DNA of 64,000 nucleotides, from contig NC_042998.1 of the NCBI RefSeq assembly GCF_006345805.1, positions 10,974,001 to 11,038,000 of the forward strand, in the 5' to 3' direction. The translations under genes and the position numbers were made by a program. Below the pieces are notes generated by a model. That model saw only the letters and a program-made list of their open reading frames with translations. It was not told the origin of the DNA and ran no database searches. The stretch comes from Octopus sinensis. Taxonomy: Eukaryota. This document shows, piece by piece, positions 1 through 64,000 of this stretch (positions within the stretch are counted from its first letter, which is position 1; each line of letters opens with the position of its first letter).

Positions 1-52
1 ACAGTTCCCTACTCTAGTGAGATAAAGCGCCCTACTATAATAGCAGATACAA

Positions 53-106
53 CCATATCACGTGATTTGGAATTCTGATGCATACCACCTCAATATTCGT
101 CAGTGG
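53..106 (-). ncRNA. Decayed type I hammerhead ribozyme (GAAA mutated to CAAA)
   Basis: Minus strand reads CCA-CTGACGA...TTC-CAAA-TCACGTGA-TA-TGG. Stem I is CCA/TGG and stem III is the palindrome TCACGTGA. Inverted homolog at 814-867. Confidence 0.55.
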
Positions 107-270
107 ATCTTACTAAGATATTGCTTTTTGTGGTTAATGAGCTGTTTTGACTCTTATTTCTAGCAATGCTGGTACTACTTTATACTTTTCTCCCTTTAGT
201 GACTTTTATAAATTTGCCTTTAGGTTTTAAATTGCTGATAAGCCACCTACATTATTTATAGTAAACATGT

Positions 271-700
271 CTTGTTGGCATCCTTTTTGTCTCGGGAGAC
301 AATGGAGTTGCGCATAAAATAGTCTAGTCCGGCTTTTACATTTCATGTCCTGATACATTTCCTGCTGTGGCTGTGTAGTCCTATCTGTTACCTCCTGTGT
401 TGTTTCTGCAGCTTTTTACAGCAGCACTGAAGTGTCCTCTCCAGTTTTGCGCAGGCCTGGGCTAGAGATAAGAAAGTGCCTGGGTAGCCCAATCGTCAGG
501 TTTCCTCTATCGACCTTGCTGACGTAGTCCAAAGGAGTGCTGAGCATTACGTTTGGCATCAGCTTGGTTGCAGGAGCTGCCGGAAGAGTGTCGAGTCGAA
601 CACTAAACCGCCTTCGGGGCTCCACTCTGGATTTCTTTGAAGGTTGTCTCCTTTCCGTAACCCTGGATAGGGGCCCATACCGGTTACTGTCAGCACTACC
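271..700 (-). mobile_element. Non-autonomous bipartite RTE-clade LINE derivative (5'UTR fused to 3' end)
   Basis: Minus strand has an RTE-type 5'UTR (CCAGAGTGGAGCCCCGAAGGCGG...CTCCTGCAACCAAGCTGATGCCAAACGTA...), then the ORF C-terminal remnant IGLHSHSRKC, then the RTE-type 3' end CCATTGTCTCCCGAGACAAAAAGGATGCCAAC. The 5' boundary is approximate. Confidence 0.7.
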
Positions 701-813
701 CTGAAGTAGTGAAGAAGTTCGCTACCCTCTACCGGTCTGAAAAAACACACGCTTTCAACGGTTTTCTTGTAAGTTGACGAGGCGAGTTGAGCTGACCCTA
801 GGCGCAGTAAGAT

Positions 814-867
814 CCACTGACGAGAATCGAGGTGTTATGCAACACAATTTGAAATCACGTGATATAC
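814..867 (+). ncRNA. Type I hammerhead ribozyme with decayed stem I
   Basis: CTGACGA (817-823), stem II GAAT/ATTT, GAAA (851-854), palindromic TCACGTGA, AUA triplet. Stem I pairs poorly in this copy. Confidence 0.55.
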
Positions 868-1070
868 GTATATCTGCTACTTCAGTAAGGAGATTTATTT
901 TACTAGAGCAGGGAACTGTCTCTCTCGTCAACTTACTAAGATAGTGCTTTTTGTGGCTAATGAGTTGTTTTGACTCTTATTTCTAGCAATGGTGGTACAA
1001 CTTTGTATCGTTGCCACTTTAGTGACGTTTATATATTTACCTTTAGGCTTTGAATTAACAAGCCACCTAC

Positions 1071-1223
<153 letters not shown>

Positions 1224-1253
1224 GAAAAAAAGCAACAAGAATGGATTAAAATA

Positions 1254-1334
1254 TCGGTACAATTGTTTCGTACGAGGACGTCTTTAATAGGCTACAAAAA
1301 ATGCAGTAAATATAGATGGCTACTCGTCAGCCGA
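1254..1334 (-). ncRNA. Type I hammerhead ribozyme in a ~345 bp element flanked by (TA)n (1223-1567)
   Basis: Minus strand: TCGG-CTGACGA-GTA..(47 nt)..TAC-GAAA-C-AATT-GTA-CCGA. Stem I is TCGG/CCGA and loop 3 is palindromic. Confidence 0.8.
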
Positions 1335-1567
1335 AAAAACATCAGAGATTCCCAAACATCAAAAGGGGGTAGATACAAATGAGGGTGTGAGTTTAAGTGC
1401 AATTGAAGAAAGTTCGATTCCTGGAGATCCGATGAAAGGTCTTGAACATACAGAATTTGTGCATGTCCATATATAGCTCATAGTGAATTGTTAATCAAGT
1501 TATGTGAAGAAATTTTGGATATATGTGAGTTCATTAGAATTCACTTGAATCTCAATTACTCAAACCG

Positions 1568-1604
<37 letters not shown>

Positions 1605-1989
1605 AACAATGGATTACTAAGTTCGCTTCACCCACCCATCTGGGTAAAACCTTGAATTAAGCTGCATAGGAATGTCTACCCCGGATAAATATATAGTGCA
1701 ACTGAAACACGAAATGCACATAAATGCTACTTCAAATGACATTACGACATTTATGCAGTAGAAACGTGGCAGATTGGAATCTAATGAGAATTTAATGAGA
1801 ATAATACTGTAATAAATATTTTTATAATTCCCTATTTTACCAATGATATCGTCTACATCTCTGCATACATAATATCGTGTGCGCGTGTGTGTGTGTGTAT
1901 GTCGCGGGTTGTATGCGTGTAAGTATATCATATATTATGTGTAATAATGCCCCCTATATAATATAAATATATATATATATATATATATA

Positions 1990-2053
<64 letters not shown>

Positions 2054-2789
2054 GTTATATAATTGTACTGCGCTGAATAAGCACCTGGTAGCTTTTTCTT
2101 ATGCCCTTTACCCTTGAATTCAAAAACCCGCCTATGAACTTTGCATTTTAGTTTATCGAGGACCACACAATATATCACTCGGGCACTAGCGTTGATATAC
2201 TCTAACATATACTCGCACTAAAATATGTAGCTAAGTTTATTAATTTTCCTTGTTTCACTTATGGACCACTGCCATGCTGGGACAACTATGTTTGAAAACA
2301 ATACCTGTGTGATAATTATCGCGAGCATCGGTAAAAGATTATAACATTCGGATTACGGTACATTCGTTTTTAACGACCACTGTGCATTGTCTAGTCGTTA
2401 TCGATCCTACAAGGATGAAACGCATAGTTTATCTCGAGTTTCACTTGGCATATATTCCTTGCGCGAGTAGACTACGTGACAAATAAGAATATTATCAGTA
2501 AAACCTCACAGAGATATGGTTTTTTCCTCACCATATAGCGTTTTTGTTTTTTTCCTGGATTTCAGGACTTACTTTCTGTTTTTCTCTCTCGGTTTCTTCT
2601 GCCAAAGAGGTATTACGGGGGATGTAAACAATATAACACCGGTTGCTAAGAGTCGGTGGAGGAAAACATACGTAGATACATAGACACACACATGCTCTCT
2701 CACACTCACACATACTCTCTCTTCCTCTCTCTCTCTCTCTCTTTCTCTCACATACACATAAATACGAAGGTCTTTATTCCTCAATCAAA

Positions 2790-2923
2790 TTCACTCACAA
2801 GGTTCAAACCGACGCTTTAATAGAAGACACTTGCCCATGTTACCACGCAGTGGAATGAACCTGGAACCATGTGGTTCGGAAGGAAACTTTTTACGACGCA
2901 GTAGTAACGCAGTAACGCCTGTG

Positions 2924-2926
<3 letters not shown>
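2790..2926 (-). mobile_element. SINE family A, 5' head fragment
   Basis: Matches the head of the full copies at 8532 and 14581 (GAAGACACTTGCCC, GGAACCATGTGG). Confidence 0.75.
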
Positions 2927-2964
<38 letters not shown>

Positions 2965-3017
2965 TATTATATATATATATATTTGTGTGGTGTGTGTGTG
3001 TATGTATATATATATAC

Positions 3018-3465
3018 ATTCTCTTATATGTTTCAGCCTTAAGGCTGTGACCATGCTGGGGCACCACCAGTGTAATCACCTTTTAATTAATCAATTCTAT
3101 GTGACTGGCTTTTGGTGTAGGAGTAGGATGGTATTCGACACTGCTACCCTCTTTTGAGTTTCCTGTATTGATATTGGTTCATCTGGGACCTTGGATAGCC
3201 AGAGGTCAAGTTATTTCTTGAAAACATCTACCCCCACTCCATGAAAATCCTTCAGATGTTTTGGCAAGGTTTTAAATAGCTGTGGACCCTTGAATTCCAA
3301 ACTATTGCAGTATACAGTCATGACCTTAGATAGTAGATCAGTTGCCACTTTTGGAACAGTTGGGACTTTTGGAACAGTGCAGTGACGCCCAGTTGCAGGT
3401 CTGGTATAACTCTCAATTCCAAAGTTTAGTGCCAGCACCTCCAGTATCTTCCACACACGTATCAC
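3018..3465 (-). mobile_element. 3' end of a CR1/L2-group LINE including its 3'UTR
   Basis: Translation NSLEFKGPQLFKTLPKHLKDFHGVGVDVFKK*LDLWLSKVPDEP is typical of a LINE ORF2 C-terminus. The tail is GGTGCCCCAGCATGGTCACAGCC...CTGAAAC. Confidence 0.75.
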
Positions 3466-3754
3466 TGCATAGCTCTCCCGTCTTCGCTCCCAGGAACAGA
3501 GACGTAGCTCTGTCGGTCTCTCCTAGTACCTCAGCTGTTACGTTGATTCAGTCTTCCTTGTGTAGCACCTTGTGATTCATTAGGTGATATACGAGTATTG
3601 CTTCTGTGTTCTATAAACTCAAATTTTCGGCTTCGATCTCATCCGTTCTGTCTGACGTGACTATATTTGATAGCAGGAACCATTCAGTATAACAATGTTC
3701 TTTTTATTCTTATTATTATCGCTACAAGTTCTGAAATTTTGTGAAGAGAGCCTA

Positions 3755-3870
3755 ATTGATTGTATTAGCCCCAGTGCCTCACTGATAATTATTTATGACC
3801 TCGAAAAGATGGAAGACCAGGTCAATCGTGACGACATTTGAACCCAGAAGGTAATGCCGGAAGAATAGCA
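3755..3870 (-). mobile_element. Degenerate SINE family B fragment
   Basis: Diverged match to 7772-7989. Confidence 0.5.
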
Positions 3871-3933
3871 CGCACACACATACACACATACTGTGTACAT
3901 ACACGCACATACATACCCATATGTGTATATATA

Positions 3934-4024
<91 letters not shown>

Positions 4025-4201
4025 GTGTGTGTACGTATGTATATGAATATATGTGTATATATATATATATAATAAAATATATTTATACTATAAAATTGGA
4101 ATTTTATGTATTGGCTTATGTTTTTCACTGTTTGATTTGCCTAATAGTGGTTTTATCTCTAATTTAATATAATATATATATATATATAGATAGATAGATA
4201 G

Positions 4202-4234
<33 letters not shown>

Positions 4235-4599
4235 CACCACACATATATATATATATATATATAGATAGATACACACACACATACACACACACACATATAT
4301 ATATAATGCAACCCTTATTTCTAGGTGTCTATTCTTTGTGTAAATTCGCACTTTTATAATACAAATTTAATGCCTATTGTTATTTTAATTCACCGTAATA
4401 GAATCTGTGGGAGCAAACGACCATTGTTTTAGCGACAATCGGTTTGTCAGTGTAGGCGTTTTCCTTCACCGAAGTGTTTAGTATAGAGTTATAAGGAAAA
4501 TTATCTATTTATGTTGCATACAGACATTGCATTACGCAATCACTAACACTGATTGCCGTATATGCCGATATGGCAATTGTTAATATGAACATACCTATG

Positions 4600-4644
4600 T
4601 ACATACTTATACGTGATGTATATATATATATGTGTGTGTGAGTG

Positions 4645-4698
<54 letters not shown>

Positions 4699-4776
4699 AG
4701 TATATATATATATACATATATTTGTATGTATATATATTTGTATGTATATATATATTATATATATATTATATATATG

Positions 4777-4819
<43 letters not shown>

Positions 4820-5065
4820 TATATATATTTGTATGTATATATATATATTATGCATATATATTATATATATATATGTATATGATATATGTGTGTATATATA
4901 TATGTTATATATATGTATATATATATGTATATATATATATATGTATATATATGTATATATATATGGATATATATGCATATATCTATATATATATGCATAT
5001 ATATATGTATATATATTATATATATATATATTATATATAAATGTATAATTACATATACACACACG
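4600..5065. repeat. Imperfect (TA)n/(TG)n microsatellite
   Basis: Directly visible; it is the source of the YI-repeat ORFs. Confidence 0.95.
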
Positions 5066-5319
5066 CATCTTTTCCTCTTTCTCTCCGACTTCCTCACTCT
5101 AACTTTTATGCATACATGAAAACGTGTTCGTGCGTATATGTGTTCGTGCGTATATGTGTTCGTGCGTATATGTGTGACGTTTGTATATGTGCGAGTGTAT
5201 TAAGTGCAGCGATAACCGAATCATTAGAGAATTGAATGAGTCAAACAGTTCCACTTGATCGACGGAGTGGAACATTCATCGTTGAACCCAATCTAGATAA
5301 ATATTTGGTTTTGCTTTGC

Positions 5320-5600
5320 ATTTTCCTCTTGGGCTTCAAATCTGTTAATAAGGCTACATGCCCTTTATGTGTCCATGGCCTATAAGCGACTGAGAATGGA
5401 ATAGTGACCTCACCTTCCTGAAGGCGTTTCCATCCATCGCCGGTGAAATCCCCAGCTGTCGTTGGCAGACATTTCCAATTCAGGTGATAGGAGCAACGTG
5501 AAATGAAGTGCCTTGCTGAATAAAACGACGCACGAACCGATGTGGGTATCGAAACCACAACATTACGATCGGGAATCCAATACCTTAACCACTCGACCTA
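5320..5600 (-). mobile_element. Degenerate tRNA-derived SINE
   Basis: Minus strand begins GGTCGAGTGGTTAAGG (A box) ... GGTTTCGATACC (B box) ... CAGCAAGGCACTTCATTTCACGTTGCTCC. Confidence 0.6.
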
Positions 5601-5742
5601 GAATCGATAAGAAATGTCGATTTGGTATACAATGAGTTACATTTTATTAGAAATATCCATTAATGGGTGTGCACTTTGCACGCGTACATACGCATGCACA
5701 CATTACGCGCGCGCACCCACCCACGCGTAGACACACATACAC

Positions 5743-7462
5743 ATCATTCATCATCATTGTTCGACAGTGGTCGAGACAATGGAATTTACCATGCTACGCC
5801 AGACTTCACGGTCCATCATGGCATTACGGAGGTCCTGTTGCTGGATGCCTGTATCCCTGGAGATTACATCAGGGTAGGAGAGTGTGCGCCCTCTGGTATT
5901 GCGAGTAGATGGCTTTTCAGCTCTACAACAATGTCCAGCAAACTGGACTCTCCTACCTTTCACAAGAGATGACACAGGTGGTAGTTTCCCATATATCTGC
6001 ATTTTGGTTTGATGGCGCTTCCACGAGAGATTTTGAGCTCTCATAAGGAGGCGAGTGTAGGTTCCATCCAACCGCCTCTCAAGCTTCTTTGATAACGTCC
6101 AGGTTTCTGAGCCATATAGTAGAATTGGTTCGACTGTGGCTTTGAATATTTCAAGTTTGAAGTCTCTACTTAGATTTGATGACCAGATCTTATGCATGTC
6201 ATTACAGGCTGACCAGGCCATACACTTTCTAGTTAGAAAGTCTTTTCCAGATGATGATATGTATGACCCAAGATATTTATAATCAGAAAAACATATTTAA
6301 AGGCGCACTGTTGAGAGTATGGATGATGATGCAATCACTGTTGGACAGGCACTTGTTTATGTATTCAGTTTTGGTCTCATTGAGGTAAAGACCTACACAA
6401 TTTGAGGCTTGTTCAAGAGATTGTAAAAGAGACTGGGCATTGGAGAGAGAATCACTGATAAGAGCGATGTCGTCAGCAAAGTCAGTATCTGTCAAGTACT
6501 CAGCTGGGTGTCTGGAACTTCTTCTTGGTTATATTTCAAAGCCCTTGCCAGAGATGATATCAACTGACATACGTAGCACATAATCAACAACAATGATGAA
6601 AAGAAATGGGGCGAGTGTGTCTCCCTGCAGTATTCCGGCTTTGATTGAGAAAGATGATGTTTCTCCGTCAGGGGTTAAGATGGTTGAAAACGTATCTGTG
6701 TAGAGGACCTTGATGGCAGAAATGATTTTGTCTGGTATCCCATAGAGCTTAAGGATTTCAAACATCTTGTACCTATATAGAGAATCGAACGCTTTAGAAA
6801 AGTCTACAAATACCACTGCAAGATCGCGATTAAATGCTTTTGATTCTTCAATAAGTCTGCGTAGGCATAGTATCTGGCTCAGCGTTGAGCGCCCATGTCT
6901 GAATCCATTTTGGTTCTTTCGGAGCAAAGGTTCAACAAAAAGGACAAGACGATTTAGGATCAGTTTGTTGTACAGTTTTGCAGCAATTGACATTAGAGAT
7001 ATACCCCTGTAGTTGGTTGACGAGGGATAAATCGCCTTTTTGGGTATTGGAATGATTTGAGATTGGTGCCAAATCTTTTGGAGCGACAAAGGTGGAAAGG
7101 TTGTGGTTGCAGGGTTGAGCAAAAGTGTGTGAAATCTATCATCCTTCCAAATTACAGCTGGGATGTTGTCGGGACCAAATGCTTTCGAGGCTTTTAGTTG
7201 CTTGGTAGCTGCTGTTAGTTCAAATATAGTAAAAGGGGAGGTGTTGATGTCCAGCGTGTCTGATATAGGCACACTTGGAAGAGTGGGGTTATCAGGGATT
7301 TTGGCATTCTTCCCAAGGAGGTTTTTAAAATGGGTTGACCAATTTTCTAAACGCTTCTTAGCTGATCCCCCTTTAATTCTAATTCATGACCCACAATTTT
7401 TGCCTGATGGGTCTTTGATGGATTTCCAGGCGAGATGGTGTTTTTTACTAATGTGCTCTTTG
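5743..7462 (-). mobile_element. 5'-truncated RTE/RTE-X LINE, frameshifted reverse transcriptase pseudogene
   Basis: ORFs contain NYRGISL, QNGFRHGRST, FVDFSKAFDS, GILQGDTLAPFLF, DFADDIAL and ILLYGSETWTL. Ends in an (ATG)n tail near 5745. Confidence 0.95.
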
Positions 7463-7596
7463 GATAGTCTACTAATTTACACATACACAGTTACACATAC
7501 CATACAGCCCCCACCCCCCGCCACATATATGTATGATGTGTTTTTGCATACGTATACGCGCGCACACACAGACATACTCACACACACACGTACATG

Positions 7597-7645
<49 letters not shown>

Positions 7646-7771
7646 TATATATTGTCCGTACGCGCACACACATACGCGTAGAGACACACATGCACAGTTA
7701 CATATACCATACACACATACACATATATATGTATGATATATTTTTGTATACATACGTGTGTATATAGATTG

Positions 7772-7989
7772 CTTTACTACCCACAAGGGCTAAACACAGA
7801 GGGGACAAACAAGGACAGACAAACGGATTAAGTCGATTGCATCGACCCAGTGCGTAACTGGTACTTAATTTATCGACCCCGAAAGGATGAAAGGCAAAGT
7901 CGACCTCGGCGGAATTTGAACCCAGAACGTTACGGCAGACGAAATACGGCTACGCAATTCGCCCGTCGTGCTAACGTTTCTGCCAGCTC
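7772..7989 (-). mobile_element. SINE family B (Meta-domain-like body)
   Basis: GTCGACTTTGCCTTTCATCCTTTCGGGGTCGATAAATTAAGTACCAG on the minus strand; many copies in the window. Confidence 0.9.
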
Positions 7990-8531
7990 ATGCAACGAGT
8001 TTAACTTTGCGCGCGCGCGCGCGTGTGTGTGTGCGCGCGCGTATGTGTGTATTTAGGTGCACACGTAAAACCCAGTTTGCATTATTTTTAGTTTCCTGGA
8101 AGTGAGCAATCTCTTCTTTGTATTTCTAATGCCACCACTTTAGTAATATTCATTTAACCAAACGTTTATTTTGTTTCATAATGATAATAACAGAAATTGA
8201 CTGAACTGATTGATAGAAGTAAAACATACAGCGTTCTATTTTGATTGTGCAGCTTCAAACCTCTCATCTTTTGTTTTTCCAGTCAGATACAACAGTTAGC
8301 AATAAAAATCTAGATTTCTAAGAATCTTCAAACTGTTCTCCCAACAAATCGAACTAACGAAGGAGTTTCTATATGTTTGCTACTCCTCCATCAAATATCA
8401 AATGCATTGAATACTATTTAGATAGTAATCTCTTAATAAACAAACAACCACTTCGTTTAATATATGGTAATTTATGGCATATTTCTATAAGAAAAACAAA
8501 GGCAAAAACAATGGACATGGCCATGACGCCT

Positions 8532-8936
8532 TGGCTGTGTGGTAAGTAGCTTGCTTACCAACCACATGTTTCCGGGTTCAGTCCCACTGCGTGGCACCTT
8601 GGGCAAGTGTCTTCTGCTATAGCCCCGGGCCGACCAAAGCCTTGTGAGTGGATTTGGTAGACGGAAACTGAAAGATGCCCGTCGTATATATGTATATATA
8701 TATATGTGTGCGTGTGTGTTTGTATGTCTGTGTTTGTCCCCCTAGCATTGCTTGACAACCGATGCTGGTGTGTTCATGTCCCCGTTACTTAGCGGTTCGG
8801 CAAAAGAGACCGATAGAATAAGTACTGGGCTTACAAAAGAATAAGTCCCGGGGTCGATTTGCTCGACTAAAGGCGGTGCTCCAGCATGGCCGCAGTCAAA
8901 TGACTGAAACAAGTAAAAGAGAAAAAAAGAGAGAGA
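8532..8936 (+). mobile_element. SINE family A (tRNA-like head, CORE-like body, LINE-like tail)
   Basis: TGGCTGTGTGGTAAG (A box), GGTTCAGTCC (B box), CCTTGGGCAAGTG, internal (TA/TG)n, tail CCAGCATGGCCGCAGTC..CTGAAACAAGTAAAAGAG. Confidence 0.92.
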
Positions 8937-9579
8937 ATTTAACAAATTATGATATTCCAAACCTCATATTTGAAATTTGAAAACTTACCAATGGCTGCTT
9001 AGTGGTTGGTGATATTTTGCTAATTTAAAATCATCGGATTCTATATTTGCCAAATCCTTTAACTTTTCCTTTTACATGTTTATAATCAGTTTCTCTGGTT
9101 AGCTAACAACAATGCTACTTAGTCTGATCCCTTTCTTAGTCAGGTATGAGGAATGGAAATGCTAACGGCAAATTTACTTCCTTCCGAAGATGGCGTTTAT
9201 AATATTTATTAGTCATTAACAGCAATCTGGCACATATTCTAATTCTGACAAAAATATTTTTTGCAAATATATTAATATAAATATAGTACTTGGTTTAATT
9301 ATTAGATTTCTAAGAAAATCCCCTAGTTTCTCCAGGGACTTCAGTAGTGCTCTCCCCCACTTAATATTTATCGTCTCGTTGAGAGCTTACAATATCAACA
9401 AGGAGGGGTAAAGTGCAGGTTAAGAAATACTGCTTTAAGAAAACTGATTTATTCTAACGAAACCCATCATTACCCACAATCACCACAAGCAGCAATTGTT
9501 AAGACTGACTTAACTATGCGGTAGATCTATTCAGTCCACAGGTTTAACACCATTACCTTGGTTGTATGTAGAGGAGTTA

Positions 9580-9993
9580 AGGCGGGGAGCTGGCAGAAAC
9601 GTTAGCACGCCGGGCGAAATGCGTAGCCGTATTTCGTCTGCCGCTACGTTCTGAGTTCAAATTCCGCCGAGGTCGACTTTGCCTTTCATCCTTTCGGGGC
9701 GATAAATTAAGTACCAGTTACGCGCTGGGGTCGATGTAATCGACTTAATCCGTTTATCTGTCCTTGCTTGTCCTCTCTGTGTTTAGCTCCCTGTGGGTAG
9801 TAAAGAAATAGGTATTTCGTCTGCCATTACGTTCTGAGTTCAAATTCCGCCGAGGTCGACTTTGCCTTTCATCCTTTCGGAGTCGATAAATTAAGTACCA
9901 GTTACGCGCTGGGTCGATGTAATCGACTTAATCCGTTTGTCTGTCCTTGCTTGTCCCCTCCATGTTTAGCCCCTTGTGGGCAATAAAGAAATA
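9580..9993 (+). mobile_element. SINE family B with a tandemly duplicated 183 bp body
   Basis: GTATTTCGTCTGCC at 9629 and 9812. Confidence 0.9.
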
Positions 9994-10654
9994 TATATTT
10001 AAAGGAGTTAGCTTTGTTTCAGGTATGCATATCAGGTCTCCAAACTGAGGATTAATAGATATCTTGCTATGCGGCTTTCTACAGCAACAGCCAACTTACG
10101 AGTCATAGTTTCTTTCTATTCCCTCTCCCTGATAAGGTTCATACAAAAATTATGGTGTTCATCTTTCCTTATATCAATAAACCATGACAAAATATAAACA
10201 AATATTGTCCATTAAAATGCATACCACGTGTTTATTGTTAGTTCTAAATTTTAAGACAGTATATTCGCTAATGCAAACAAAATGCCAATAGTCAGCTATG
10301 CAAATTCAATAATAATTAAGTCAGCGCCTTTCATGGAATTCTGACTGAGGATCAATCAACTGCAAATGTTATAACAACAAAAATCGGAGCTATATTAATA
10401 ATTTCACGTTCTATAATTATAATTTAGCAAATTAAAACCCGAGAAAAAGGAATAGAATATTTAAATATGAAAATATAAAGCGTAAACAAATAATCTCAAA
10501 ATGTAAAATTAACAGAACGGAAAGAGTAGAGACCTGAAGAATAGAAAGATTTATTGAAACAAGATATGAAATTTTATATTGATTTCTTAAATTGGAACAA
10601 GGTTATAAATTCCAAGAATTGATGTGCTTGACTATATCGTATCGAGTCAGAATT

Positions 10655-10785
10655 TCATTGGTACTTGAATTTTGTCAAGCCCAGAAGGATTAATGGCAAA
10701 GATGACCTCGGCAGAGTTTGAACTCCGAACGTAGTAGCAAAGTACCGCCAGGCAGGTTGTGTACCTATTCTGCTAGCGTGTCATG
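10655..10785 (-). mobile_element. Degenerate SINE family B
   Basis: GGCAAAGATGACCTCGGCAGAGTTTGAACTCCGAACGTA. Confidence 0.6.
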
Positions 10786-11756
10786 TTTAAGGCCTACGTG
10801 CAATTAGTGGCTACTATTTCATCATCTATGTGAATAAAATACTTAAGAGTATGACGTGGTTTCCTTCTTTAACTCCTGTTTCATATCAATGGTAGCAATT
10901 GTGCTGTGAGGGAACTTGTTAACCGGAAACTATGAAAGAGAAATAACAATAACGACATTTCTAAGCCATTTGTAATGGGCAGGTGTTGGCTAGTCGTTGA
11001 ACAAAGGAAAGGCGAGGATGTGAAGAGATAATTGATCTGTTTCAATTTAGGTGTATTGTATTAATAAAAGCTAGAGTGATATTTCAATACAGTTGAAGAG
11101 ATTCAACGTGTACACGTGGGCGTAACGTTTATTGTATAGGTGCGGTGAATATACTCTTATTTGTTTCGGTGCGTGTTTGAAAATATTTAACGGATAATGC
11201 GTGTAAGTATGTAGGAGATTAAATATCGCTTTGTATGCTTATAAAAAGAAAAAGGTGAAACTAACAGAGTCAGCACAATATTAAACTTATTGACCGCGGT
11301 GTTCATAGTGTCTCTCAAACTCACTATACTTGACTGCTAAAAATAGCAACTAAATCTATTTCTAACACTGTCTTCGATCTTAAAACAAAACCTTTAAGAA
11401 GTCGAGAAGGTAAATAACTGGAATGATATTCATCATTCAGGGTTTGGTGTCAGTTGGGACAAAAGAACAATAATAGAGCAATCATTTGTTCGCCCTCCAC
11501 GTCGAAAATGTTCAAAGGTACAGTTAGGATTGTAGCATGCTTTTGAAGATGGTGATTAACTTTATCGTTTCCTCGACACCCCGACTCCCTCTTGCCCGCA
11601 TTCACTCAGAACACATAGAGAATATACAAAAACAAATAGACACAAACATACATATACACACACAAACACACACGCATCAATTTGTATGTGTGTGTATGTA
11701 CATACATATATATTTTGTATATGTATATATGTGCGCGTGCATGTGGGTGGGTGTGG

Positions 11757-11788
<32 letters not shown>

Positions 11789-11887
11789 TACATTCACATA
11801 TACACACACACTCATATATATGTATATATATATGTATATATAAATATCTCTCTCTCTATATATTATATATGTATATATATGTATATA

Positions 11888-11933
<46 letters not shown>

Positions 11934-11986
11934 TATATACATATATATATGAGTGTGTGTGTATATGTGAATGTATGTATATGTGT

Positions 11987-12035
<49 letters not shown>

Positions 12036-12090
12036 GTATATATATATGTATATATGTATCTCTCTCTCTCTCTCTATATATATATATTAT

Positions 12091-12126
<36 letters not shown>

Positions 12127-12158
12127 CATACATACATACATACATGCACATATATATA

Positions 12159-12206
<48 letters not shown>

Positions 12207-12499
12207 CGGGCGCGATAAAACACATACTTTCACCCTTTTTTAGTGCATACGGAAGCATATTTACAGGTGGGCTTGTACGGAATAGTATTAAGATGTAAGT
12301 CTTTGTAACGCTTCCGATTGAGAATTTTATTTGATCTACCCGGAAGAAGGCGCTGTAGATGACACCCGGTTACCAAGTTTAGGTCAAAAGTGGAGGGGAT
12401 GCCCAAATAAGTCCAACTAAATGCTTCCTTTACTTCAAAATTTTATAAACTATCTGCTGAATTCACCATTTTTGACAATTTGACATCGAGAATTATACA

Positions 12500-12700
12500 A
12501 GCCCCCAAACTGACCTCTCTGTACTGTTCTAAAGCTCCAAGTCCCAGATGCACCTAGATCATGGCAAGAAACTCAAAAAAGGGCAGCAATATCCATTTCC
12601 CTCCTTCACCAAAAGCCATTCACTAAAGAATGAGCATTGTAAGGTAATAACCTTAGTGGTGCTTCAGCATGGCCACAGTCATAGGGTTGTAAAGCATAAG
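12500..12700 (+). mobile_element. 3' tail fragment of the same LINE family as 3018-3465
   Basis: GTCCCAGATGCACC...GAAACTCAAAAAAGGGCAGCA matches the reverse complement of ~3135-3190. Ends GTGGTGCTTCAGCATGGCCACAGTC. Confidence 0.7.
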
Positions 12701-13142
12701 ATAATGACAGAATATATGTATGTATGTATGTATTGGGCCAAACAAGACTATGTACTAGCACCTATCATATTTTAAATACAAACGACTCCTGAGTCGATGA
12801 AATATCAACTACAAATCTATACAGATACGCTGGAAGCATTTTCAGTTGATTACTTAAATCGAAAGGTCGCTCATGATGTTTTCGAAGCATTCATATTTAT
12901 CTTAATTCTCTCAATAAACCAACTTTGACGCATTTGTCTTCACTAATGATATGTTTGTATAACAATCGAAGTATAAAATGACAAATTTTCTTATTCAGTT
13001 TCTCCGCGAATCAGAAAAAAACCATTTCAATTTATTATTCATTTTTAAATAGCCGAAGTAATCTTAATCCTCACCATTCTCAGCAACATCTTGTGCTACT
13101 CTTCTTTCTTTTCAGATATCATCAGAAACTAAATACTATCAA

Positions 13143-13380
13143 CGGATCTTTTCTATTCTGAAGCCAGTTTTTTCAAATTTTTCCTACTGAACCAAACAAT
13201 TTGAAACTTCGTATACTGGTAGAATGTGTCAAAAGTAAACTTAATTGTAAACCAGAATGAAAACGGAATTGTAACTTCTAAGTTTAACGTTGTTTAATAA
13301 TTAGAATTTTAACCAATGATATTCCGTCATTCGGCTTTATTTTATTTACTCCGTCTCGACCACCAATTTCGTGACGTATT
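13143..13380 (+). repeat. Unclassified dispersed repeat with GGATCTTTTC terminus (possible DNA-transposon end)
   Basis: Homologous reverse-orientation copies at ~14082-14331 and ~26100-26350 both end GAAAAGATCCCT and share similar TATAC/ACGAAGTTT and CATTGGTT motifs. Confidence 0.55.
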
Positions 13381-14081
13381 AAACAATGTAAACAAGCTAT
13401 AGTCAGCCACCTTCTAATTACAAAAGTTTGTCTTTGAAGTTACCGTCTAGGGGAAGCATTGATGTACATGTGTGTGTGTGTGTGTTTCATGGGGTGTGGG
13501 AGACAGTATGTTGTGTAAGTGAAGTGCTTCTGTTAGTGTGTGTGAAGAGACAGAGAGAGTAATGTGTGAAAGAGAGAGATAACTGAAATTTTTTACTCGG
13601 TGTATGTGTATATGCCTGAATGTATGTGTGTATGTATCTGTGTATGTGTATGTATGTATGTATGTATGGCCGATTCAATTCAATGTAATTTTTTACACAT
13701 ACTTACACACACACACACATACATACACACACACATGCAGACATACATATACACACACACCGAGTAAAAAATTATATATATATATATATATAATATATAT
13801 ATATATATTAATTTATAAAAATATGGTAAAGTAAAAAAATTACTTAACCACACACCGAGCTTTTTAGAAATAGCAGCCAAAAATTTCTCAACTGCAAGAA
13901 AAAGTCTCCCAGACAATGCATACTCAGAAATAATTCACATACGTATAAGAGAAAAACAACGAAAAATCACATGGATTCTCCGATATATGTTATAAAAATA
14001 TGGATTCTCCGATATAATTTATAAAAATATGGTAAAGTAAAAAAATTACTTTACCACACACAAAGCTTTTTAGAAATAGCA

Positions 14082-14331
14082 GACGTCACAAAACTGCTTT
14101 CAACGTCACACTAACAGATCGCAGTAACGTTTTAGATATGAAAACAAGCAATCTCATTGGTTAAAATTCGCAGTTTTAATCTACGATTAAAGTCATAAGA
14201 TAGATTTTTCTCAAATAAATTAGTTCCAACTGGCGAATAAACTAGTTCCACTCTATGAGTACACAAAGTTTCAAATTATTTAGTTAACTAGAAAGATCTG
14301 GGGTCCTGGCCACAAATTTGAAAAGATCCCT
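14082..14331 (-). repeat. Copy of the GGATCTTTTC-terminus repeat
   Basis: Ends GAAAAGATCCCT; similar to 26100-26350. Confidence 0.55.
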
Positions 14332-14580
14332 ATCAACCCACAATGTATCAAGGTATGTCTCATGCCATGTCTTTCATTACAAACTGAGTGTGAGCAAAAC
14401 CTTAAATGCGTTTAGGTACTTCTGATACACGTCTTTAATCACAAACCTGAAAGTATACTCAAAACGGAGGTTTCGTTGCTTTGGTTTGTTAAAATCTCTA
14501 CGCTTCTGTATAGCAGTAAGACAGTAGCATATCAACATCAAATACGTCAACTTGAAAGACTTTGTGTAAAAATATCATAG

Positions 14581-14749
14581 ATACAGGAGTGGCTGTGTGG
14601 TAAGTAGCTTGTTTACCAACCACATGGTTCCGGGTTCAGTCCCACTGCGTGGCACCTTGGACAAGTGTCTTCTATTATAGCCTAGGGCCGACCAAAGCCT
14701 TGTGTGTGGATTTGGTAGACGGAAACTGAAAGAAGCCCATCGTATATAT

Positions 14750-14787
<38 letters not shown>

Positions 14788-14998
14788 TTGTGTGTCTGTG
14801 TTTGTCCCCCCAACATTGTTTGACAACCGATGCTGGTGTGTTTATGTCCCCGTTACTTAGCGGTTCGGCAAAAGAGACCGATAGAATAAGTACTGGGCTT
14901 ACAAAGAATAAGTCCCGGGGTCGATTTGCTCGACTAAAGGCGGTGCTCCAGCATGGCCGCAGTCAACTGACTGAAACAAGTAAAAGAGTAAAAGAGTA
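14581..14998 (+). mobile_element. SINE family A, full length
   Basis: Near-identical to 8532-8936. Confidence 0.93.
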
Positions 14999-15401
14999 TA
15001 TATATATGTACATATATATATGCCTGTGTGTGTGTGGGTCTGTGTATATATATATATATATATATATCTTTCACACACGCATACATACATATATATGCAC
15101 ACACATGAAGTTCAAAAGTAACAGTAGTCACCATCGTCGTCGTCGTCGTAGTTGTAGTTGTGCAGTTAGCTTCAGTGTTCAGTTATGAATGAAGAAACCA
15201 TAGCAACACTGTCTACGCAGTGCAAATGATATCGTGTCGCACAGGATGCCCTTCAGCAGGGATCTTTCGCTCATGCAATGTGCAGGACCCGCCCAACTCT
15301 GGTACGTGCGCTGAATAAGATAGTGTATATGTACTCCATACCATTTTACTAATGATTATGGCATAATTTAAAAGCTGCAATGGATAGTCTCTCTCTCTTC
15401 C

Positions 15402-15502
<101 letters not shown>

Positions 15503-15840
15503 GAAATATGTTACGAAAGAATATATAAAATACACGTGGAAATGTAAGGGTAAAATATGAAAAATCAACGAAAATGCACATTGCAAATAAAAAAAGGCTA
15601 TTTATGACAGGTAGTGACAAATATATACATTTAGATTGACTGAGGTAGTAATACGAGTCATAAAAGTCATTATTATGAGATGATTATAACATGATAATAA
15701 AGTAAGAGAACAAAACGGACCATGATTTACGCAAAGCTATTCATCGTTTGATATATATATATTAGTAGTAATGGTTTTATATATATATGTGTATACATTA
15801 ATAGTAATGGTTATATATATATATTATATATATTATATAT

Positions 15841-15875
<35 letters not shown>

Positions 15876-15896
15876 GGCAGCGGCTTATATATAAGC

Positions 15897-15979
15897 GCCA
15901 TACTGAGCGCCATACTAATACATTGTTTGTTTGTTTCCCACCTGCCTTCGTCTTTTGTCTATTTTCATAAAGCTTCCCG

Positions 15980-15981
<2 letters not shown>
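15897..15981 (+). repeat. Fragment of the Penelope-like short repeat family also at 18205-18405 and 50695-50900
   Basis: CTGAGCGCCATACTAATACA...CCACCTGCCTTCGTCTTTTG...CTTCCCGTTA. Confidence 0.8.
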
Positions 15982-16035
<54 letters not shown>

Positions 16036-16272
16036 AGACCGGAGTAACACATAAATGTGAAACAAGGTGGAAAAAGAGTACTCAAATACCAGTGGTAGAG
16101 TAATATGCTTTATTTTAAGCAGCAGAAATTCAACAAAATCTGTTATGGGTACATAGATTCAGATGAATGTGGTAATTAAGTTGAGGCACCAGCATTTAGT
16201 ACGGTATTATCCTCACAATTTCAAAGTAAGGTGATTTAAATCAAAACAAGCAACAAGGATATCCAGAGGTAA

Positions 16273-16359
16273 TGCAGTACGATCGTTTCATGCAATTCCA
16301 TTTAATTGAAGAATGCAATCATTAGATCAATTTAGAAAGCAGAGCAATCCTCAGTTGCA
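16273..16359 (-). ncRNA. Type I hammerhead ribozyme (one mismatch in stem I and one in stem II)
   Basis: Minus strand: TGCAA-CTGAGGA-TTGC..(50 nt)..GCAT-GAAA-C-GATC-GTA-CTGCA. Confidence 0.7.
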
Positions 16360-16875
16360 CAAAGACATAGAATTAAATTAAATTAGAACAGATGGATGCA
16401 TTAGTATAATTATACCTAAAATCTTCAAGAAGTTAAGGAGATAGACAAACGAACATGCTGTCTCCACTCCAGCATAGAAGTTACTAAGTTATCAAGAAGA
16501 TATACATTGTTACAGACTCTGCCTGCCACTGATTTTTTTTTTTTTTGCTTTTATAGGGTCAGTTTTAATTTATAGACTAGTTTATCAAATCCTTGTATAT
16601 CTAAGGCTGAAAGAACAGAGGCAATATGTATTAGGGGTAGGGCTGAGGGAGCAGAGAGAAATCATAGTTGGTGTAGTCATAAAAATCAAGACTTATTTGA
16701 AGCAATACCATGAGGTTTGGCAAAAGGAAAACTTAAAACAAAATGTTAGCTGACAATTAAGGGGGTCGCCCACTAGCAGACCACCGATAATGAAACTGGG
16801 GATCTTTAGAAATTACTTGATTTATCTCTTTCTTAAATGGCGCTACACTCCTGATTCTGTTTCTTTCTTTCTTTT

Positions 16876-17082
16876 TTTTTTACTTGTTTCAGTCATTTGA
16901 CTGCGGCCATGCTGGAGCACCGCCTTTAGTCAAGCAGATCGACCCCGGGACTTATTCTTTGTAAGCCCAGTACTTATTCTATCGGTCTCTTTTTGCCGAA
17001 CCGCTAAGTGACGGGGACATAAACACACCAGCATCGGTTGTCAAGCAATGCTAGGGGGACAAACACTGGCACACAAACATAT

Positions 17083-17115
<33 letters not shown>

Positions 17116-17281
17116 CATACGACAGGCTTCTCTTAGTTTCCGTCTACCAAATCCACTCACAAGGCATTGGTCGGCCCGGGGCTATAGCAGAAGACACTTG
17201 CCCAAGATGCCACGCAGTGGGACTGAACCCGGAAACATGTGATTGGCAAGCAACTACTTACCACACAGCCACTCCTGCGCC
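16876..17281 (-). mobile_element. SINE family A, full length
   Basis: Reverse complement of 14581-14998. Confidence 0.93.
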
Positions 17282-18166
17282 TTAGTATTTATAAAGGCCT
17301 TTATATAAATAACCCTTCTAAACAAGAACCACTAAGACACTATAAATATCATGTCGGGAGTAACAATAACTTCTTAAACCTATAATATAACACTTAGTTT
17401 TTAAAAAAAGATTAGTGTAAAATATGAATGTTCCATAACCTAAATATTCCTTTAGCTGATACCAGACATCAGTCTTTTATCGATATTGGCTATATAAGCA
17501 AATATATAAGTTTTAGTCTAATATATTTTGAATTATTATACTTTTTCTATAAATCTCTATAAGTGTTAATAAGCTACATATATTTTACCATAGTATTAGT
17601 AATTAAGCTATTTTATTCCATTTCTATGGTGTTGTGCCCTACTTGATTATTTTTATTTTGTTTCTTTACTATTTTATTTTAGTTTTCTTTATTTATTTAT
17701 AAAATTGATCTAATTTTTGTATCTCTATAAATTCATACTTAACTTATATAGCAACTGTGTTTGCGCTAATACGTATTCGTTTGCTAATTAACTTGTATCC
17801 TAAACCATTCTTGTGCAAATTAAAAAGAATTTTCTTCAAATCTTCAGAAAATTATTTTCCTTTTGGTACCATTTTGATCACAGTGAAGAAGGTTTTAATC
17901 ACGGTACACAAATCAAAATTTCTGCAGATGCAATAACAATGACCGGTGCAAAAATGCCAGGAAAAATAAGTTATTAGAATTCAAATTATCAGCAATACTG
18001 AACTTAGTACAAAAAAGCGGATGAAATATTGAATATAGTAAATTTCCGTTAGGGTGTACATAGTTTTGTAACGTTTGAAAATTAATATTTCGTTCATATA
18101 TTTGAAAATGTTTCTTGTTTAGTGTTCCAAATTTGTATAATGCTTGCATTGAGATACTGTATATGT

Positions 18167-18198
<32 letters not shown>

Positions 18199-18269
18199 GT
18201 ATATGATAGATCGTTAGCTCCTACACACATTTTTTCTCCTTGTTTCTCTCCTTGTTTCTTTCTGTCTAC

Positions 18270-18305
18270 CTTTCTGTCGAAGAGCGTAGGCTCGAAACGT
18301 AAAAG
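18270..18305 (+). ncRNA. Minimal hammerhead variant (core CUGUCGAA) in a ~200 bp (TA)n-flanked repeat (18205-18405)
   Basis: CTTT-CTGTCGAA-GAGC-GTAG-GCTC-GAAA-CGTA-AAAG. Layout is that of Penelope-type minimal HHRs but the core is non-canonical. Confidence 0.55.
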
Positions 18306-18423
18306 ACTTGTTCTATTTCTATTCCTGAGCGCCATACTAATACATTTGTTTGTTTGTACTCCACCTGCCTTCGTCTTTTGTTTATTTTCGTAAACCTTCC
18401 CGTTACATATATATATATGTATG

Positions 18424-18463
<40 letters not shown>

Positions 18464-19452
18464 TATATGCATCTGTCTATATATGTTTATATAAATACAC
18501 ACACTTGCGCGCGTACGCGCACACAAATATACACATCCCAGAGTGTGACAGGTTCGAAAGGTGTATTCCACCACTTATAATGTAGTACTAAAAAAGATAT
18601 GTCTGAAGGTAAATACACCACCTATAACTTAATCGTTAGTATTACAGAATATATCTTTGCCTGATAAACGATCATGCATTAAGAGATGAAGTTTAACCTA
18701 TATATCTACATGTCTAGGAACGCGCGCCACCACACACACGCACGCACACATATTTGTAGCTTACAAGAGTGCTTGACAGGCTATGAGAATATCGAATACC
18801 AAATTGTTTGGGGGGTGGAGCTGGAGGTGAGTACATTTGGAAGAAATGCTACGAATTGTTTTGTGAGATTACATGACAGGTGTAGGAGCGATACATCAGA
18901 CGCGTAAGCAACATGCCGTCGTCTTGAGCAAAGTGAAAGTCGTTAGAACATCTAATTACTTCCGTGTTGTTTACGGAAGACAGTAGCTTGCTAAAACCCT
19001 TTCTCGGTGAATTATGTAATTACAATGTGATGTCACGAATCGATTCAGCGCGTATTGTTTCAATATATAAAGTGTTTCGCAATTCACGCAAGCATTTTAT
19101 TTCTATATACCACAGAAATGCCACAGAAACTCTGAAAGTAACCTGATATATATATATGTATATATGAAAGAAGTTAAACATAGCAGTTAAATTGCCAAGA
19201 AGATGCCTTTGTTTATTATATTGCATCATAACACATTTTAAAGTGCAAGTATGAACACTAACACATAGATGAAATGTCACGTAGGCAAAAAAGAACTTAG
19301 TATGACAGCGCAATAATTAAAAAGGGAAGATTCTATGTGTATTATATGTTTTGTTTCAACTGTATACATACATACCTAGATACATACATATACATATATA
19401 TATATTATATATATCTATATATATATATATATTATATAATATATATATATAC

Positions 19453-19483
<31 letters not shown>

Positions 19484-19505
19484 CATACATATATATATAT
19501 ATATC

Positions 19506-19538
<33 letters not shown>

Positions 19539-19554
19539 TTACATATATATATAT

Positions 19555-19599
<45 letters not shown>

Positions 19600-19748
19600 T
19601 ATTTATATTATAGAGGGCATTATACATACATGCAGGAGGCATTCTACATACACGCCATACGCTAAGAGGGACAATCAGCATTTCTACCAAAAATATTACT
19701 AATCCCACCGAATGCAATTTTTCAAAGAAAGACATTTAAAAATATATA

Positions 19749-19794
19749 GACCTGTATCACAGTGATTTCATACTTACGTAATCATCAGCAGGCC
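19749..19794 (-). ncRNA. Type I hammerhead ribozyme
   Basis: Reverse complement of 20778-20823. Confidence 0.8.
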
Positions 19795-20223
19795 TGAATT
19801 ATACCATAAATAAACAACGACCCCGCCTCGCTTAAGCCGATCAGCTACTGATCAACATCAACGAGCACATGGTTGAATTTATTACATACTATATCCGGAT
19901 GAATGCAAACTTTTACGAATTGCATTTCGGGAGAGGAAAAGTTTTTTCGGAATATAAAATTAGCAATTAAGGACAACTACTTAATAAGGAAAACTTAACA
20001 AGAAATTGTCAGGAGAAGCGTAAAAACCTCATAAGAGAAAAAATTTCGAAAATAATTATTTCTTATTGAACATATTAATTTATATATAGAGGAATTAACA
20101 TACATGCCCGGAGGGCATTCTACATACACGCCATACGAAAGAGGACAATCAGTCATTTCTACCAAAAATATTACTAATCCCACCGAATGAAATTTTTCAA
20201 AGAAAGACATTTAAAAATATATA

Positions 20224-20269
20224 GACCTGTATCACAGTGATTTCATACTTACGTAATCATCAGCAGGCC
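20224..20269 (-). ncRNA. Type I hammerhead ribozyme
   Basis: Reverse complement of 20778-20823. Confidence 0.8.
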
Positions 20270-20777
20270 TGAATATACCATAAATACACAACGACCCCGC
20301 CTCGCTTAAGCCGATCAGCTAACTGATCAACATCAACGAAGCACCATGGTTGATTTTATACATACTATATCCGGATGAATGGCAAACTTTTACGAATTGC
20401 ATTTCGGGAGAGGAAAAGTTTTTTCGGAATAAAAATTTAGCAATTAAGGACAACTACTTAATAAGGAAAACTTAACAAGAAATTGTCAGGTAGATAGCGT
20501 AAAAACCTCATAAGAGAAAAAATTTCAAAATAAATTATTCTATGAACATATTAATTTATATATATTTGCTTATCTACCTGACAATTTCTTGTTAAGTTTT
20601 CCTTATTAAGTAGTTGGTCCTTAATGCTAAATTGTTATTCCGAAAAACCTTTCCTCTCCCGAATGCAATCGTAAAAGTTTGCATTCATCCGGATATAGTA
20701 TGTCTACAATCTATCAAACAGTTGAGTTTGATCGGTTAGCGATCGGCGGGGCGGTCGGGGTTTTTATTGGTATATCA

Positions 20778-20823
20778 GGCCTGCTGATGATTACGTAAGT
20801 ATGAAATCACTGTGATACAGGTC
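20778..20823 (+). ncRNA. Type I hammerhead ribozyme
   Basis: GGCCTG-CTGATGA-TTAC-GTAA-GTAT-GAAA-TCACTGTGA-TA-CAGGTC. Stem I is 6 bp, stem II has a GTAA tetraloop, stem III is palindromic, triplet AUA. Confidence 0.82.
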
Positions 20824-21083
20824 TATATATTTTTAAATGTCTTTCTTTGAAAAATTGCATTCGTGGGATTAGTAATATTTTGGGTAGAAATGACTGATTG
20901 TCCCTCTTAGCGTATGGCGTGTATGTAGAATGCCTCCTGGATGTATGTATAATGCCCTCTATATATATTAATATGTTCAATAAGAAATAATTATTTCGAA
21001 ATTTTTTCTCTTATGAGGTTTTTACGCTATCTACCTGACAATTTCTTGTTAAGGTTTCCTTATTAAGTAGTTGTCCTTATTGC

Positions 21084-21115
<32 letters not shown>

Positions 21116-21319
21116 ACTATATATATATATACATATATATATATACATACATATATATATATAATATATATATATACATATATATATATATTATATATAT
21201 ATATATATACATACATATATATATATACATGCATATATGGCAACAGGGCGTCACTAAGGGTGCAAATAACATGAAATGAAATGAGTGCGTACATGCGTGT
21301 GTGTGAGTTTGTGTTTGCG

Positions 21320-22524
21320 TATATATACCTAAAAGTAACTGGAAACGTCTGTAGGACAAGGCGTTGTAGTTCAGGCCTCCGCCACTAGAAATCACTTCAT
21401 GCATCCCTCAATCATTATAATGCTGACCGATGTCGTTGAGTGTAATCTTATGGCCACGTGGTGCGAACTTCGCTTTGCAGTGCTTCTCCCCTGTTCGTAG
21501 ATTTTTTGCGATGGCTGAAACAGAGGAACAACGTGCTTCCGTGAAATTCTGTTTTCTGCTGGAGAAAACGGTGTCCGAAACAGTTTCATGTTTGTAACAG
21601 CTTACAAAGATGTTACTATGAGCAAAACACAAGTTTACAAGTTGTTTTCACGCTTTAGGAACGGTCACCTGTCGCCTGAAGACCAACCTCATTCAGGAAG
21701 ACCGTCGACACATCCGGAGAGAATGAAAGCATTGAAAATTCCTGATCTAATCTTGGCGAACCATCACTGAACAATTGACGAACTTGTTAATATGACTGCG
21801 GTGTCCAGGAGCTCCTACTAGCGAATTTATAGCGAGGAATTGCGAATGAAAGGCGCAGTAAAATCTATGCCTCGATTGATCACGGAAGATCAAAAGCAGT
21901 CACGAGTGAATGCGTGTGGTAAAATGAAAGAACAGTAGGAAGTGAATCGGGACCTTTTTTTGAAGGTCATCATTGGTGATGAAAGCTGGTGCTACGAAAT
22001 TTTGCACATGTGGAAGAAGCGAAGAAAAGAAAGATGGAGGCGTTAATAGGCATAACTTTGAAAGAGTTCCAGCACTGCTTCAAACAGTCGAAAACGTGTC
22101 TAGACTGATGCATTCCTTTAAATAAAGAATACTTTGAAGGCAATTGCAGCGTGGAAGGTGTTTGTAAGCCATTTAAGAAACACACAAAGGCCGTTCGATT
22201 CACTTCAACATTTAAGTTTAATTTGTCAAAATATTTTCGTCGCTTTAAGACCGCGACCTGTTCACTGACAAAAATCCGTGCTGCACAAATTAAACTTAAA
22301 TGTTGAAGTGAATCGAACGGCCTTTGTGTGTTTCTTAAATGGCTTACAAACATCTTCCATGCTGCAATTGTTTTCGTTTCAGCACACGATCTCAGATCAA
22401 ATCACTTGCTATGCAAGTACATCTCCGTAAAACTTTGAAGGCAATGAAAATGTAAATATGTAAAAACTAAGTGAATAAAATAATATTGCAAAATTCCGGT
22501 TTTTGGGGGGATACCCTTTGTATA
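21320..22524 (+). mobile_element. Degenerate, internally deleted mariner transposon
   Basis: EQRASVKFCFLLEKT...AYKDVTMSKTQVYKLFSRFRNGHLSPEDQPHSGRPS, then IIGDESWCY, then the C-terminal FQHCFKQ...YFEG. Stops and frameshifts present. Confidence 0.85.
22145..22431. mobile_element. 287 bp fold-back insertion with a 14 bp target-site duplication, nested in the mariner; Penelope-like
   Basis: TSD ACTTTGAAGGCAAT at 22131-22144 and 22432-22445. Inverted arms at 22141-22226 and 22285-22370. HHR-shaped fold at 22223-22271(-). Confidence 0.85.
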
Positions 22525-22921
22525 TGAATATGTGTGTGTATGTGTTCATATAATACTTATCATCACTTCTACAATGCTCATAGACGGTTGCTTACACATG
22601 CTAAAATGTTTAGCTACTTTATATGGAGTTAATCAATACGTTATATAGAGGATTAATTGTTATTTTTAGAAAGAAATGGCCGTTATTTGATATATAAATA
22701 GCTTAAATTATTTGGGGATAACGTATACCATGCCAATATTCAAATGAATATTATTTTAATTCAACAAGTACTTACATTTTGAAACTTAATATATATTTCA
22801 AAATTTAGAAGAAAATAATAATTGCACCACTGTGACTTTACTTGATAATATTCACTGTGGTAAAACTAACTCAGTGATATTCGCTTAATATTCTGTGTAT
22901 GTGTGGGGGTGGGGTGGGGTA

Positions 22922-22968
<47 letters not shown>

Positions 22969-23183
22969 GCGTGCATTCATGTATGTCTTCTGTATTTAAT
23001 AATTTAAATTCTTCCTCTGAAGGAGCTGGTTTCTCATAAAGACGCAAAACTCCATCATTGCTACGTCGATAACGAAAAAATGTCACATTTTAAACCTGAG
23101 AAAAGTCTTGTACAGTTTTACTGTTCCACTTACAGATTGTATTTGTAATATGTGAGTCAGTTGGTTGATTTCTTTTTCTGAAA

Positions 23184-23216
<33 letters not shown>

Positions 23217-23979
23217 TGTATGTATGTATGTATGTATGGATGGATGGATGGATGGATGGATGGATGGATATATTGCATACAAGAATTTCAATATCTGTCT
23301 CTGAGTTATAAGCATTGATTGACTAGAAATGTCATTAAAGATTTACCGACCGTGACTATTCCATCATTTGTTGAGACATAATACGACAAAATTCCTCTAC
23401 TTAGAGGGGCGAATTCCTCTACTTATAAAAAAAGTAACGTTACAGAAGCATCGGTGAAAATTCAATATGATTCGGAAGAGGAAAGAACAGCCTAGAGTCG
23501 GGAACAAAGGTAGAACAGTTGTCGATGGCTGATGCTGCATAGGAAGTGAAGTGCTTATGAAAGTATTTTTAACAGTGTGAATGAACAAAATGGGTGTACT
23601 TTCAGGGACGTTTGGATGACATTTCTTACAGATCAATCTACTGCATAGACTTTGTCTCATTGCTAAGTTTTGCATTTGTAAATGAAACTATTCATGAGGT
23701 ATTTTGTCTGTTTGGTTCAGTGAAGATTTTATTCCCGAAACTTGTTCTTTGGTCTATTAGTTTTATGCTAATTAATACGTTTGATGTCGTGCTTTAATTT
23801 CACATTCCTTGCTGTAGTTGTAGCTGCTGTGGACGATATGTTAGCAATATATCGACGTAGTGTGGGATATCCTTCACAGATGCAGGAGATTAAAAGACAC
23901 CTCTGAAACACAGAGCACATCCAGACAAAACATAAATCCTTACATATCACACAGATACATACATATTTGCGAAGCACAG

Positions 23980-24685
23980 AAACACACATACACATGCAAA
24001 CACACATACACATGCAAACACACATACACATGCAAACATACATACACATGCAAACACACATACACATGCAAACACACATACACATGCAAACACACATACA
24101 CATGCAAACACACATACACATGCAAACACACATACACATGCAAACACACATACACATGCAAACACACATACACATGCAAACATACATACACATGCAAACA
24201 TACATACACATGCAAACATACATACACATGCAAACACACATACACATGCAAACACACATACACATGCAAACACACATACACATGCAAACACACATACACA
24301 TGCAAACACACATACACATGCAAACCACATACACATGCAAACACACATACCATGCAAACATACATACACTGCAAACATACTACAACACATGCACACACAT
24401 ACACATGCAAACACACATACACATGCAACATACATACACATGCAAACACCATACACATGCACACACATACACATGCAAACCACATACACATGCAAACACA
24501 TCACATGCAAACACACATACACATGCAAACATATACACATGCAACACACACATACACATGCAAACACACATACACATGCAAACACACATACACATGCAAA
24601 CACACATACACATGCAAACACACATACACATGCAAACTACATACACATGCAAACACACATACACATGCAAACACACATACACATA
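23980..24685. repeat. 18 bp minisatellite (ACACACATACACATGCAA)n
   Basis: Directly visible; translates as HTYTCK/MQTHIH repeats. Confidence 0.95.
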
Positions 24686-24923
24686 TGATGTTGATAAACT
24701 TACATTAACCACCATCTATAAAAGTAACTAGATAGTCATTCTTGGTATGTGCACTTGCCAGCGGTAAAAATCATGTGAGTTATATTTAGTGCAACTATTT
24801 CCTGGGTTGAAATATATATTTCTCTCACACTTATGCAACCGCATACACATACTTCGATACATAAATTCACACACATACCCTTATGCATATATGCAAGTAT
24901 GCTTGCAGATATAGATATGCACT

Positions 24924-25243
24924 CATACATACATACATACATACATACATACATACATACATACATACATACATACCACATACATACATACATACATACA
25001 TACATACATACATACATACATACATACACACATACATACATACATACATACATACATACATACATACATACATACATACATACATACATACACACATACA
25101 TACATACTACATACATACATACATACATACATACATACATACATACATACATACATACATACATACACACATACATACATACATACATACATACATACAT
25201 ACATACATACATACATACACACATACATACATACATACATACA

Positions 25244-25277
<34 letters not shown>

Positions 25278-25577
25278 CATACATACATACATACATACAT
25301 ACATACATACACACATACATACATACACACATACATACATACATACATACATACACACATACATACATACATACATACATACACACATACACACATACAT
25401 ACATACATACACACATACATACATACATACATACATGCATACATACACATACACACATACATACATACATACATACATACATACATACATACACACATAC
25501 ATACATACATACATACATACATACATACATACATACATACATACATACATACATACATACATACATACATACATACA
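24924..25577. repeat. (ACAT)n microsatellite
   Basis: Directly visible. Confidence 0.97.
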
Positions 25578-26099
25578 CAAACTCTCACACACATATATGA
25601 GTGTGTGTGTGTATGTGTGTGCATACTTGTGTTTTAGCAAAGTGAAGAAAAGTGAGTTTTATTGAGTACTCACCGTACAAATCGCCTGTCCCAGTTTCTA
25701 ATCACCGATATTCAAATCATTGTTAAACCTGAAACCTAACATTTGTTATATAGAAGAACACAATACAAATGTTTAACTATCATATGGCGGTGCCCCAGCA
25801 TGGCCACAGCTCATGAACTGAAACTAGAATCAATCAATCAATCATATCACATTGTTGATACCCTTCTCTATTTTTCAAACGACGATAGATTCCCTTTATT
25901 CAGTATTATCCATCCACCACTGGTCATGGTATTCAAATATTTTCGCTTTTTGTTTATTATATGCCAAGTTTAACACTTCATGATTTATAAATATTCAAGG
26001 ATTGTGTGAGCAGACATAGTAGATAGTATTAAATGAATTGATTTCATGTAATTTGAAGAATATAAAACGTTTCAGGTGTTAAACATATGTGTATATATA

Positions 26100-26350
26100 C
26101 ACCGCCGGAACTTCTTGTTGACAAACAACAGCGGTAATTGTATTCACCTCAATAGACGTCATTGATTGGTTGAAATTGCCGAAATACGAGAAATTTAACA
26201 ACAAATAGCTTACAAACTACAGAAATTTCTCAAGAACGCCAAGTGAAAAAGATGTTTTATGTGACACATTCTATCAGTATACGAAGTTTAAAAGTGTTTA
26301 GTTGCAAAAAACTATTTTTGAAATCTGCCGGTCATAGTGAAAAGATCCCT
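26100..26350 (-). repeat. Copy of the GGATCTTTTC-terminus repeat
   Basis: GACACATTCTATCAGTATACGAAGTTT matches the reverse complement of ~13205-13230. Ends GAAAAGATCCCT. Confidence 0.6.
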
Positions 26351-26579
26351 TTCGGCTACCAAATAAACTTTATTTTCATTTACATACTTTCTACGTTTTC
26401 TCAACAACCAGCTATAATTATTTAGGAGACACTGTTCTACAACGACCAGGTTTCATTAGAAAGCGTAAATGGTTTCACACTTTCAATTTGAACGAAAATC
26501 ACAAAGTGTTGCATTACGAGCGTGAAAATGCATGAATAATGAAATCTGTATTATAATAAAGAAAGCAGCTTATCATTTG

Positions 26580-26583
26580 TCTT

Positions 26584-26666
<83 letters not shown>

Positions 26667-26884
26667 ATAGATATATATATACATATATATATATATATTA
26701 TATATATACATATATATACATATATATTATATACATATATATATATACATATATATATACATATATATATATATACATATATATATATACATATATATAT
26801 ACATATATATTATATACATATATATACATATATATATATACATATATATATATATATTACATATATATATACATATATATATAC

Positions 26885-26933
<49 letters not shown>

Positions 26934-27100
26934 CATATATATATATACATAAATATATACATATATATATATACACATATATATATTACATATATATATA
27001 TATATATATACATACACACACGCACACACACACACCACACACCACACACACACACACACACACACCACACACACACACACATATATATATATATACATAT
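26580..27100. repeat. Compound microsatellite (TATC)n(TA)n(CA)n
   Basis: Directly visible. Confidence 0.95.
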
Positions 27101-27732
27101 GAAGGCTAGCAAATAAACTATGCTTTTACTACTAAAATAACCTCGGAAACGAGGTCGGGTCCCAAAATTTTGAGGTCATTTTCGGGCAATATTTCGATTC
27201 GTTTCTAATTTTTCACTTTCGTCCGATGTTTCACGCATGCAAAGAATTCTACTCCGACAAACATTTATGAAAACGTACACTTATTAATATTGTATCAAAT
27301 AAGCCACGATCAAAGAATTTCATTAAAAGACATCCATTTCTCTATATGCTATGAGGAAATACAGTAACTCTCTCTCAATCTCACTCTCACATGCACACGC
27401 ACAGATACATACAAGAAATATGTATGCACATATATTTATGTACGTGTATATGAAAGACAATGTGGGTGTGTGTGCGTCAGAGAGAGAGATGGAGAAAGAG
27501 AGTTCCACTTACACATATATGTAAAACAATACATACCTAACAACACACACCTTCACTCGGTTACTCTCTCTCTCTCACGCAGAAGCACATACACACACGT
27601 ACATACATTTCTTACTTTCTCCTTTCTCATTTTTTCTCTCACTTCAAAGCAAATGATGAGTGCCGAGGTCAATTTTATCTGAGAACGTAAAGACGGAAGA
27701 AATGCCGCTAAACATATTATCCGGTGTGCCGA

Positions 27733-29272
27733 GGAATGTAACGTGTTTCCTGAAGAGAAATATGGTGGGATGGAAAACTAAACCGACGACTTACTGAAGA
27801 AACTTGGGCACCCTGGATATCGGAAGAGGGTTTTTCCAAGTTGACAGCTTATCTCCGTTGCTTTTCGTTCTCTGCATGACACCTTTGACCTTGGTACTCA
27901 GGAAAATGAATCCAGGATACCAACTAAAAGAAAAATCCCAAAGAATCAATCACCTCTTCATGGATGATTCGAAACTGTATGGCAAAGATGAGACACAAGC
28001 GAGTTTTTGGTGACACGGTCCTCTGTTTTAGTATTGATATTAGAATGGAATTTGGACTCAATAAGTGCAAAATAATCTACCTAAAAAGAGGCAAGGTTCC
28101 TAGCAAGGGTAGTATTACTGAATGGAGACTTGATTGAGTAAATAAATACGGAAGGATAGACATACCTTGGTGTACTAGAGTGCAACGAGATAATGGAAAA
28201 CAAAATGAAAAAACAATGGAGGATAAAGTATTTCCGAAGACTGAGGTTGGTGCTGCGCTCAAAATTGACTGGATGGAATAAAATTCAAGCAGTTAATACG
28301 TGGGTGATAGCATTTCTTCAATATGGAGCGGGAACTATGAAATGGCCAAAGAGAGAAATGCATAAAATGGATACCAAGACTAGAAAAAAATGTTGATAGT
28401 ACACGGAGCCTTCCACCCTTAGAGTGACACCGATAGGCTGTACTTGTTCAGAAGAAAGGGTGGGAGGGGGTTTGATCGGTTGCCAAGATTGTATCGAAAC
28501 AGAGGAAAACAGCTTAGGGTGGTATGTAAAAAATAGCGTGAAGTCATAGTTGAAACATGTGAAGAAGTCCGGCGTCAAAAAAATTGATAATTGTGCAAAG
28601 AAAAAACTTAAAGGAAAAGAGCACAAAAAAAAAAGAAACAGCATGGAAGGAAAAAAATGTCCGGTCAACTTGGAAAAGATACAAATGCCAAGACAGAAAC
28701 AGAAAACCGGAGAAAGAGTGACCTGAAGATAGAGACAGAAGCACTTAAATGCGAAGCATAAAAGCAAGCGTGGAGGACTAATTATGAGAAGTGTAGAATA
28801 GATAACACTACTGACAGCGGCAAATGCAGAATATGTGCTGAGAAGGGTGAAATGGTATGGCACAACGTTGGTGAATGCTCGAAATTGGCACAACGTGACT
28901 CCAAAGACCGCATGACAATGTGACAAGAAACCTGCATTGGGAGCTCTGTGAAAATCCCAACCTACAAAGAACATAGGCGTGGTACGACCATACTCCAGGT
29001 GTAACTGAGCATGAAGATTGCAAAATCTTGTGGGATGCAATGATCCAGTGCGATCACCTGACGAAACATCGGAAATCGGACGTTGATGTGGTGAATAAAA
29101 ATGAAAGAATCTGCATGATAATCGATGAAGCATAACTCGGTGACAACAGGATCAAAGAGAAAGAAGTAAAACTGAACAACTTTGGTGATTTTAAGTCGGA
29201 GATACGAAGGTTGTGGTCAATGAAGAGAGTAGATGTGATACCAGTAGTAACTGGTGCACTTGGAAGTCTCAG
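27733..29272 (+). mobile_element. Decayed R4/Dong-like non-LTR retrotransposon (RT, CCHC, restriction-like endonuclease)
   Basis: RGFFQVDSLSPLLFVLCMTPL, INHLFMDDSKLY, NKIQAVNTW, RRKGGRGL, CRIC..H....C, RHDNV, KILWD, VIPVVTGALG. Many stops. Confidence 0.9.
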
Positions 29273-29410
29273 CAATTTAAAGTATAACTGTTTTTATTAT
29301 AACATAAACACACACACAAACATATGTATATGTGTATGAATGTATGTCTATGTATATATGAATGTAACTGCATGTGCATATGTATGTGTAAGTGTGCATA
29401 TATATGTGTT

Positions 29411-29452
<42 letters not shown>

Positions 29453-29940
29453 CATACACACACAAAGAAATATAGATAGAGATAAGTAGTGAGAGAGAAA
29501 AATATTTCTATTTTCAAATGTGTTTTGCTAATGTATATGTTACATGTATATTAAATTACTACATAATAGGCTTTACTTTATGTAAAGACCACTCCGTGTT
29601 TTACATCATTTAAATGAATTGAGAAATTTATTAATTAATATTTGTGCATATATATATATATATGTAGTATGTACACATCTGTAAAGATGTATATGTATGT
29701 TTGCGAGTGTTTATACATACATATATACATACATGTGACATTTGTATGAATACATCTATATATTATTAAATTTAGATGTATTTTTATCTCGTAATGTCTA
29801 AACTAGGATTGATAGGTAAATATTTCTTTAAAAAGTGCGCAAATTCGTTGTAAACATACATAAGAAGAATATAAAAGTAAAACACATACGCACAGATAAA
29901 TACCAGCACGACCACGTGCAGACAATAACATACACACAAA

Positions 29941-29976
<36 letters not shown>

Positions 29977-30019
29977 CAATAATAATTCTCTAAATGAGAT
30001 ATAGACAGTGACTGCTCCG

Positions 30020-30219
30020 TAATATAAGGGATATTAGCCAACCGAATATGGCTAGGAACAGGGCAGGGTAGTGGGGGTGTCACTGTTGCATTTAGCCCCA
30101 GGCGAACATCAACGTCAGGCCTATCTGGTGACATTGATGTTCGCCTGGGGCTAAATGCAACAGTGACACCCCCACCACCCTGCCCTGTCCCTAGCCATAT
30201 TCGGTTGGCTAATATCCCT

Positions 30220-30226
<7 letters not shown>
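30020..30226. repeat. Near-perfect fold-back (98 bp arms, 11 nt spacer)
   Basis: 30020-30117 is the reverse complement of 30129-30226 with about 3 mismatches. Confidence 0.95.
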
Positions 30227-30264
<38 letters not shown>

Positions 30265-30289
30265 ATAATATATATATATATATATAATA

Positions 30290-30566
30290 CTGTTTGTATG
30301 TATGTTTGTATTTATGTATGTATGTATTATGTATGTATGTATGTATGTATGTATGTATGTATGTATGTATGTATGTATGTATGTATGTATGGTTGTATGT
30401 ATGCATGTACGTATGTATGTAAGTATGTATGTATGTATGTATGTTGGTATGTGTGTATGTATGTATGTACGTATGTATGTATGTATGTATGTATGTTTGT
30501 ATGTATGTATGTATGTATGTTGGTATGTATGCATGTATGTATGTATGTATGTATGTACGTATGTAC
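30290..30566. repeat. (ATGT)n microsatellite
   Basis: Directly visible. Confidence 0.95.
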
Positions 30567-30885
30567 TTAAGAGTCATCTTCGTAGTCATAAAGCGAGACA
30601 GATGAGTGACAACCTGGCCACTGGTGGTGGTGTAACACACCATACTAATCATATCTGTCGGGCATGTGGAAGAGAGTGTAATTCGGCAGGAGGACTTAAA
30701 CGACATGCAAAGGTACATGAAGCCCAGTTACAACTACAGCCGGCTATTACCGGTAAAGGTTTTAGTTACCAATTCTGTACAAGACATTGTAGATCATTAG
30801 CTGGGCTAAAAAGTCGCATTCAATCACAGCACCAGTTAAGCTTCGTGCAATGGCCATACTCGATAACGAGGGGGCAGCCATAATA
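30562..30885 (+). mobile_element. 3' end of an RTE LINE with C2H2 zinc fingers
   Basis: LKSHLRSH, HICRACGRECNSAGGLKRHAKVH and FCTRHCRSLAGLKSRI, then the RTE-type tail GGCCATACTCGATAACGAGGGGGCAGCCATAAT. Confidence 0.8.
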
Positions 30886-31186
30886 TACTAATATATCGAC
30901 ATTAGAGTACACTATGCAAAATGATTGAGATATTAACTCTAAACAAGTTGTTCAGTATATGTAGCTCTAAATAGAAATATTGCTGGAGGTTTTATGAGTT
31001 TCCGTCAGTGCCCAGGGTCCTCACGGATCTAGAGGCCCAGTTCTGATATACATATGCTGTGGTTTATTGTTAATAAATAAATAATATAAGGATCAGTGAA
31101 ATGAATTTATCCGGGAGCCTACAGAACTGCTAGGCGGCTGTAGTTTCCGTCGATAGTTACTGTAATTCTCTTAAGAAGAGCTGGTA

Positions 31187-31390
31187 AGGTGGTGAGCTGG
31201 CAGAATCGTTAGCTCGCCAGACGAAATGCTGTTTAGTATTTCTTCTGGCTTCACGTTCTTAGTCCAAATTCTATCGAGGTCGATTTTGCCTTTCATTTTC
31301 TCGGAGTCGATGATATAAGTACAAGCTGAGCACTGGGTCAATGTAATCGACTTAATCCTCCCACCAAATCGCTGTCCTTGTGCTGAAATA
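31187..31390 (+). mobile_element. Degenerate SINE family B
   Basis: AGGTGGTGAGCTGGCAGAATCGTTAGC...GAGGTCGATTTTGCCTTTCAT. Confidence 0.8.
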
Positions 31391-32006
31391 GGTAAGTAGA
31401 CTAAGAAATACTAGATCTAGTTGTCATGCGATTTTTTTTTTCGTGAAGCTATTGTGTGTAATGTATTTTATAGAAATCATCTTTATCTAAAGAGAAGTCA
31501 AACAAACAAACACTAATTTCTGCCGATTCCGAATGAGGGGACATAATTTCAGGTAATGAGAAAGAAACATTGATACAATACGTTATGAAGAAAAATGCCG
31601 TTTTGAATTTGTCCCTTTATCCGAAGGAAAGGGAATGGTTTGGGATGCGTGTTTTTTTTTTCCTAATTAGGCATCATCAATACAATTTCGTCCTACCATA
31701 ACTCCAGCCAAATAAAAGGCTTAAACATTTAGGAGAAGAACAGAAGTCATTTATGTCCTTGAGGAATTTGATGAATTTGAATAGCAATGACGATGAAATT
31801 ATATAAATAACTTGGAATATAGACTTTTACTAATATCATCTTCACTTCGAGAGAAGATAAACAAAAACATAGTGACGACACTAATCTTAGATTCGGTTGA
31901 GAACTTGTTGAACTGTTTCTTGGCGCGGTGTAGGAAGGCTTTTACAAACTCCCTTTGTATATATCGCTGGTAATCATCAGAAAGATCTAAATTGTTCAGT
32001 TTCATT

Positions 32007-32399
32007 TCTATATAAAAGTGAAGTTGTGTGCTGTCTGTCTCCTACGATTTAGATTCCTAACTACTCCCACATTTTGCGGTGCAGTTTAACCAAACCCGGG
32101 TATCTTATAGTCGTGATTCATATCGAGCCCTTCTGGGTATTAGCGCGCGTCTACGATGAGTCTACGAATTAAAAAAAAAAATTACCATCAATTTTTCCCA
32201 TTTTTAATGCATTTGCGGCATATATAAGGGAAGTAACTCTCTAAAAATTTATTATTAAATCTCAGAACGTAAAAAGCTACAGTAACACCCCTCCTTTGTG
32301 GTTAGCCATATTGAGATGGCTATTATACTTTACATCTCTAAAAATGCTTATATAGTTATTTCCCTTACAAACCCGAGCAACGCCGGGCGATACTGCTAG
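32007..32399 (+). mobile_element. Non-autonomous Helitron
   Basis: 5' TCTATATAAAA, subterminal hairpin CCCGAGCAACGCCGGG, 3' CTAG followed by T. Confidence 0.8.
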
Positions 32400-32830
32400 T
32401 ACCCTATAAATGCTGGGTGTTGTACTTAAATAAGGAAAAAAACCAGCTGAATAAGATTTTCTTCACTCATTATAATTATCAATATTTTAACATGATCATG
32501 CTCATATGGGTGTACGCGTTGTGGTGTTACCTGAAATGTGATCATAGGCGTTCTAACCATGGCCACAACGTACTTCAGTCGGGAGTTGAGTATCTCGGAT
32601 TAAATTAGCTGATGCCCCCCCCCCCCATTTCCAAGAAGTTAGGATAATGTAGAGGACATTAGCAGTTTTAGAGATTATGTAGTCCCCTTCGTTGATATGT
32701 GGCTACATGTACAAGTTGATACACAGACACGCGCGTGCGTACACACATGTATATACACAATACATATATCTATATGTATATACATACATACATACATACA
32801 TACATACATACATACATACATACATACATA

Positions 32831-33371
32831 ATAGTCTTAGACTATTTTATCTTTCTCACTAGACCGCTAGTAGCAGAAAATAGAATTTTTTTGCTACCCT
32901 GATATTTATTAATTAATGATTTTTTAGCTAATTTTGAAATTAAATCAGCAGTTAATATTTGCTACTGAGAAAACTGCGCGGTAGCGGTGGATTTTGAAAA
33001 TTTAGAGCATATTGGCTTGAGGCTTCCTTGCTGTAGCCTCGAGGACATATTCTCGTCCTAGGCTTCTCTGCTGATGAGACACGCCAGTTGTAAGCAAATT
33101 TAATTTGATTGATTTGGTTACCAAAGTTTGTCGAAACAATGCATAGTCCAGAGATGAAAAGGGGTAAATGTTTTTATTTCTCTTCCAATTTCAGAATTAC
33201 AACTATTTAGCGGTTTGAGTTTGGCTGCTCTTTCTAGTGAGTCGAATGGCCTATCAGGGCCATTCCTATATTGTTGAATGTATATTATATAGTCTTTGAC
33301 TACTTTCTCTTTCTCACTAGACCGCTGGCAGCGGAAAAAAATTTTTCTAGAATTTTTTTGCTACCCTGATA
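32831..33371 (+). mobile_element. 458 bp HHR-bearing monomer with a ~75-80 bp terminal direct repeat (retrozyme or non-autonomous Penelope-like)
   Basis: 32831-32904 is repeated at 33289-33371. HHR at 33066-33153. Microsatellites on both sides. Confidence 0.8.
33066..33153 (+). ncRNA. Type I hammerhead ribozyme, canonical core
   Basis: CTCTG-CTGATGA-GACA..(47 nt)..TGTC-GAAA-C-AATGCATA-GTC-CAGAG. Confidence 0.88.
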
Positions 33372-33375
33372 CATA

Positions 33376-33446
<71 letters not shown>

Positions 33447-35079
33447 ATGCACTCGCTAAATAAATTCTGCCCCCTTTGAATAATTGAATATACATTATGC
33501 AAGCAATTTTATTTAATGGAAAGCACATTACGTTACTGGTTCATGACCTAATGTACCGTTAATGTTGTTATTAATGAAAACTTACAATTCTCGTGAAATA
33601 ATCTGTAGTTTCATTACACATATATCGCTTTCAATAAAATTTTATATTAATTTCTAAATACTGAAACATACATATGTTCCTGAAAAATCATTTAGACTAA
33701 TTCATTACTAGTACAACAGTATATCAAATATTATTTCATGTCAAGTTATACTAATAGCGATTTCTTTCAGTTGATTTTTCTTGATATTTCACCCTGAAAG
33801 TGTAGCTATCATCCGTTTAATTCTGGGTAAATTACATGCGATGCATGGCAGATAATTGCGGGCTCGAAATGAGATCAACAGGGCTATAGCAATATCTCTT
33901 CGTTACACTTGTTTCTTAATTGCTAATGGAATATCATCGAGCAAGTGCAAAAGCTTATCAATGCTGCAGCGAGCTAGTTTCTGAGACGAATGCTGAGGAT
34001 CAAATAGCAAACGTCGAAGTCTTGGTTATATATGCTTCTTAGTTGCAGAAAGTAATGAGCTCTCAGTGCATCATGGAACATCATCAAACAAGTATAAATG
34101 CTTAAATGCTGCTGAGAAGTAGTTCCTCAGGCGAATCAAATAACAAAACGTCAAATTATTTACAGACATAGAAGCCACCAAAATCTTCTCAACTACATAA
34201 GGAGGTAAGAGACTAAGTTTAATAAACGTATGAGAAAAAAATTGGAGAAATGAAAATAAGTCGGGGAAAACAGAAAAAATAACCCATGGACTTACCCGCT
34301 GACTGTAGAAAGGCTGACATGACTTTTTCAGTAGGTGGATGATAGATGGGCTGGAGGTCTTCATTGAGAAAACCTATAGACACCACACTCGAAAGACGAT
34401 GAACAAATACCCTCAGACAAAAGATTTCAAGGCCTTGAATGCAGGAGATATTGGTGACTGTCCAGACACATGATTACCTTCCTAATACTGCCTTACATTG
34501 CATCATACTGCACTAATACACGTAACAAACGGAACATTTTCAACATCATTCGATCTGTTAGGAACGACAGCCAATCTTCCTTAAATTGCTTCCCTTCTCC
34601 TTACAAACTATGGGACAGACACGGATTAATCTGTTAAAGTGAGTATTATGTAATCAATGATACTTCACAAAGCAATACTTTACTCAACTAATAAACAATG
34701 CATCTTAAAATGAAGGATGAAAAAAATACATTTTATCAAGGTTGTCTTTTCTAAATATTTCAACAACATCAATCCAATAAATAAGTTTTAACATGATCAT
34801 CTATGAGGTCGCTCGACCAACTGTTTTGCACTCGTATTACCCGCTCATGTCTTAAAAAAAAGATAAGCTATCGAATATTTGAATACACTAAGCCGCCCAT
34901 CACTTGCAAGTACGTATGGCTGGTAGCTTGTTTTACGCTTTCGCTAGTTGTTTTAAATGTCTAAGTTGTCGCGAGCAGACAAATAATTTTGAGCCAGAGG
35001 ATGTGAGAGAGATGGAGCTAAACTAGCAGATAGTTTTTATACATTTTCAGCTTAGTATACTAGATCAACATAAAATATA

Positions 35080-35173
35080 GCGCCTTGCTCAAGGTGACAA
35101 TGTGCCGCCTGGTCCAGGAATCAAACCTACGAGCTTATGATCGTAAGATAACAACTTAACTACCGGACCACAC
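35080..35173 (-). mobile_element. tRNA-derived SINE head fragment
   Basis: Minus strand: GTGTGGTCCGGTAGTTAAG...GGTTTGATTCCTGGACCAGGCGG...CCTTGAGCAAGGC. Confidence 0.6.
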
Positions 35174-37189
35174 AACTTCATAAGAGTCCTAGATGCAATG
35201 AAAAGCAAAATAATCAAATATCGAAATTTTAGTGGCTGAAAGGCCGCTGATCGCAGGTTACCTAGGTCAGAGTTAAGATGGGTGCATGCAGCAAAAAAAC
35301 AAGTCTTTGCAGTGACAATAAACATCTAGGTTATATAAAGAATCATTGACTGAAAGGAAAAAAAAAATAATGTTATTTTTAGTATAGAGTGTGCTGTATC
35401 AAGTATGATGTGATGCAGAATGCCAAACATTAAAATTGGAACGGTGTGAAGGTTATACTTGACTTTTGTTTGAATGGAAAATAGGAGGAAGGTGTCAATG
35501 ACCTCCTTAGTATGTCTTAAACAGACACGGAAGTTTACATGACAGAATGCCTGATCTGACTGCTCGCAATAGAGTTAGAAACCGTCAAAGGTCATCTAAA
35601 AGTTCAGAGTGTGTTCTTGATTCAGAGAAACGTGTTTTATGTCTGACATCATAATCCAGATGTTTTGAAAGAACCATTGAGTTTTGTTCTAGTTACAAAT
35701 ACTACAGAATTGTCGATTAATATGTTGTTGTTTACCCACAGATCTGACTCGATCGAGCATATCTATGAATAAAGATGTTCCAGCCGTGACAATCTCGTTT
35801 TATTTTAATATCTAGGAAAACCTTTTCTAAGGAGTTCTTGTATTTTTAAGACGATTAAGTTGAAAGCAATTGGGCTGCTATTTGTGACCGGTCGACCTAA
35901 AATATAGATGCTGTTGTTATTGTTTAACCTTGTTTCTGAAGAGGTCTATGAATAAACGCTTTCAAACCATGGCAGGCCCTCTTATACCAATATCGAAAAG
36001 TACACCTTTTACAAACCCTATGTTATTAATTAAGGGTGAATTCGTTGCCATTTCTAGTAGGTCGAATGACCACATAGAACCGGGGTCCATATAACTCTTG
36101 GGGGGCCCGCATTAGATTTTAATGCTGAACTTCAGTAAACTGGATATACTTCTACAATAAAATATTTTAACAGTCTTTTTATACACTTCCTAATAATATT
36201 TAATTATAAAAATATGTCTTTTTAAACAACACATAGCTATTGGGGTTTAGTAGAATAAAACGGGAATCAAAGAGACCCATAGGTGTACAAATGGTTTAGA
36301 ATCACTGACATAGAAGAACTTTCGTATGTTAGACCACGCATTATTAAACTTCTTTAATGAAATTTTGATATGTTTTCTCTATACATAAAGTTAATTCCAA
36401 CAGGGGTAACAAGTAATTAGCTAAATCCATTTAGAACATAATTTTAATCACTTTATCCCCACAGAAGAATATTTGTTATTTTTCTCACGATTAGCGTTAA
36501 CAAAATCATAAAATTGTTTTTCTTATAAAGTAGTAACACAATTTTATGCATACTTTTCATGGTCCCTTCTGTACACTGTATACATTAACTTGTATGAGGA
36601 TTTGTGCACGGAAAGCAAGAGGAAATGTTTTATCTAATATTTTAATTTTCAAGCTGCTTTTAATATCTTTATTTAAACGTACATTTACAACGGTTTTCAC
36701 TCTTAATATATATTTATTAAATAATATATATTTATAACAAATAATGCTATTTCAAGATTTAGGAAGAGCCGCAGTTTTTATAAATCAGCCCGTTCAGATT
36801 TTACTTACTACATTTGTGTTTGTATTATTTATCATAAACAAATTTAAGTACTTTTGAAAATCTTCCAATTTAAAATATTCCCCATCCGAGTTCCAAACAT
36901 CCAAAATTAGAACGATTTATTCTAGGCAATATAGGTGTTTTTATATTGTCTTCAAACTGCGCCGCCTGCTGAGGATTTCAATTTATAGTAAAATATTCTG
37001 AACCGTAAAAAGAAAATAATTCTCTTTCGCTTCCCAAATGGTAAAAAAATTTTAAACGAGTTCTATTTTTATTGTTTTTTTTATAGTGATCCTAGTTTTG
37101 TTTTGTTTTTTTGTATAGAATTAATAAATGCAGTCGTAAATTGGCGTAGTTCATCTCCTACGTTATTTTATTTTAAAAAGTCTTTTCTA

Positions 37190-38455
37190 ACAGGTCATCC
37201 CGTAAGTTCTGTCCGATCTTACCTTTTCTAAAACTGAATGAAATTTAATGGTGTTTTAGAATGTCTAATGGAATTAAAATAATTTTTATGCATTCGTGTA
37301 CATTTAAACTAATTAAATATTATTTTACAGAATAAAAGAATTAAAATTTCTTTCATTAAAACCCTTTCTAACATGGAAGTATCCAAAGAGCATTCGAGGC
37401 ACATAATGCTTTATGAGAACAAAAAGGAAACTCTGAGCCGAAGCGACTCGAAACATGAATTCAGTTTAAGGGAAAGAATGCTTGAATGAAAGAACTTGCA
37501 GTAGATGGTTTGCAAAATTCAGAAGTGGAGATTTCAGCCTTGAAGATGAAGATCGAAAAGGACGTGCACTTGAGTTTGATGATAAGCTCCTTGAGGCATT
37601 ACTTGAAGAAAATTTTGCATTATCAGTTGACGAATTGGCAATAAAGCTTAGTTTAAACCATACAATTGTTCATTGTCATCTTCAACAAGTTGGAAAGGTT
37701 CATGAACTTGGAAAATGGGTGCCTCATGAATTGTCCGAATGCAACCGCGAATCCCGAGTTGACATCTGCTCTTCTCTCCATTCTCGCCGACTCATTTCAC
37801 ACTTTTTGGATAGACTTGTGACTGGTGACGAAAAAAGGGTCTTCTATCGAAATGTTAAACGTCGTAAGCAGTGGCTTGGTAAAAGGGAAAAAGCTCAACC
37901 ACATAGGAAAAAGGTTCTTCTCTCTATCTGGTGAGATTGCAAAGGAGTAATTCGCTTTGAATTGTTACCACCTAATGCAACAATCAATACTCAAGTCTAC
38001 TGTCAGCAATTAGAGCTTTTGAACCAAGCTTTGAAGAAAAAAAGACCTGGTTTAGTGAATCGAAATGGAGTGATGTTTAATCAGGACAATGTGCGGCTCC
38101 ACACTGCAAAGATCACATCACAGAAGATCGGAGAGCTTGGTTGGGAAAAACTTCCTCATACAGCTTATTCTCCCGACCTTGCTCCTTCAGACTATCATTT
38201 GTTTCGTAGTTTACAGAATCATTTGGGGGACATAACTTTCGCAAGTCAGGAGGAGGTCGAAACTGACATTTCAGAGTTCTTCGCTTTGAAACCAAAATAG
38301 TTTTATATTGATGGGATTAAAAAGCTTGTAATTAGATGGAAGGAAGTAATAGATAATCCAGGAAAGTACATTGATGATTAAATTTCAATTAAATATAACA
38401 TTTGATCACTTGTTTTCTTTATTCAAAATTCGAACAGAACTTATGGAAACCGGAT
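37190..38455 (+). mobile_element. Near full-length mariner (D,D34D-type) with pseudogenised transposase (37373-38381)
   Basis: WVPHEL, LVTGDEK, QDNVRLHT and YSPDLAPSDYHLFRSL motifs. Imperfect TIRs CCCGTAAGTTCTGTCCGA / TCGAACAGAACTTATGG. In-frame stops and a frameshift. Confidence 0.95.
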
Positions 38456-39066
38456 ATATAGCATATGGTATGGTTGCAATCGATTTCAAATGTGATCAAT
38501 TCGACAACATCTCCAAGAAATGGCACATCTTAGTATTCGCTAATATTTTAAGTGTGTAAATCTAATATTAAGTGATATTTAAATTTATTGTGTTTTTGCT
38601 TTTTATTTTATTTCGCTAAATCAGTATCCGTCGCTCTTTTTCTAATCTTTTTCAGTTCATTGGTAGTTAGCGCAAATTCATTTGCTTTTTATTTCTTAGG
38701 ATTAGAAATTTGATTATCCTTACTAATACTAGCATAAAATGATATTACGCATATGTCTCAAAATTAATTTGAATTAAACTATTAATTACAAATTTTGTTG
38801 ATTTGCTTTCACTATAATATTACTTTGAATTCTAATGAATGTAACCCTGAAAATAAAATCTTTATAAAATAAAAATTTCTTCAGACATTATATCAAAATA
38901 CCGCTACCTTGATTTTGTAGAAAAAAAACTACTTTGTTCCAGATTTCTTTAATAATATTCATTGCAAACGAAAATTTTCCATGTTGAAATTAATTTCATT
39001 AACCGATACTTCGTGATAGGTATTTGTAGAGGCAGCCGAAGAGGCAACCCGTCGTACACACACACA

Positions 39067-39133
<67 letters not shown>

Positions 39134-39199
39134 ACACACACATGTATATTTGAGATGTGTTCGAATCTCCATATATAAAGAAATGTATAAAACCTCGTA

Positions 39200-39229
39200 A
39201 TACGAGGGTTGCTGAAAAGTTCCTGGCTT
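39200..39229 (+). mobile_element. Solo mariner-like TIR fragment
   Basis: TACGAGGGTTGCTGAAAAGTTCCTGGCTT. Confidence 0.5.
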
Positions 39230-39777
39230 GAAGAATGCCGCGTTCTTTTACAGGGCTTAGAAAAACATATGCCATGTGTTTGCAAAATCCTTTAGATGCA
39301 TGTATTTTTGCGAGTAGGCGTGGACATTTTATCGACCTCTGGTACAACATTTCCGCATTTGAAACCGAAACAGCGTGAAATAAAATATCTTTTCGTGGAC
39401 AAAACACTCCGCCACGCGCCTCAGACATCGAGGCCGCGGACGTATGGCCGTGATTATCAGGTTACACGCATATATATTTTTGCGTCTTCGTCTGTGCATG
39501 TATGCGTGAACGTGCGTCTGTGCATGTGTGTGTGTGCGCAAATGCGTCTGTATATATACATATACACATTGGCACTTCGTCAGTTACGACGACAAATTTT
39601 CTATTTGATCCGATTAACAGGACATACTGCTCGTGAAATTCACGTGCAAGTTTCTGAGCACACGACGGAGATGCGTAACCTTAACTTTTGTGGATATATG
39701 TATGTGTGTGAGTGCCTGTGTGGGTATGTGTATGAGTATGTGTGTGTTTGTGTGTGTTTGTGTGTGTAGGTATGTAT

Positions 39778-40230
39778 ATATTATATTAAATTAGAGACAA
39801 AACCACTATTAGGCAAATCAAACAATGAAAAACTTAAGCCAATACATAAGATTATTTAATTTATATTATTTAAATATATAACAAAATTATTAAAAAAATA
39901 TCATTAATATCACACTACGATCGTTTCATGGCTGCTAACTTCTTCAAATTTTCGAGTCACATTCATTCATCAGGTGGTTTAAATATTTATCTTGGCGAGG
40001 TTTAAACGATCGTAGTGTGATATTAATTATATTTTTTTAATAATTTTGTTATATATTTAAATAATATAAATTAAATAATCTTCTGTATTGGCTTAAGTTT
40101 TTCATTGTTTGATTTGCCTAATAGTGGTTTTGTCTCTAATTTAATATAATATAATATTTTACTATAAAATTGGATTCAATCCTAAATCTGATTTTTCTCT
40201 GTAAGTTTGGATTTATTTCCTAATATTTAT
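39778..40230. mobile_element. Inverted-duplicated HHR-bearing element (Penelope pLTR-like)
   Basis: Arms at ~39779-39926 and 40004-40151. HHR at 39913-39976(-). Related fragment at ~4085-4170. (TA)n flanks. Confidence 0.8.
39913..39976 (-). ncRNA. Type I hammerhead ribozyme
   Basis: Minus strand: CAC-CTGATGA-ATG..(33 nt)..CAT-GAAA-C-GATC-GTA-GTG. Confidence 0.78.
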
Positions 40231-40241
40231 TATATATATAT

Positions 40242-40319
<78 letters not shown>

Positions 40320-40565
40320 CATACATACATATATATATATGTATATATACATACACACAGACATATTTTGTAATACTAATAATAATCCATGAATGGTATT
40401 TATAAATATTTTAATTCATCGCTACGCGCGTTTACACACTCCCCGTTGTTTTTGCGATCAAGAAACGTGATTTGTGGAAACGTGTGTAACAATGCATTAT
40501 TTATAACATATTTATAAATTCCATCTTTGAATTATCATTATTATTATCATTACTTTATTTATGTG

Positions 40566-41320
40566 GAGCGAGCTGGCAGAAACGTCAGCACGCCGGGCGA
40601 AATGCGTAGCCATATTTTGTCTGCCGTTACGTTCTGAGTTCAAATTTCGCCGAGGTCGACTTTGCCTTGCATCCTTTTGGGGTCGATAAATTAAATACCA
40701 GTTACGCACTGGTTTCGATCTAATCGACTTAAGCCATTTGTCTGTCCTTGTTTGTCCCCTCTGTGTTTAGCCCTTTGCGGGCCGTAAAGAAATAGGTATT
40801 TCGTCTACCGCTACGTTCTGAGTTCCAATTCCGCCGAGGTCGACTTTGCCTTTCATCCTTTTGGGGTCGATAAATTAAATACCAGTTACGCACTGGGGTC
40901 GATCTAATCGACTTAATCCATTTGTCTGTCCTTGTTTGTCCCCTCTGTGTTTAGCCCCTTGCGGGTCGTAAAGAAATAGGTATTTCGTCTGCCGCTACGT
41001 TCTGAGTTCAAATTCCGCCGAGGTCGACTTTGCCTTTCATCCTTTTGGGGTCGATAAATTAAATACCACTTACGCACTGGGGTCGATCTAATCGACTTAA
41101 TCCATTTGTCTGTCTTTGTTTGTTCCCTCTGTGTTTAGCCCCTTGTGGGTCGTAAAGAAATTGGTATTTCGTCTGCCGCTACGTTCTGAGTTCAAATTCC
41201 GCCGTGGTTGACTTTGCTTTCGATGAAACAAGTACCAGTTACGCTCTGGGGTCGATGTAATCGAGTAACCCCCTTCCCCCAAAATTTTCAAGGCCTTGTA
41301 CCTAGAGTAGAAATTATTAT
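40566..41320 (+). mobile_element. SINE family B with about four tandem 184 bp bodies
   Basis: Unit starts at 40612, 40796, 40980 and 41164. Confidence 0.92.
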
Positions 41321-41401
41321 TACCATATTTATCTTACATTATATCGGTACGCCTCACTACTACCCCATAAAACTACTTTTGCAAGTTGGTATCATTAGGC
41401 C

Positions 41402-41586
41402 TTACGGAGATGTACTTGCATAGCAAGTGATTTGATCTGAGATCGTGTGCTGGAACGAAAACAATTGCAGCGCGGTCTTATAGCGACGAAAATATTTTGA
41501 CAAATTAAACTTAAATGTTGAAGTGAAGTGAACGGCTTTTGTGTGTTTCTTAAATGGCTTACAAACACCTTCCACGCTGCAATTGT
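41402..41586. mobile_element. Second copy of the 22145-22431 family with a probable TSD
   Basis: Same sequence blocks, flanked by TATCATTAGGCC (41390-41401) and TATCATTATGCC (41587-41598). Confidence 0.8.
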
Positions 41587-41727
41587 TATCATTATGCCGT
41601 AGCCGACATAATAAGATAGGAACTTTTATATGCGTACTCTATATATATTATATTTATGTATGTGTGTGCATCTATTTCTCTATACATATATATGTGTTTA
41701 TATATGTGCATATATATATATACATAC

Positions 41728-41826
<99 letters not shown>

Positions 41827-41837
41827 TTATATATATG

Positions 41838-42134
41838 TTTGTTCCTTCTCGAGCCATGCCTGGCCCATAAGGGCCTGTTTCCCAGTTTCCTTGGCGTGTA
41901 GGTTCCCCACCTTGATGGGACGCCGGTCCGTCGCAGGTGAGCTGCAAAATGCAGGAGGAAAGAGTGAGAGAAAGTTGCGGCGAAAGAGTCAGCAGAAGTT
42001 CGCCATTACTTTCTGCCGGAGCCGCGGGGAGCTTAGGTGTTTCGCTCATAAACACACACAACGCCCGGTCTGAGATTCGAACCCGCGATCCCTCGACTGC
42101 GAGTCCGCTGCTCTAATCACTAGTCCATGTGCCT
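41838..42134 (-). mobile_element. tRNA-Arg-like SINE (family C)
   Basis: Minus-strand head GGCACATGGACTAGTGATTAGAGCAGCGGACTCGCAGTCGAGGGATCGCGGGTTCGAATCTCAG with a TCG anticodon-like loop; AAC tail. Confidence 0.8.
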
Positions 42135-42152
42135 AAACACACACACACACAC

Positions 42153-42519
42153 ATGCTGGAGCACCGCCTTTAGTCGAGCAAATCGACCCCGGGACTTATT
42201 CTTTGTAAGCCTAGTACTTATTCTATCGGTCACTTTTGGCGAGCCGCTAAGTGACGGGGACGTAAACACAACAGCATCGGTTGTCAAGCAATGCTAGGGG
42301 GACAAGCACAGACACACAAACATATACACACACACTTATATATATATACATATATACGACAGGCTTCTTTCAGTTTCCATCTACCAAATCCACTCACAAG
42401 GCATTGGTCGGCCCGGGGCTATAGCAGAAGACACTTGCCCAAGATGCCACGCAGTGGGACTGAACCCGGAACCATGTGGTTGGTTAGCAAGCTACTTACC
42501 ACACAGCCACTCCTGCGCC
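42153..42519 (-). mobile_element. SINE family A, 3'-truncated
   Basis: Match to 16876-17281. Confidence 0.92.
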
Positions 42520-43064
42520 TATATTTACCTTTCACATAGTTTAGATTGTGATCTGGAAATAGACAAGAAAGAAGTTGCTAAACTACGAGGAATAGGGTGC
42601 CACTGGATTAAAAAGGGAAGAAATAAAAAAAAAGAAAGGAAGAAAGAAAAAGAAAAGAACTATAAAACCTCAAATGGTTTTATTCAACCGAAGACAACAA
42701 AAGCTTATAATAAAGCAAACCCACTGCAACACAGTGGTTTTTAACGTCACACTTTATTATTGGTTTATGTGACCTAAAAATGAACACAAATCCCTGTTAG
42801 CTGTTGAACCTTTATCTTTGATACCTCACCTATAACAAGTTGGTGACTGAAAGACCTGTCTGAATAACAACGGAAATATTTAAGTTATTGGCCTCACCTT
42901 GACATTCCTCATAAAACCTGCTGGAGAGTTATTGATGCATTTTATGCATGTCGTACTCCGTTTCACCAAAAATAACCTTTTTGTTTTTGCTATTTTCACA
43001 GTTATATGTCAAAACACGAATAAAGTGTCAGCTATACAATTTATTTTCTCTTCTGTTCCTTTAT

Positions 43065-43375
43065 TTGCTTCAGTTATTACATTGCAGCCATACTGGAGCA
43101 ACATTTTCAGGGTTTTAGTAGATTAAATCGACTCTAATGCCTATTTATTTTAAAGTCTTGTCCTTACTCTATCTGGTCCTTTTGCCGAAACTCTAAGTAA
43201 CGAGGATATGTACAAATTAATAGAGGTTCTCAAGCGGGTGGTGGTGGTGCTGGTGGGGAGACACAAAGACACGCGCACATAAGCATTTGCATACACGACG
43301 AGCTTCCACACGAAATTCACTCTTAGAGCATTCGTCGAATCGGTGCTATAGTAGGAGACATTTGTCCAAAGCACC
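43065..43375 (-). mobile_element. Old SINE family A copy
   Basis: Diverged match (GCAGCCATACTGGAGCA, CTCTATCTGGTCCTTTTGCCGAA, GCTATAGTAGGAGACA). Confidence 0.7.
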
Positions 43376-43391
43376 TATATGAGTGTATGTA

Positions 43392-43620
43392 AGGCAGTGA
43401 GCTGGCAGACACGGTAGCGCGCCGGGCGAAGTGCTTAGCGGTATTTCGTCTGTCGTTACGTTCTGAGTTCAAATTCCGCCGAGGTCGACTTCGCCTTTCA
43501 TCCTTTCGGGGTCGATAAATAAAGTACCAGTTTCGCACAGGGATCGATATAATCGACTCAATCCCTTCGTCTGTCCTTGTTTGTCCCCTCTATGTTTAGC
43601 CCCTTGAGGGCAGTAAAGAA

Positions 43621-43622
<2 letters not shown>
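43392..43622 (+). mobile_element. SINE family B
   Basis: Match to 9580-9810. Confidence 0.92.
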
Positions 43623-43655
<33 letters not shown>

Positions 43656-45665
43656 TGTATGTATGTATGTATGTCTATCTATCTGTGTGTGTGTGTGCAT
43701 TCACATATGTATGTGGTCTTTCCCTTTTTTGAATTTATAATAAATTTTGGTCGGCCGCCTGCTTGGTAGCAAGGCTGTGAAGGAAAGGATCTTGTTGTAT
43801 GTACGTATATATGTATGCATGCTTGTATGTATGTATGTATGTATGTATGTATGTATGTATGTACGTATGTATGTATGGCATTATTATAACAATGAGCAGA
43901 TGTATGTATCACGTGTTACCTCTGTAAATTACTAAAGAATGTGCAAAACACTATCACCACTAGCGCCTCTCTCTCCCTTATTCTCTTTCTGTCTGTATGT
44001 TTGTCTCTCTCCCTCTCTATTTGACTCACTCATGAGTACCAATGGTACTTCAATTTATATTTCCATTTTTTCTAAACTGCGCATTCTTTTTAATCCTGGC
44101 ACGATAATTTGTCACTTGATGGTAAAATAGAAGTTAAGCTCTTTATAGAAATATTACATTTTATGAACACTTAATCCCAACATAAAAACAAGGTGCCTCA
44201 CCCAGATTCGATGTTAGCCACAAATAAATTAAATTCAACTTTTTTCAACGCAATGGGGTAACAGATATTATAATCACCAATTTTGGGATGAAAAGAGATA
44301 CAGGGCTACATCTACATTACTCCCACTTAAGCCTAATGCTCCACGTTATTTATACTGAGCACGACTAAACTACAGTTTACATGATAATATATAGGCTATA
44401 GGCCCTTCTGTCCGTAAACCGACTTCTTAGAAATGCAGTCAAAAGAAATTCTAGGTGAATTAGGGTTTCAGTTGAATGTCGTAATGCTATTTTAATAGTT
44501 TCTTTCTCCTAGGCTTGGGAACTAATCGATTGAAAGATTCTTATATAATGATCATAACTTTTGAGAGCATATGGCGACCAAGAAGCAGAGAGGCGATGCC
44601 GTTTGTTTTGTGTGTTGAATGGCATTTTAAAGACAGGCAAACAAATAAATAAATGACTAAGAAATAGTAAACGCACGCAATCTGAAGTAGTTGAAAAAAA
44701 AATGTAATATATACACAAACCGCAGAAAAACACAGTGAGATGCTATGTTAGTAGTATTTTATTGCAACTCGTTACAGATAAGCAAAACCAACAACTGTCA
44801 TCTTTTCTGTTTGACATCGGTGGTTGACCGACTCGGAAAAGATTTGACAGAGCAACAAATTGTAGCAGCATATCTAAAATAGTATTTGAATATCTATTCA
44901 AATATACGTAACTGAGCGATGGGAAAAATGTTTTCTCAAGATTTCGACATTTAAAACTATGTTGCTGCGATATACATTTCAACAAACTCTTTGACAATAC
45001 TAGATAATACTTAGATATTTTTTCGTTAAGTAGTTTGATAATCATTGCATTGTTTGTACTCGGATGTAATCGATCCATTTGCTAATTGATAGTAATTTTC
45101 AGAAAAAGAGTATTGCATATATAACTTCTCTCTTGTCCGCTTTATAAAGTTGATATTCATTGTCTTTCTTCAGCAGACCTTTTTAGTATTTCCCCTGGCT
45201 CTCCGGGTTCTGTGTTCAATCCTTGTCGCGGTCAAGTTTGTCATTCGCTCGTATGATCTAGGAATCAATAAATTTTGCTTCTACACATTGTTATGTTTAT
45301 GATATTTTCGTTCCTGAAAGTTTAAATCATGTGTTAACCTCCCGACACCACAATCTGTGACGCTTCACTTTACTTCCCCACAGATGTTGTCGTGTATCTT
45401 AACTTTAGGTCAGCTCTGATCAGACGTACCTGATCAGAACGCATTTCAATAATAATTTGTTTTTTCAGATGCAATGTAACATGGATTATATTATTCAATG
45501 TGCCTTTGTCGTGGTGCAGTATATCTCCGACGAAAAATTAACTATTATTTCTAGTTGGTCGTGCAACGTCAAAGAAACTCCATCGTTGGCTTCTTTTGAT
45601 TTTGCTGAATTTAGATTTGGATGATGCAGAAACCTATTGCTGACAATGTTTAGAAAATCTACAAC

Positions 45666-46206
45666 AGAAACTCGGGTCCGTGTGTATCACGTCAGGCTGG
45701 AGATGGGAACGATGACTTCCCTTTGCAAATACTGATATGGCACATACAGTGTGTCAATAGCCAGCTGCAGGAGATGTCTACCTGGGGCTATAAGCTACAG
45801 TAGCATCAACCCTTAAGGGTTAGCCACATTTAGGTGGCAAATATACTTCACGATATCGTGCAGCTACTGTTTATACCTCGCTCAGAGATTTATTATTGCT
45901 AGTTTTCACTTTTTCGAGAGCTGTGATTTTCGTCACTGGAAACAGTACATATATATTTGCATTGAGAATCATTTCCCCGCCAACCGGTGGTTGTCACACG
46001 CTGATGACGGGTCAATACCCAGAAACTCGGGTCCGTGTGTATCACGTCAGGCTGGAGATGGGAACGATGACTTCCCTTTGCAAATACTGTTAGGGTACAA
46101 ACATTGTGTCAATAGCCAGCTGGAGGAGATGTCTTCCTGGGGATACAAGCTACAGTAGCATCAACCCTTAAGGGTTAGCCACATTTAGGTGGCAAATATA
46201 CTTCAC
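45666..46206 (+). mobile_element. About 1.5 copies of a 355 bp HHR-bearing monomer (retrozyme-like)
   Basis: 45666-45851 is repeated at 46021-46206. Complete HHR at 45995-46039 and the 3' half of a second HHR at 45666-45684. Confidence 0.85.
45995..46039 (+). ncRNA. Type I hammerhead ribozyme, canonical core
   Basis: CACACG-CTGATGA-CGGG-TCAATA-CCCA-GAAA-C-TCGG-GTC-CGTGTG. Confidence 0.88.
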
Positions 46207-46873
46207 AAAGAAATAATAATTTTAGGGCAAGAAAACTGCGAGAGAACGTGGTTAGCATGGAAAAAGCAGAAACAGAGTGGCACACAAAAGAACGGAACTA
46301 AAAAACGAATACACGATAATGGAAGAGAAAGAAACATAAAACTTGAATAAGAAGAAGTAGTAACCGGTGGAACTAAGATAACAGTGGTTATAATTATATA
46401 TAATGGGAAAGGAGTGCTGTAGGGAATAGAAAGTTGAGCGTTTTCAGATGATCAGCCAAACTAGTTATAGGCTGTACTTTGTGAGTTACATGCACAATAA
46501 TCCTGCCAGCGTCTTCACTCTTGAGCCATCGGACACAGCCGTATGATTAAAACCATTTAGTTATGCATGTCTCTTCACATCCTGCAAAGATCAAAAACTA
46601 AATGTAGCATGTCCCGTAAGTACTCCATCATACTTGAAGAGAGTCATCAACACCCAAAATCTAGATAACGTTTAATCAGCACTGCAACTACTGCAAGGTC
46701 ACTAACTGAACCGCTTCAGTTAATCAGCAATTCTTGTCATTTGACAAAATGATAATCAGCAATTTTGCAGAACTTTTTTCCTTCTACATCATTTCTCAAA
46801 TTCTGAGAGAAAAACTGCGGTACAAAAAAGTCTTTGCTTCTGCTGACTGCATGATATACAACTCTAACCTGCA

Positions 46874-47471
46874 TACACTTGATAAATTTTCTCAAAAAAT
46901 GTCCCTTTCTAACCACCAGATTCAGCTTCTTGTATACACTCTATGTCACGCTGGTGAGACCCATATTGGAGTACGGGATTCAAGTCTCTTCTCCTTATCT
47001 CCTCAAAGACATACAGCATCTCGAAAGAGTCCAGAAGCTGGCTACCCGCATGGTTCTTGGACTCAAGAATTTGTCTTATGAAGAAAGGCTGAAGACGCTC
47101 AACCTTTATTCTCTAGAAAAACAACGACACCGTGGTGATCTCATTCTTGCTCACAGCATCATAAGCGGAAAGTGTAACTTCTCGAAAGAGCTATTCTTCA
47201 CTCCTGCTCCAGAGCGTCGGCTGCGGGGTCACTCCGAAGAGCTCTATCTGCGACGATTTCATCTCAATCGAAGGAGAGGGACTTTCTCCGTCCGGGTTGC
47301 GGATCTGTGGAATAAGCTGCCAGACGAGATGGTGAAGATGCCGACGACCGCTCGGTTCAAGTGGCCTGAACTCTTTACATGAACACCACCCTGTACATAA
47401 CTCCATGTCCCCCTACATGGCCTTGCTTTTTGCTTTTTGAGCCAAAAAATTAACTAACTAACTAACTAACA
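46874..47471 (+). mobile_element. 3' end of a CR1-clade LINE
   Basis: LYVTLVRPILEYG..SPYL.KDIQHLERVQKLATRMV.GLKNLSYEERLKTLNLYSLE..R.RGDLI..FSVRVADLWNKLP, then an (AACT)n tail. Confidence 0.93.
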
Positions 47472-48084
47472 AGTACGAAAGTACCTCCTGTCGTTTCAAG
47501 TCAGCAAGGCCATCTAACAATATGCCATTGAACTTGTACCTATACACAACCAATTCTTCTATATATTTCTTTCTACATACACACATACACACACACACGC
47601 ATGTTCACACACACACAAGCATGTTCACACACACACACATGTTCACATACACACGCACACATATTCTGGTGAACATTAAAGTGAAGTGGGATCGTGCGCT
47701 TATATGTATTTGAGATTTTTCTTCAAACAAATCGAATGAAAAGAACTGCTTAACGCGTCTGAAAAAAATGCTCTGTAAAACATGTAACTTTTCAAAAGTA
47801 GTGAATTATGTTCAAATGATGTAATATTTTAGTCCTGCTGATGTATACTAGTAGAGACAGAGGTCAGTGTTTGTGTCCTCTCTCCACAAAAGTGATTTTG
47901 TTTGGGTTACTTATGCATTAAACAATTTGATAGGATGGCCAAACTATCAAAAAATAAAAGAACAAAGAAAATGTTTTATTTCTTTCTTTCCTCTACCGTT
48001 TTTCTTTACTTACATTATTTCTTTTTATTTCGTTCTTACTTCATTCTTCCCATTGAGTTATTCACTTCGTATTCCTTGGTTCGT

Positions 48085-48297
48085 TTCTTCTTCTTCTTCT
48101 TCTTCTTCTTCTTCTTCTTCTTCTTCTTCTTCTTCTTCTTCTTCTTCTTCTTCTTCTTCTTCTTCTCTTCTTCTTCTTCTTCTTCTTCTTCTCCTTCTTC
48201 TTCTTCTTTTTCTTCCTCTTCTTCTTCTCCTTCTCTTCTTCTTCTTCATCTTCTTCTTCTTCTTCTTCTTCTTCTTCTTCTTCTTCTTCTTCTTCCT
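48085..48297. repeat. (TTC)n microsatellite
   Basis: Directly visible. Confidence 0.97.
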
Positions 48298-48872
48298 CTA
48301 ATCTCTATCAATCTTTCTACTGGTTTAGTGGAACACTTTGAAGTGGAATGCTGTGCGATTAGACAGCACCGTTTGCTTTGAATAGCCAGATTGAAAAACA
48401 ACTGACCTAAATTATACGGTTGATCACTTGGTTGTCAAATGGAGTGCAATATGGAATTCTGAGGTTTTTTTCTTTTATCCATAGATACGGCCTGATTTAG
48501 CTTACCTTTTATATAGATAAAAAACGACAAAGGAATATTATCTTTCCCGTTTCTCTCTCCTTATCTTAGTACACACACACACACACACATGCACAGATAC
48601 ACACACACGCGCACAGATACACACACATACACACACGCACAGATACACACACACATGCACACGCATCCACGTATGTGTGGTGTGCGCATATGTCATATTA
48701 GCGCCTGCGTGCTTGTTTCAATATTTATTGTTGTGCACGTACACATGCACCCAGATAGGCACTCGCTCTCGCATATCATATGATATATTATATAGGTAAT
48801 ATATATTATATATATATATATGTATATATATATACATATATATATATATGTGTGTGTGTATGTATGTATATA

Positions 48873-48908
<36 letters not shown>

Positions 48909-48934
48909 CGTATATATATAAATATAAATATGTA

Positions 48935-49003
<69 letters not shown>

Positions 49004-49005
49004 AT

Positions 49006-49049
<44 letters not shown>

Positions 49050-49147
49050 GTTAATCCAAACATGAAAGCACAAAAAAAAAACACAACAACGCGAGGACGT
49101 GGAACAAATATAGTATTATTGGACGCTCAGGAAGGAAGGAAGAAGGG

Positions 49148-49182
49148 GTTCAACGTTTCGAGCGGAGCTCTTCGTCGGAAAC
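49148..49182 (-). ncRNA. Minimal hammerhead variant (core CCGACGAA) in a ~210 bp (TA)n-flanked repeat (49049-49260)
   Basis: Minus strand: GTTT-CCGACGAA-GAGC-TCC-GCTC-GAAA-CGTT-GAAC. Confidence 0.6.
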
Positions 49183-49319
49183 ATAGGAGAAGGAAAGATC
49201 CCGAGAAGGGAAGACAGAGGAAAAAAAATCGCCAGCGGTACACACGCGGTCACATTTTGATATATATATATATATATATAAACTACATACATCTACACAT
49301 ATACAAATGCATAATTACA

Positions 49320-49612
49320 CCGCTTGGCCTAGCAGTTAGAGTTTTGCACGTGAGGTTGCAGTTTCTGTTGCTTGGCTGGGCGATGTGTTGTGTTCTTCAG
49401 CTAAACATTACCTGTCGCGTTGCTCTGCGATCACTTCGATTTCTAAGGTGTTGTACCGTTCCCCGGTACAGTCAATGTAGATGTAATGGTAAGGAGTAAG
49501 CTAGTGTGAAGCATAAACATCTGACTATTATAGACAAGCCTCCATCTGCAAGTTGTTCAAAGAGATATTGCTGAGGTCTCCTCTATCGTCTGACAGGAGA
49601 GTCAACAACAAC
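49320..49612 (+). mobile_element. Degenerate tRNA-derived SINE with (CAA)n tail
   Basis: TGGCCTAGCAGTTAG head; tail CGTCTGACAGGAGAGTCAACAACAAC. Confidence 0.55.
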
Positions 49613-49675
49613 ATACACAGACACGCAAATACATACACACAGACTCACAATATATGTGGTGTGTATATATATATA

Positions 49676-49717
<42 letters not shown>

Positions 49718-49722
<5 letters not shown>

Positions 49723-50542
49723 TCAATATAGGGTGGCAAAAAAAATTTTGTAGAACTTTTTTGCCACCAGCGGCCTAGTGGGAAAAAATTAAATAGTCAT
49801 AGACCATTTTAAGTTCAACATCAAACAATCAAGGAACGGCCATAATAGGCCATTCACCCACTAGAAATAACGCCAAAGCTTCAACCGCAAATAAAAGTCA
49901 ATTCCGTAAACAGGAGAAAATTTAAAAAACATTACAGGGTAAATGTTTTTAAATTTTCTCCTGTTTACGGAATTGACTTTATTTGCGGTTGAAGGTTTGA
50001 AGCTTTGGCTGTTATTTCTAGTGGGTGAATGGCCTATTATGGCGTTCCTTGATTGTTGATGTTGAACTTAAAAATGGTCTATGACTATTAATTTTTTCCC
50101 ACTAGGCCGCTGGTGGCAAAAAAATTCTACAAAAGTTTTTTGCCACCCTATATTGATTAATTATGAATTTTCTGGTAATTCGTAATGGAATCGACGGCTT
50201 ATATTTATTTGCTGCCGATAAATTTGGCGCGAGTGCGATGATTTGAAAATTTTAGGTCAGATATTACCTGGCAGGGTCGGAAATGCCTCGTGAAAAAATC
50301 TGTTCCGACTTGTGGCTATTTCTTACTGAAGAATCTGAGGGGCTATGGAAGATTGGCTTGATTTAATTTAATCAGTTAGTTTACCATTAAACACGCAGAT
50401 GAAACGGGTGCATCGTATAAGAAATTACAGGGTAAATGTTTTTTAATTTTCTCTGTTTACGGAATTGACTTGTATTTGCGGTTTTGAAGCTTTGGTGTTA
50501 TTTCTAGTGGGTGAATGGCCTATTATGGCCGTCCTTGATTGT

Positions 50543-50545
<3 letters not shown>
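49718..50545 (+). mobile_element. 493 bp HHR-bearing monomer, partial tandem with an inverted 5' portion
   Basis: Inverted arms at ~49718-49933 and 49942-50160. ATTACAGGGTAAATG at 49931 and 50424. HHR at 50318-50425. (TA)n on both sides. Homologous to 32831-33371. Confidence 0.85.
50318..50425 (+). ncRNA. Type I hammerhead ribozyme, canonical core
   Basis: ATTTCTTA-CTGAAGA-ATCTG..(58 nt)..CAGAT-GAAA-CGGGTGCATC-GTA-TAAGAAAT. Stem I is 8 bp and stem II is 5 bp. Confidence 0.88.
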
Positions 50546-50583
<38 letters not shown>

Positions 50584-50641
50584 TAAACTTGGAAAGGGAT
50601 GCGTGGCATTCAATCATATAATATAAGTAAATATATATATC

Positions 50642-50679
<38 letters not shown>

Positions 50680-50694
50680 TATGTGTATATATAT

Positions 50695-50900
50695 AACGGG
50701 AAGCTTTATGAAAATAAACAAAAGACGAAGGCAGGTGGAGTACAAACAAACAATTGTATTAGTATGGCGCTCAGGAATATAAATAAAACAAGTCTTTTAC
50801 GTTTCGAGCCTACGCTCTTCAACAAAAAGATACAGAGAAAAGAAACACAGAGAGAAACAAGGAGAGAAAAAAATGCGTGCAGAAGCTAGCGATTCAACAT
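50695..50900 (-). repeat. Copy of the 18205-18405 family with a minimal HHR variant at 50794-50830
   Basis: Minus strand: TCTTTTTGTTGAAGAGCGTAGGCTCGAAACGTAAAAGAC. Confidence 0.8.
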
Positions 50901-50920
50901 GTAATTATAATTACATACAT

Positions 50921-51090
50921 AATTATAACAAAGGCTTAGCTTGCGCCTCACCACGCACTGAAAAATAGACGTCAATAGACACTATTGCGAAAATAAATTC
51001 TCCGACACTTTACACATAGGAGGCAATAGTGTCTTTTGACGTCTATTTTTCAGTGCATGGTGAGGCGCAAGCCAAGCCCTTGTTATAATT
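50921..51090. repeat. Fold-back/MITE-like element (68 bp arms)
   Basis: 50921-50988 is the reverse complement of 51023-51090 with few mismatches. Confidence 0.9.
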
Positions 51091-51234
51091 GTGTATCTGA
51101 TTATAAAATATTTATATTAATTTATCTACGAGCTTTTATTTTGGCGCTGACCACTTGATAAAACACATTTATGAATTTACCCTTTATTATTATTATAATT
51201 AATTGGAATATATATATGCATGTATGCATACATA

Positions 51235-51638
51235 GGCGCAGGAGTGGCTGTGTGGTAAGTAGATTGCTAACCAACCACATGGTTCCGGCTTCAGTCCCAT
51301 TGCGTGGCACCTTGGGCAAGTGTCTTCTACTATAGCCCCGGGCCGACCAATGCCTTGTGAGTGGATTTGGTAGACGGAAACTGAAAGAAGGCTGTCGTAT
51401 ATATGTATATATATGTATGTATCTGTGTTTGTGTGTGTGTGTTGTCCCCCTAGCATTGCTTGACAACCGATGCTGGTTTGTTTATGTCCCCGTCACTTAG
51501 CGGTTCGGCAAAAAGATACCGATAGAATAAGTACTAAGTTTACAAAGAATAAGTCCCGGGGTCGATTTTCTCGACTAAAGGCGGTACTCCAGCATGGCCG
51601 CAGTCAAATGAATGAAACAAGTAAAAGAGTAAAGAGTA
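51235..51638 (+). mobile_element. SINE family A, full length
   Basis: Match to 14581-14998. Confidence 0.93.
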
Positions 51639-51901
51639 TACATATATGCACATACATACATATATATGAGTATATATATGCATGTATGTGTACACGACCT
51701 CACAAATCGTAAAGAGCATGAAATGCTAAATACAAAAACAACATGAAATACGAAGACAAACTTTGGTATTCGAACAACGAGAGAAACAAACGGAAAACAA
51801 GACAATTAACATAAAAAGCGACCCTTCACCAGTTGTCGGTTGTCCATCTACTCCTCATTTCGAGCAATCAACGACATATACATGTGTGCGTGTGTGTGTA
51901 T

Positions 51902-52019
51902 GTGAAATATAACGTGTCTTGAATGACACAGCAGTGCAGAGTGGACTATAATAACTGTTGTAACAATTGTTAAAGTTCACTCTGTCTTGTTATAACATTC
52001 AAGACACGTTATAATTCAC
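51902..52019. repeat. Imperfect hairpin (~24 bp outer arms plus an inner stem)
   Basis: GTGAAATATAACGTGTCTTGAATG / CATTCAAGACACGTTATAATTCAC; inner CAGAGTGGACT/AGTTCACTCTG. Confidence 0.8.
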
Positions 52020-52076
52020 AAACAATACTCAATGCTTCCAGCGAACTACAATACTCTCCTATCTATCTATCCATCC

Positions 52077-52157
<81 letters not shown>

Positions 52158-52246
52158 ATATATATATATATATCTCTCTCTCTCTCTCTTTCTCTGTCTC
52201 ACTCTCTGTCTCTCTGTCTCTCTGTCTCTCTCTCTCTCTCTCTCTG

Positions 52247-52279
<33 letters not shown>

Positions 52280-52303
<24 letters not shown>

Positions 52304-52667
52304 AACGGCAGTTTGTCTGTGCGTGTTTCTGTGTGTCTGTTTGCTTGTACTCTCACCCTGACCACGGCTTTCAACCGATTCTGATGAAACTTGACACACA
52401 CATAGCCCAATGTCATAATTCAAAACTAACGCAGCGAAAATTTTGAAAAGTTCCCCCAGTTCTGAAAAAAATCGATAAATTCGACATGGGGTCGAGAATC
52501 AGAAACACAAACCAGACTGTCTAGGGGGCGCAACTCGACCTTTTTAACTAAAAAAAAAATTTACCATCATTTTTTCTATTTTTTTGCTATTTTTTGGCTA
52601 TAACTCTCTAAAAATGCTTTATAGTTATTTCCCTTACAAACCCGAGCAACGCCGGGCGATACTGCTA

Positions 52668-52668
<1 letters not shown>
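52280..52668 (+). mobile_element. Non-autonomous Helitron
   Basis: Same 3' end as 32007-32399 (TTATTTCCCTTACAAACCCGAGCAACGCCGGGCGATACTGCTAG). 5' end TC(TA)nAAACGGCAG. Confidence 0.8.
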
Positions 52669-52701
<33 letters not shown>

Positions 52702-55179
52702 TTATATCGTATTGTTCTTTTCGTAGTCTATTATGAACAAGCTGCTGGTACATCACAATCGAAGCTTCAATAGACTATCGGATGTTGTTAAACTCCGCTG
52801 GTTGCAGCCCGTTTTCTCTCATTGTTTTGAATGATATCGTACAGTTGCTCGACATTCTCTGATAAACAAACAATCTGAAATTGTATAGGCGAGGAGAATA
52901 TTAAGTATATGTGGTCGATAATATTTACAACACTAGCGCCGCTTCTGATTCATATTTCAATTTATCTATACGCGTGCATCCCACGATGCATACCAGAAAA
53001 TGGTTTTTACACTATTTGTATGTAGTCATAGACTCGGGGTTTAGTTTGCTTTCAATTCGGCTCATGAACGTGATGTTGATAAGCCACAATAATGGCGAAA
53101 CATAGATATGCGGCGCTCCTGAGCGGAATTTGGGTCGAATTCTGTCCCTTGTTTATGACTTCAAGTATTTAACACCCGGCACTTTGAGGGAGTCATATCC
53201 ACTGCACTATATCTCAGCATACAAGCTAACAAGAAAAGCAAAATATACTTAGTATATGTAGTCGAATATATATTTATGCATACATATATATTTTTCTCCC
53301 TTTCTCTTATTCTTTTACCTCCTCTTCTCCCACTATTCTATCCTATTACTCTGTCACGCTCTCTCCCTCATTCCTCCTCTCTTACTCTCATGGAACTCAC
53401 GTAACCGTCGGCCATCTTTCTTCTTTTCTCCTAACTTGTGTTTCTTTCTCTCCGCCGTAGCTGAAACAAGGAAGACGTGTTCTTGTCTATCTCATGTCCA
53501 AGCTTGATTTACGCGTTCGCCACCACAACATCGTTTAGGCTTAGCATCCCTTCCTGTTTGTTTTCACTGTCCGTTTTGTGTTACCAATTCTGACCCTCCA
53601 CAAAATCCCAAAAAGATGAAGGGTCGTTTTTTTATGTTGTTTCTTTTGTTTTACATTTGTGCCTTTCATTGTTCGAAAAAATAGTTCATATTCCATGTAC
53701 TCGTACTTCGTATTTTTTGTTGTACACGTTTGATGAGGTCCTGTGGCCCCATATGCATATATATATATACAGGAATTCCTCTATTTGTAATTGTATGTGA
53801 AGAAAAGCTGAGCGTGAACGTAGATTCATGGATGAGAAAGAAGACGAAATATTTATAATATTAAGGACTGCTACTTGTCAAGAAAAGCAGTGGGGTGAGG
53901 GTGAACAACCCCGATGTTTAGAGAAATTAATTAAATAACTACTATTTTTCATTACTAAATACACATATTGAGATATTTCCAAATTATGGATATCAGTGTT
54001 AGGATGATTGTTTTAGTTCCACTAGATAAAAAAATATTAATGGCGTATACGCCATATATGTGCCTTTATAATTTACTATAGCTGTTCTCGTGTCCCAGAG
54101 AGTGTAGTAGATTTCCGTTACTTTCTATGTATAAAGATAGATTCTAAATTTTTCAATAAACTCTTGGAGTGAAGCTTTTTACAGTTTTTTTGATACATTG
54201 CGATTTAAGCGGTTTTAAATGGCTCTAAGATCAAGTCGTCAAGGGGTCGCTAACATAAGTGTTTCTGAAGCTTAACTAATTATATTTTACGTCATTTCAA
54301 ATCAAAGATTTTGGGTGCTGCAACAAAACTAATATGTAAGATCTTGCAGATTTTCTTTATTTTCTAATACAATATGGGCGTATAGAAAAATTTACAAATA
54401 ATCGCTGAAGGATTATTTTTAATCATCGGTCCCCTAAAAAATAGTAATATAATCTGTAAACTTATACAGTTCTAGATTTTGAGAAGCGTTAAAGAAAGAA
54501 TTTTAATGATGAAAGAAACTTAGTAAGTAATTAATTATAGTGTATTGGTGGAGCTAAAACTGCAATTAAACAGCAAATTACGAAGCTAATTAAGAGCCAA
54601 CAAAATGATTCAGTACAAATGAGAGTTGTTACATGAGATTGTTTTAAAACAAAATTAGTACATACGCCAAGAGGAAATCGAATAGTACTCTCAGTATTAT
54701 ATTAACACTGTCAAAGTGTACTCTTCACTGGGTTTCTATAAAAAAAAAATATCGCTATAAAGTAACCAAACTAAATTTTGTTTCCTTTTTTAAAGAGAAG
54801 TGCAACTTTTACACATTCTGGGTAATTTTCCTCAATTATTCTTTCACACACATACACCCACGTAAACAACACATAAACATATAGACTCATAATAACACCA
54901 CCCACACACACAAAGTAACACTATTTTAGATTGTTTATATGAAATTGCTTGAAATTGGGTTGGTGTGTGTTTCTATCAAGCAGCGCTAACACTGTAAGAC
55001 ACAAAAATTTACTGCAGCTCACGAATTTTACATTGCCTCTCTCTCTATTAATAATCAAAACATAGTCCGGTCAGATAAATTCGTTCTTTTTTCCCCATTA
55101 TTTTAGTTCTTATTTTTTATCAACACTTCCCACCTCTAAAAAAAGAAAAAGTGTAATAATATATTCCCTATTGTTCACG

Positions 55180-55620
55180 ACTTCTTGGCAGTGTTCCAGC
55201 CTTGATGGTAGAGATCACTCGCTTTTGACTCAAAGAATTCATTGTGCCACGTTTTCATCTCTGTGACTTTGTAGAACGAAACGCCTGGGAGACTGCTGGG
55301 CAGCGACCGAAAAAGGTGATAATTTGACGGCGCGATATCAGGAAAACATGGTTGATGCGGTTGAACTACCCAATCGAGCTACTGAATAGAAGTTTTGGTT
55401 AAATTAAGTATATGGTGGCTAGAGTTAGTCTCTTTTGTCCGGAACATGTAACATCGAGTTTTTGGGCCTTCCCTATCGAGTAAAAAGCAACAGTACCGCA
55501 AAGGCAATCCATCTGCTGATCCAATTCCCATTTCTATTCAGTTCTTTCAATAATAGCGCCTTCCCCGTACATTGCACAAATGTCTCGAGTGGCTTTTGAA
55601 AGGTTTGGAACCTTGATTGA
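55180..55620 (-). mobile_element. Highly decayed mariner remnant
   Basis: Minus-strand translation KATRDICAMYGEGAIIERT resembles the mariner N-terminal HTH region. Confidence 0.5.
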
Positions 55621-56046
55621 GGAGTAGGTGTCGAGTATGCTCGTCCTTTTTCCTACCTGAAACACCACCGTCGTGTCTGAAAAGTGGTTAAAAATTTATT
55701 CAAACTTCAAGAGCGATAAACAAAAAGAACAGAGATACAAAAACAAAAAAAATCATGGAATCCTACGCTAAAAATATTTTTCATATTAATTGAAATAACG
55801 CTGGAAAGAGTTAAGGTATTTCTCTGACAACCCAATATATATTTAATGCAGCATAAGTTGAATCATTGAGCGTTGAAATGTCTTTTCACAGCCATATAAA
55901 TGCCTCGCTAATGACAATGCATCCTATTAAATACTTAAGTATAGCCGTGTCTTACTATCTCAAAACCCAAGAATAGAAACTTATTTATGACACTCAGTTT
56001 TTATGTTGTCAGAAATCAAAAGTATTTACCACTGCCAATACTGCAC

Positions 56047-56095
<49 letters not shown>

Positions 56096-56194
56096 TAGTA
56101 GTAGTAGTAGAAGAAGTAGTAGTAGTAGTAGAGTAGTAGTAGTAGTAACAGCAGTAGTAGCGGTAGTGTTAGTAGTGGTAGTAGTAGTAGTAGT

Positions 56195-56275
<81 letters not shown>

Positions 56276-56360
56276 AAGTAGTAGTAGTAGAGTAGTAGTA
56301 GTAGTAGTAACAGCAGTAGTAGTGGTAGTGTTAGTAGTGGTAGTAGTAGTAGTAGTAGTA

Positions 56361-56415
<55 letters not shown>
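56047..56415. repeat. (AGT)n microsatellite with an internal 162 bp higher-order duplication
   Basis: Variant block AACAGCAGTAGTAG.GGTAGTGTTAGTAGTGG at 56147 and 56309. Confidence 0.93.
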
Positions 56416-56416
<1 letters not shown>

Positions 56417-56803
56417 TGGGAAATGTTTATACTAGATTCTAGTTCATTTCCTTCGGTTTATAATAAAAAGGCCAAAAAGTTTACATATTGTAATTCTAGA
56501 TGAGCGCATTAAAAGAAGATATTGTTCCTTCACATGTGAAAATTAGTTAAGGTCGTTCACCGAGAGAAATGCGGACATGTGCATCTGTATTTTATAAAAG
56601 ATATGGAGGGAATTAATGTATGTCATCAATTAGACCCCGTTTACAAAAATGTAAATTTGTACGCATCTATGCACCAAACTGCCTGGCCCCCTCATCAGAC
56701 CTCATACATCACTATCTTTATGTATGTATGTGCGTAGACACACACACAGCATATGCTTACACATTCATGCACATACCATACACACAAATGCATACATACA
56801 TAT

Positions 56804-56846
<43 letters not shown>

Positions 56847-56934
56847 ATTATATATATATATAATATATATAAATCTATGCATATATACATGCATGTATGT
56901 ACATACCTACATATACATGTATATATACATGCAT

Positions 56935-57120
56935 ATATGGGTACAGGACATAAAAAAAAAACGTGGAACACAATGAGAAACGAAAACATAAAAACAAAAA
57001 CATAGAAACGAACTATTTTTCAAACAAAGAAAAAAAAACCAGAGTAAAAGATATACAACACAAGGAATATTCCCCTTCTTCAGTTGTCCGTGTTTCATCT
57101 ACTCTGCGTTTCACCTCCGA
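56935..57120. repeat. Short (TA)n-associated dispersed repeat, related copies at ~51690-51880 and ~53600-53760(-)
   Basis: Shared GTACAGGAC, CCCTTC.TCAGTTGTC.G and CATCTACTC blocks. Confidence 0.6.
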
Positions 57121-57183
57121 AATATATATATATATATGTATATACATATATATACAGGGTAAAAATTATTATATCAATGCTTA

Positions 57184-57215
57184 ACTAGCTGGACCCGTGA
57201 AAAATCAACGGAAAA
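57184..57215 (-). mobile_element. Solo Helitron-like 3' end
   Basis: Minus strand: hairpin CCGTTGATTTTTCACGG then GTCCAGCTAG and T. Confidence 0.45.
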
Positions 57216-57550
57216 CATTAAAAATATAAGCATCTGTAAACAGCGTACTGGTGCCATGAGAAATGTCTGTATATTATGACCGTCTGTCTTTACGTTCTGA
57301 GTTCAAATTCTGCCTTTCGTCCTGGGTCTATCTAATTAACTAGCACCCCCACGCAAAATTTCAGGCCTAGAAAAGTATGTTGTAAAAGTTACAGAATATA
57401 GAAAGTAATGTAACACCAATGGCTATATAATCCAACCAAAATATCTCAGTTACACAAACGTAAACGGAATTACTATTTAACCTTGAAATACATCGTACAT
57501 ATTCAAAGAACCATCTTGGTTTAGTGGTACGGAACGTTTTTCTGGTATTC

Positions 57551-57788
57551 TTTTATTCTTTTACCTTTTTCATTTATTTGACGGTGGCCATGCTAGAGCA
57601 CCACCCTTTAGTGGAAGAAATTGACCCTTGAACTTATTCCCTGTAAGCCTAGTGCTTAGTCTATCAGCCTCTCCTGCTAAACAGCTAAATTACAGAGACG
57701 CAAATGCACCAAAATCGGTGTGAAGCAATGATGATGGTGGGACTCACAAACACACACATACATACATACACACATACATGATGGGCTT
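57551..57788 (-). mobile_element. Old SINE family A, 3' half
   Basis: Diverged match (TGACGGTGGCCATGCTAGAGCACCACC). Confidence 0.75.
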
Positions 57789-57882
57789 GGAGGTAGTGGT
57801 GATGCTGGCTGGTGCGATTTTGTGGTTTGCTGTTATGCCGAGTGAGATCCTGCGCACAATCATATACATACAAACATACACA

Positions 57883-58266
57883 GGCGCAGGAGTGGCTGTG
57901 TGGTAAGTAGCTTGCTAACAAACCACATGGTTCCGGGTTCAGTCACACTGCGTGGCATCTTGGGCAAGTGTCTTCTACCATAGCCCCGAGCCGACCAATG
58001 CCTTGTGAGTGGATTTGGTAGATGGAAACTGAAAGAAGCCCGTCGTATATATGTATATATATGTGTGTTTGTGTTTGTCCCCCTAGCATTGCTTGACAAT
58101 CGATGCTGGTGTGTTTACGTCCCCGTCATTTAGCGGTTCGGCAAAAGAGCCGATAGAATAAGTACTGGGCTTACAAAGAATAAGTTCCGGGGTCGATTTG
58201 CTCGACTAAAGGCGGTGCTCCAGCATGGCCGCAGTCAAATGATTGAAACAAGTAAAAGAAAAGAAA
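57883..58266 (+). mobile_element. SINE family A, full length
   Basis: Match to 14581-14998. Confidence 0.93.
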
Positions 58267-58392
58267 ATACAATCACACACATACACAAACACAGAGAGCG
58301 GCATAGAGACAGACAGAAAGACGGTAATTCTCAGACAGTCCACAACGAAGTTTTCACCTCTCTCTCTAACTTTTTCCCTCCCCCGCTCTCTC

Positions 58393-59620
58393 TTTTCTTA
58401 CCTGTTGCTTTGCCACTGAACGATCGGTACGCCAAGGGTGCCCTCTCTCCCCGCTTCTCTAAGTTTTGGCCCTAGAGCCATTGCTGAGGAAGTTGGAAGC
58501 TACGAAGGGCGCCCGCAAGATCTAGGGTGCGGAAAGTCAACTTCGGTGTATATGGACGACATCACCGTCATCGTATCCAGGGTCGAGCACCTACAGTGGG
58601 TAGGTGAGGCCTTAAGGGATTACGAAGCGGTGGAAGGAGCCAACTCGGCACCTGGAGGGACAAGTCGATGCCTTCCGACAGCGTCGTGGGACGTTGGACG
58701 GAAGGGCCAGTGAAAATGCTTGGAGTCTGGTTAGATCCAGATCTCCAGATAGAGAAGAATTGGAGCGAGGTGGCGAGCAAGGTAGCTCTTCTAACTCAGA
58801 CCTGGTCTGAGCAGAGGCTGTCCTTAAAAGGGAGGACAGAGGTTGCAGAGGTGTTTATTGCCTCTGTAATCACTTACCGCCTAACCGTCGTGCCTTGCCC
58901 CGATTCGTGGCTGAACAAGCTGGAACGCATGCTCTTTCGCTTTTTGTGGAGGGGCAGCAGACCCCCTGTAAGGCGGTCTATCAGCTGTTAAAAGTCACTG
59001 AAGTGTGGGCTAGTGATGCCATGGCTAAAAATGCGCAGACAAGCGCTCAGGCTTAGGCATCTCTGGCTTTACCTGGACGGTGAGCAGGTGTGGTCTCCGT
59101 TCGTCAAGCTGTTATTTCGACAGTTCACATCGTTTACCAAACTGAACCCATGGATCAAGTGCAGACCCAGGTTGGGCGTGTGGCATGCGGAATGCCATCA
59201 GGCACTCGTGCTTCTCTCCCAGTCGGGCAACGCCGGTGGCGGGGGTACTACCTCGTTCTTCTATAGAGGGTTAGTAGAGTTCAAGTGTAACGACGTTCTG
59301 GGAGAAACCCTAGGCTTCGACGTAGATCAACTGGCCAACCTGTTCCAAAGAACATTCGGGCCGGGGCCTATGGATAATTACCAAAAGTCCCTGGCCTGGC
59401 AATGTTAGAGAGGAGCTTTACCGGTTCGAGATAGGCCCTGTAGACATGGGTGTGCGCCTTCGCCAGATTGTGCAAGATGCGAGCAGGACAGTGAAACTGT
59501 CCTGCACGCGATTGTGCAATGCCTCAAGGTGAATGAACTCTGGGCTTATGTCAAACACCTGCTGTCGCATTCGTGAAGAGTACAACTGTCGTGCGAATCT
59601 GTAATTAAGCTCGTTCCGCT
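58393..59620 (+). mobile_element. Decayed Tx1/L1-clade LINE ORF2 fragment (RT C-terminus plus CCHC zinc knuckle)
   Basis: YMDDITVIVS, VKMLGVW, LSLKGR...FIASVITY, FRFLW, ALPVRDR...CARCEQDSETVLHAIVQC. GC-rich relative to its flanks. Confidence 0.88.
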
Positions 59621-59735
59621 TAATTAAATAATTACAAAAATAAAATGTTAGCGCATTAATATTATTGATGGTGATGATACCAGTGGTTAACAGGCGTAAT
59701 AAAAGTCAGTAGATAAATATTTTTATAATATAATA

Positions 59736-59940
59736 GTGTATAAGAGTGTATACACAGAGAGGAGACCACCATGCGAGTGAATAAAAATCTCAGTTAACTG
59801 AAATTTTTATTCATTCAAGTGTCCTACAAGTAGTGTGCAATGTAAGAACCTCTCTCTTGTTGTTTGGGTTTTGACTGCCCTCTCTAGCACATAAGGGATC
59901 CACATGGTGGTCTCCTCCCCGTGTATAAACTCTTGTTCAC
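59736..59940. mobile_element. MITE-like element with ~38 bp imperfect terminal inverted repeats
   Basis: GTGTATAAGAGTGTATACACAGAGAGGAGACCACCATG / CATGGTGGTCTCCTCCCCGTGTATAAACTCTTGTTCAC. Confidence 0.7.
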
Positions 59941-61599
59941 GCGCGCACGCACACATACACACATATACATATATACATGCACATATAAACATAACATACT
60001 TTATGCATTTGTATATGTGAACAGGCATATTTTTATATACTTCATCGTATCAATGATAGACGTAAATGTAAATATTTGTGTATGTAATCACACACATACA
60101 ACCACACGGACACATACACACAATAATACGCATATACGCACATATGTATGTATATATAAATATAATCTGGAAGTGTATAAATATCTACATGTATATATGC
60201 GTGTGTGTATATATATGTGTGTTTCTATAGGAATGTAAAGCTTATCAAAATAAGAATCTTCTCTCAGAAGCCTTTAACCTAATCCATCTGCAACCCTTGT
60301 AAGATGATAAATTCAACACTCGCTAGTTTTGATATTTCTGTAGATTGATTGTTTCCCGAAAAGCATCGCAGCAATTACTTGCAGAGCCTGATAATAGTAT
60401 CGCTTTTGTAGAGTGTAATTAGAACGGGTAAAATATGATGTATAAAAGATTTGAATAAATCGGATTTCGCCATAATTATAGAAATGTTATAAGCTGTTAA
60501 TCCAATTTCAGTCGACAGCTTACAAAACAACTGACAATATACTTTTCTACAAGGTAAGAACGTAATTAAAAACACTAATATTTTTTCTGTCCTTGTTTCA
60601 TTGTCAAATTTTCTCATTTCTTTCTGTTGTATTTCTTCCTATGTTGGCATTTTATTTATTTTTCAAATATATTCTCTTAGGTAGTAATGGATATGTTATT
60701 AATTAATTTAAATTTAATTTGTTTGAAATTTGGATTGGGAAAATTTTTGTCTTTCTAAATAGCGAACGCACTTATGCGAAATTTCTAAATTTAATAAGAA
60801 ATTCATATATAATTATAAATGCATATTAATATACACTAAACATGTCTAATTCTTTTTCATAATTTTCTCCTTGAAGTTTCTGTTATTAGAAGCTGTAGAC
60901 TCGAAGACAAATGTTCCTGCATTGTTATTTAGACAATAATAACTATGAAGAGTCACATGCTGTACTTCAGAAAAATATTGAATATTAATGCTGTCCCGTC
61001 TTTAGACTGAGTTTTCAAAAGATATATGAAGTGTTTCTACATCATTTTTTAAGACGCAAAACTTTCCAAGGCTATTTACATTTACGCCAATTATTATTCA
61101 TCCAAACCAGTGGAAAATCAGCGATTGACAGCGCAACTTCTTAAGCAACTGTCCCTCTATTTATTTTTGTTCTTCATCAAAATTAACCTAGTCATTTGAA
61201 AAGTGACTTTAGATCAAATACTCCCATCATCTGAGCAACGAACTGGGACAATAATAAATGTCTTTCTGTTTTCCATTCGAGATGATAATTTCTCTTAAGC
61301 CTGAATTTGCTTGAAGTCTTAAGAGGAACATTACGTCGTTATTAGATTTAAAATGCAGAGATGTTTAAGGAATGGTATCCTTTAGACTTACGTAATGACA
61401 ATACTTATAAATGATATTGTATGTCGGTTTGAAAGAGAATCATGCCTTATTTGGGGAACAAAATGTTGTGAGTTGTGACATGACGCGTCTCCAGAAATGT
61501 GATATAATCCATGTTTCCGATCGCGCCAAGAAGTGTTTAAAGTCTTTTATAATGCTTGTATTTGGAATGTGTTTTAGTTCTTTATTTGATCGCAAATGC

Positions 61600-62290
61600 A
61601 CAACTTTGAAAATTAGATATTCTTTATCGGTCATTAATCTAAGATGTTGACCTCCCTATTGATGATGGTATCCTTTTTGAGCTCGTAGAATACTTTCAGG
61701 TTAGCTGCAATACAGAGGATTTCTTTTTACGCTTCTGTCTTCTTAGCAGTTCTCGAGTTGCGTGACGTTATAAAATTCTGTGTGTTTTGCAAAATCCTCT
61801 GCTGACTGCTAAGGTGGTGTTCTCAGTTTAAAGTAAAAACAATTTATTATTTGTACCAATACATATTCTTATTATGTAGTTGGTGATGCCCGTGAAATAC
61901 ATTATATTCAAATGATGTTTGCAATAGCGTTCAGTTACATTTTGATTATGTAATCCACTCGCAATATTTCATCAGGAACAGGTTGTCCTACAGTTCAATC
62001 GAATGTCTTTTACAGATCATTCATTGGCGTAGAATATGCTTTTAGCACTCCTGTTGATATGAAGATTGTTCTTTCTTTCTGTAGTGTAGTGTAGATTGAA
62101 GAAGATTTTTCTCGTTAATTCGGCAATATCTATGTCGGTAATGGTATTGAAATTAAATACTGTGCTTTATCGTTTCGGAAGAAGTGGTCCTACGCATCTA
62201 GTTTAAAGTTAATAAACATTTAATTGTATCCATTAGCATGTAATCCTGATGCTGTGTTTATTAGATTGTCATCAGCGATTCGAAAGATGG
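61600..62290 (-). mobile_element. Possible very old RTE-like RT remnant
   Basis: Only RIADDNL (FADD-like) and a weak RGR.RLR-like motif are visible. Confidence 0.3.
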
Positions 62291-62359
62291 CTTCCTCTAG
62301 ACTCATCAGGTAAGAATAGAGTCTGGAGGAAGGGACAGAACCTATTACCCTCGCAGGAG

Positions 62360-62620
62360 CTCCGAGATTAGTGGAAATGATGCAGTCAATGTTCTGTTAA
62401 AACCGTTACAGGTTAACATCTACTGGAAAGACATGAGCTAGGAGGCGATTCCAGAGGAAGGGTGCTGTGAAGATGAAGGAACAGGCACAGTAGTCAGGGC
62501 AAGCAAAGTGGGGTTGAATACACCAAAGGCGATGAGAGGTGGAGAATCGAGTGGGTTGAGATACCTCAATTGTGGAAATAGAAGACCAACCAGTTCAATG
62601 GAGCAACAATTATTATTCGG
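62360..62620 (-). mobile_element. Old CR1/L2-group LINE 3' end
   Basis: Minus strand SFIFTAPFLWNRLLAHVFPVDVNL*RF resembles the SFF.R...LWN.LP..VFP...NL..FK terminus. Confidence 0.55.
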
Positions 62621-64000
62621 CCTTGATGTGTGGTTGTAGTAGCTAAGTATGCAAAAAATATCATGTTTGGAGAGACGTACATATTGAAGTTAAGTAAGAT
62701 AAGTGGATATGTTGACTCTGCAATGTTAAGATGCAACAGTGTTGCTATTGAATACCCTCTTATTTTATTTCTATCGTTTTTGTACCAGAATGCTTTATAT
62801 ACCGATGTCTTCAATGGTTATGGTGGTTAGTAGTATGTCGGTGTAGTTTAATGGGTGTTTCTTTCTCGACAAAGCGATTGATGGTGCTGGTGGTGGAACG
62901 ATTACCTACACTTCGCTTTCTATATCCTTTTTAACGTCTAGGTTGACATTTCATGTTCATATTTTTCTCTGTAACTAATTGCCATTTGAAGTATCTCTGC
63001 ACTGAATACATGATTTCGATATGTTACGAGGCATCTACTGTGGTATGGCAGGTTTAGCCCCATTGATATGCAATTAGGAATGTGTGTACTGTATTGCTTT
63101 TTATGCATCAGTGTCAATTTGTTTCAGGTATTATGGATGTAGCATGGTGAGGTTTATTATATTAAGGCACGTCGAAACTGTTTGTATTACATTGCACACC
63201 TTATTCAGCATGTGACATTTACACATAGTCCCATTTATTACTGAGCAGTCCGTGTACTAGGTGAGGCAAAGTAATTGGAACGGTATTGTAACAGAACATC
63301 AATTCTCATGACTTGAATTTTTTTTATTGTGGTTCAATGAGCTTTTTGTACTTTAGTTTGTGAGTTTATGTGTATGGTGCAAGATTTCTGTTATTGGGAT
63401 GATTCTAGAATTTTAATAATTTATTGTCTGTTTTCCCCAAAGAAGCCATCACTTCAAACATTGCATAATATATTTAAGAAGGAGCCATTTCTGTCAGGTA
63501 AAACGAATGTGGAGCTAGCTATTGGGAAAGTAGAGGGCTACGGCTTGGGATGAGAAGATGTGAAGGAAGATTTCTGTCTGACAAAGATTAGAGAAAGAAA
63601 AGCATTGGAAAGTTGAATTCATGATTCAAGTAAATTTAAATGTCTTACAGTTTCCTGAAAATAACATTTTCAGCGATTTTGAATGGTTCTAGCCTCAAAC
63701 CGTTTACTCTCTGATTGGAGAATAGAGTTGATATTTACCTTGCACTCTGGCGTCTATGTCATTAGGTGTCTAGTGTACAATAAGTAAATTAAAGGGCCTA
63801 TAAATATATGATTTTCAGATTACTCATACAGGCACTCTCACACACACACGCGCGTGTCTGCGTGTGTACTGAGTTATATTTCACAAATTTCTCTTTATAA
63901 AGTAAAAACTACCCAATTGATTAATGCCTCATAATTTGCATTTTTGTTTCGACTTAGTGCTTTCTTACTAACTGTTCTTGCCTGCGTGTTTACAGAAATA

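Follow-up and report, generated by a model that had tools for sequence, protein, structure and literature searches.

The locus at 19613-21088 of the window, that is, of the whole 64,000-nucleotide stretch of Octopus sinensis DNA analysed here, is probably a real and young insertion, made in one event, of a non-autonomous Penelope-like element (PLE), in other words a non-LTR retrozyme. It comprises two head-to-tail units on the minus strand and an inverted copy on the plus strand, placed head to head within (TA)n. The earlier note on this DNA had the structure right and left the element class unnamed. The locus is a fresh example of a known element class, not a new system.

Layout of the insertion and differences between its copies

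Self-BLAST and alignment bore out the dimer and the inverted copy of about 1.1 units that the earlier note had described, and refined the span of the insertion to 19613-21088. Unit 1 (19613-20088, minus strand) is 476 bp long, has 33% GC and a longest stop-free frame of 44 aa, and enters (TA)n at its 3′ end. Unit 2 (20089-20564, minus strand, 476 bp) lies head-to-tail upstream of unit 1. An inversion junction of three T (20565-20567) separates its 5′ end, head-to-head, from that of unit 3 (20568-21088, plus strand), a 5′-truncated inverted copy of 521 bp or 1.1 units. Unit 3 is without the first ~70 nt of the unit, meets the unit boundary at 20959 and then enters the following round for ~129 nt, up to its end in (TA)n. 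At ~129 bp, the stretch of the right arm past the boundary exceeds the 30-40-bp tail given for PLEs (PMC8557442). The copies together form a long inverted repeat (19960-21086) with arms at about 19960-20496 and 20571-21086, and the loop of ~70 nt between the arms consists of the 5′ part of the unit itself.

The tandem amounts to exactly 2.0 units, and it both starts and ends on the boundary, followed by a short TA run. Past the 3′ boundary, the sequence is identical in the two junctions that span it, and the start of unit 2 coincides with this boundary. Tandem Repeats Finder (TRF) reported a period of 475 with 2.0 copies under three of four parameter sets, the relaxed ones, and missed the dimer under the settings of the 2026 retrozyme pipeline (2 7 7 80 10 50 1000), probably as a result of indel noise. 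Every copy holds element sequence only, with no flanking DNA included, and no arm of the insertion at 19613-21088 starts or ends at a predicted cleavage site. Self-BLAST detected no further copy of the 475-bp unit in the 64-kb window. The impure (TA)n array on the left (19380-19612; TRF period 2, 120 copies) is the presumed insertion target, and a second impure array lies on the right (21087-21238; TRF period 2, 77 copies). No target-site duplication is discernible at the insertion, the 34-nt match between the two arrays being uninformative.

The longest stop-free frames across the units span 44-67 aa at a GC content of 0.33-0.35, so there is no long reading frame, although sequencing indels could mask a somewhat longer one. 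We rejected the idea of a PLE coding remnant within the unit, as there is no long frame and nothing was recognisable by eye in the six frames. Because no frame exceeds 67 aa and the 3′ boundary returns to the unit's own start in both arms, we regard the unit as non-autonomous.

Units 1 and 2 are 93.8% identical over 497 columns. Over 483 columns, in unit slices that are 1-2 nt short at their ends, they differ by 8 substitutions, none of them a transition, and by 20 indels of one base each. For comparison, 15 control pairs, chosen by hand from other repeats of the window, showed 10 indels and 121 substitutions over 2544 columns, 77 of the substitutions being transitions. The units depart from these controls with Fisher p values of 4e-12 for indels against substitutions and 5e-4 for transitions, both to be read in the knowledge that the control pairs are not independent. 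At 55 of the 95 variable columns it is unit 3 that deviates, and its noisiest stretch (20698-20775, plus strand) differs from unit 1 by 8 substitutions and 11 indel events over 98 columns. The indels between copies, which had earlier been described as noise-like, do carry the signature of sequencing error, and this signature is local to the insertion at 19613-21088 and to a second insertion at 49720-50546. It is therefore likely that the actual copies are almost identical and that the insertion is young, most of the differences being errors of the consensus where polishing was poor. Nanopore accuracy suffers at real inverted duplications (PMC7229812), although the sequencing platform of the present assembly may differ. 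Three ~100-bp hairpins elsewhere in the window are clean, with 1 indel in 286 columns, and we therefore rejected hairpins as the sole cause of the noise; they can be at most a partial one. These three belong to a set of short near-perfect palindromes with arms of about 100 bp at 22136-22375, 30020-30226, 39794-40136 and 50905-51106; some of the palindromes look like MITEs or DNA-transposon ends, and the one at 30020-30226 abuts (TA)n.

Hammerhead ribozymes and their predicted RNAs

Each unit carries a type I hammerhead with the conserved CUGANGA...GAAA...UH core, helices I-III and an open helix I. The ribozymes lie at 19748-19795 in unit 1 (minus strand; C3 at 19788, predicted cleavage after 19755), at 20223-20270 in unit 2 (minus strand; C3 at 20263, predicted cleavage after 20230) and at 20777-20824 in unit 3 (plus strand; C3 at 20784, predicted cleavage after 20817). 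The predicted cleavage site is 141-142 nt from the unit 3′ end, and the predicted hammerheads on opposite strands are 521 bp apart. The build consists of a 7-bp helix I, a 3-bp helix II and an 11-nt, self-complementary helix III, and it includes the AUA triplet, the GUAA loop (GTAA in the DNA) and, at the helix II base, the U-U, as previously claimed. A 46-nt hammerhead had been reported as identical in all three copies; the identity stands, but the length does not, since the identical block spans 82 nt and the ribozyme 48 nt including the 7-bp helix I. An explanation of the 82-nt block by selection on the ribozyme was not supported (p about 0.06, with 15 difference clusters placed at random).

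The 34-nt hammerhead core has three exact matches in the window and none in 100 shuffles. Our type I descriptor gave no strict match in 30 shuffles of the window, a version permitting a long helix II gave one match in 100 shuffles, and the ribozyme core had no match in prokaryotic genomes. The Rfam hammerhead models did not match the locus either at the gathering score or at E<=10, and the identification therefore rests on the core consensus and the pairing of the helices. Three Rfam matches with E<1e-4 were discarded: they are miRNA-hairpin models far below their gathering scores and are due to the inverted repeat.

The computed folds favour a pair of ribozymes over a single one. The active fold of a single ribozyme has -8.3 kcal/mol against a minimum of -10.3 kcal/mol, so the minimum-energy fold is not the active one, and its fold energy is unremarkable against shuffles (z about -1 to 0.3). 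In contrast, two 48-mers reach their cofold minimum as the double hammerhead, at -28.3 kcal/mol compared with 2 x -8.3, and helix III gains -10.1 kcal/mol as a self-duplex between molecules compared with +0.8 kcal/mol as a hairpin. The predicted monomer (19755-20229, minus strand), which comprises the 475 nt between two predicted cleavage sites, is a candidate circular RNA. Its circular fold has -104.2 kcal/mol against -90.3+/-5.5 for shuffles, none of 60 being as low (z -2.5).

It had been proposed that a minus-strand transcript would release a 475-nt monomer and that a read-through transcript would form ~500 bp of dsRNA. The geometry of the first proposal holds, with minus-strand sites 475 nt apart, and the second agrees with the 468-494 cross-arm base pairs that we computed for read-through in either direction. 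Release of the monomer from a full read-through does not hold, since the ribozyme is buried: all 48 nt of the unit 2 ribozyme are paired with the antisense arm in the full minus-strand transcript, as are all 48 nt of the unit 3 ribozyme in the full plus-strand transcript. With one ribozyme wholly buried in the hairpin, monomer release and dsRNA formation are mutually exclusive in one molecule, and release of the monomer requires transcription to begin within the dimer, no further than ~290 nt into unit 2. Minus-strand RNA started internally could thus yield the 475-nt monomer, and read-through could fold into a hairpin of ~480 bp in which the ribozyme is silenced. An internal promoter is described for Penelope (PMC8557442). 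If host transcription crosses the locus, it would be a source of ~480-bp dsRNA.

Other hammerhead elements in the window

Three hammerhead families lie within the 64-kb window. The second is represented by an element at 49720-50546, which consists of (TA)n, an inverted truncated arm, ~1.25 direct units and (TA)n again. Its type I hammerhead at 50326 (plus strand), which was read by hand, has a helix II region of 68 nt and an additional G in helix III. The beginning of the direct arm is ~7 nt past the cleavage-site position, the inversion junction has a 3-nt overlap, and the element is as indel-rich as the first, with 9 indels against 2 substitutions between its arms. An older relative at 32831-33371 lies between microsatellites, has a 467-bp period and ~1.15 units, and contains an intact long-helix-II hammerhead at 33071. 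The hammerheads at 33071 and 50326 have a helix II of 55-68 nt, and their helices I-III differ in sequence with the pairing kept. Such long-helix-II hammerheads escape short descriptors.

None of six comparisons between the 475-bp unit and the other hammerhead families of the window scored above shuffles. A boundary motif, similar in the first and the second family, nevertheless occurs at 20955, 32897 and 50146, with ATG as its last letters, immediately past the unit 3′ end. It has three matches in the window and none in 200 shuffles, for a pattern that was defined post hoc and that missed the noisy junction between unit 2 and unit 1. The motif is possibly a shared recognition or priming site, even though the bodies of the two families do not align. 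The third family, at 45665-46206, has a type I hammerhead at 46001 (plus strand) in a clean 355-bp partial tandem that does not lie in (TA)n; its upstream copy begins inside the ribozyme.

Dispersed fragments beside (TA)n, at 18260-18403, 49060-49260 and 50696-50839, carry motifs that resemble minimal hammerheads, with an unpaired A after the core, a 4-bp helix II, a 2-nt insert in helix III and one or two core changes. A stretch at 15811-16158 looks related to these fragments by translation. We consider the fragments to be probably terminal remnants of PLEs. The window is also rich in microsatellites, SINEs and the debris of LINE and mariner elements. A SINE-like unit of 183-184 bp is tandem at 9629-10000 and 40613-41221 (2.0 and 3.3 copies) and single at 7768, 31184 and 43390. 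Broken fragments of LINE reverse transcriptase and mariner transposase occur at 5754-7383, 21490-22140, 37470-38300, 46855-47382 and 58608-59408; Pfam confirmed a reverse transcriptase (RT) at 6286-7383 and mariner domains at 37470-38297, and the remaining fragments were judged by eye. An 18-bp minisatellite at 23980-24684, with about 40 copies at 92% identity, adjoins a 650-bp (CATA)n array.

Element class and origin of the insertion

The class assignment draws on the architecture of the insertion and of its ribozyme, compared here with published descriptions. PLE insertions contain partial tandems, "often" have an inverted 5′-truncated copy adjacent at the 5′ end, and are biased towards microsatellites (PMC8557442); the same pattern was repeated by Goubert et al. 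(PMC8969392). The present locus has (TA)n on both sides, a tandem, and an adjacent inverted copy, truncated at its 5′ end, at the 5′ end of that tandem. Its resemblance to Hydra-clade PLEs (Penelope-9_HM, Penelope-13_HM, Penelope-14_HM and Hydra-1_Obim; PMC8557442) extends to the U-U, the self-complementary helix III with a 1-nt centre, the position of the ribozyme near the 3′ end, the (TA)n target and the inverted 5′-truncated copy at the 5′ end, which is listed for Penelope-13_HM (PMC8557442 File S2). By our own count in that table, the U-U at the helix II base occurs in 14 of 25 Hydra families, a self-complementary helix III of 9-10 nt in all 25, and (TA)n is listed as a target for 26 of 27. 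The helix III of the present unit, at 11 nt against 9-10, is one pair longer, and the U-U is not exclusive to the clade, as it is also found in axolotl HHR_Amex2 (PMC7229834). In contrast to these elements, the present unit has no RT or GIY-YIG frame and has no words in common with the published consensuses consulted, and the Hydra-1_Obim ribozyme differs in sequence.

Similar to metazoan non-LTR retrozymes (PMC7229834; bioRxiv 10.64898/2026.07.22.740005), the locus has protein-less tandem units in a dimer, each with one complete type I hammerhead, and a low GC content (33%). The criteria for retrozymes include at least two such units, a fold below -5 kcal/mol, no protein coding and a GC content below 45-50%, and each of these properties was found. 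The predicted circle is more structured than shuffles, as are those of metazoan retrozymes. At 475 nt, the unit is longer than the 150-450 bp of Cervera and de la Pena 2020 (PMC7229834) but within the 51-972 bp of Li, Clavereau and Pollet 2026 (bioRxiv 10.64898/2026.07.22.740005). Its helix III is an 11-nt self-complement, compared with 1-2 bp in metazoan retrozymes, and the attached inverted arm and the (TA)n target are absent from the portions of the retrozyme descriptions that we compared. The minimal hammerheads in the pseudo-LTRs of Penelope, Poseidon and Neptune (PMC4209133) share the type I, dimer-dependent design and likewise form pairs on opposite strands 100-700 bp apart, as reported for dual PLE hammerheads by Cervera and de la Pena 2014. 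However, they are marked by a long helix II of 7-8 bp, a base left unpaired behind A9, G10.1-C11.1 and the near lack of a helix III, and the present ribozyme has none of these features.

We found no autonomous partner. No frame with RT plus GIY-YIG at the C terminus, as in autonomous Hydra-clade elements, exists in the element, which has no long frame. A Pfam search of 142 of the 159 window ORFs, which left out 8 simple-repeat frames and the 9 shortest ORFs, returned five matches (RT fragments, mariner pieces and one DUF) and no GIY-YIG, PLE or host domain. None of seven words of the unit occurred in the supplement of Craig et al. 2021, which includes the Octopus Hydra consensus, in an exact-word search from which line breaks can hide matches. 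The attribution to Hydra thus rests on architecture, and on that footing we lean slightly towards a Hydra-clade PLE as the mobilising element, with Neptune or another clade accounting for the rest; Neptune elements also favour microsatellites (PMC8557442). An Octopus Hydra element is on record (PMC8557442), 31 recently active Penelope-like families are described in Octopus vulgaris (PMC13282606), and 235 Rfam hammerheads have been counted in the giant squid (PMC6962438).

We provide a putative mechanism for the insertion. A parent multimer would be transcribed, and its hammerheads would cut it into 475-nt monomers, mainly as a double hammerhead formed through the self-complementary helix III. 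The monomers might then be circularised by a host ligase, and the RT/GIY-YIG protein of an autonomous PLE, most likely of the Hydra clade, would nick the (TA)n array. One end of the target would prime at the TA-rich unit boundary and copy 2.0 units of circular or multimeric RNA, and the other end would prime ~129 nt further along and copy 1.1 units. The two cDNAs would finally join head to head in a manner resembling twin priming, which is known from L1. Axolotl and mussel retrozyme monomers were circularised in vitro by host ligase (PMC7229834), and circular templates have been proposed for PLE cDNA of more than unit length (PMC4209133). Only one of nine Xenopus retrozyme dimers was cleaved in vitro (bioRxiv 10.64898/2026.07.22.740005). 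A more far-reaching version, which we put forward tentatively and hold to be rather doubtful, is that a protein-less retrozyme family of ~475 nt, probably of cephalopods, is now being moved by a Hydra-clade PLE and that the near-identical arms, longer than one unit and primed from the two ends of a break in (TA)n, record reverse transcription around an RNA circle made by the ribozyme, by twin priming.

The alternative that survives best, although we think it unlikely, is that the insertion is one-off debris of an autonomous PLE, either its terminal repeats or an internally deleted copy that arose in the course of this insertion, with no self-propagating 475-nt family and no circular RNA stage. 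Most PLE hammerheads lie in truncated copies (PMC4209133), and such debris would suit both the single locus of the unit in 64 kb and arms that do not begin at cleavage sites. However, both arms contain the same frame-less join, in which the 3′ boundary leads to the same 5′ start and on to the ribozyme, and a join found in both arms must already have been in the template. Additionally, the second family keeps a frame-less unit of ~470-490 bp at two diverged loci.

An artefact of assembly or of reads, whereby one real unit was multiplied by a chimeric or fold-back read or by a misjoin through (TA)n, appears improbable to us. The earlier note had warned that the multimer could have such an origin. 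The noise that raised this concern is real, and the error-type differences suggest that effective depth was low or that polishing failed; the insertion also has both of its ends within microsatellites, and a shared artefact could explain why both tandem-plus-inverted loci are noisy. Nevertheless, an artefact is not the leading reading, because the layout fits published PLE insertions (PMC8557442) and recurs in a second, unrelated hammerhead family 29 kb away. A fold-back read would mirror the flank, yet 19614-19959 is not mirrored beyond 21087 (local score 19), nor are the two unique flanks related to each other (scores 22 and 26). Repeated passes of one molecule should alternate in direction, whereas the order here is reverse, reverse, forward. 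The loop formed by the unit's own 5′ part and the tandem that begins and ends on the element boundary also speak against an artefact. Real inverted duplications themselves lower nanopore accuracy (PMC7229812), and yet the three hairpins elsewhere in the window are clean.

We give still less credence to a rearrangement at the DNA level, in which unequal exchange or slippage at the TA-rich boundary would have doubled a single inserted monomer and a template switch during replication would have produced the inversion. Retrozymes have been proposed to grow locally as tandems (bioRxiv 10.64898/2026.07.22.740005), and a tandem that measures 2.0 units exactly and is delimited by a short TA run would be in keeping with this. 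However, no copy contains flanking DNA, and the inverted arm crosses the boundary, continues in the following round and terminates right in (TA)n. Near-identical copies would have to result from two independent events, and the second family shows the same outcome. Triplication of the ODIRA type was rejected, since the inverted copy would then sit in the middle (PMC7229812).

A one-event insertion of a non-autonomous PLE therefore remains our preferred reading, and what it adds can be set against what is already known. Hammerheads in tandem repeats occur widely among animals, and a PLE origin of retrozymes has been argued in print by Li et al. 2026 (bioRxiv 10.64898/2026.07.22.740005). The mobilisation of retrozymes by PLEs and the mechanism behind tandem and inverted PLE insertions are still hypotheses, and we found no description of cephalopod retrozymes or of PLE twin priming in the open literature listings. 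A very young, protein-less insertion with a complete PLE footprint and a ribozyme of the Hydra type points to a candidate partner clade and offers a small test substrate. If the more far-reaching version of the mechanism were true, the locus, together with the second family, would provide direct evidence, in the form of insertion footprints, of how the PLE machinery moves retrozymes and builds tandem and inverted structures.

What the first reader, a model, noticed from the sequence alone, without database searches (positions are those of the whole stretch)
32831..33371. Two diverged relatives (458 and 493 bp monomers) whose ribozyme stems covary
Seen: this element and 49718-50545 share blocks in the same cyclic order (GGTAAATGTTTTT; GCGGTT..TTTGGCTG....TTCTAGTG.GT.GAATGGCCTAT; CACTAG.CCGCTGG; TTTTTTGC.ACCCT). 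Their HHR stems differ in sequence yet remain paired: stem I CTCTG/CAGAG versus TCTTA/TAAGA, stem II GACA/TGTC versus ATCTG/CAGAT, both with a TGCA-centred loop 3. The two copies begin at different points of the cycle and each overshoots one unit. Inference: the ribozyme structure is under selection, and the permuted ends hint at a circular intermediate.
Basis: partly seen in the sequence, partly recalled or inferred. Interest (0 to 1): 0.8.

Follow-up and report, generated by a model that had tools for sequence, protein, structure and literature searches.

The report
Ribozyme repeat with fixed Penelope-type ends
These are two copies of related, protein-free jumping repeats that carry a predicted self-cutting RNA whose stems have changed in matched pairs; their ends are not shuffled around a circle but stop at two fixed points, so they are likely pasted in by a borrowed Penelope-type retrotransposon enzyme, a known kind of element.

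Summary
Both elements carry a type I hammerhead, are about 65-78% alike and belong to a large dispersed family (4,940 motif hits against 2 in the control). Stems covary: 10 of 13 pairs change on both sides, with about 21 pair swaps on a tree. The 'permuted ends' inference fails. In 94 insertions, 147 of 153 arms end at one of two fixed 3' sites (about +130 and +220 to +240 from the cleavage site), while 5' ends are random. In 55 of 59 two-armed insertions one arm ends at each site, never both at the same site. Copy A ends at site 2; copy B's forward arm ends at site 1 and it has an unnoticed inverted arm (49718-49933) ending at site 2. With TA-repeat targets, this is the insertion footprint of Penelope-like elements. 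Best reading: non-LTR retrozymes mobilised in trans by a Penelope-like enzyme. A circular template is plausible from other evidence (seamless junctions, array-private variants) but unproven. No partner element or RNA was shown. The class is known, and this scan noted the same pattern before on other DNA of this genome.

The parts
32831..33371 (+). Element A: single-armed insertion, 1.18 units of a 458-bp monomer; 5' end just after site 1, 3' end at site 2 (about 9 nt short of the usual end)
33065..33154 (+). Type I hammerhead of A; core CTGATGA 33071-33077, GAAA 33133-33136, predicted cleavage after 33148; this copy has an A.A mismatch in stem III where sisters pair T-A
33244..33279 (+). Hairpin 1 and fixed 3' site 1 (about +130 from cleavage); internal in this copy
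33327..33371 (+). Hairpin 2 and fixed 3' site 2; right end of A
32780..32830 (.). (ATAC)n left flank of A
33378..33446 (.). (TC)n(TA)n right flank of A
49718..49933 (-). Inverted arm of element B; 3' end at site 2, 5' end at about +19; no ribozyme
49931..50546 (+). Forward arm of element B, 1.25 units of a 493-bp monomer; 5' end at about +8, 3' end at site 1
50318..50425 (+). Type I hammerhead of B; core CTGAAGA 50326-50332, predicted cleavage after 50417; one extra G in stem III that 124 of 134 sister units lack
49664..49719 (.). (TA)n left flank of B
50545..50585 (.). (TA)n right flank of B

Best explanation
A and B are copies of two subfamilies of one non-coding, hammerhead-bearing repeat (a non-LTR retrozyme) that is likely copied into TA microsatellites in trans by the reverse transcriptase and GIY-YIG endonuclease of a Penelope-like element. 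Shown: the hammerhead fold is conserved by compensatory changes; 3' ends lie at two fixed, homologous sites about 100 nt apart, each just after a hairpin and a CT-NN-ATT-like word; 5' ends are random; two-armed insertions use one site per arm; both arms share one haplotype; arms run through the cleavage site without a scar. Inferred: the enzyme nicks both strands of an AT-rich target, primes one cDNA at site 1 and the other at site 2 of the RNA, and the two cDNAs join head to head at random points. Inferred, less sure (about 0.55): the template is a monomer circle made by hammerhead cleavage and ligation of transcripts from copies with two or more ribozymes, and is read round repeatedly. Each window copy holds only one ribozyme, so neither would release a monomer by itself.
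For: 147 of 153 arm 3' ends at site 1 (78) or site 2 (69); 71 of 72 in the set taken in chromosome order. 55 of 59 two-armed insertions have one arm at each site, 0 have both at the same site. 5' ends uniform, Rayleigh p about 0.22. 131 of 153 3' flanks are TA-rich against 3% at locus edges. The same layout is described for endonuclease-bearing Penelope-like elements: 5' truncation, inverted 5'-truncated arm, tail at one end only, microsatellite bias (PMC8557442, passages; PMC3846280, passages); two internal RT start sites downstream of the hammerhead define the tail and both DNA strands are cut and extended in vitro (PMC11167929, passages and second part of the main text). Long RT plus GIY-YIG frames of 775-883 aa exist in this genome (4 of 5 tested match both Pfam families). 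No coding capacity: longest stop-free frames 80 and 49 aa. Covariation. For one template per insertion: units within an insertion are closer than the median other insertion in 59 of 61 cases and closer than the nearest other in 40 of 61; 7 of 18 B arrays with 3 or more units carry a variant in all their covered units and in no other sampled insertion, in both arms for L117 (8 of 8) and L123 (4 of 4). 143 of 153 arms cross the cleavage site; 1 of 134 B units has an indel at the junction.
Against: No autonomous partner was found: A and B have no similarity to 50 stretches around GIY-YIG hits (150 of 5,029 candidates were scored), and no family member among 177 loci is joined to a Penelope-like ORF (only flank fragments in L009 and L030). 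The tail is about 100 nt, not 30-40. The first pair of stem II is mismatched in 29 of 89 insertions, and stem III does not form in the predicted folds of the window copies. Against a strict single-unit template: two alleles alternate inside some arrays (L112 position 206, 5 of 11; L115; L130), 21 of 61 insertions are not closer within than to their nearest neighbour, and one arm of 6 tested shows a weak distance trend (L115, p 0.04). In the anole Penelope system unprocessed RNA is the main substrate and ribozyme mutants still insert (PMC11167929).
Confidence: 0.85

Rival explanations
1. Same element and enzyme, but the template is a long, uncleaved linear transcript of a tandem donor array; the hammerhead is kept for another step (or cuts only slowly or with protein help) and circles play no part.
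For: [quoted passage not shown]
Against: New variants fixed in every unit of an array, both arms included, need a single-unit step somewhere; A insertions L006 and L011 differ 0.9-1.4% within but 3.9-4.8% from their nearest neighbours; donors could only give arrays as long as themselves; no excess of 5' ends at the cleavage site, 4 of 153 within 5 nt against 3.5 expected.
Confidence: 0.35
2. One reading: a circular RNA is opened or primed at random points, giving circularly permuted insertions.
For: The two window copies do start and stop at different points and overshoot one unit; 5' ends are uniform round the unit.
Against: 147 of 153 3' ends at two sites covering 10.7% of the unit, at homologous places in subfamilies A, B and C; older relatives end at the same two sites.
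Confidence: 0.03
3. A satellite or minisatellite amplified locally at the DNA level (unequal crossing-over), with the ribozyme a relic of a Penelope terminal repeat.
For: Long head-to-tail arrays, up to about 18 units; proposed as a route in bioRxiv 10.64898/2026.07.22.740005 (parts 1-3 of 5 read); units within arrays are alike.
Against: Dispersed on many chromosomes with precise shared ends, inverted second arms and TA targets; 5 of 6 long arms show no significant distance trend between neighbours; compensatory changes continue inside subfamilies.
Confidence: 0.07
4. Mobilised by a LINE (as a SINE-like element) rather than by a Penelope-like enzyme.
For: LINE-like fragments lie in the window (read by eye); 5' truncation is also a LINE trait (established knowledge).
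Against: No poly(A) or simple-repeat tail of its own; internal priming at two sites; head-to-head arms with separate 3' ends, unlike L1 twin priming, where the second arm starts inside the same transcript (recalled).
Confidence: 0.05

Closest known systems
Metazoan non-LTR retrozymes (Cervera and de la Pena 2020, PMC7229834, passages read; Li, Clavereau and Pollet, bioRxiv 10.64898/2026.07.22.740005, parts 1-3 of 5 read)
   Same: Type I hammerhead once per unit, non-coding, low GC (36-37%), dispersed monomers to multimers, well-paired unit (circular fold z -3.5 to -5.7), Penelope-like elements proposed as the mobiliser.
   Different: Unit of 460-490 bp, slightly above the 150-450 bp of the 2020 paper but within the 51-972 bp of the preprint; very long stem II; cleavage and circles not shown here; no homologous Penelope terminal repeat found; the passages read do not map insertion ends.
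Insertions of endonuclease-bearing Penelope-like elements (PMC8557442 and PMC3846280, passages; PMC11167929, passages and part 2 of the main text)
   Same: Fixed 3' ends with an optional tail, random 5' truncation, inverted head-to-head arm, tail on one end only, AT or TA targets, RT start sites downstream of a hammerhead.
   Different: No ORF; tail about 100 nt instead of 30-40; multi-unit arms; a full three-stem hammerhead rather than a minimal one.
Non-autonomous Chlamys elements such as MRC1 (PMC8557442, passage)
   Same: Non-autonomous Penelope-like derivatives with multicopy head-to-tail insertions.
   Different: Most Chlamys lack a canonical hammerhead and share 3' sequence with an autonomous family; no such partner was found here.

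Membership tests
Metazoan non-LTR retrozymes | Type I hammerhead in each unit | tested here: met
   123 of 134 B units have an intact 12-nt core
Metazoan non-LTR retrozymes | Head-to-tail repeats, dimers to multimers | tested here: met
   Family arrays up to about 18 units; the two window copies hold only 1.2 units and one ribozyme each
Metazoan non-LTR retrozymes | Small, low-GC, non-coding unit | tested here: met
   458 and 493 bp, GC 0.36-0.37, longest stop-free frames 80 and 49 aa
Metazoan non-LTR retrozymes | No LTR, primer-binding site or polypurine tract | not tested
   No scan for a primer-binding site was run; the terminal repeats seen are unit overshoots
Metazoan non-LTR retrozymes | Self-cleavage of the RNA | not testable with these tools
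   Needs in vitro transcription
Metazoan non-LTR retrozymes | Expressed as monomer circular RNA | tested here: inconclusive
   No run on record as RNA was listed, and contigs cannot show circles
Penelope-like element insertion footprint | Fixed 3' end(s) with tail, random 5' truncation | tested here: met
   147 of 153 3' ends at two sites; 5' ends uniform
Penelope-like element insertion footprint | Inverted 5'-truncated arm, tail at one end only | tested here: met
   59 of 94 insertions two-armed, 55 with one arm per site
Penelope-like element insertion footprint | AT-rich or microsatellite target | tested here: met
   131 of 153 3' flanks TA-rich, background 3%
Autonomous Penelope-like element | RT plus GIY-YIG ORF in cis | tested here: not met
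Derivative of a named Penelope-like family | Shared terminal-repeat sequence with an autonomous element | tested here: inconclusive
   None in 50 stretches around GIY-YIG hits, out of 5,029 candidates

The most novel reading that the evidence does not exclude
One small circular RNA is read by both subunits of a Penelope-like enzyme dimer at once: each primes from one nicked target strand at its own hairpin-marked site and rolls round the circle, so every insertion is a record of twin rolling-circle reverse transcription. The two start signals have changed in concert across subfamilies 35% apart (CTTATATT at both sites in A, CTAAATTG at both in C), which would define the RNA signal that a parasite circle needs to hijack a Penelope RT with no sequence homology to it.
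Probability: 0.4. Interest if true: 0.7.

Novelty: new member of a known kind. Interest (0 to 1): 0.42.

Why it matters
How animal retrozymes get into genomes is open: the 2020 paper names Penelope-like elements as a candidate and the 2026 preprint adds phylogenetic support in frogs but says that the mechanism remains to be worked out. This family gives insertion-level evidence, namely two fixed start sites and a strict one-arm-per-site rule kept across diverged subfamilies, and names the RNA region (+60 to +240 from the cleavage site) to test with an existing in vitro Penelope assay. The class and the Penelope footprint are each already described, and this scan has noted the pattern in this genome several times, so the gain is in rigour and in a testable signal rather than in a new system.

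Tried and rejected
Rfam: no hammerhead match. Search for an autonomous partner: a GIY-YIG family search, 20 wider stretches and blastn/tblastn found intact Penelope-like ORFs but none sharing sequence with A, B or C; a pattern with a shorter stem II found older non-coding relatives, a separate short-stem group and apparent chance hits; a pattern for the site-1 module gave 1,248 hits, of which the 100 listed look like B and C copies. RNA: no RNA holder listed; four runs only guessed to be RNA were laid as contigs, which shows nothing for or against expression or circles. Idea that 5' ends pile up at the cleavage site: rejected, 4 of 153 within 5 nt against 3.5 expected, 7 against 3.8 in a window chosen after looking (p 0.09). 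RNAalifold on the ribozyme alignment recovered stems I and III but not stem II, whose columns are split by gaps; stem II forms in 5 of 5 single-sequence folds. Core positions mutate in arrays at about the rate of other positions (0.0068 against 0.0088 per site), as expected for decay after insertion. R-scape was not available. Literature: a search for cephalopod + Penelope + hammerhead ribozyme gave only PMC8557442; searches listed no paper that maps retrozyme insertion ends (search listings only).

Full report
Observation. A (32831-33371) is 1.18 units of a 458-bp monomer between (ATAC)n and (TC)n(TA)n. B has a forward arm (about 49931-50546, 1.25 units of 493 bp) and an inverted arm (49718-49933) between (TA)n runs. 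A strict scan finds these 2 in the window and 0 in 30 shuffles. Rfam does not detect them.

Family. The window lies in a 2.72-Gb animal genome. DNA searches gave 2,040 candidates for A and 1,140 for B, of which 40 and 39 were scored. A hammerhead pattern (CTGANGA, 45-75 nt, GAAAC-NN-TGCA-NN-GTH) has 4,940 matches against 2 for the reversed control. The first 100 listed matches fall into 43 loci in 39 Mb of one chromosome; I fetched all 43 as a set not chosen by similarity: 28 map best to B, 9 to a third subfamily C (about 475 bp), 5 to A, and 1 is a distant relative. A and B monomers are 63-66% alike, C is 66-74% alike to both. B is young (1.65% substitutions between insertions); A is older and more diverse (7.5%). 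More distant relatives with the same layout exist. No member is joined to an ORF.

Covariation. In 49 distinct ribozyme rows, 95.1% of cells pair, 10 of 13 pairs change on both sides, and the covariation score is 0.609 against 0.05-0.21 for slid partners. The rows are related and the pattern fixes the core and two stem III pairs, so I also counted events: on a quick tree built from sequence outside the ribozyme, the 10 variable pairs need 21 swaps between Watson-Crick types, 1-4 per pair (24 of 46 inner branches are weakly supported, so the count is approximate). Swaps also occur inside subfamilies, for example A-U to G-C at the base of stem I in 4 B insertions. One pair is relaxed: the first pair of stem II is mismatched in 29 of 89 insertions. 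Stem III with its loop is a palindrome or near-palindrome in each subfamily (CTATGCATAG, CGATGCATCG, CGTTGCAACG, CGGTGCATCG), which would allow a dimeric ribozyme (recalled; a palindromic loop 3 is described for amphibian retrozymes in PMC7229834).

Ends. I mapped arms in 94 insertions (42 from the chromosome-order set, 26 A and 26 B from the similarity searches; left out: the distant relative L151, duplicates of one insertion, arrays cut by the fetched stretch, and one short extra piece each in L169 and L179; ten 5' positions were corrected by hand where internal palindromes inflated the match). Of 153 arms, 78 end at site 1 (+121 to +147 from cleavage), 69 at site 2 (+217 to +241) and 6 elsewhere. 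The windows were drawn after seeing the data, include some TA run-on and cover 10.7% of the unit. In the chromosome-order set the count is 71 of 72. Of 59 two-armed insertions, 55 have one arm at each site and none has both at the same site. The 5' ends are uniform (Rayleigh p about 0.22) with no excess at the cleavage site. 131 of 153 3' flanks are TA-rich against 3% background. Each site follows a hairpin and a similar word: CTTATATT at both sites in A, CTAAATTG at both in C, CTTGATTG and CTATATTG in B. So the ends are fixed, not permuted. A ends at site 2; B ends at site 1 on one side and site 2 on the other.

Mechanism. This is the layout described for endonuclease-bearing Penelope-like elements: 5' truncation, an inverted 5'-truncated arm, a tail at one end only, microsatellite targets (PMC8557442; PMC3846280; passages). 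In vitro, the anole element cuts and extends both DNA strands and starts reverse transcription at two internal sites downstream of its hammerhead, the stretch between them being the tail (PMC11167929). I infer that a Penelope-like enzyme primes one cDNA at each site from the two nicked strands and that the cDNAs join head to head. Long RT plus GIY-YIG frames exist in the genome, but no partner sharing sequence with the family was found in 50 stretches.

Template. Site 1 lies only 130 nt from the 5' end of a cleaved linear monomer, yet 143 of 153 arms run through the cleavage site and 1 of 134 units has an indel there, so the template is a circle or an uncleaved multimer. Units of one insertion are closer to each other than to the median other insertion in 59 of 61 cases and than to the nearest other in 40 of 61; opposite arms 32 of 48. 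Seven of 18 B arrays have a private variant in all covered units. This favours one unit read repeatedly, but a homogeneous donor array outside my sample would look the same, some arrays carry alternating alleles (possibly assembly noise), and unprocessed RNA is the main substrate in the anole system. I put the circle at about 0.55. Public runs gave nothing usable.

What is known. The element fits metazoan non-LTR retrozymes (PMC7229834, passages), which a 2026 preprint derives from Penelope terminal repeats (parts 1-3 of 5 read). All sequence-level criteria that I tested are met; cleavage and circles are untested. Earlier notes of this scan describe the same two-site, two-armed pattern on other DNA of this genome, including what appears to be subfamily B; my two-site reading was noted before that look-up, and those notes are not independent support.

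Verdict. A real, structured, mobile element and a new member of a known class. What this pair adds is that the two start sites and their signals are kept at homologous places across subfamilies about 35% apart. Interest 0.42.

Noticed in passing
window 1225-1570 (-): An unrelated piece between (TA)n runs with a hammerhead-like motif: core CTGACGA at 1330, palindromic CAATTG in stem III, predicted cleavage after 1258; likely the end of another Penelope-type family.
   Followed up: partly
window 50696-50990: Repeat just right of B, after a (TA)n run, with hammerhead-like core words on the minus strand near 50795-50825 (TTGAAGA ... GAAA); did not pass my scan.
   Followed up: no
window 9629-10000 and 40613-41221: Tandem 183/184-bp repeats, 2.0 and 3.3 copies, 92-95% alike.
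   Followed up: no
window 5754-7383 (-), 37470-38300 (+), 46855-47382 (+), 58608-59408 (+): Broken transposon frames that look by eye like LINE reverse transcriptases and a mariner-type transposase; not scanned.
   Followed up: no
L198-L227: Older relatives (about 67-83% to A) with a shorter stem II end at the same two sites and have inverted arms.
   Followed up: partly
L200, L207, L209-L216, L222, L224, L225: A separate group of short hammerhead-like motifs (CTGAGGAGAC...GAAACACTGCAGTGTC), clustered on one chromosome, with no similarity to A, B or C.
   Followed up: no
L114, L158, L010, L181 and window B: In several two-armed insertions both arms start at nearly the same point of the unit, making a near-perfect palindrome at the junction; palindromic junctions are described for rotifer Penelope elements (PMC3846280).
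   Followed up: partly
L020 (G000:C12:28223866-28227118): An A insertion repeated with about 1.4-kb spacing together with its flanks, apparently a later local duplication.
   Followed up: no
L091-L095: Several long uninterrupted Penelope-like ORFs (762-883 aa, RT then GIY-YIG) are present, some family members with identical-length 781-aa frames at several loci.
   Followed up: partly

What the first reader, a model, noticed from the sequence alone, without database searches (positions are those of the whole stretch)
45666..46206. 355 nt monomer bounded by two hammerhead cleavage sites: best circular-RNA candidate
Seen: a 186 bp direct repeat with an exact 355 bp period. The first copy starts inside the ribozyme (AGAAACTCGGGTCCGTGTG) and the second has the full canonical HHR with a GUC triplet. 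The unit also contains palindromes and hairpins (AACCCTTAAGGGTT, GCCACATTTAGGTGGC, CACGATATCGTG) and no convincing ORF. Inference: a 1.5-mer is what reverse transcription around a 355 nt circle, or of a partial-tandem pLTR transcript, would leave.
Basis: partly seen in the sequence, partly recalled or inferred. Interest (0 to 1): 0.8.

Follow-up and report, generated by a model that had tools for sequence, protein, structure and literature searches.

The report
Old copy of a hammerhead retrozyme
This is an aged 1.5-unit copy of a hammerhead-ribozyme repeat found at many places in this genome, whose copies end at two fixed points like Penelope retrotransposons and were likely reverse-transcribed from a small circular RNA, and one spot in the repeat holds repeated insertions of an unrelated LINE.

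Summary
The repeat is real: 186 bp, 355-bp period, 10 differences. Only one complete hammerhead exists (45995-46039); the upstream site lacks the catalytic core. The locus is one aged copy of a large dispersed non-LTR retrozyme family. Copy ends are not circularly permuted: 235 of 279 arms stop at two 3' points about 42 nt apart, often at (TA)n, and head-to-head arms pair one short end with one long end in 41 of 44 cases. That is the Penelope-like 'tail' signature, so a Penelope-type RT likely moves it in trans; no coding body or partner was found. A circular template is favoured, not shown: 27 of 27 copies read through the cut site, and units within young multimeric insertions agree at 94 of 95 diagnostic sites. 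Transcripts of homogeneous arrays remain possible. A younger 353-nt sister subfamily is the better circRNA candidate. Unexpected: L1/Tx1-type LINEs insert just upstream of the ribozyme with a 16-bp duplication (23 of 26 LINE ends). New member of a known kind; interest 0.5.

The parts
45665..46206 (+). Whole retrozyme insertion, 542 nt, about 1.5 units (unit positions m342 to m355, m1-355, m1-173; m1 = 45679)
   Evidence: 3' flank 46207-46460 found only here; no target-site duplication visible
45665..45678 (+). 5'-truncated remnant of the upstream hammerhead: GAAA, self-complementary loop-III octamer (45670-45677) and GUC triplet (45676-45678); no catalytic core
   Evidence: predicted cuttable only by the downstream core
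45679..46033 (+). 355-nt cut-to-cut unit, the predicted circle; non-coding, structured, ends brought together by stem I in the family fold
45739..45869 (+).
   Evidence: role as RT-binding element is inference
45851..45856 (+). Site S (m173-178): first preferred 3' end of family copies, inferred RT start
   Evidence: 120 of 279 arms end in m165-180
45857..45900 (+). Optional 40-44 nt 'tail' ending at site T (m218-222), inferred second RT start
   Evidence: 115 of 279 arms end in m205-224
45982..45997 (+). 16-bp LINE target site (m304-319), empty in this copy, duplicated around LINE insertions in other copies
45995..46039 (+). Complete type I hammerhead: stem I 45995-46000/46034-46039, core 46001-46007, stem II 46009-46012/46017-46020 over a C-A mismatch, GAAA 46022-46025, self-complementary octamer 46025-46032, predicted cut after 46033
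   Evidence: cleavage untested
46034..46206 (+). Second partial unit m1-173, ending in the S cluster 5 nt short of its peak

Best explanation
The locus is an aged, 5'-truncated copy of a dispersed non-coding hammerhead repeat (a non-LTR retrozyme) that was likely written into the genome by a Penelope-like reverse transcriptase copying about 1.5 times round a predicted 355-nt RNA circle. Shown: the family, the two fixed 3' ends, scattered 5' ends, AT-rich targets, head-to-head arms with one short and one long end, read-through of the cut site, and uniform units within young insertions. Inferred: multimeric transcripts self-cleave as double hammerheads through the palindromic loop III; monomers are ligated; a Penelope RT-endonuclease nicks AT-rich DNA and primes at site S on one strand and site T on the other; synthesis stops at random. 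Here only an S-type arm is seen, and each unit has since gained five private changes in 186 nt.
For: Family: matches on most of the large contigs, 231 exact copies of a 26-nt core, 1073 of a sister motif. Ends: 235 of 279 arms at S or T; 41 of 44 pairs S+T, 37 of 40 after collapsing one segmental duplication, p about 1e-8; young set 47 of 49 arms and 13 of 15 pairs; (TA)4 at 119 of 235 3' junctions against 12 of 232 controls. These match the published Penelope tail and two internal RT starts (PMC8557442, PMC3846280, PMC11167929). Young intact RT+GIY-YIG elements with their own two 3' ends at (TA)n exist in this genome. For a circle: 27 of 27 copies retrieved with m1-61 run through the cut site; arms reach 7.1 units with fresh S/T junctions; 94 of 95 locus-by-site comparisons agree where 54.6 mixed were expected; the window's two units share all four minority alleles they carry. 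For ribozyme selection: three different perfect loop-III palindromes and a compensatory stem I pair.
Against: No RNA evidence of a circle or of cleavage. Uniform units are also expected from transcripts of a homogeneous array. Some arrays grew locally after ageing (L016, L020 share 28 and 42 private changes), and L284, L286 and L276 hold variants in only some units. In vitro, a Penelope RT uses uncleaved linear RNA and needs no hammerhead cleavage (PMC11167929). Both active folds of this copy lie about 9 kcal/mol above the free minimum. No autonomous partner with shared sequence was found in 38 Penelope-type loci. 44 of 279 arms end elsewhere and 27 of 71 pairs have one such end. All locus sets were chosen by similarity to a query, best hits first.
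Confidence: 0.6

Rival explanations
1. Same retrozyme family and same Penelope-type RT, but the template is a linear, uncleaved read-through transcript of a homogeneous tandem array; no circle is needed.
For: Unprocessed RNA was the dominant substrate in vitro (PMC11167929). Arrays can be homogenised or extended locally (L016, L020, L286). Partial-unit variants occur (L284 site 53 in 3 of 7 units; L276 site 300 in 2 of 3). L227 has LINE and other sequence between its two arms, which may reflect a longer linear template.
Against: Palindromic loop III is kept through compensatory changes, so multimers should cut themselves; partly cut templates should leave 5' ends at m1, and 0 of 27 do, 1 of 49 young arms. 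No shared upstream flank other than LINEs, SINEs and microsatellites among 129 arms. 5' truncation can only shorten arrays, yet fresh 7-unit arms exist.
Confidence: 0.3
2. The repeat is the pseudo-LTR of a coding Penelope element and this locus is a truncated 3' end of it.
For: Tail, inverted arms and targets are those of Penelope elements (PMC8557442).
Against: Upstream of a unit lies another unit, an inverted arm, flank or a LINE, never a shared RT-GIY-YIG body. The 3' regions of Penelope ORFs examined show no similarity to the unit; hits are neighbouring copies in independent orientation.
Confidence: 0.04
3. A single unit was inserted and the 186-bp repeat arose later by local tandem duplication.
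For: Such local duplications occur in this family (L016, L020). The 10 differences cluster in 57 of 186 nt, unexplained.
Against: The two units share no private change, only four common subfamily alleles, and each carries five private ones, so they diverged at about the time of insertion; the 3' end is a standard S end; 1.3 to 3-unit copies are common (a search that favours them).
Confidence: 0.06

Closest known systems
Metazoan non-LTR retrozymes (mussel 350-390 nt, axolotl 330/350 nt, coral 220-245 nt; Cervera and de la Pena 2020, PMC7229834)
   Same: Non-coding 350-nt unit, type I hammerhead, tandem copies, structured monomer; like axolotl HHR_Amex2 it has a 2-bp helix III with tetraloop and a mismatch at the base of helix II.
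   Different: Circles and cleavage were shown there, not here. In the parts read, insertion ends, tails and two-armed insertions were not described; Penelope mobilisation was proposed from co-occurrence.
Penelope-like elements, EN+ clades (PMC8557442, PMC3846280, PMC11167929)
   Same: 5' truncation, inverted 5' arm, 30-40 bp tail at one end only, (TA)n targets, hammerhead upstream of two RT start sites.
   Different: No ORF; the whole element is one repeated unit; tail is 40-44 nt; no sequence link to a coding family found.
Retrozymes as non-autonomous PLE derivatives (bioRxiv 10.64898/2026.07.22.740005)
   Same: Same conclusion on origin and mobiliser.
   Different: That work used co-occurrence and pLTR phylogeny, mostly in vertebrates, and requires two complete hammerheads for an active copy; this locus fails that criterion. 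Evidence here is insertion anatomy.
Target-specific Tx1-clade LINEs (Tx1L in Tx1D, Tx1-Mar and SINEU in Mariner-N4; PMC4494074)
   Same: LINEs that insert at one site of another transposon, with tandem copies separated by a 16-bp duplication.
   Different: The target here is a retrozyme, next to its ribozyme; clade not placed on a tree.

Membership tests
non-LTR retrozyme | Type I hammerhead motif in a 150-450 bp repeat unit | tested here: met
   (motif and covariation); Rfam models do not detect it
non-LTR retrozyme | Multi-copy, tandem, non-coding, no LTR body | tested here: met
non-LTR retrozyme | Two complete hammerheads at the locus (active copy) | tested here: not met
   one core in the window; met by other family loci such as L013, L026 and the young arrays
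non-LTR retrozyme | Highly self-paired monomer | tested here: met
   z -3.7 window, -6.4 young unit; family fold, with a small covariation term
non-LTR retrozyme | Self-cleavage and accumulation as circular RNA | not testable with these tools
   only assembled contigs of runs guessed to be RNA were available
Penelope-mobilised element | Two fixed 3' ends (tail) and scattered 5' ends | tested here: met
Penelope-mobilised element | Inverted 5' arm with tail on one end only | tested here: met
   41 of 44 and 13 of 15 pairs; the window copy itself has a single arm
Penelope-mobilised element | Identified autonomous partner sharing the cis element | tested here: inconclusive
   candidates exist but share no detectable sequence; 38 loci examined
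autonomous Penelope-like element | RT + GIY-YIG ORF attached to the repeat | tested here: not met
Tx1-clade target-specific LINE (the inserted elements) | More than 20% of flanks in one target sequence, with TSD | tested here: met
   23 of 26 3' ends of one family, 20 of 23 without seed loci; both-end TSD in L224, L225, L228, L230
Tx1-clade target-specific LINE (the inserted elements) | RT phylogeny within Tx1 | not tested
   domain layout zf-CCHC / APE / RT / zf-RVT and one homologue named Transposon TX1 at 35% only

The most novel reading that the evidence does not exclude
These insertions are genomic fossils of rolling-circle target-primed reverse transcription: a Penelope RT dimer primes one ribozyme-made RNA circle at two fixed sites, one per DNA strand, and runs round it up to seven times; the same retrozyme superfamily is the dedicated landing site of Tx1-type LINEs that insert beside the hammerhead, and the youngest subfamily has altered that site.
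Probability: 0.45. Interest if true: 0.72.

Novelty: new member of a known kind. Interest (0 to 1): 0.5.

Why it matters
Which enzyme mobilises animal retrozymes, and whether the circle is the template, are open questions that have been argued from co-occurrence and phylogeny. This family carries the Penelope insertion signature directly and gives exact predicted RT start sites on a 355-nt RNA, a young sister subfamily and young intact Penelope ORFs in the same genome, so the question becomes testable in vitro. The strict short-plus-long pairing of arms constrains how a Penelope RT dimer treats the two DNA strands. A LINE lineage that targets a retrozyme would be a new target class. The locus itself is one probably inactive copy among many.

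Tried and rejected
Rfam: no gathering-level match in the window and no hammerhead at E up to 5 in 45000-47000. Idea that m300-304 is a pLTR start preceded by a Penelope body: rejected, the upstream sequences are LINE 3' ends. Idea that copies pile up at exactly one unit length: arm lengths show no clear peak and depend on the query. Partner search: L302 looked like a Penelope with an inverted retrozyme pLTR, but the copy is a neighbour at a (TA)n tract and the ORF family has its own different 3' end; nhmmer over 38 Penelope-type loci found only neighbouring copies. Expression: no RNA holder listed; contigs of runs guessed to be RNA cover the element and not its flanks, some bridging the cut site, but they cannot show strand, circularity or source locus, and are not used as evidence. 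One search used wrong coordinates and is uninformative (redone). One search failed on stop codons and was dropped. ESM Atlas gave only generic RT names. No earlier scan notes matched. No target-site duplication could be read at this locus and the empty site was not recovered (5' flank not searched in the genome).

Full report
Numbering: m1 is window 45679, the base after the upstream GUC; the unit is m1-m355.

OBSERVATION. The repeat is as described: 45666-45851 and 46021-46206, period 355, 10 mismatches in 186 nt, all between offsets 69 and 125. One complete type I hammerhead lies at 45995-46039, predicted to cut after 46033; stem II sits on a C-A mismatch and stem III has 2 bp under a tetraloop. 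The upstream copy holds only the GAAA, the loop-III octamer and the GUC. Constrained folding shows the downstream core could pair with the upstream GUC in a double-hammerhead-like junction; this fold and the cis fold tie at -174.7 kcal/mol against a free minimum of -183.9 (the double-hammerhead model is recalled, and dimer activity is described in PMC7229834). So two scissile sites are possible, with one core. Rfam does not detect the motif. The unit folds better than all 100 shuffles and has stops in all three sense frames.

FAMILY. G000 (2.7 Gb) gave 4437 first-look candidates, 40 scored, spread over many contigs; a 26-nt core has 231 exact matches. A sister subfamily, 76% identical, has 1073 exact motif matches, a 353-nt period and arrays up to 7.1 units at 97% unit identity. 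More distant relatives are detected by a profile built without them (E 3e-9 to 2e-5 for 4 of 9 stretches; best shuffle E 2.6). The host is probably a cephalopod; that is a recalled impression, not tested.

ENDS OF COPIES. From 221 fetched loci (195 distinct, 291 arms, 279 used after dropping arms under 40 nt or at a locus edge), 120 arms end in m165-180 (site S, peaks 178 and 173) and 115 in m205-224 (site T, peaks 218 and 222); 44 end elsewhere; 5' ends are scattered. Of 71 head-to-head pairs, 44 have both ends at S or T: 41 S+T, 2 S+S, 1 T+T; five S+T rows are one segmental duplication, leaving 37 of 40 (p about 1e-8). In 31 sister-subfamily loci, 47 of 49 arms end at S or T and 13 of 15 pairs are S+T. 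A (TA)4 run lies at 119 of 235 3' junctions against 12 of 232 control positions. This is the Penelope pattern: 5' truncation, inverted 5' copy, a 30-40 bp tail at one end, microsatellite targets (PMC8557442 and PMC3846280, passages), explained in vitro by two internal RT start sites with both strands nicked and extended (PMC11167929, parts 1-2 of 4). The window copy is a single S-type arm. All sets were chosen by similarity to a query, so length distributions are biased; the position of 3' ends is not set by the queries.

PARTNER. GIY-YIG matches are numerous (147 of 150 scored). Two families have intact 775-781 aa RT+GIY-YIG frames with a cysteine motif before the nuclease as described for Neptune/Nematis (PMC8557442; not placed on a tree). 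One is very young (40 of 40 scored hits near 100%) and ends at two points about 30 nt apart next to (TA)n (14 and 16 of 30 loci). Neither shares detectable sequence with the retrozyme. No unit is preceded by a Penelope body: among 129 arms without an inverted partner, shared upstream sequence was LINE, SINE or microsatellite. The mobiliser is thus inferred as a class, not identified.

CIRCLE OR LINEAR. For a circle: copies retrieved with m1-61 all continue past the cut site (27 of 27 distinct loci), and 1 of 49 sister arms starts within 10 nt of it. In 25 young insertions, at five sites that segregate between loci, 94 of 95 multi-unit comparisons are uniform (31 uniformly minor) where 54.6 mixed were expected; rare variants are shared by all units and in some cases both arms (L291, L287, L285). 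The window's units share four minority alleles and differ only by private changes, five each; in 78 of 88 older loci units are closer to each other than to the average other locus. Loop III occurs as three perfect palindromes (43, 31 and 17 of 200) plus the wobble form (66); 91 of 200 are strict palindromes against a shuffle mean of 47.5, a control that ignores relatedness; one stem I pair switches A-U to G-C in 31. The family fold joins the two ends of the unit through stem I. Against: uniform units also follow from a homogeneous source array; L016 and L020 were extended locally after ageing, and L284, L286, L276 have variants in only some units; the Anolis RT used uncleaved RNA (PMC11167929). 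Template jumping on one cleaved monomer would look the same as a circle. I put the circle at about 0.6, a linear array at 0.3. Circles were shown for mussel, coral and axolotl retrozymes (PMC7229834, parts 2-4 of 6).

LINE TARGETING. The excess of 5' ends near m300-304 is due to LINE insertions. Four loci show the unit split with m304-319 duplicated on both sides (L224, L225, L228, L230); three LINE 3'-end families occur; domains are zf-CCHC, APE, RT and zf-RVT, and one of 120 listed homologues is named Transposon TX1 (35%). Searching with one family's 3' end gave 42 matches, 30 fetched; after dropping three duplicates and one without a 3' end, 17 of 26 are followed by this family's target (in three cases then by another LINE), 6 by the matching region of two distant relatives, 1 is ambiguous and 2 are not: 23 of 26, or 20 of 23 without the three seed loci. 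Tx1 elements that target other transposons are known (PMC4494074, passages). One search for Tx1 with hammerhead and one on Tx1 targets listed nothing on retrozyme targets; most subscription papers and Repbase were not searchable. The young subfamily differs at the target and no LINE was seen in its 31 loci; escape is a guess, since the LINE copies are old.

COMPARISON AND VERDICT. It works like, and at family level meets the testable criteria of, a metazoan non-LTR retrozyme; this locus fails the two-ribozyme criterion for an active copy (bioRxiv 10.64898/2026.07.22.740005, part 1 of 5 and passages; supplements not seen, so its species list is unchecked). Searches for cephalopod hammerheads or retrozymes listed no description (listings only). 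The class is known and the locus ordinary; the insertion anatomy and the LINE targeting are the new parts. New member of a known kind, interest 0.5.

Noticed in passing
L224, L225, L228, L230, L304-L333; target is window 45982-45997: At least three L1/Tx1-type LINE families insert just 5' of the hammerhead with a 16-bp duplication; one family also uses two distant relatives of the retrozyme and forms tandem copies at the site.
   Followed up: yes
L264-L297, e.g. L284:1786-4292, L286:848-3636: Younger 353-nt sister subfamily with canonical stem II and perfect loop-III palindrome, arrays up to 7 units; the best target for circRNA tests. Its LINE target site is altered.
   Followed up: yes
window 29975-30225 and 32272-32337: A head-to-head pair (one long end, one short end, (TA)n on both sides) and a fragment of distant relatives of the same superfamily.
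   Followed up: partly
window 19788 (-), 20263 (-), 20784 (+): Three copies of a different small hammerhead motif with a 7-bp stem I, two in one orientation and one inverted.
   Followed up: no
L302, L334-L363; L298-L303: Two Penelope-type RT+GIY-YIG families with intact frames; the L302 family is near-identical across copies, has a variant hammerhead-like motif in its 3' region and two fixed 3' ends.
   Followed up: partly
L284 unit position 53: Variant alternates between units (G,G,A,G,A,G,A), which could reflect a dimeric template or later duplication of a two-unit block.
   Followed up: no
L308, L311, L315 (family 2); L310 (family 3): Distant retrozyme families keep the same hairpin series with a shorter loop-III palindrome.
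   Followed up: partly
window 45735-45791 versus 46090-46146: All 10 differences between the two units fall in 57 of 186 nt; unexplained.
   Followed up: partly
window 40613-41221 and 9629-10000; 46937-47469; L223:506-5939: Tandem arrays of a 184-bp interspersed repeat; a repeat fragment shared with other loci; a 165-bp tandem array of over 30 units next to a retrozyme copy.
   Followed up: no
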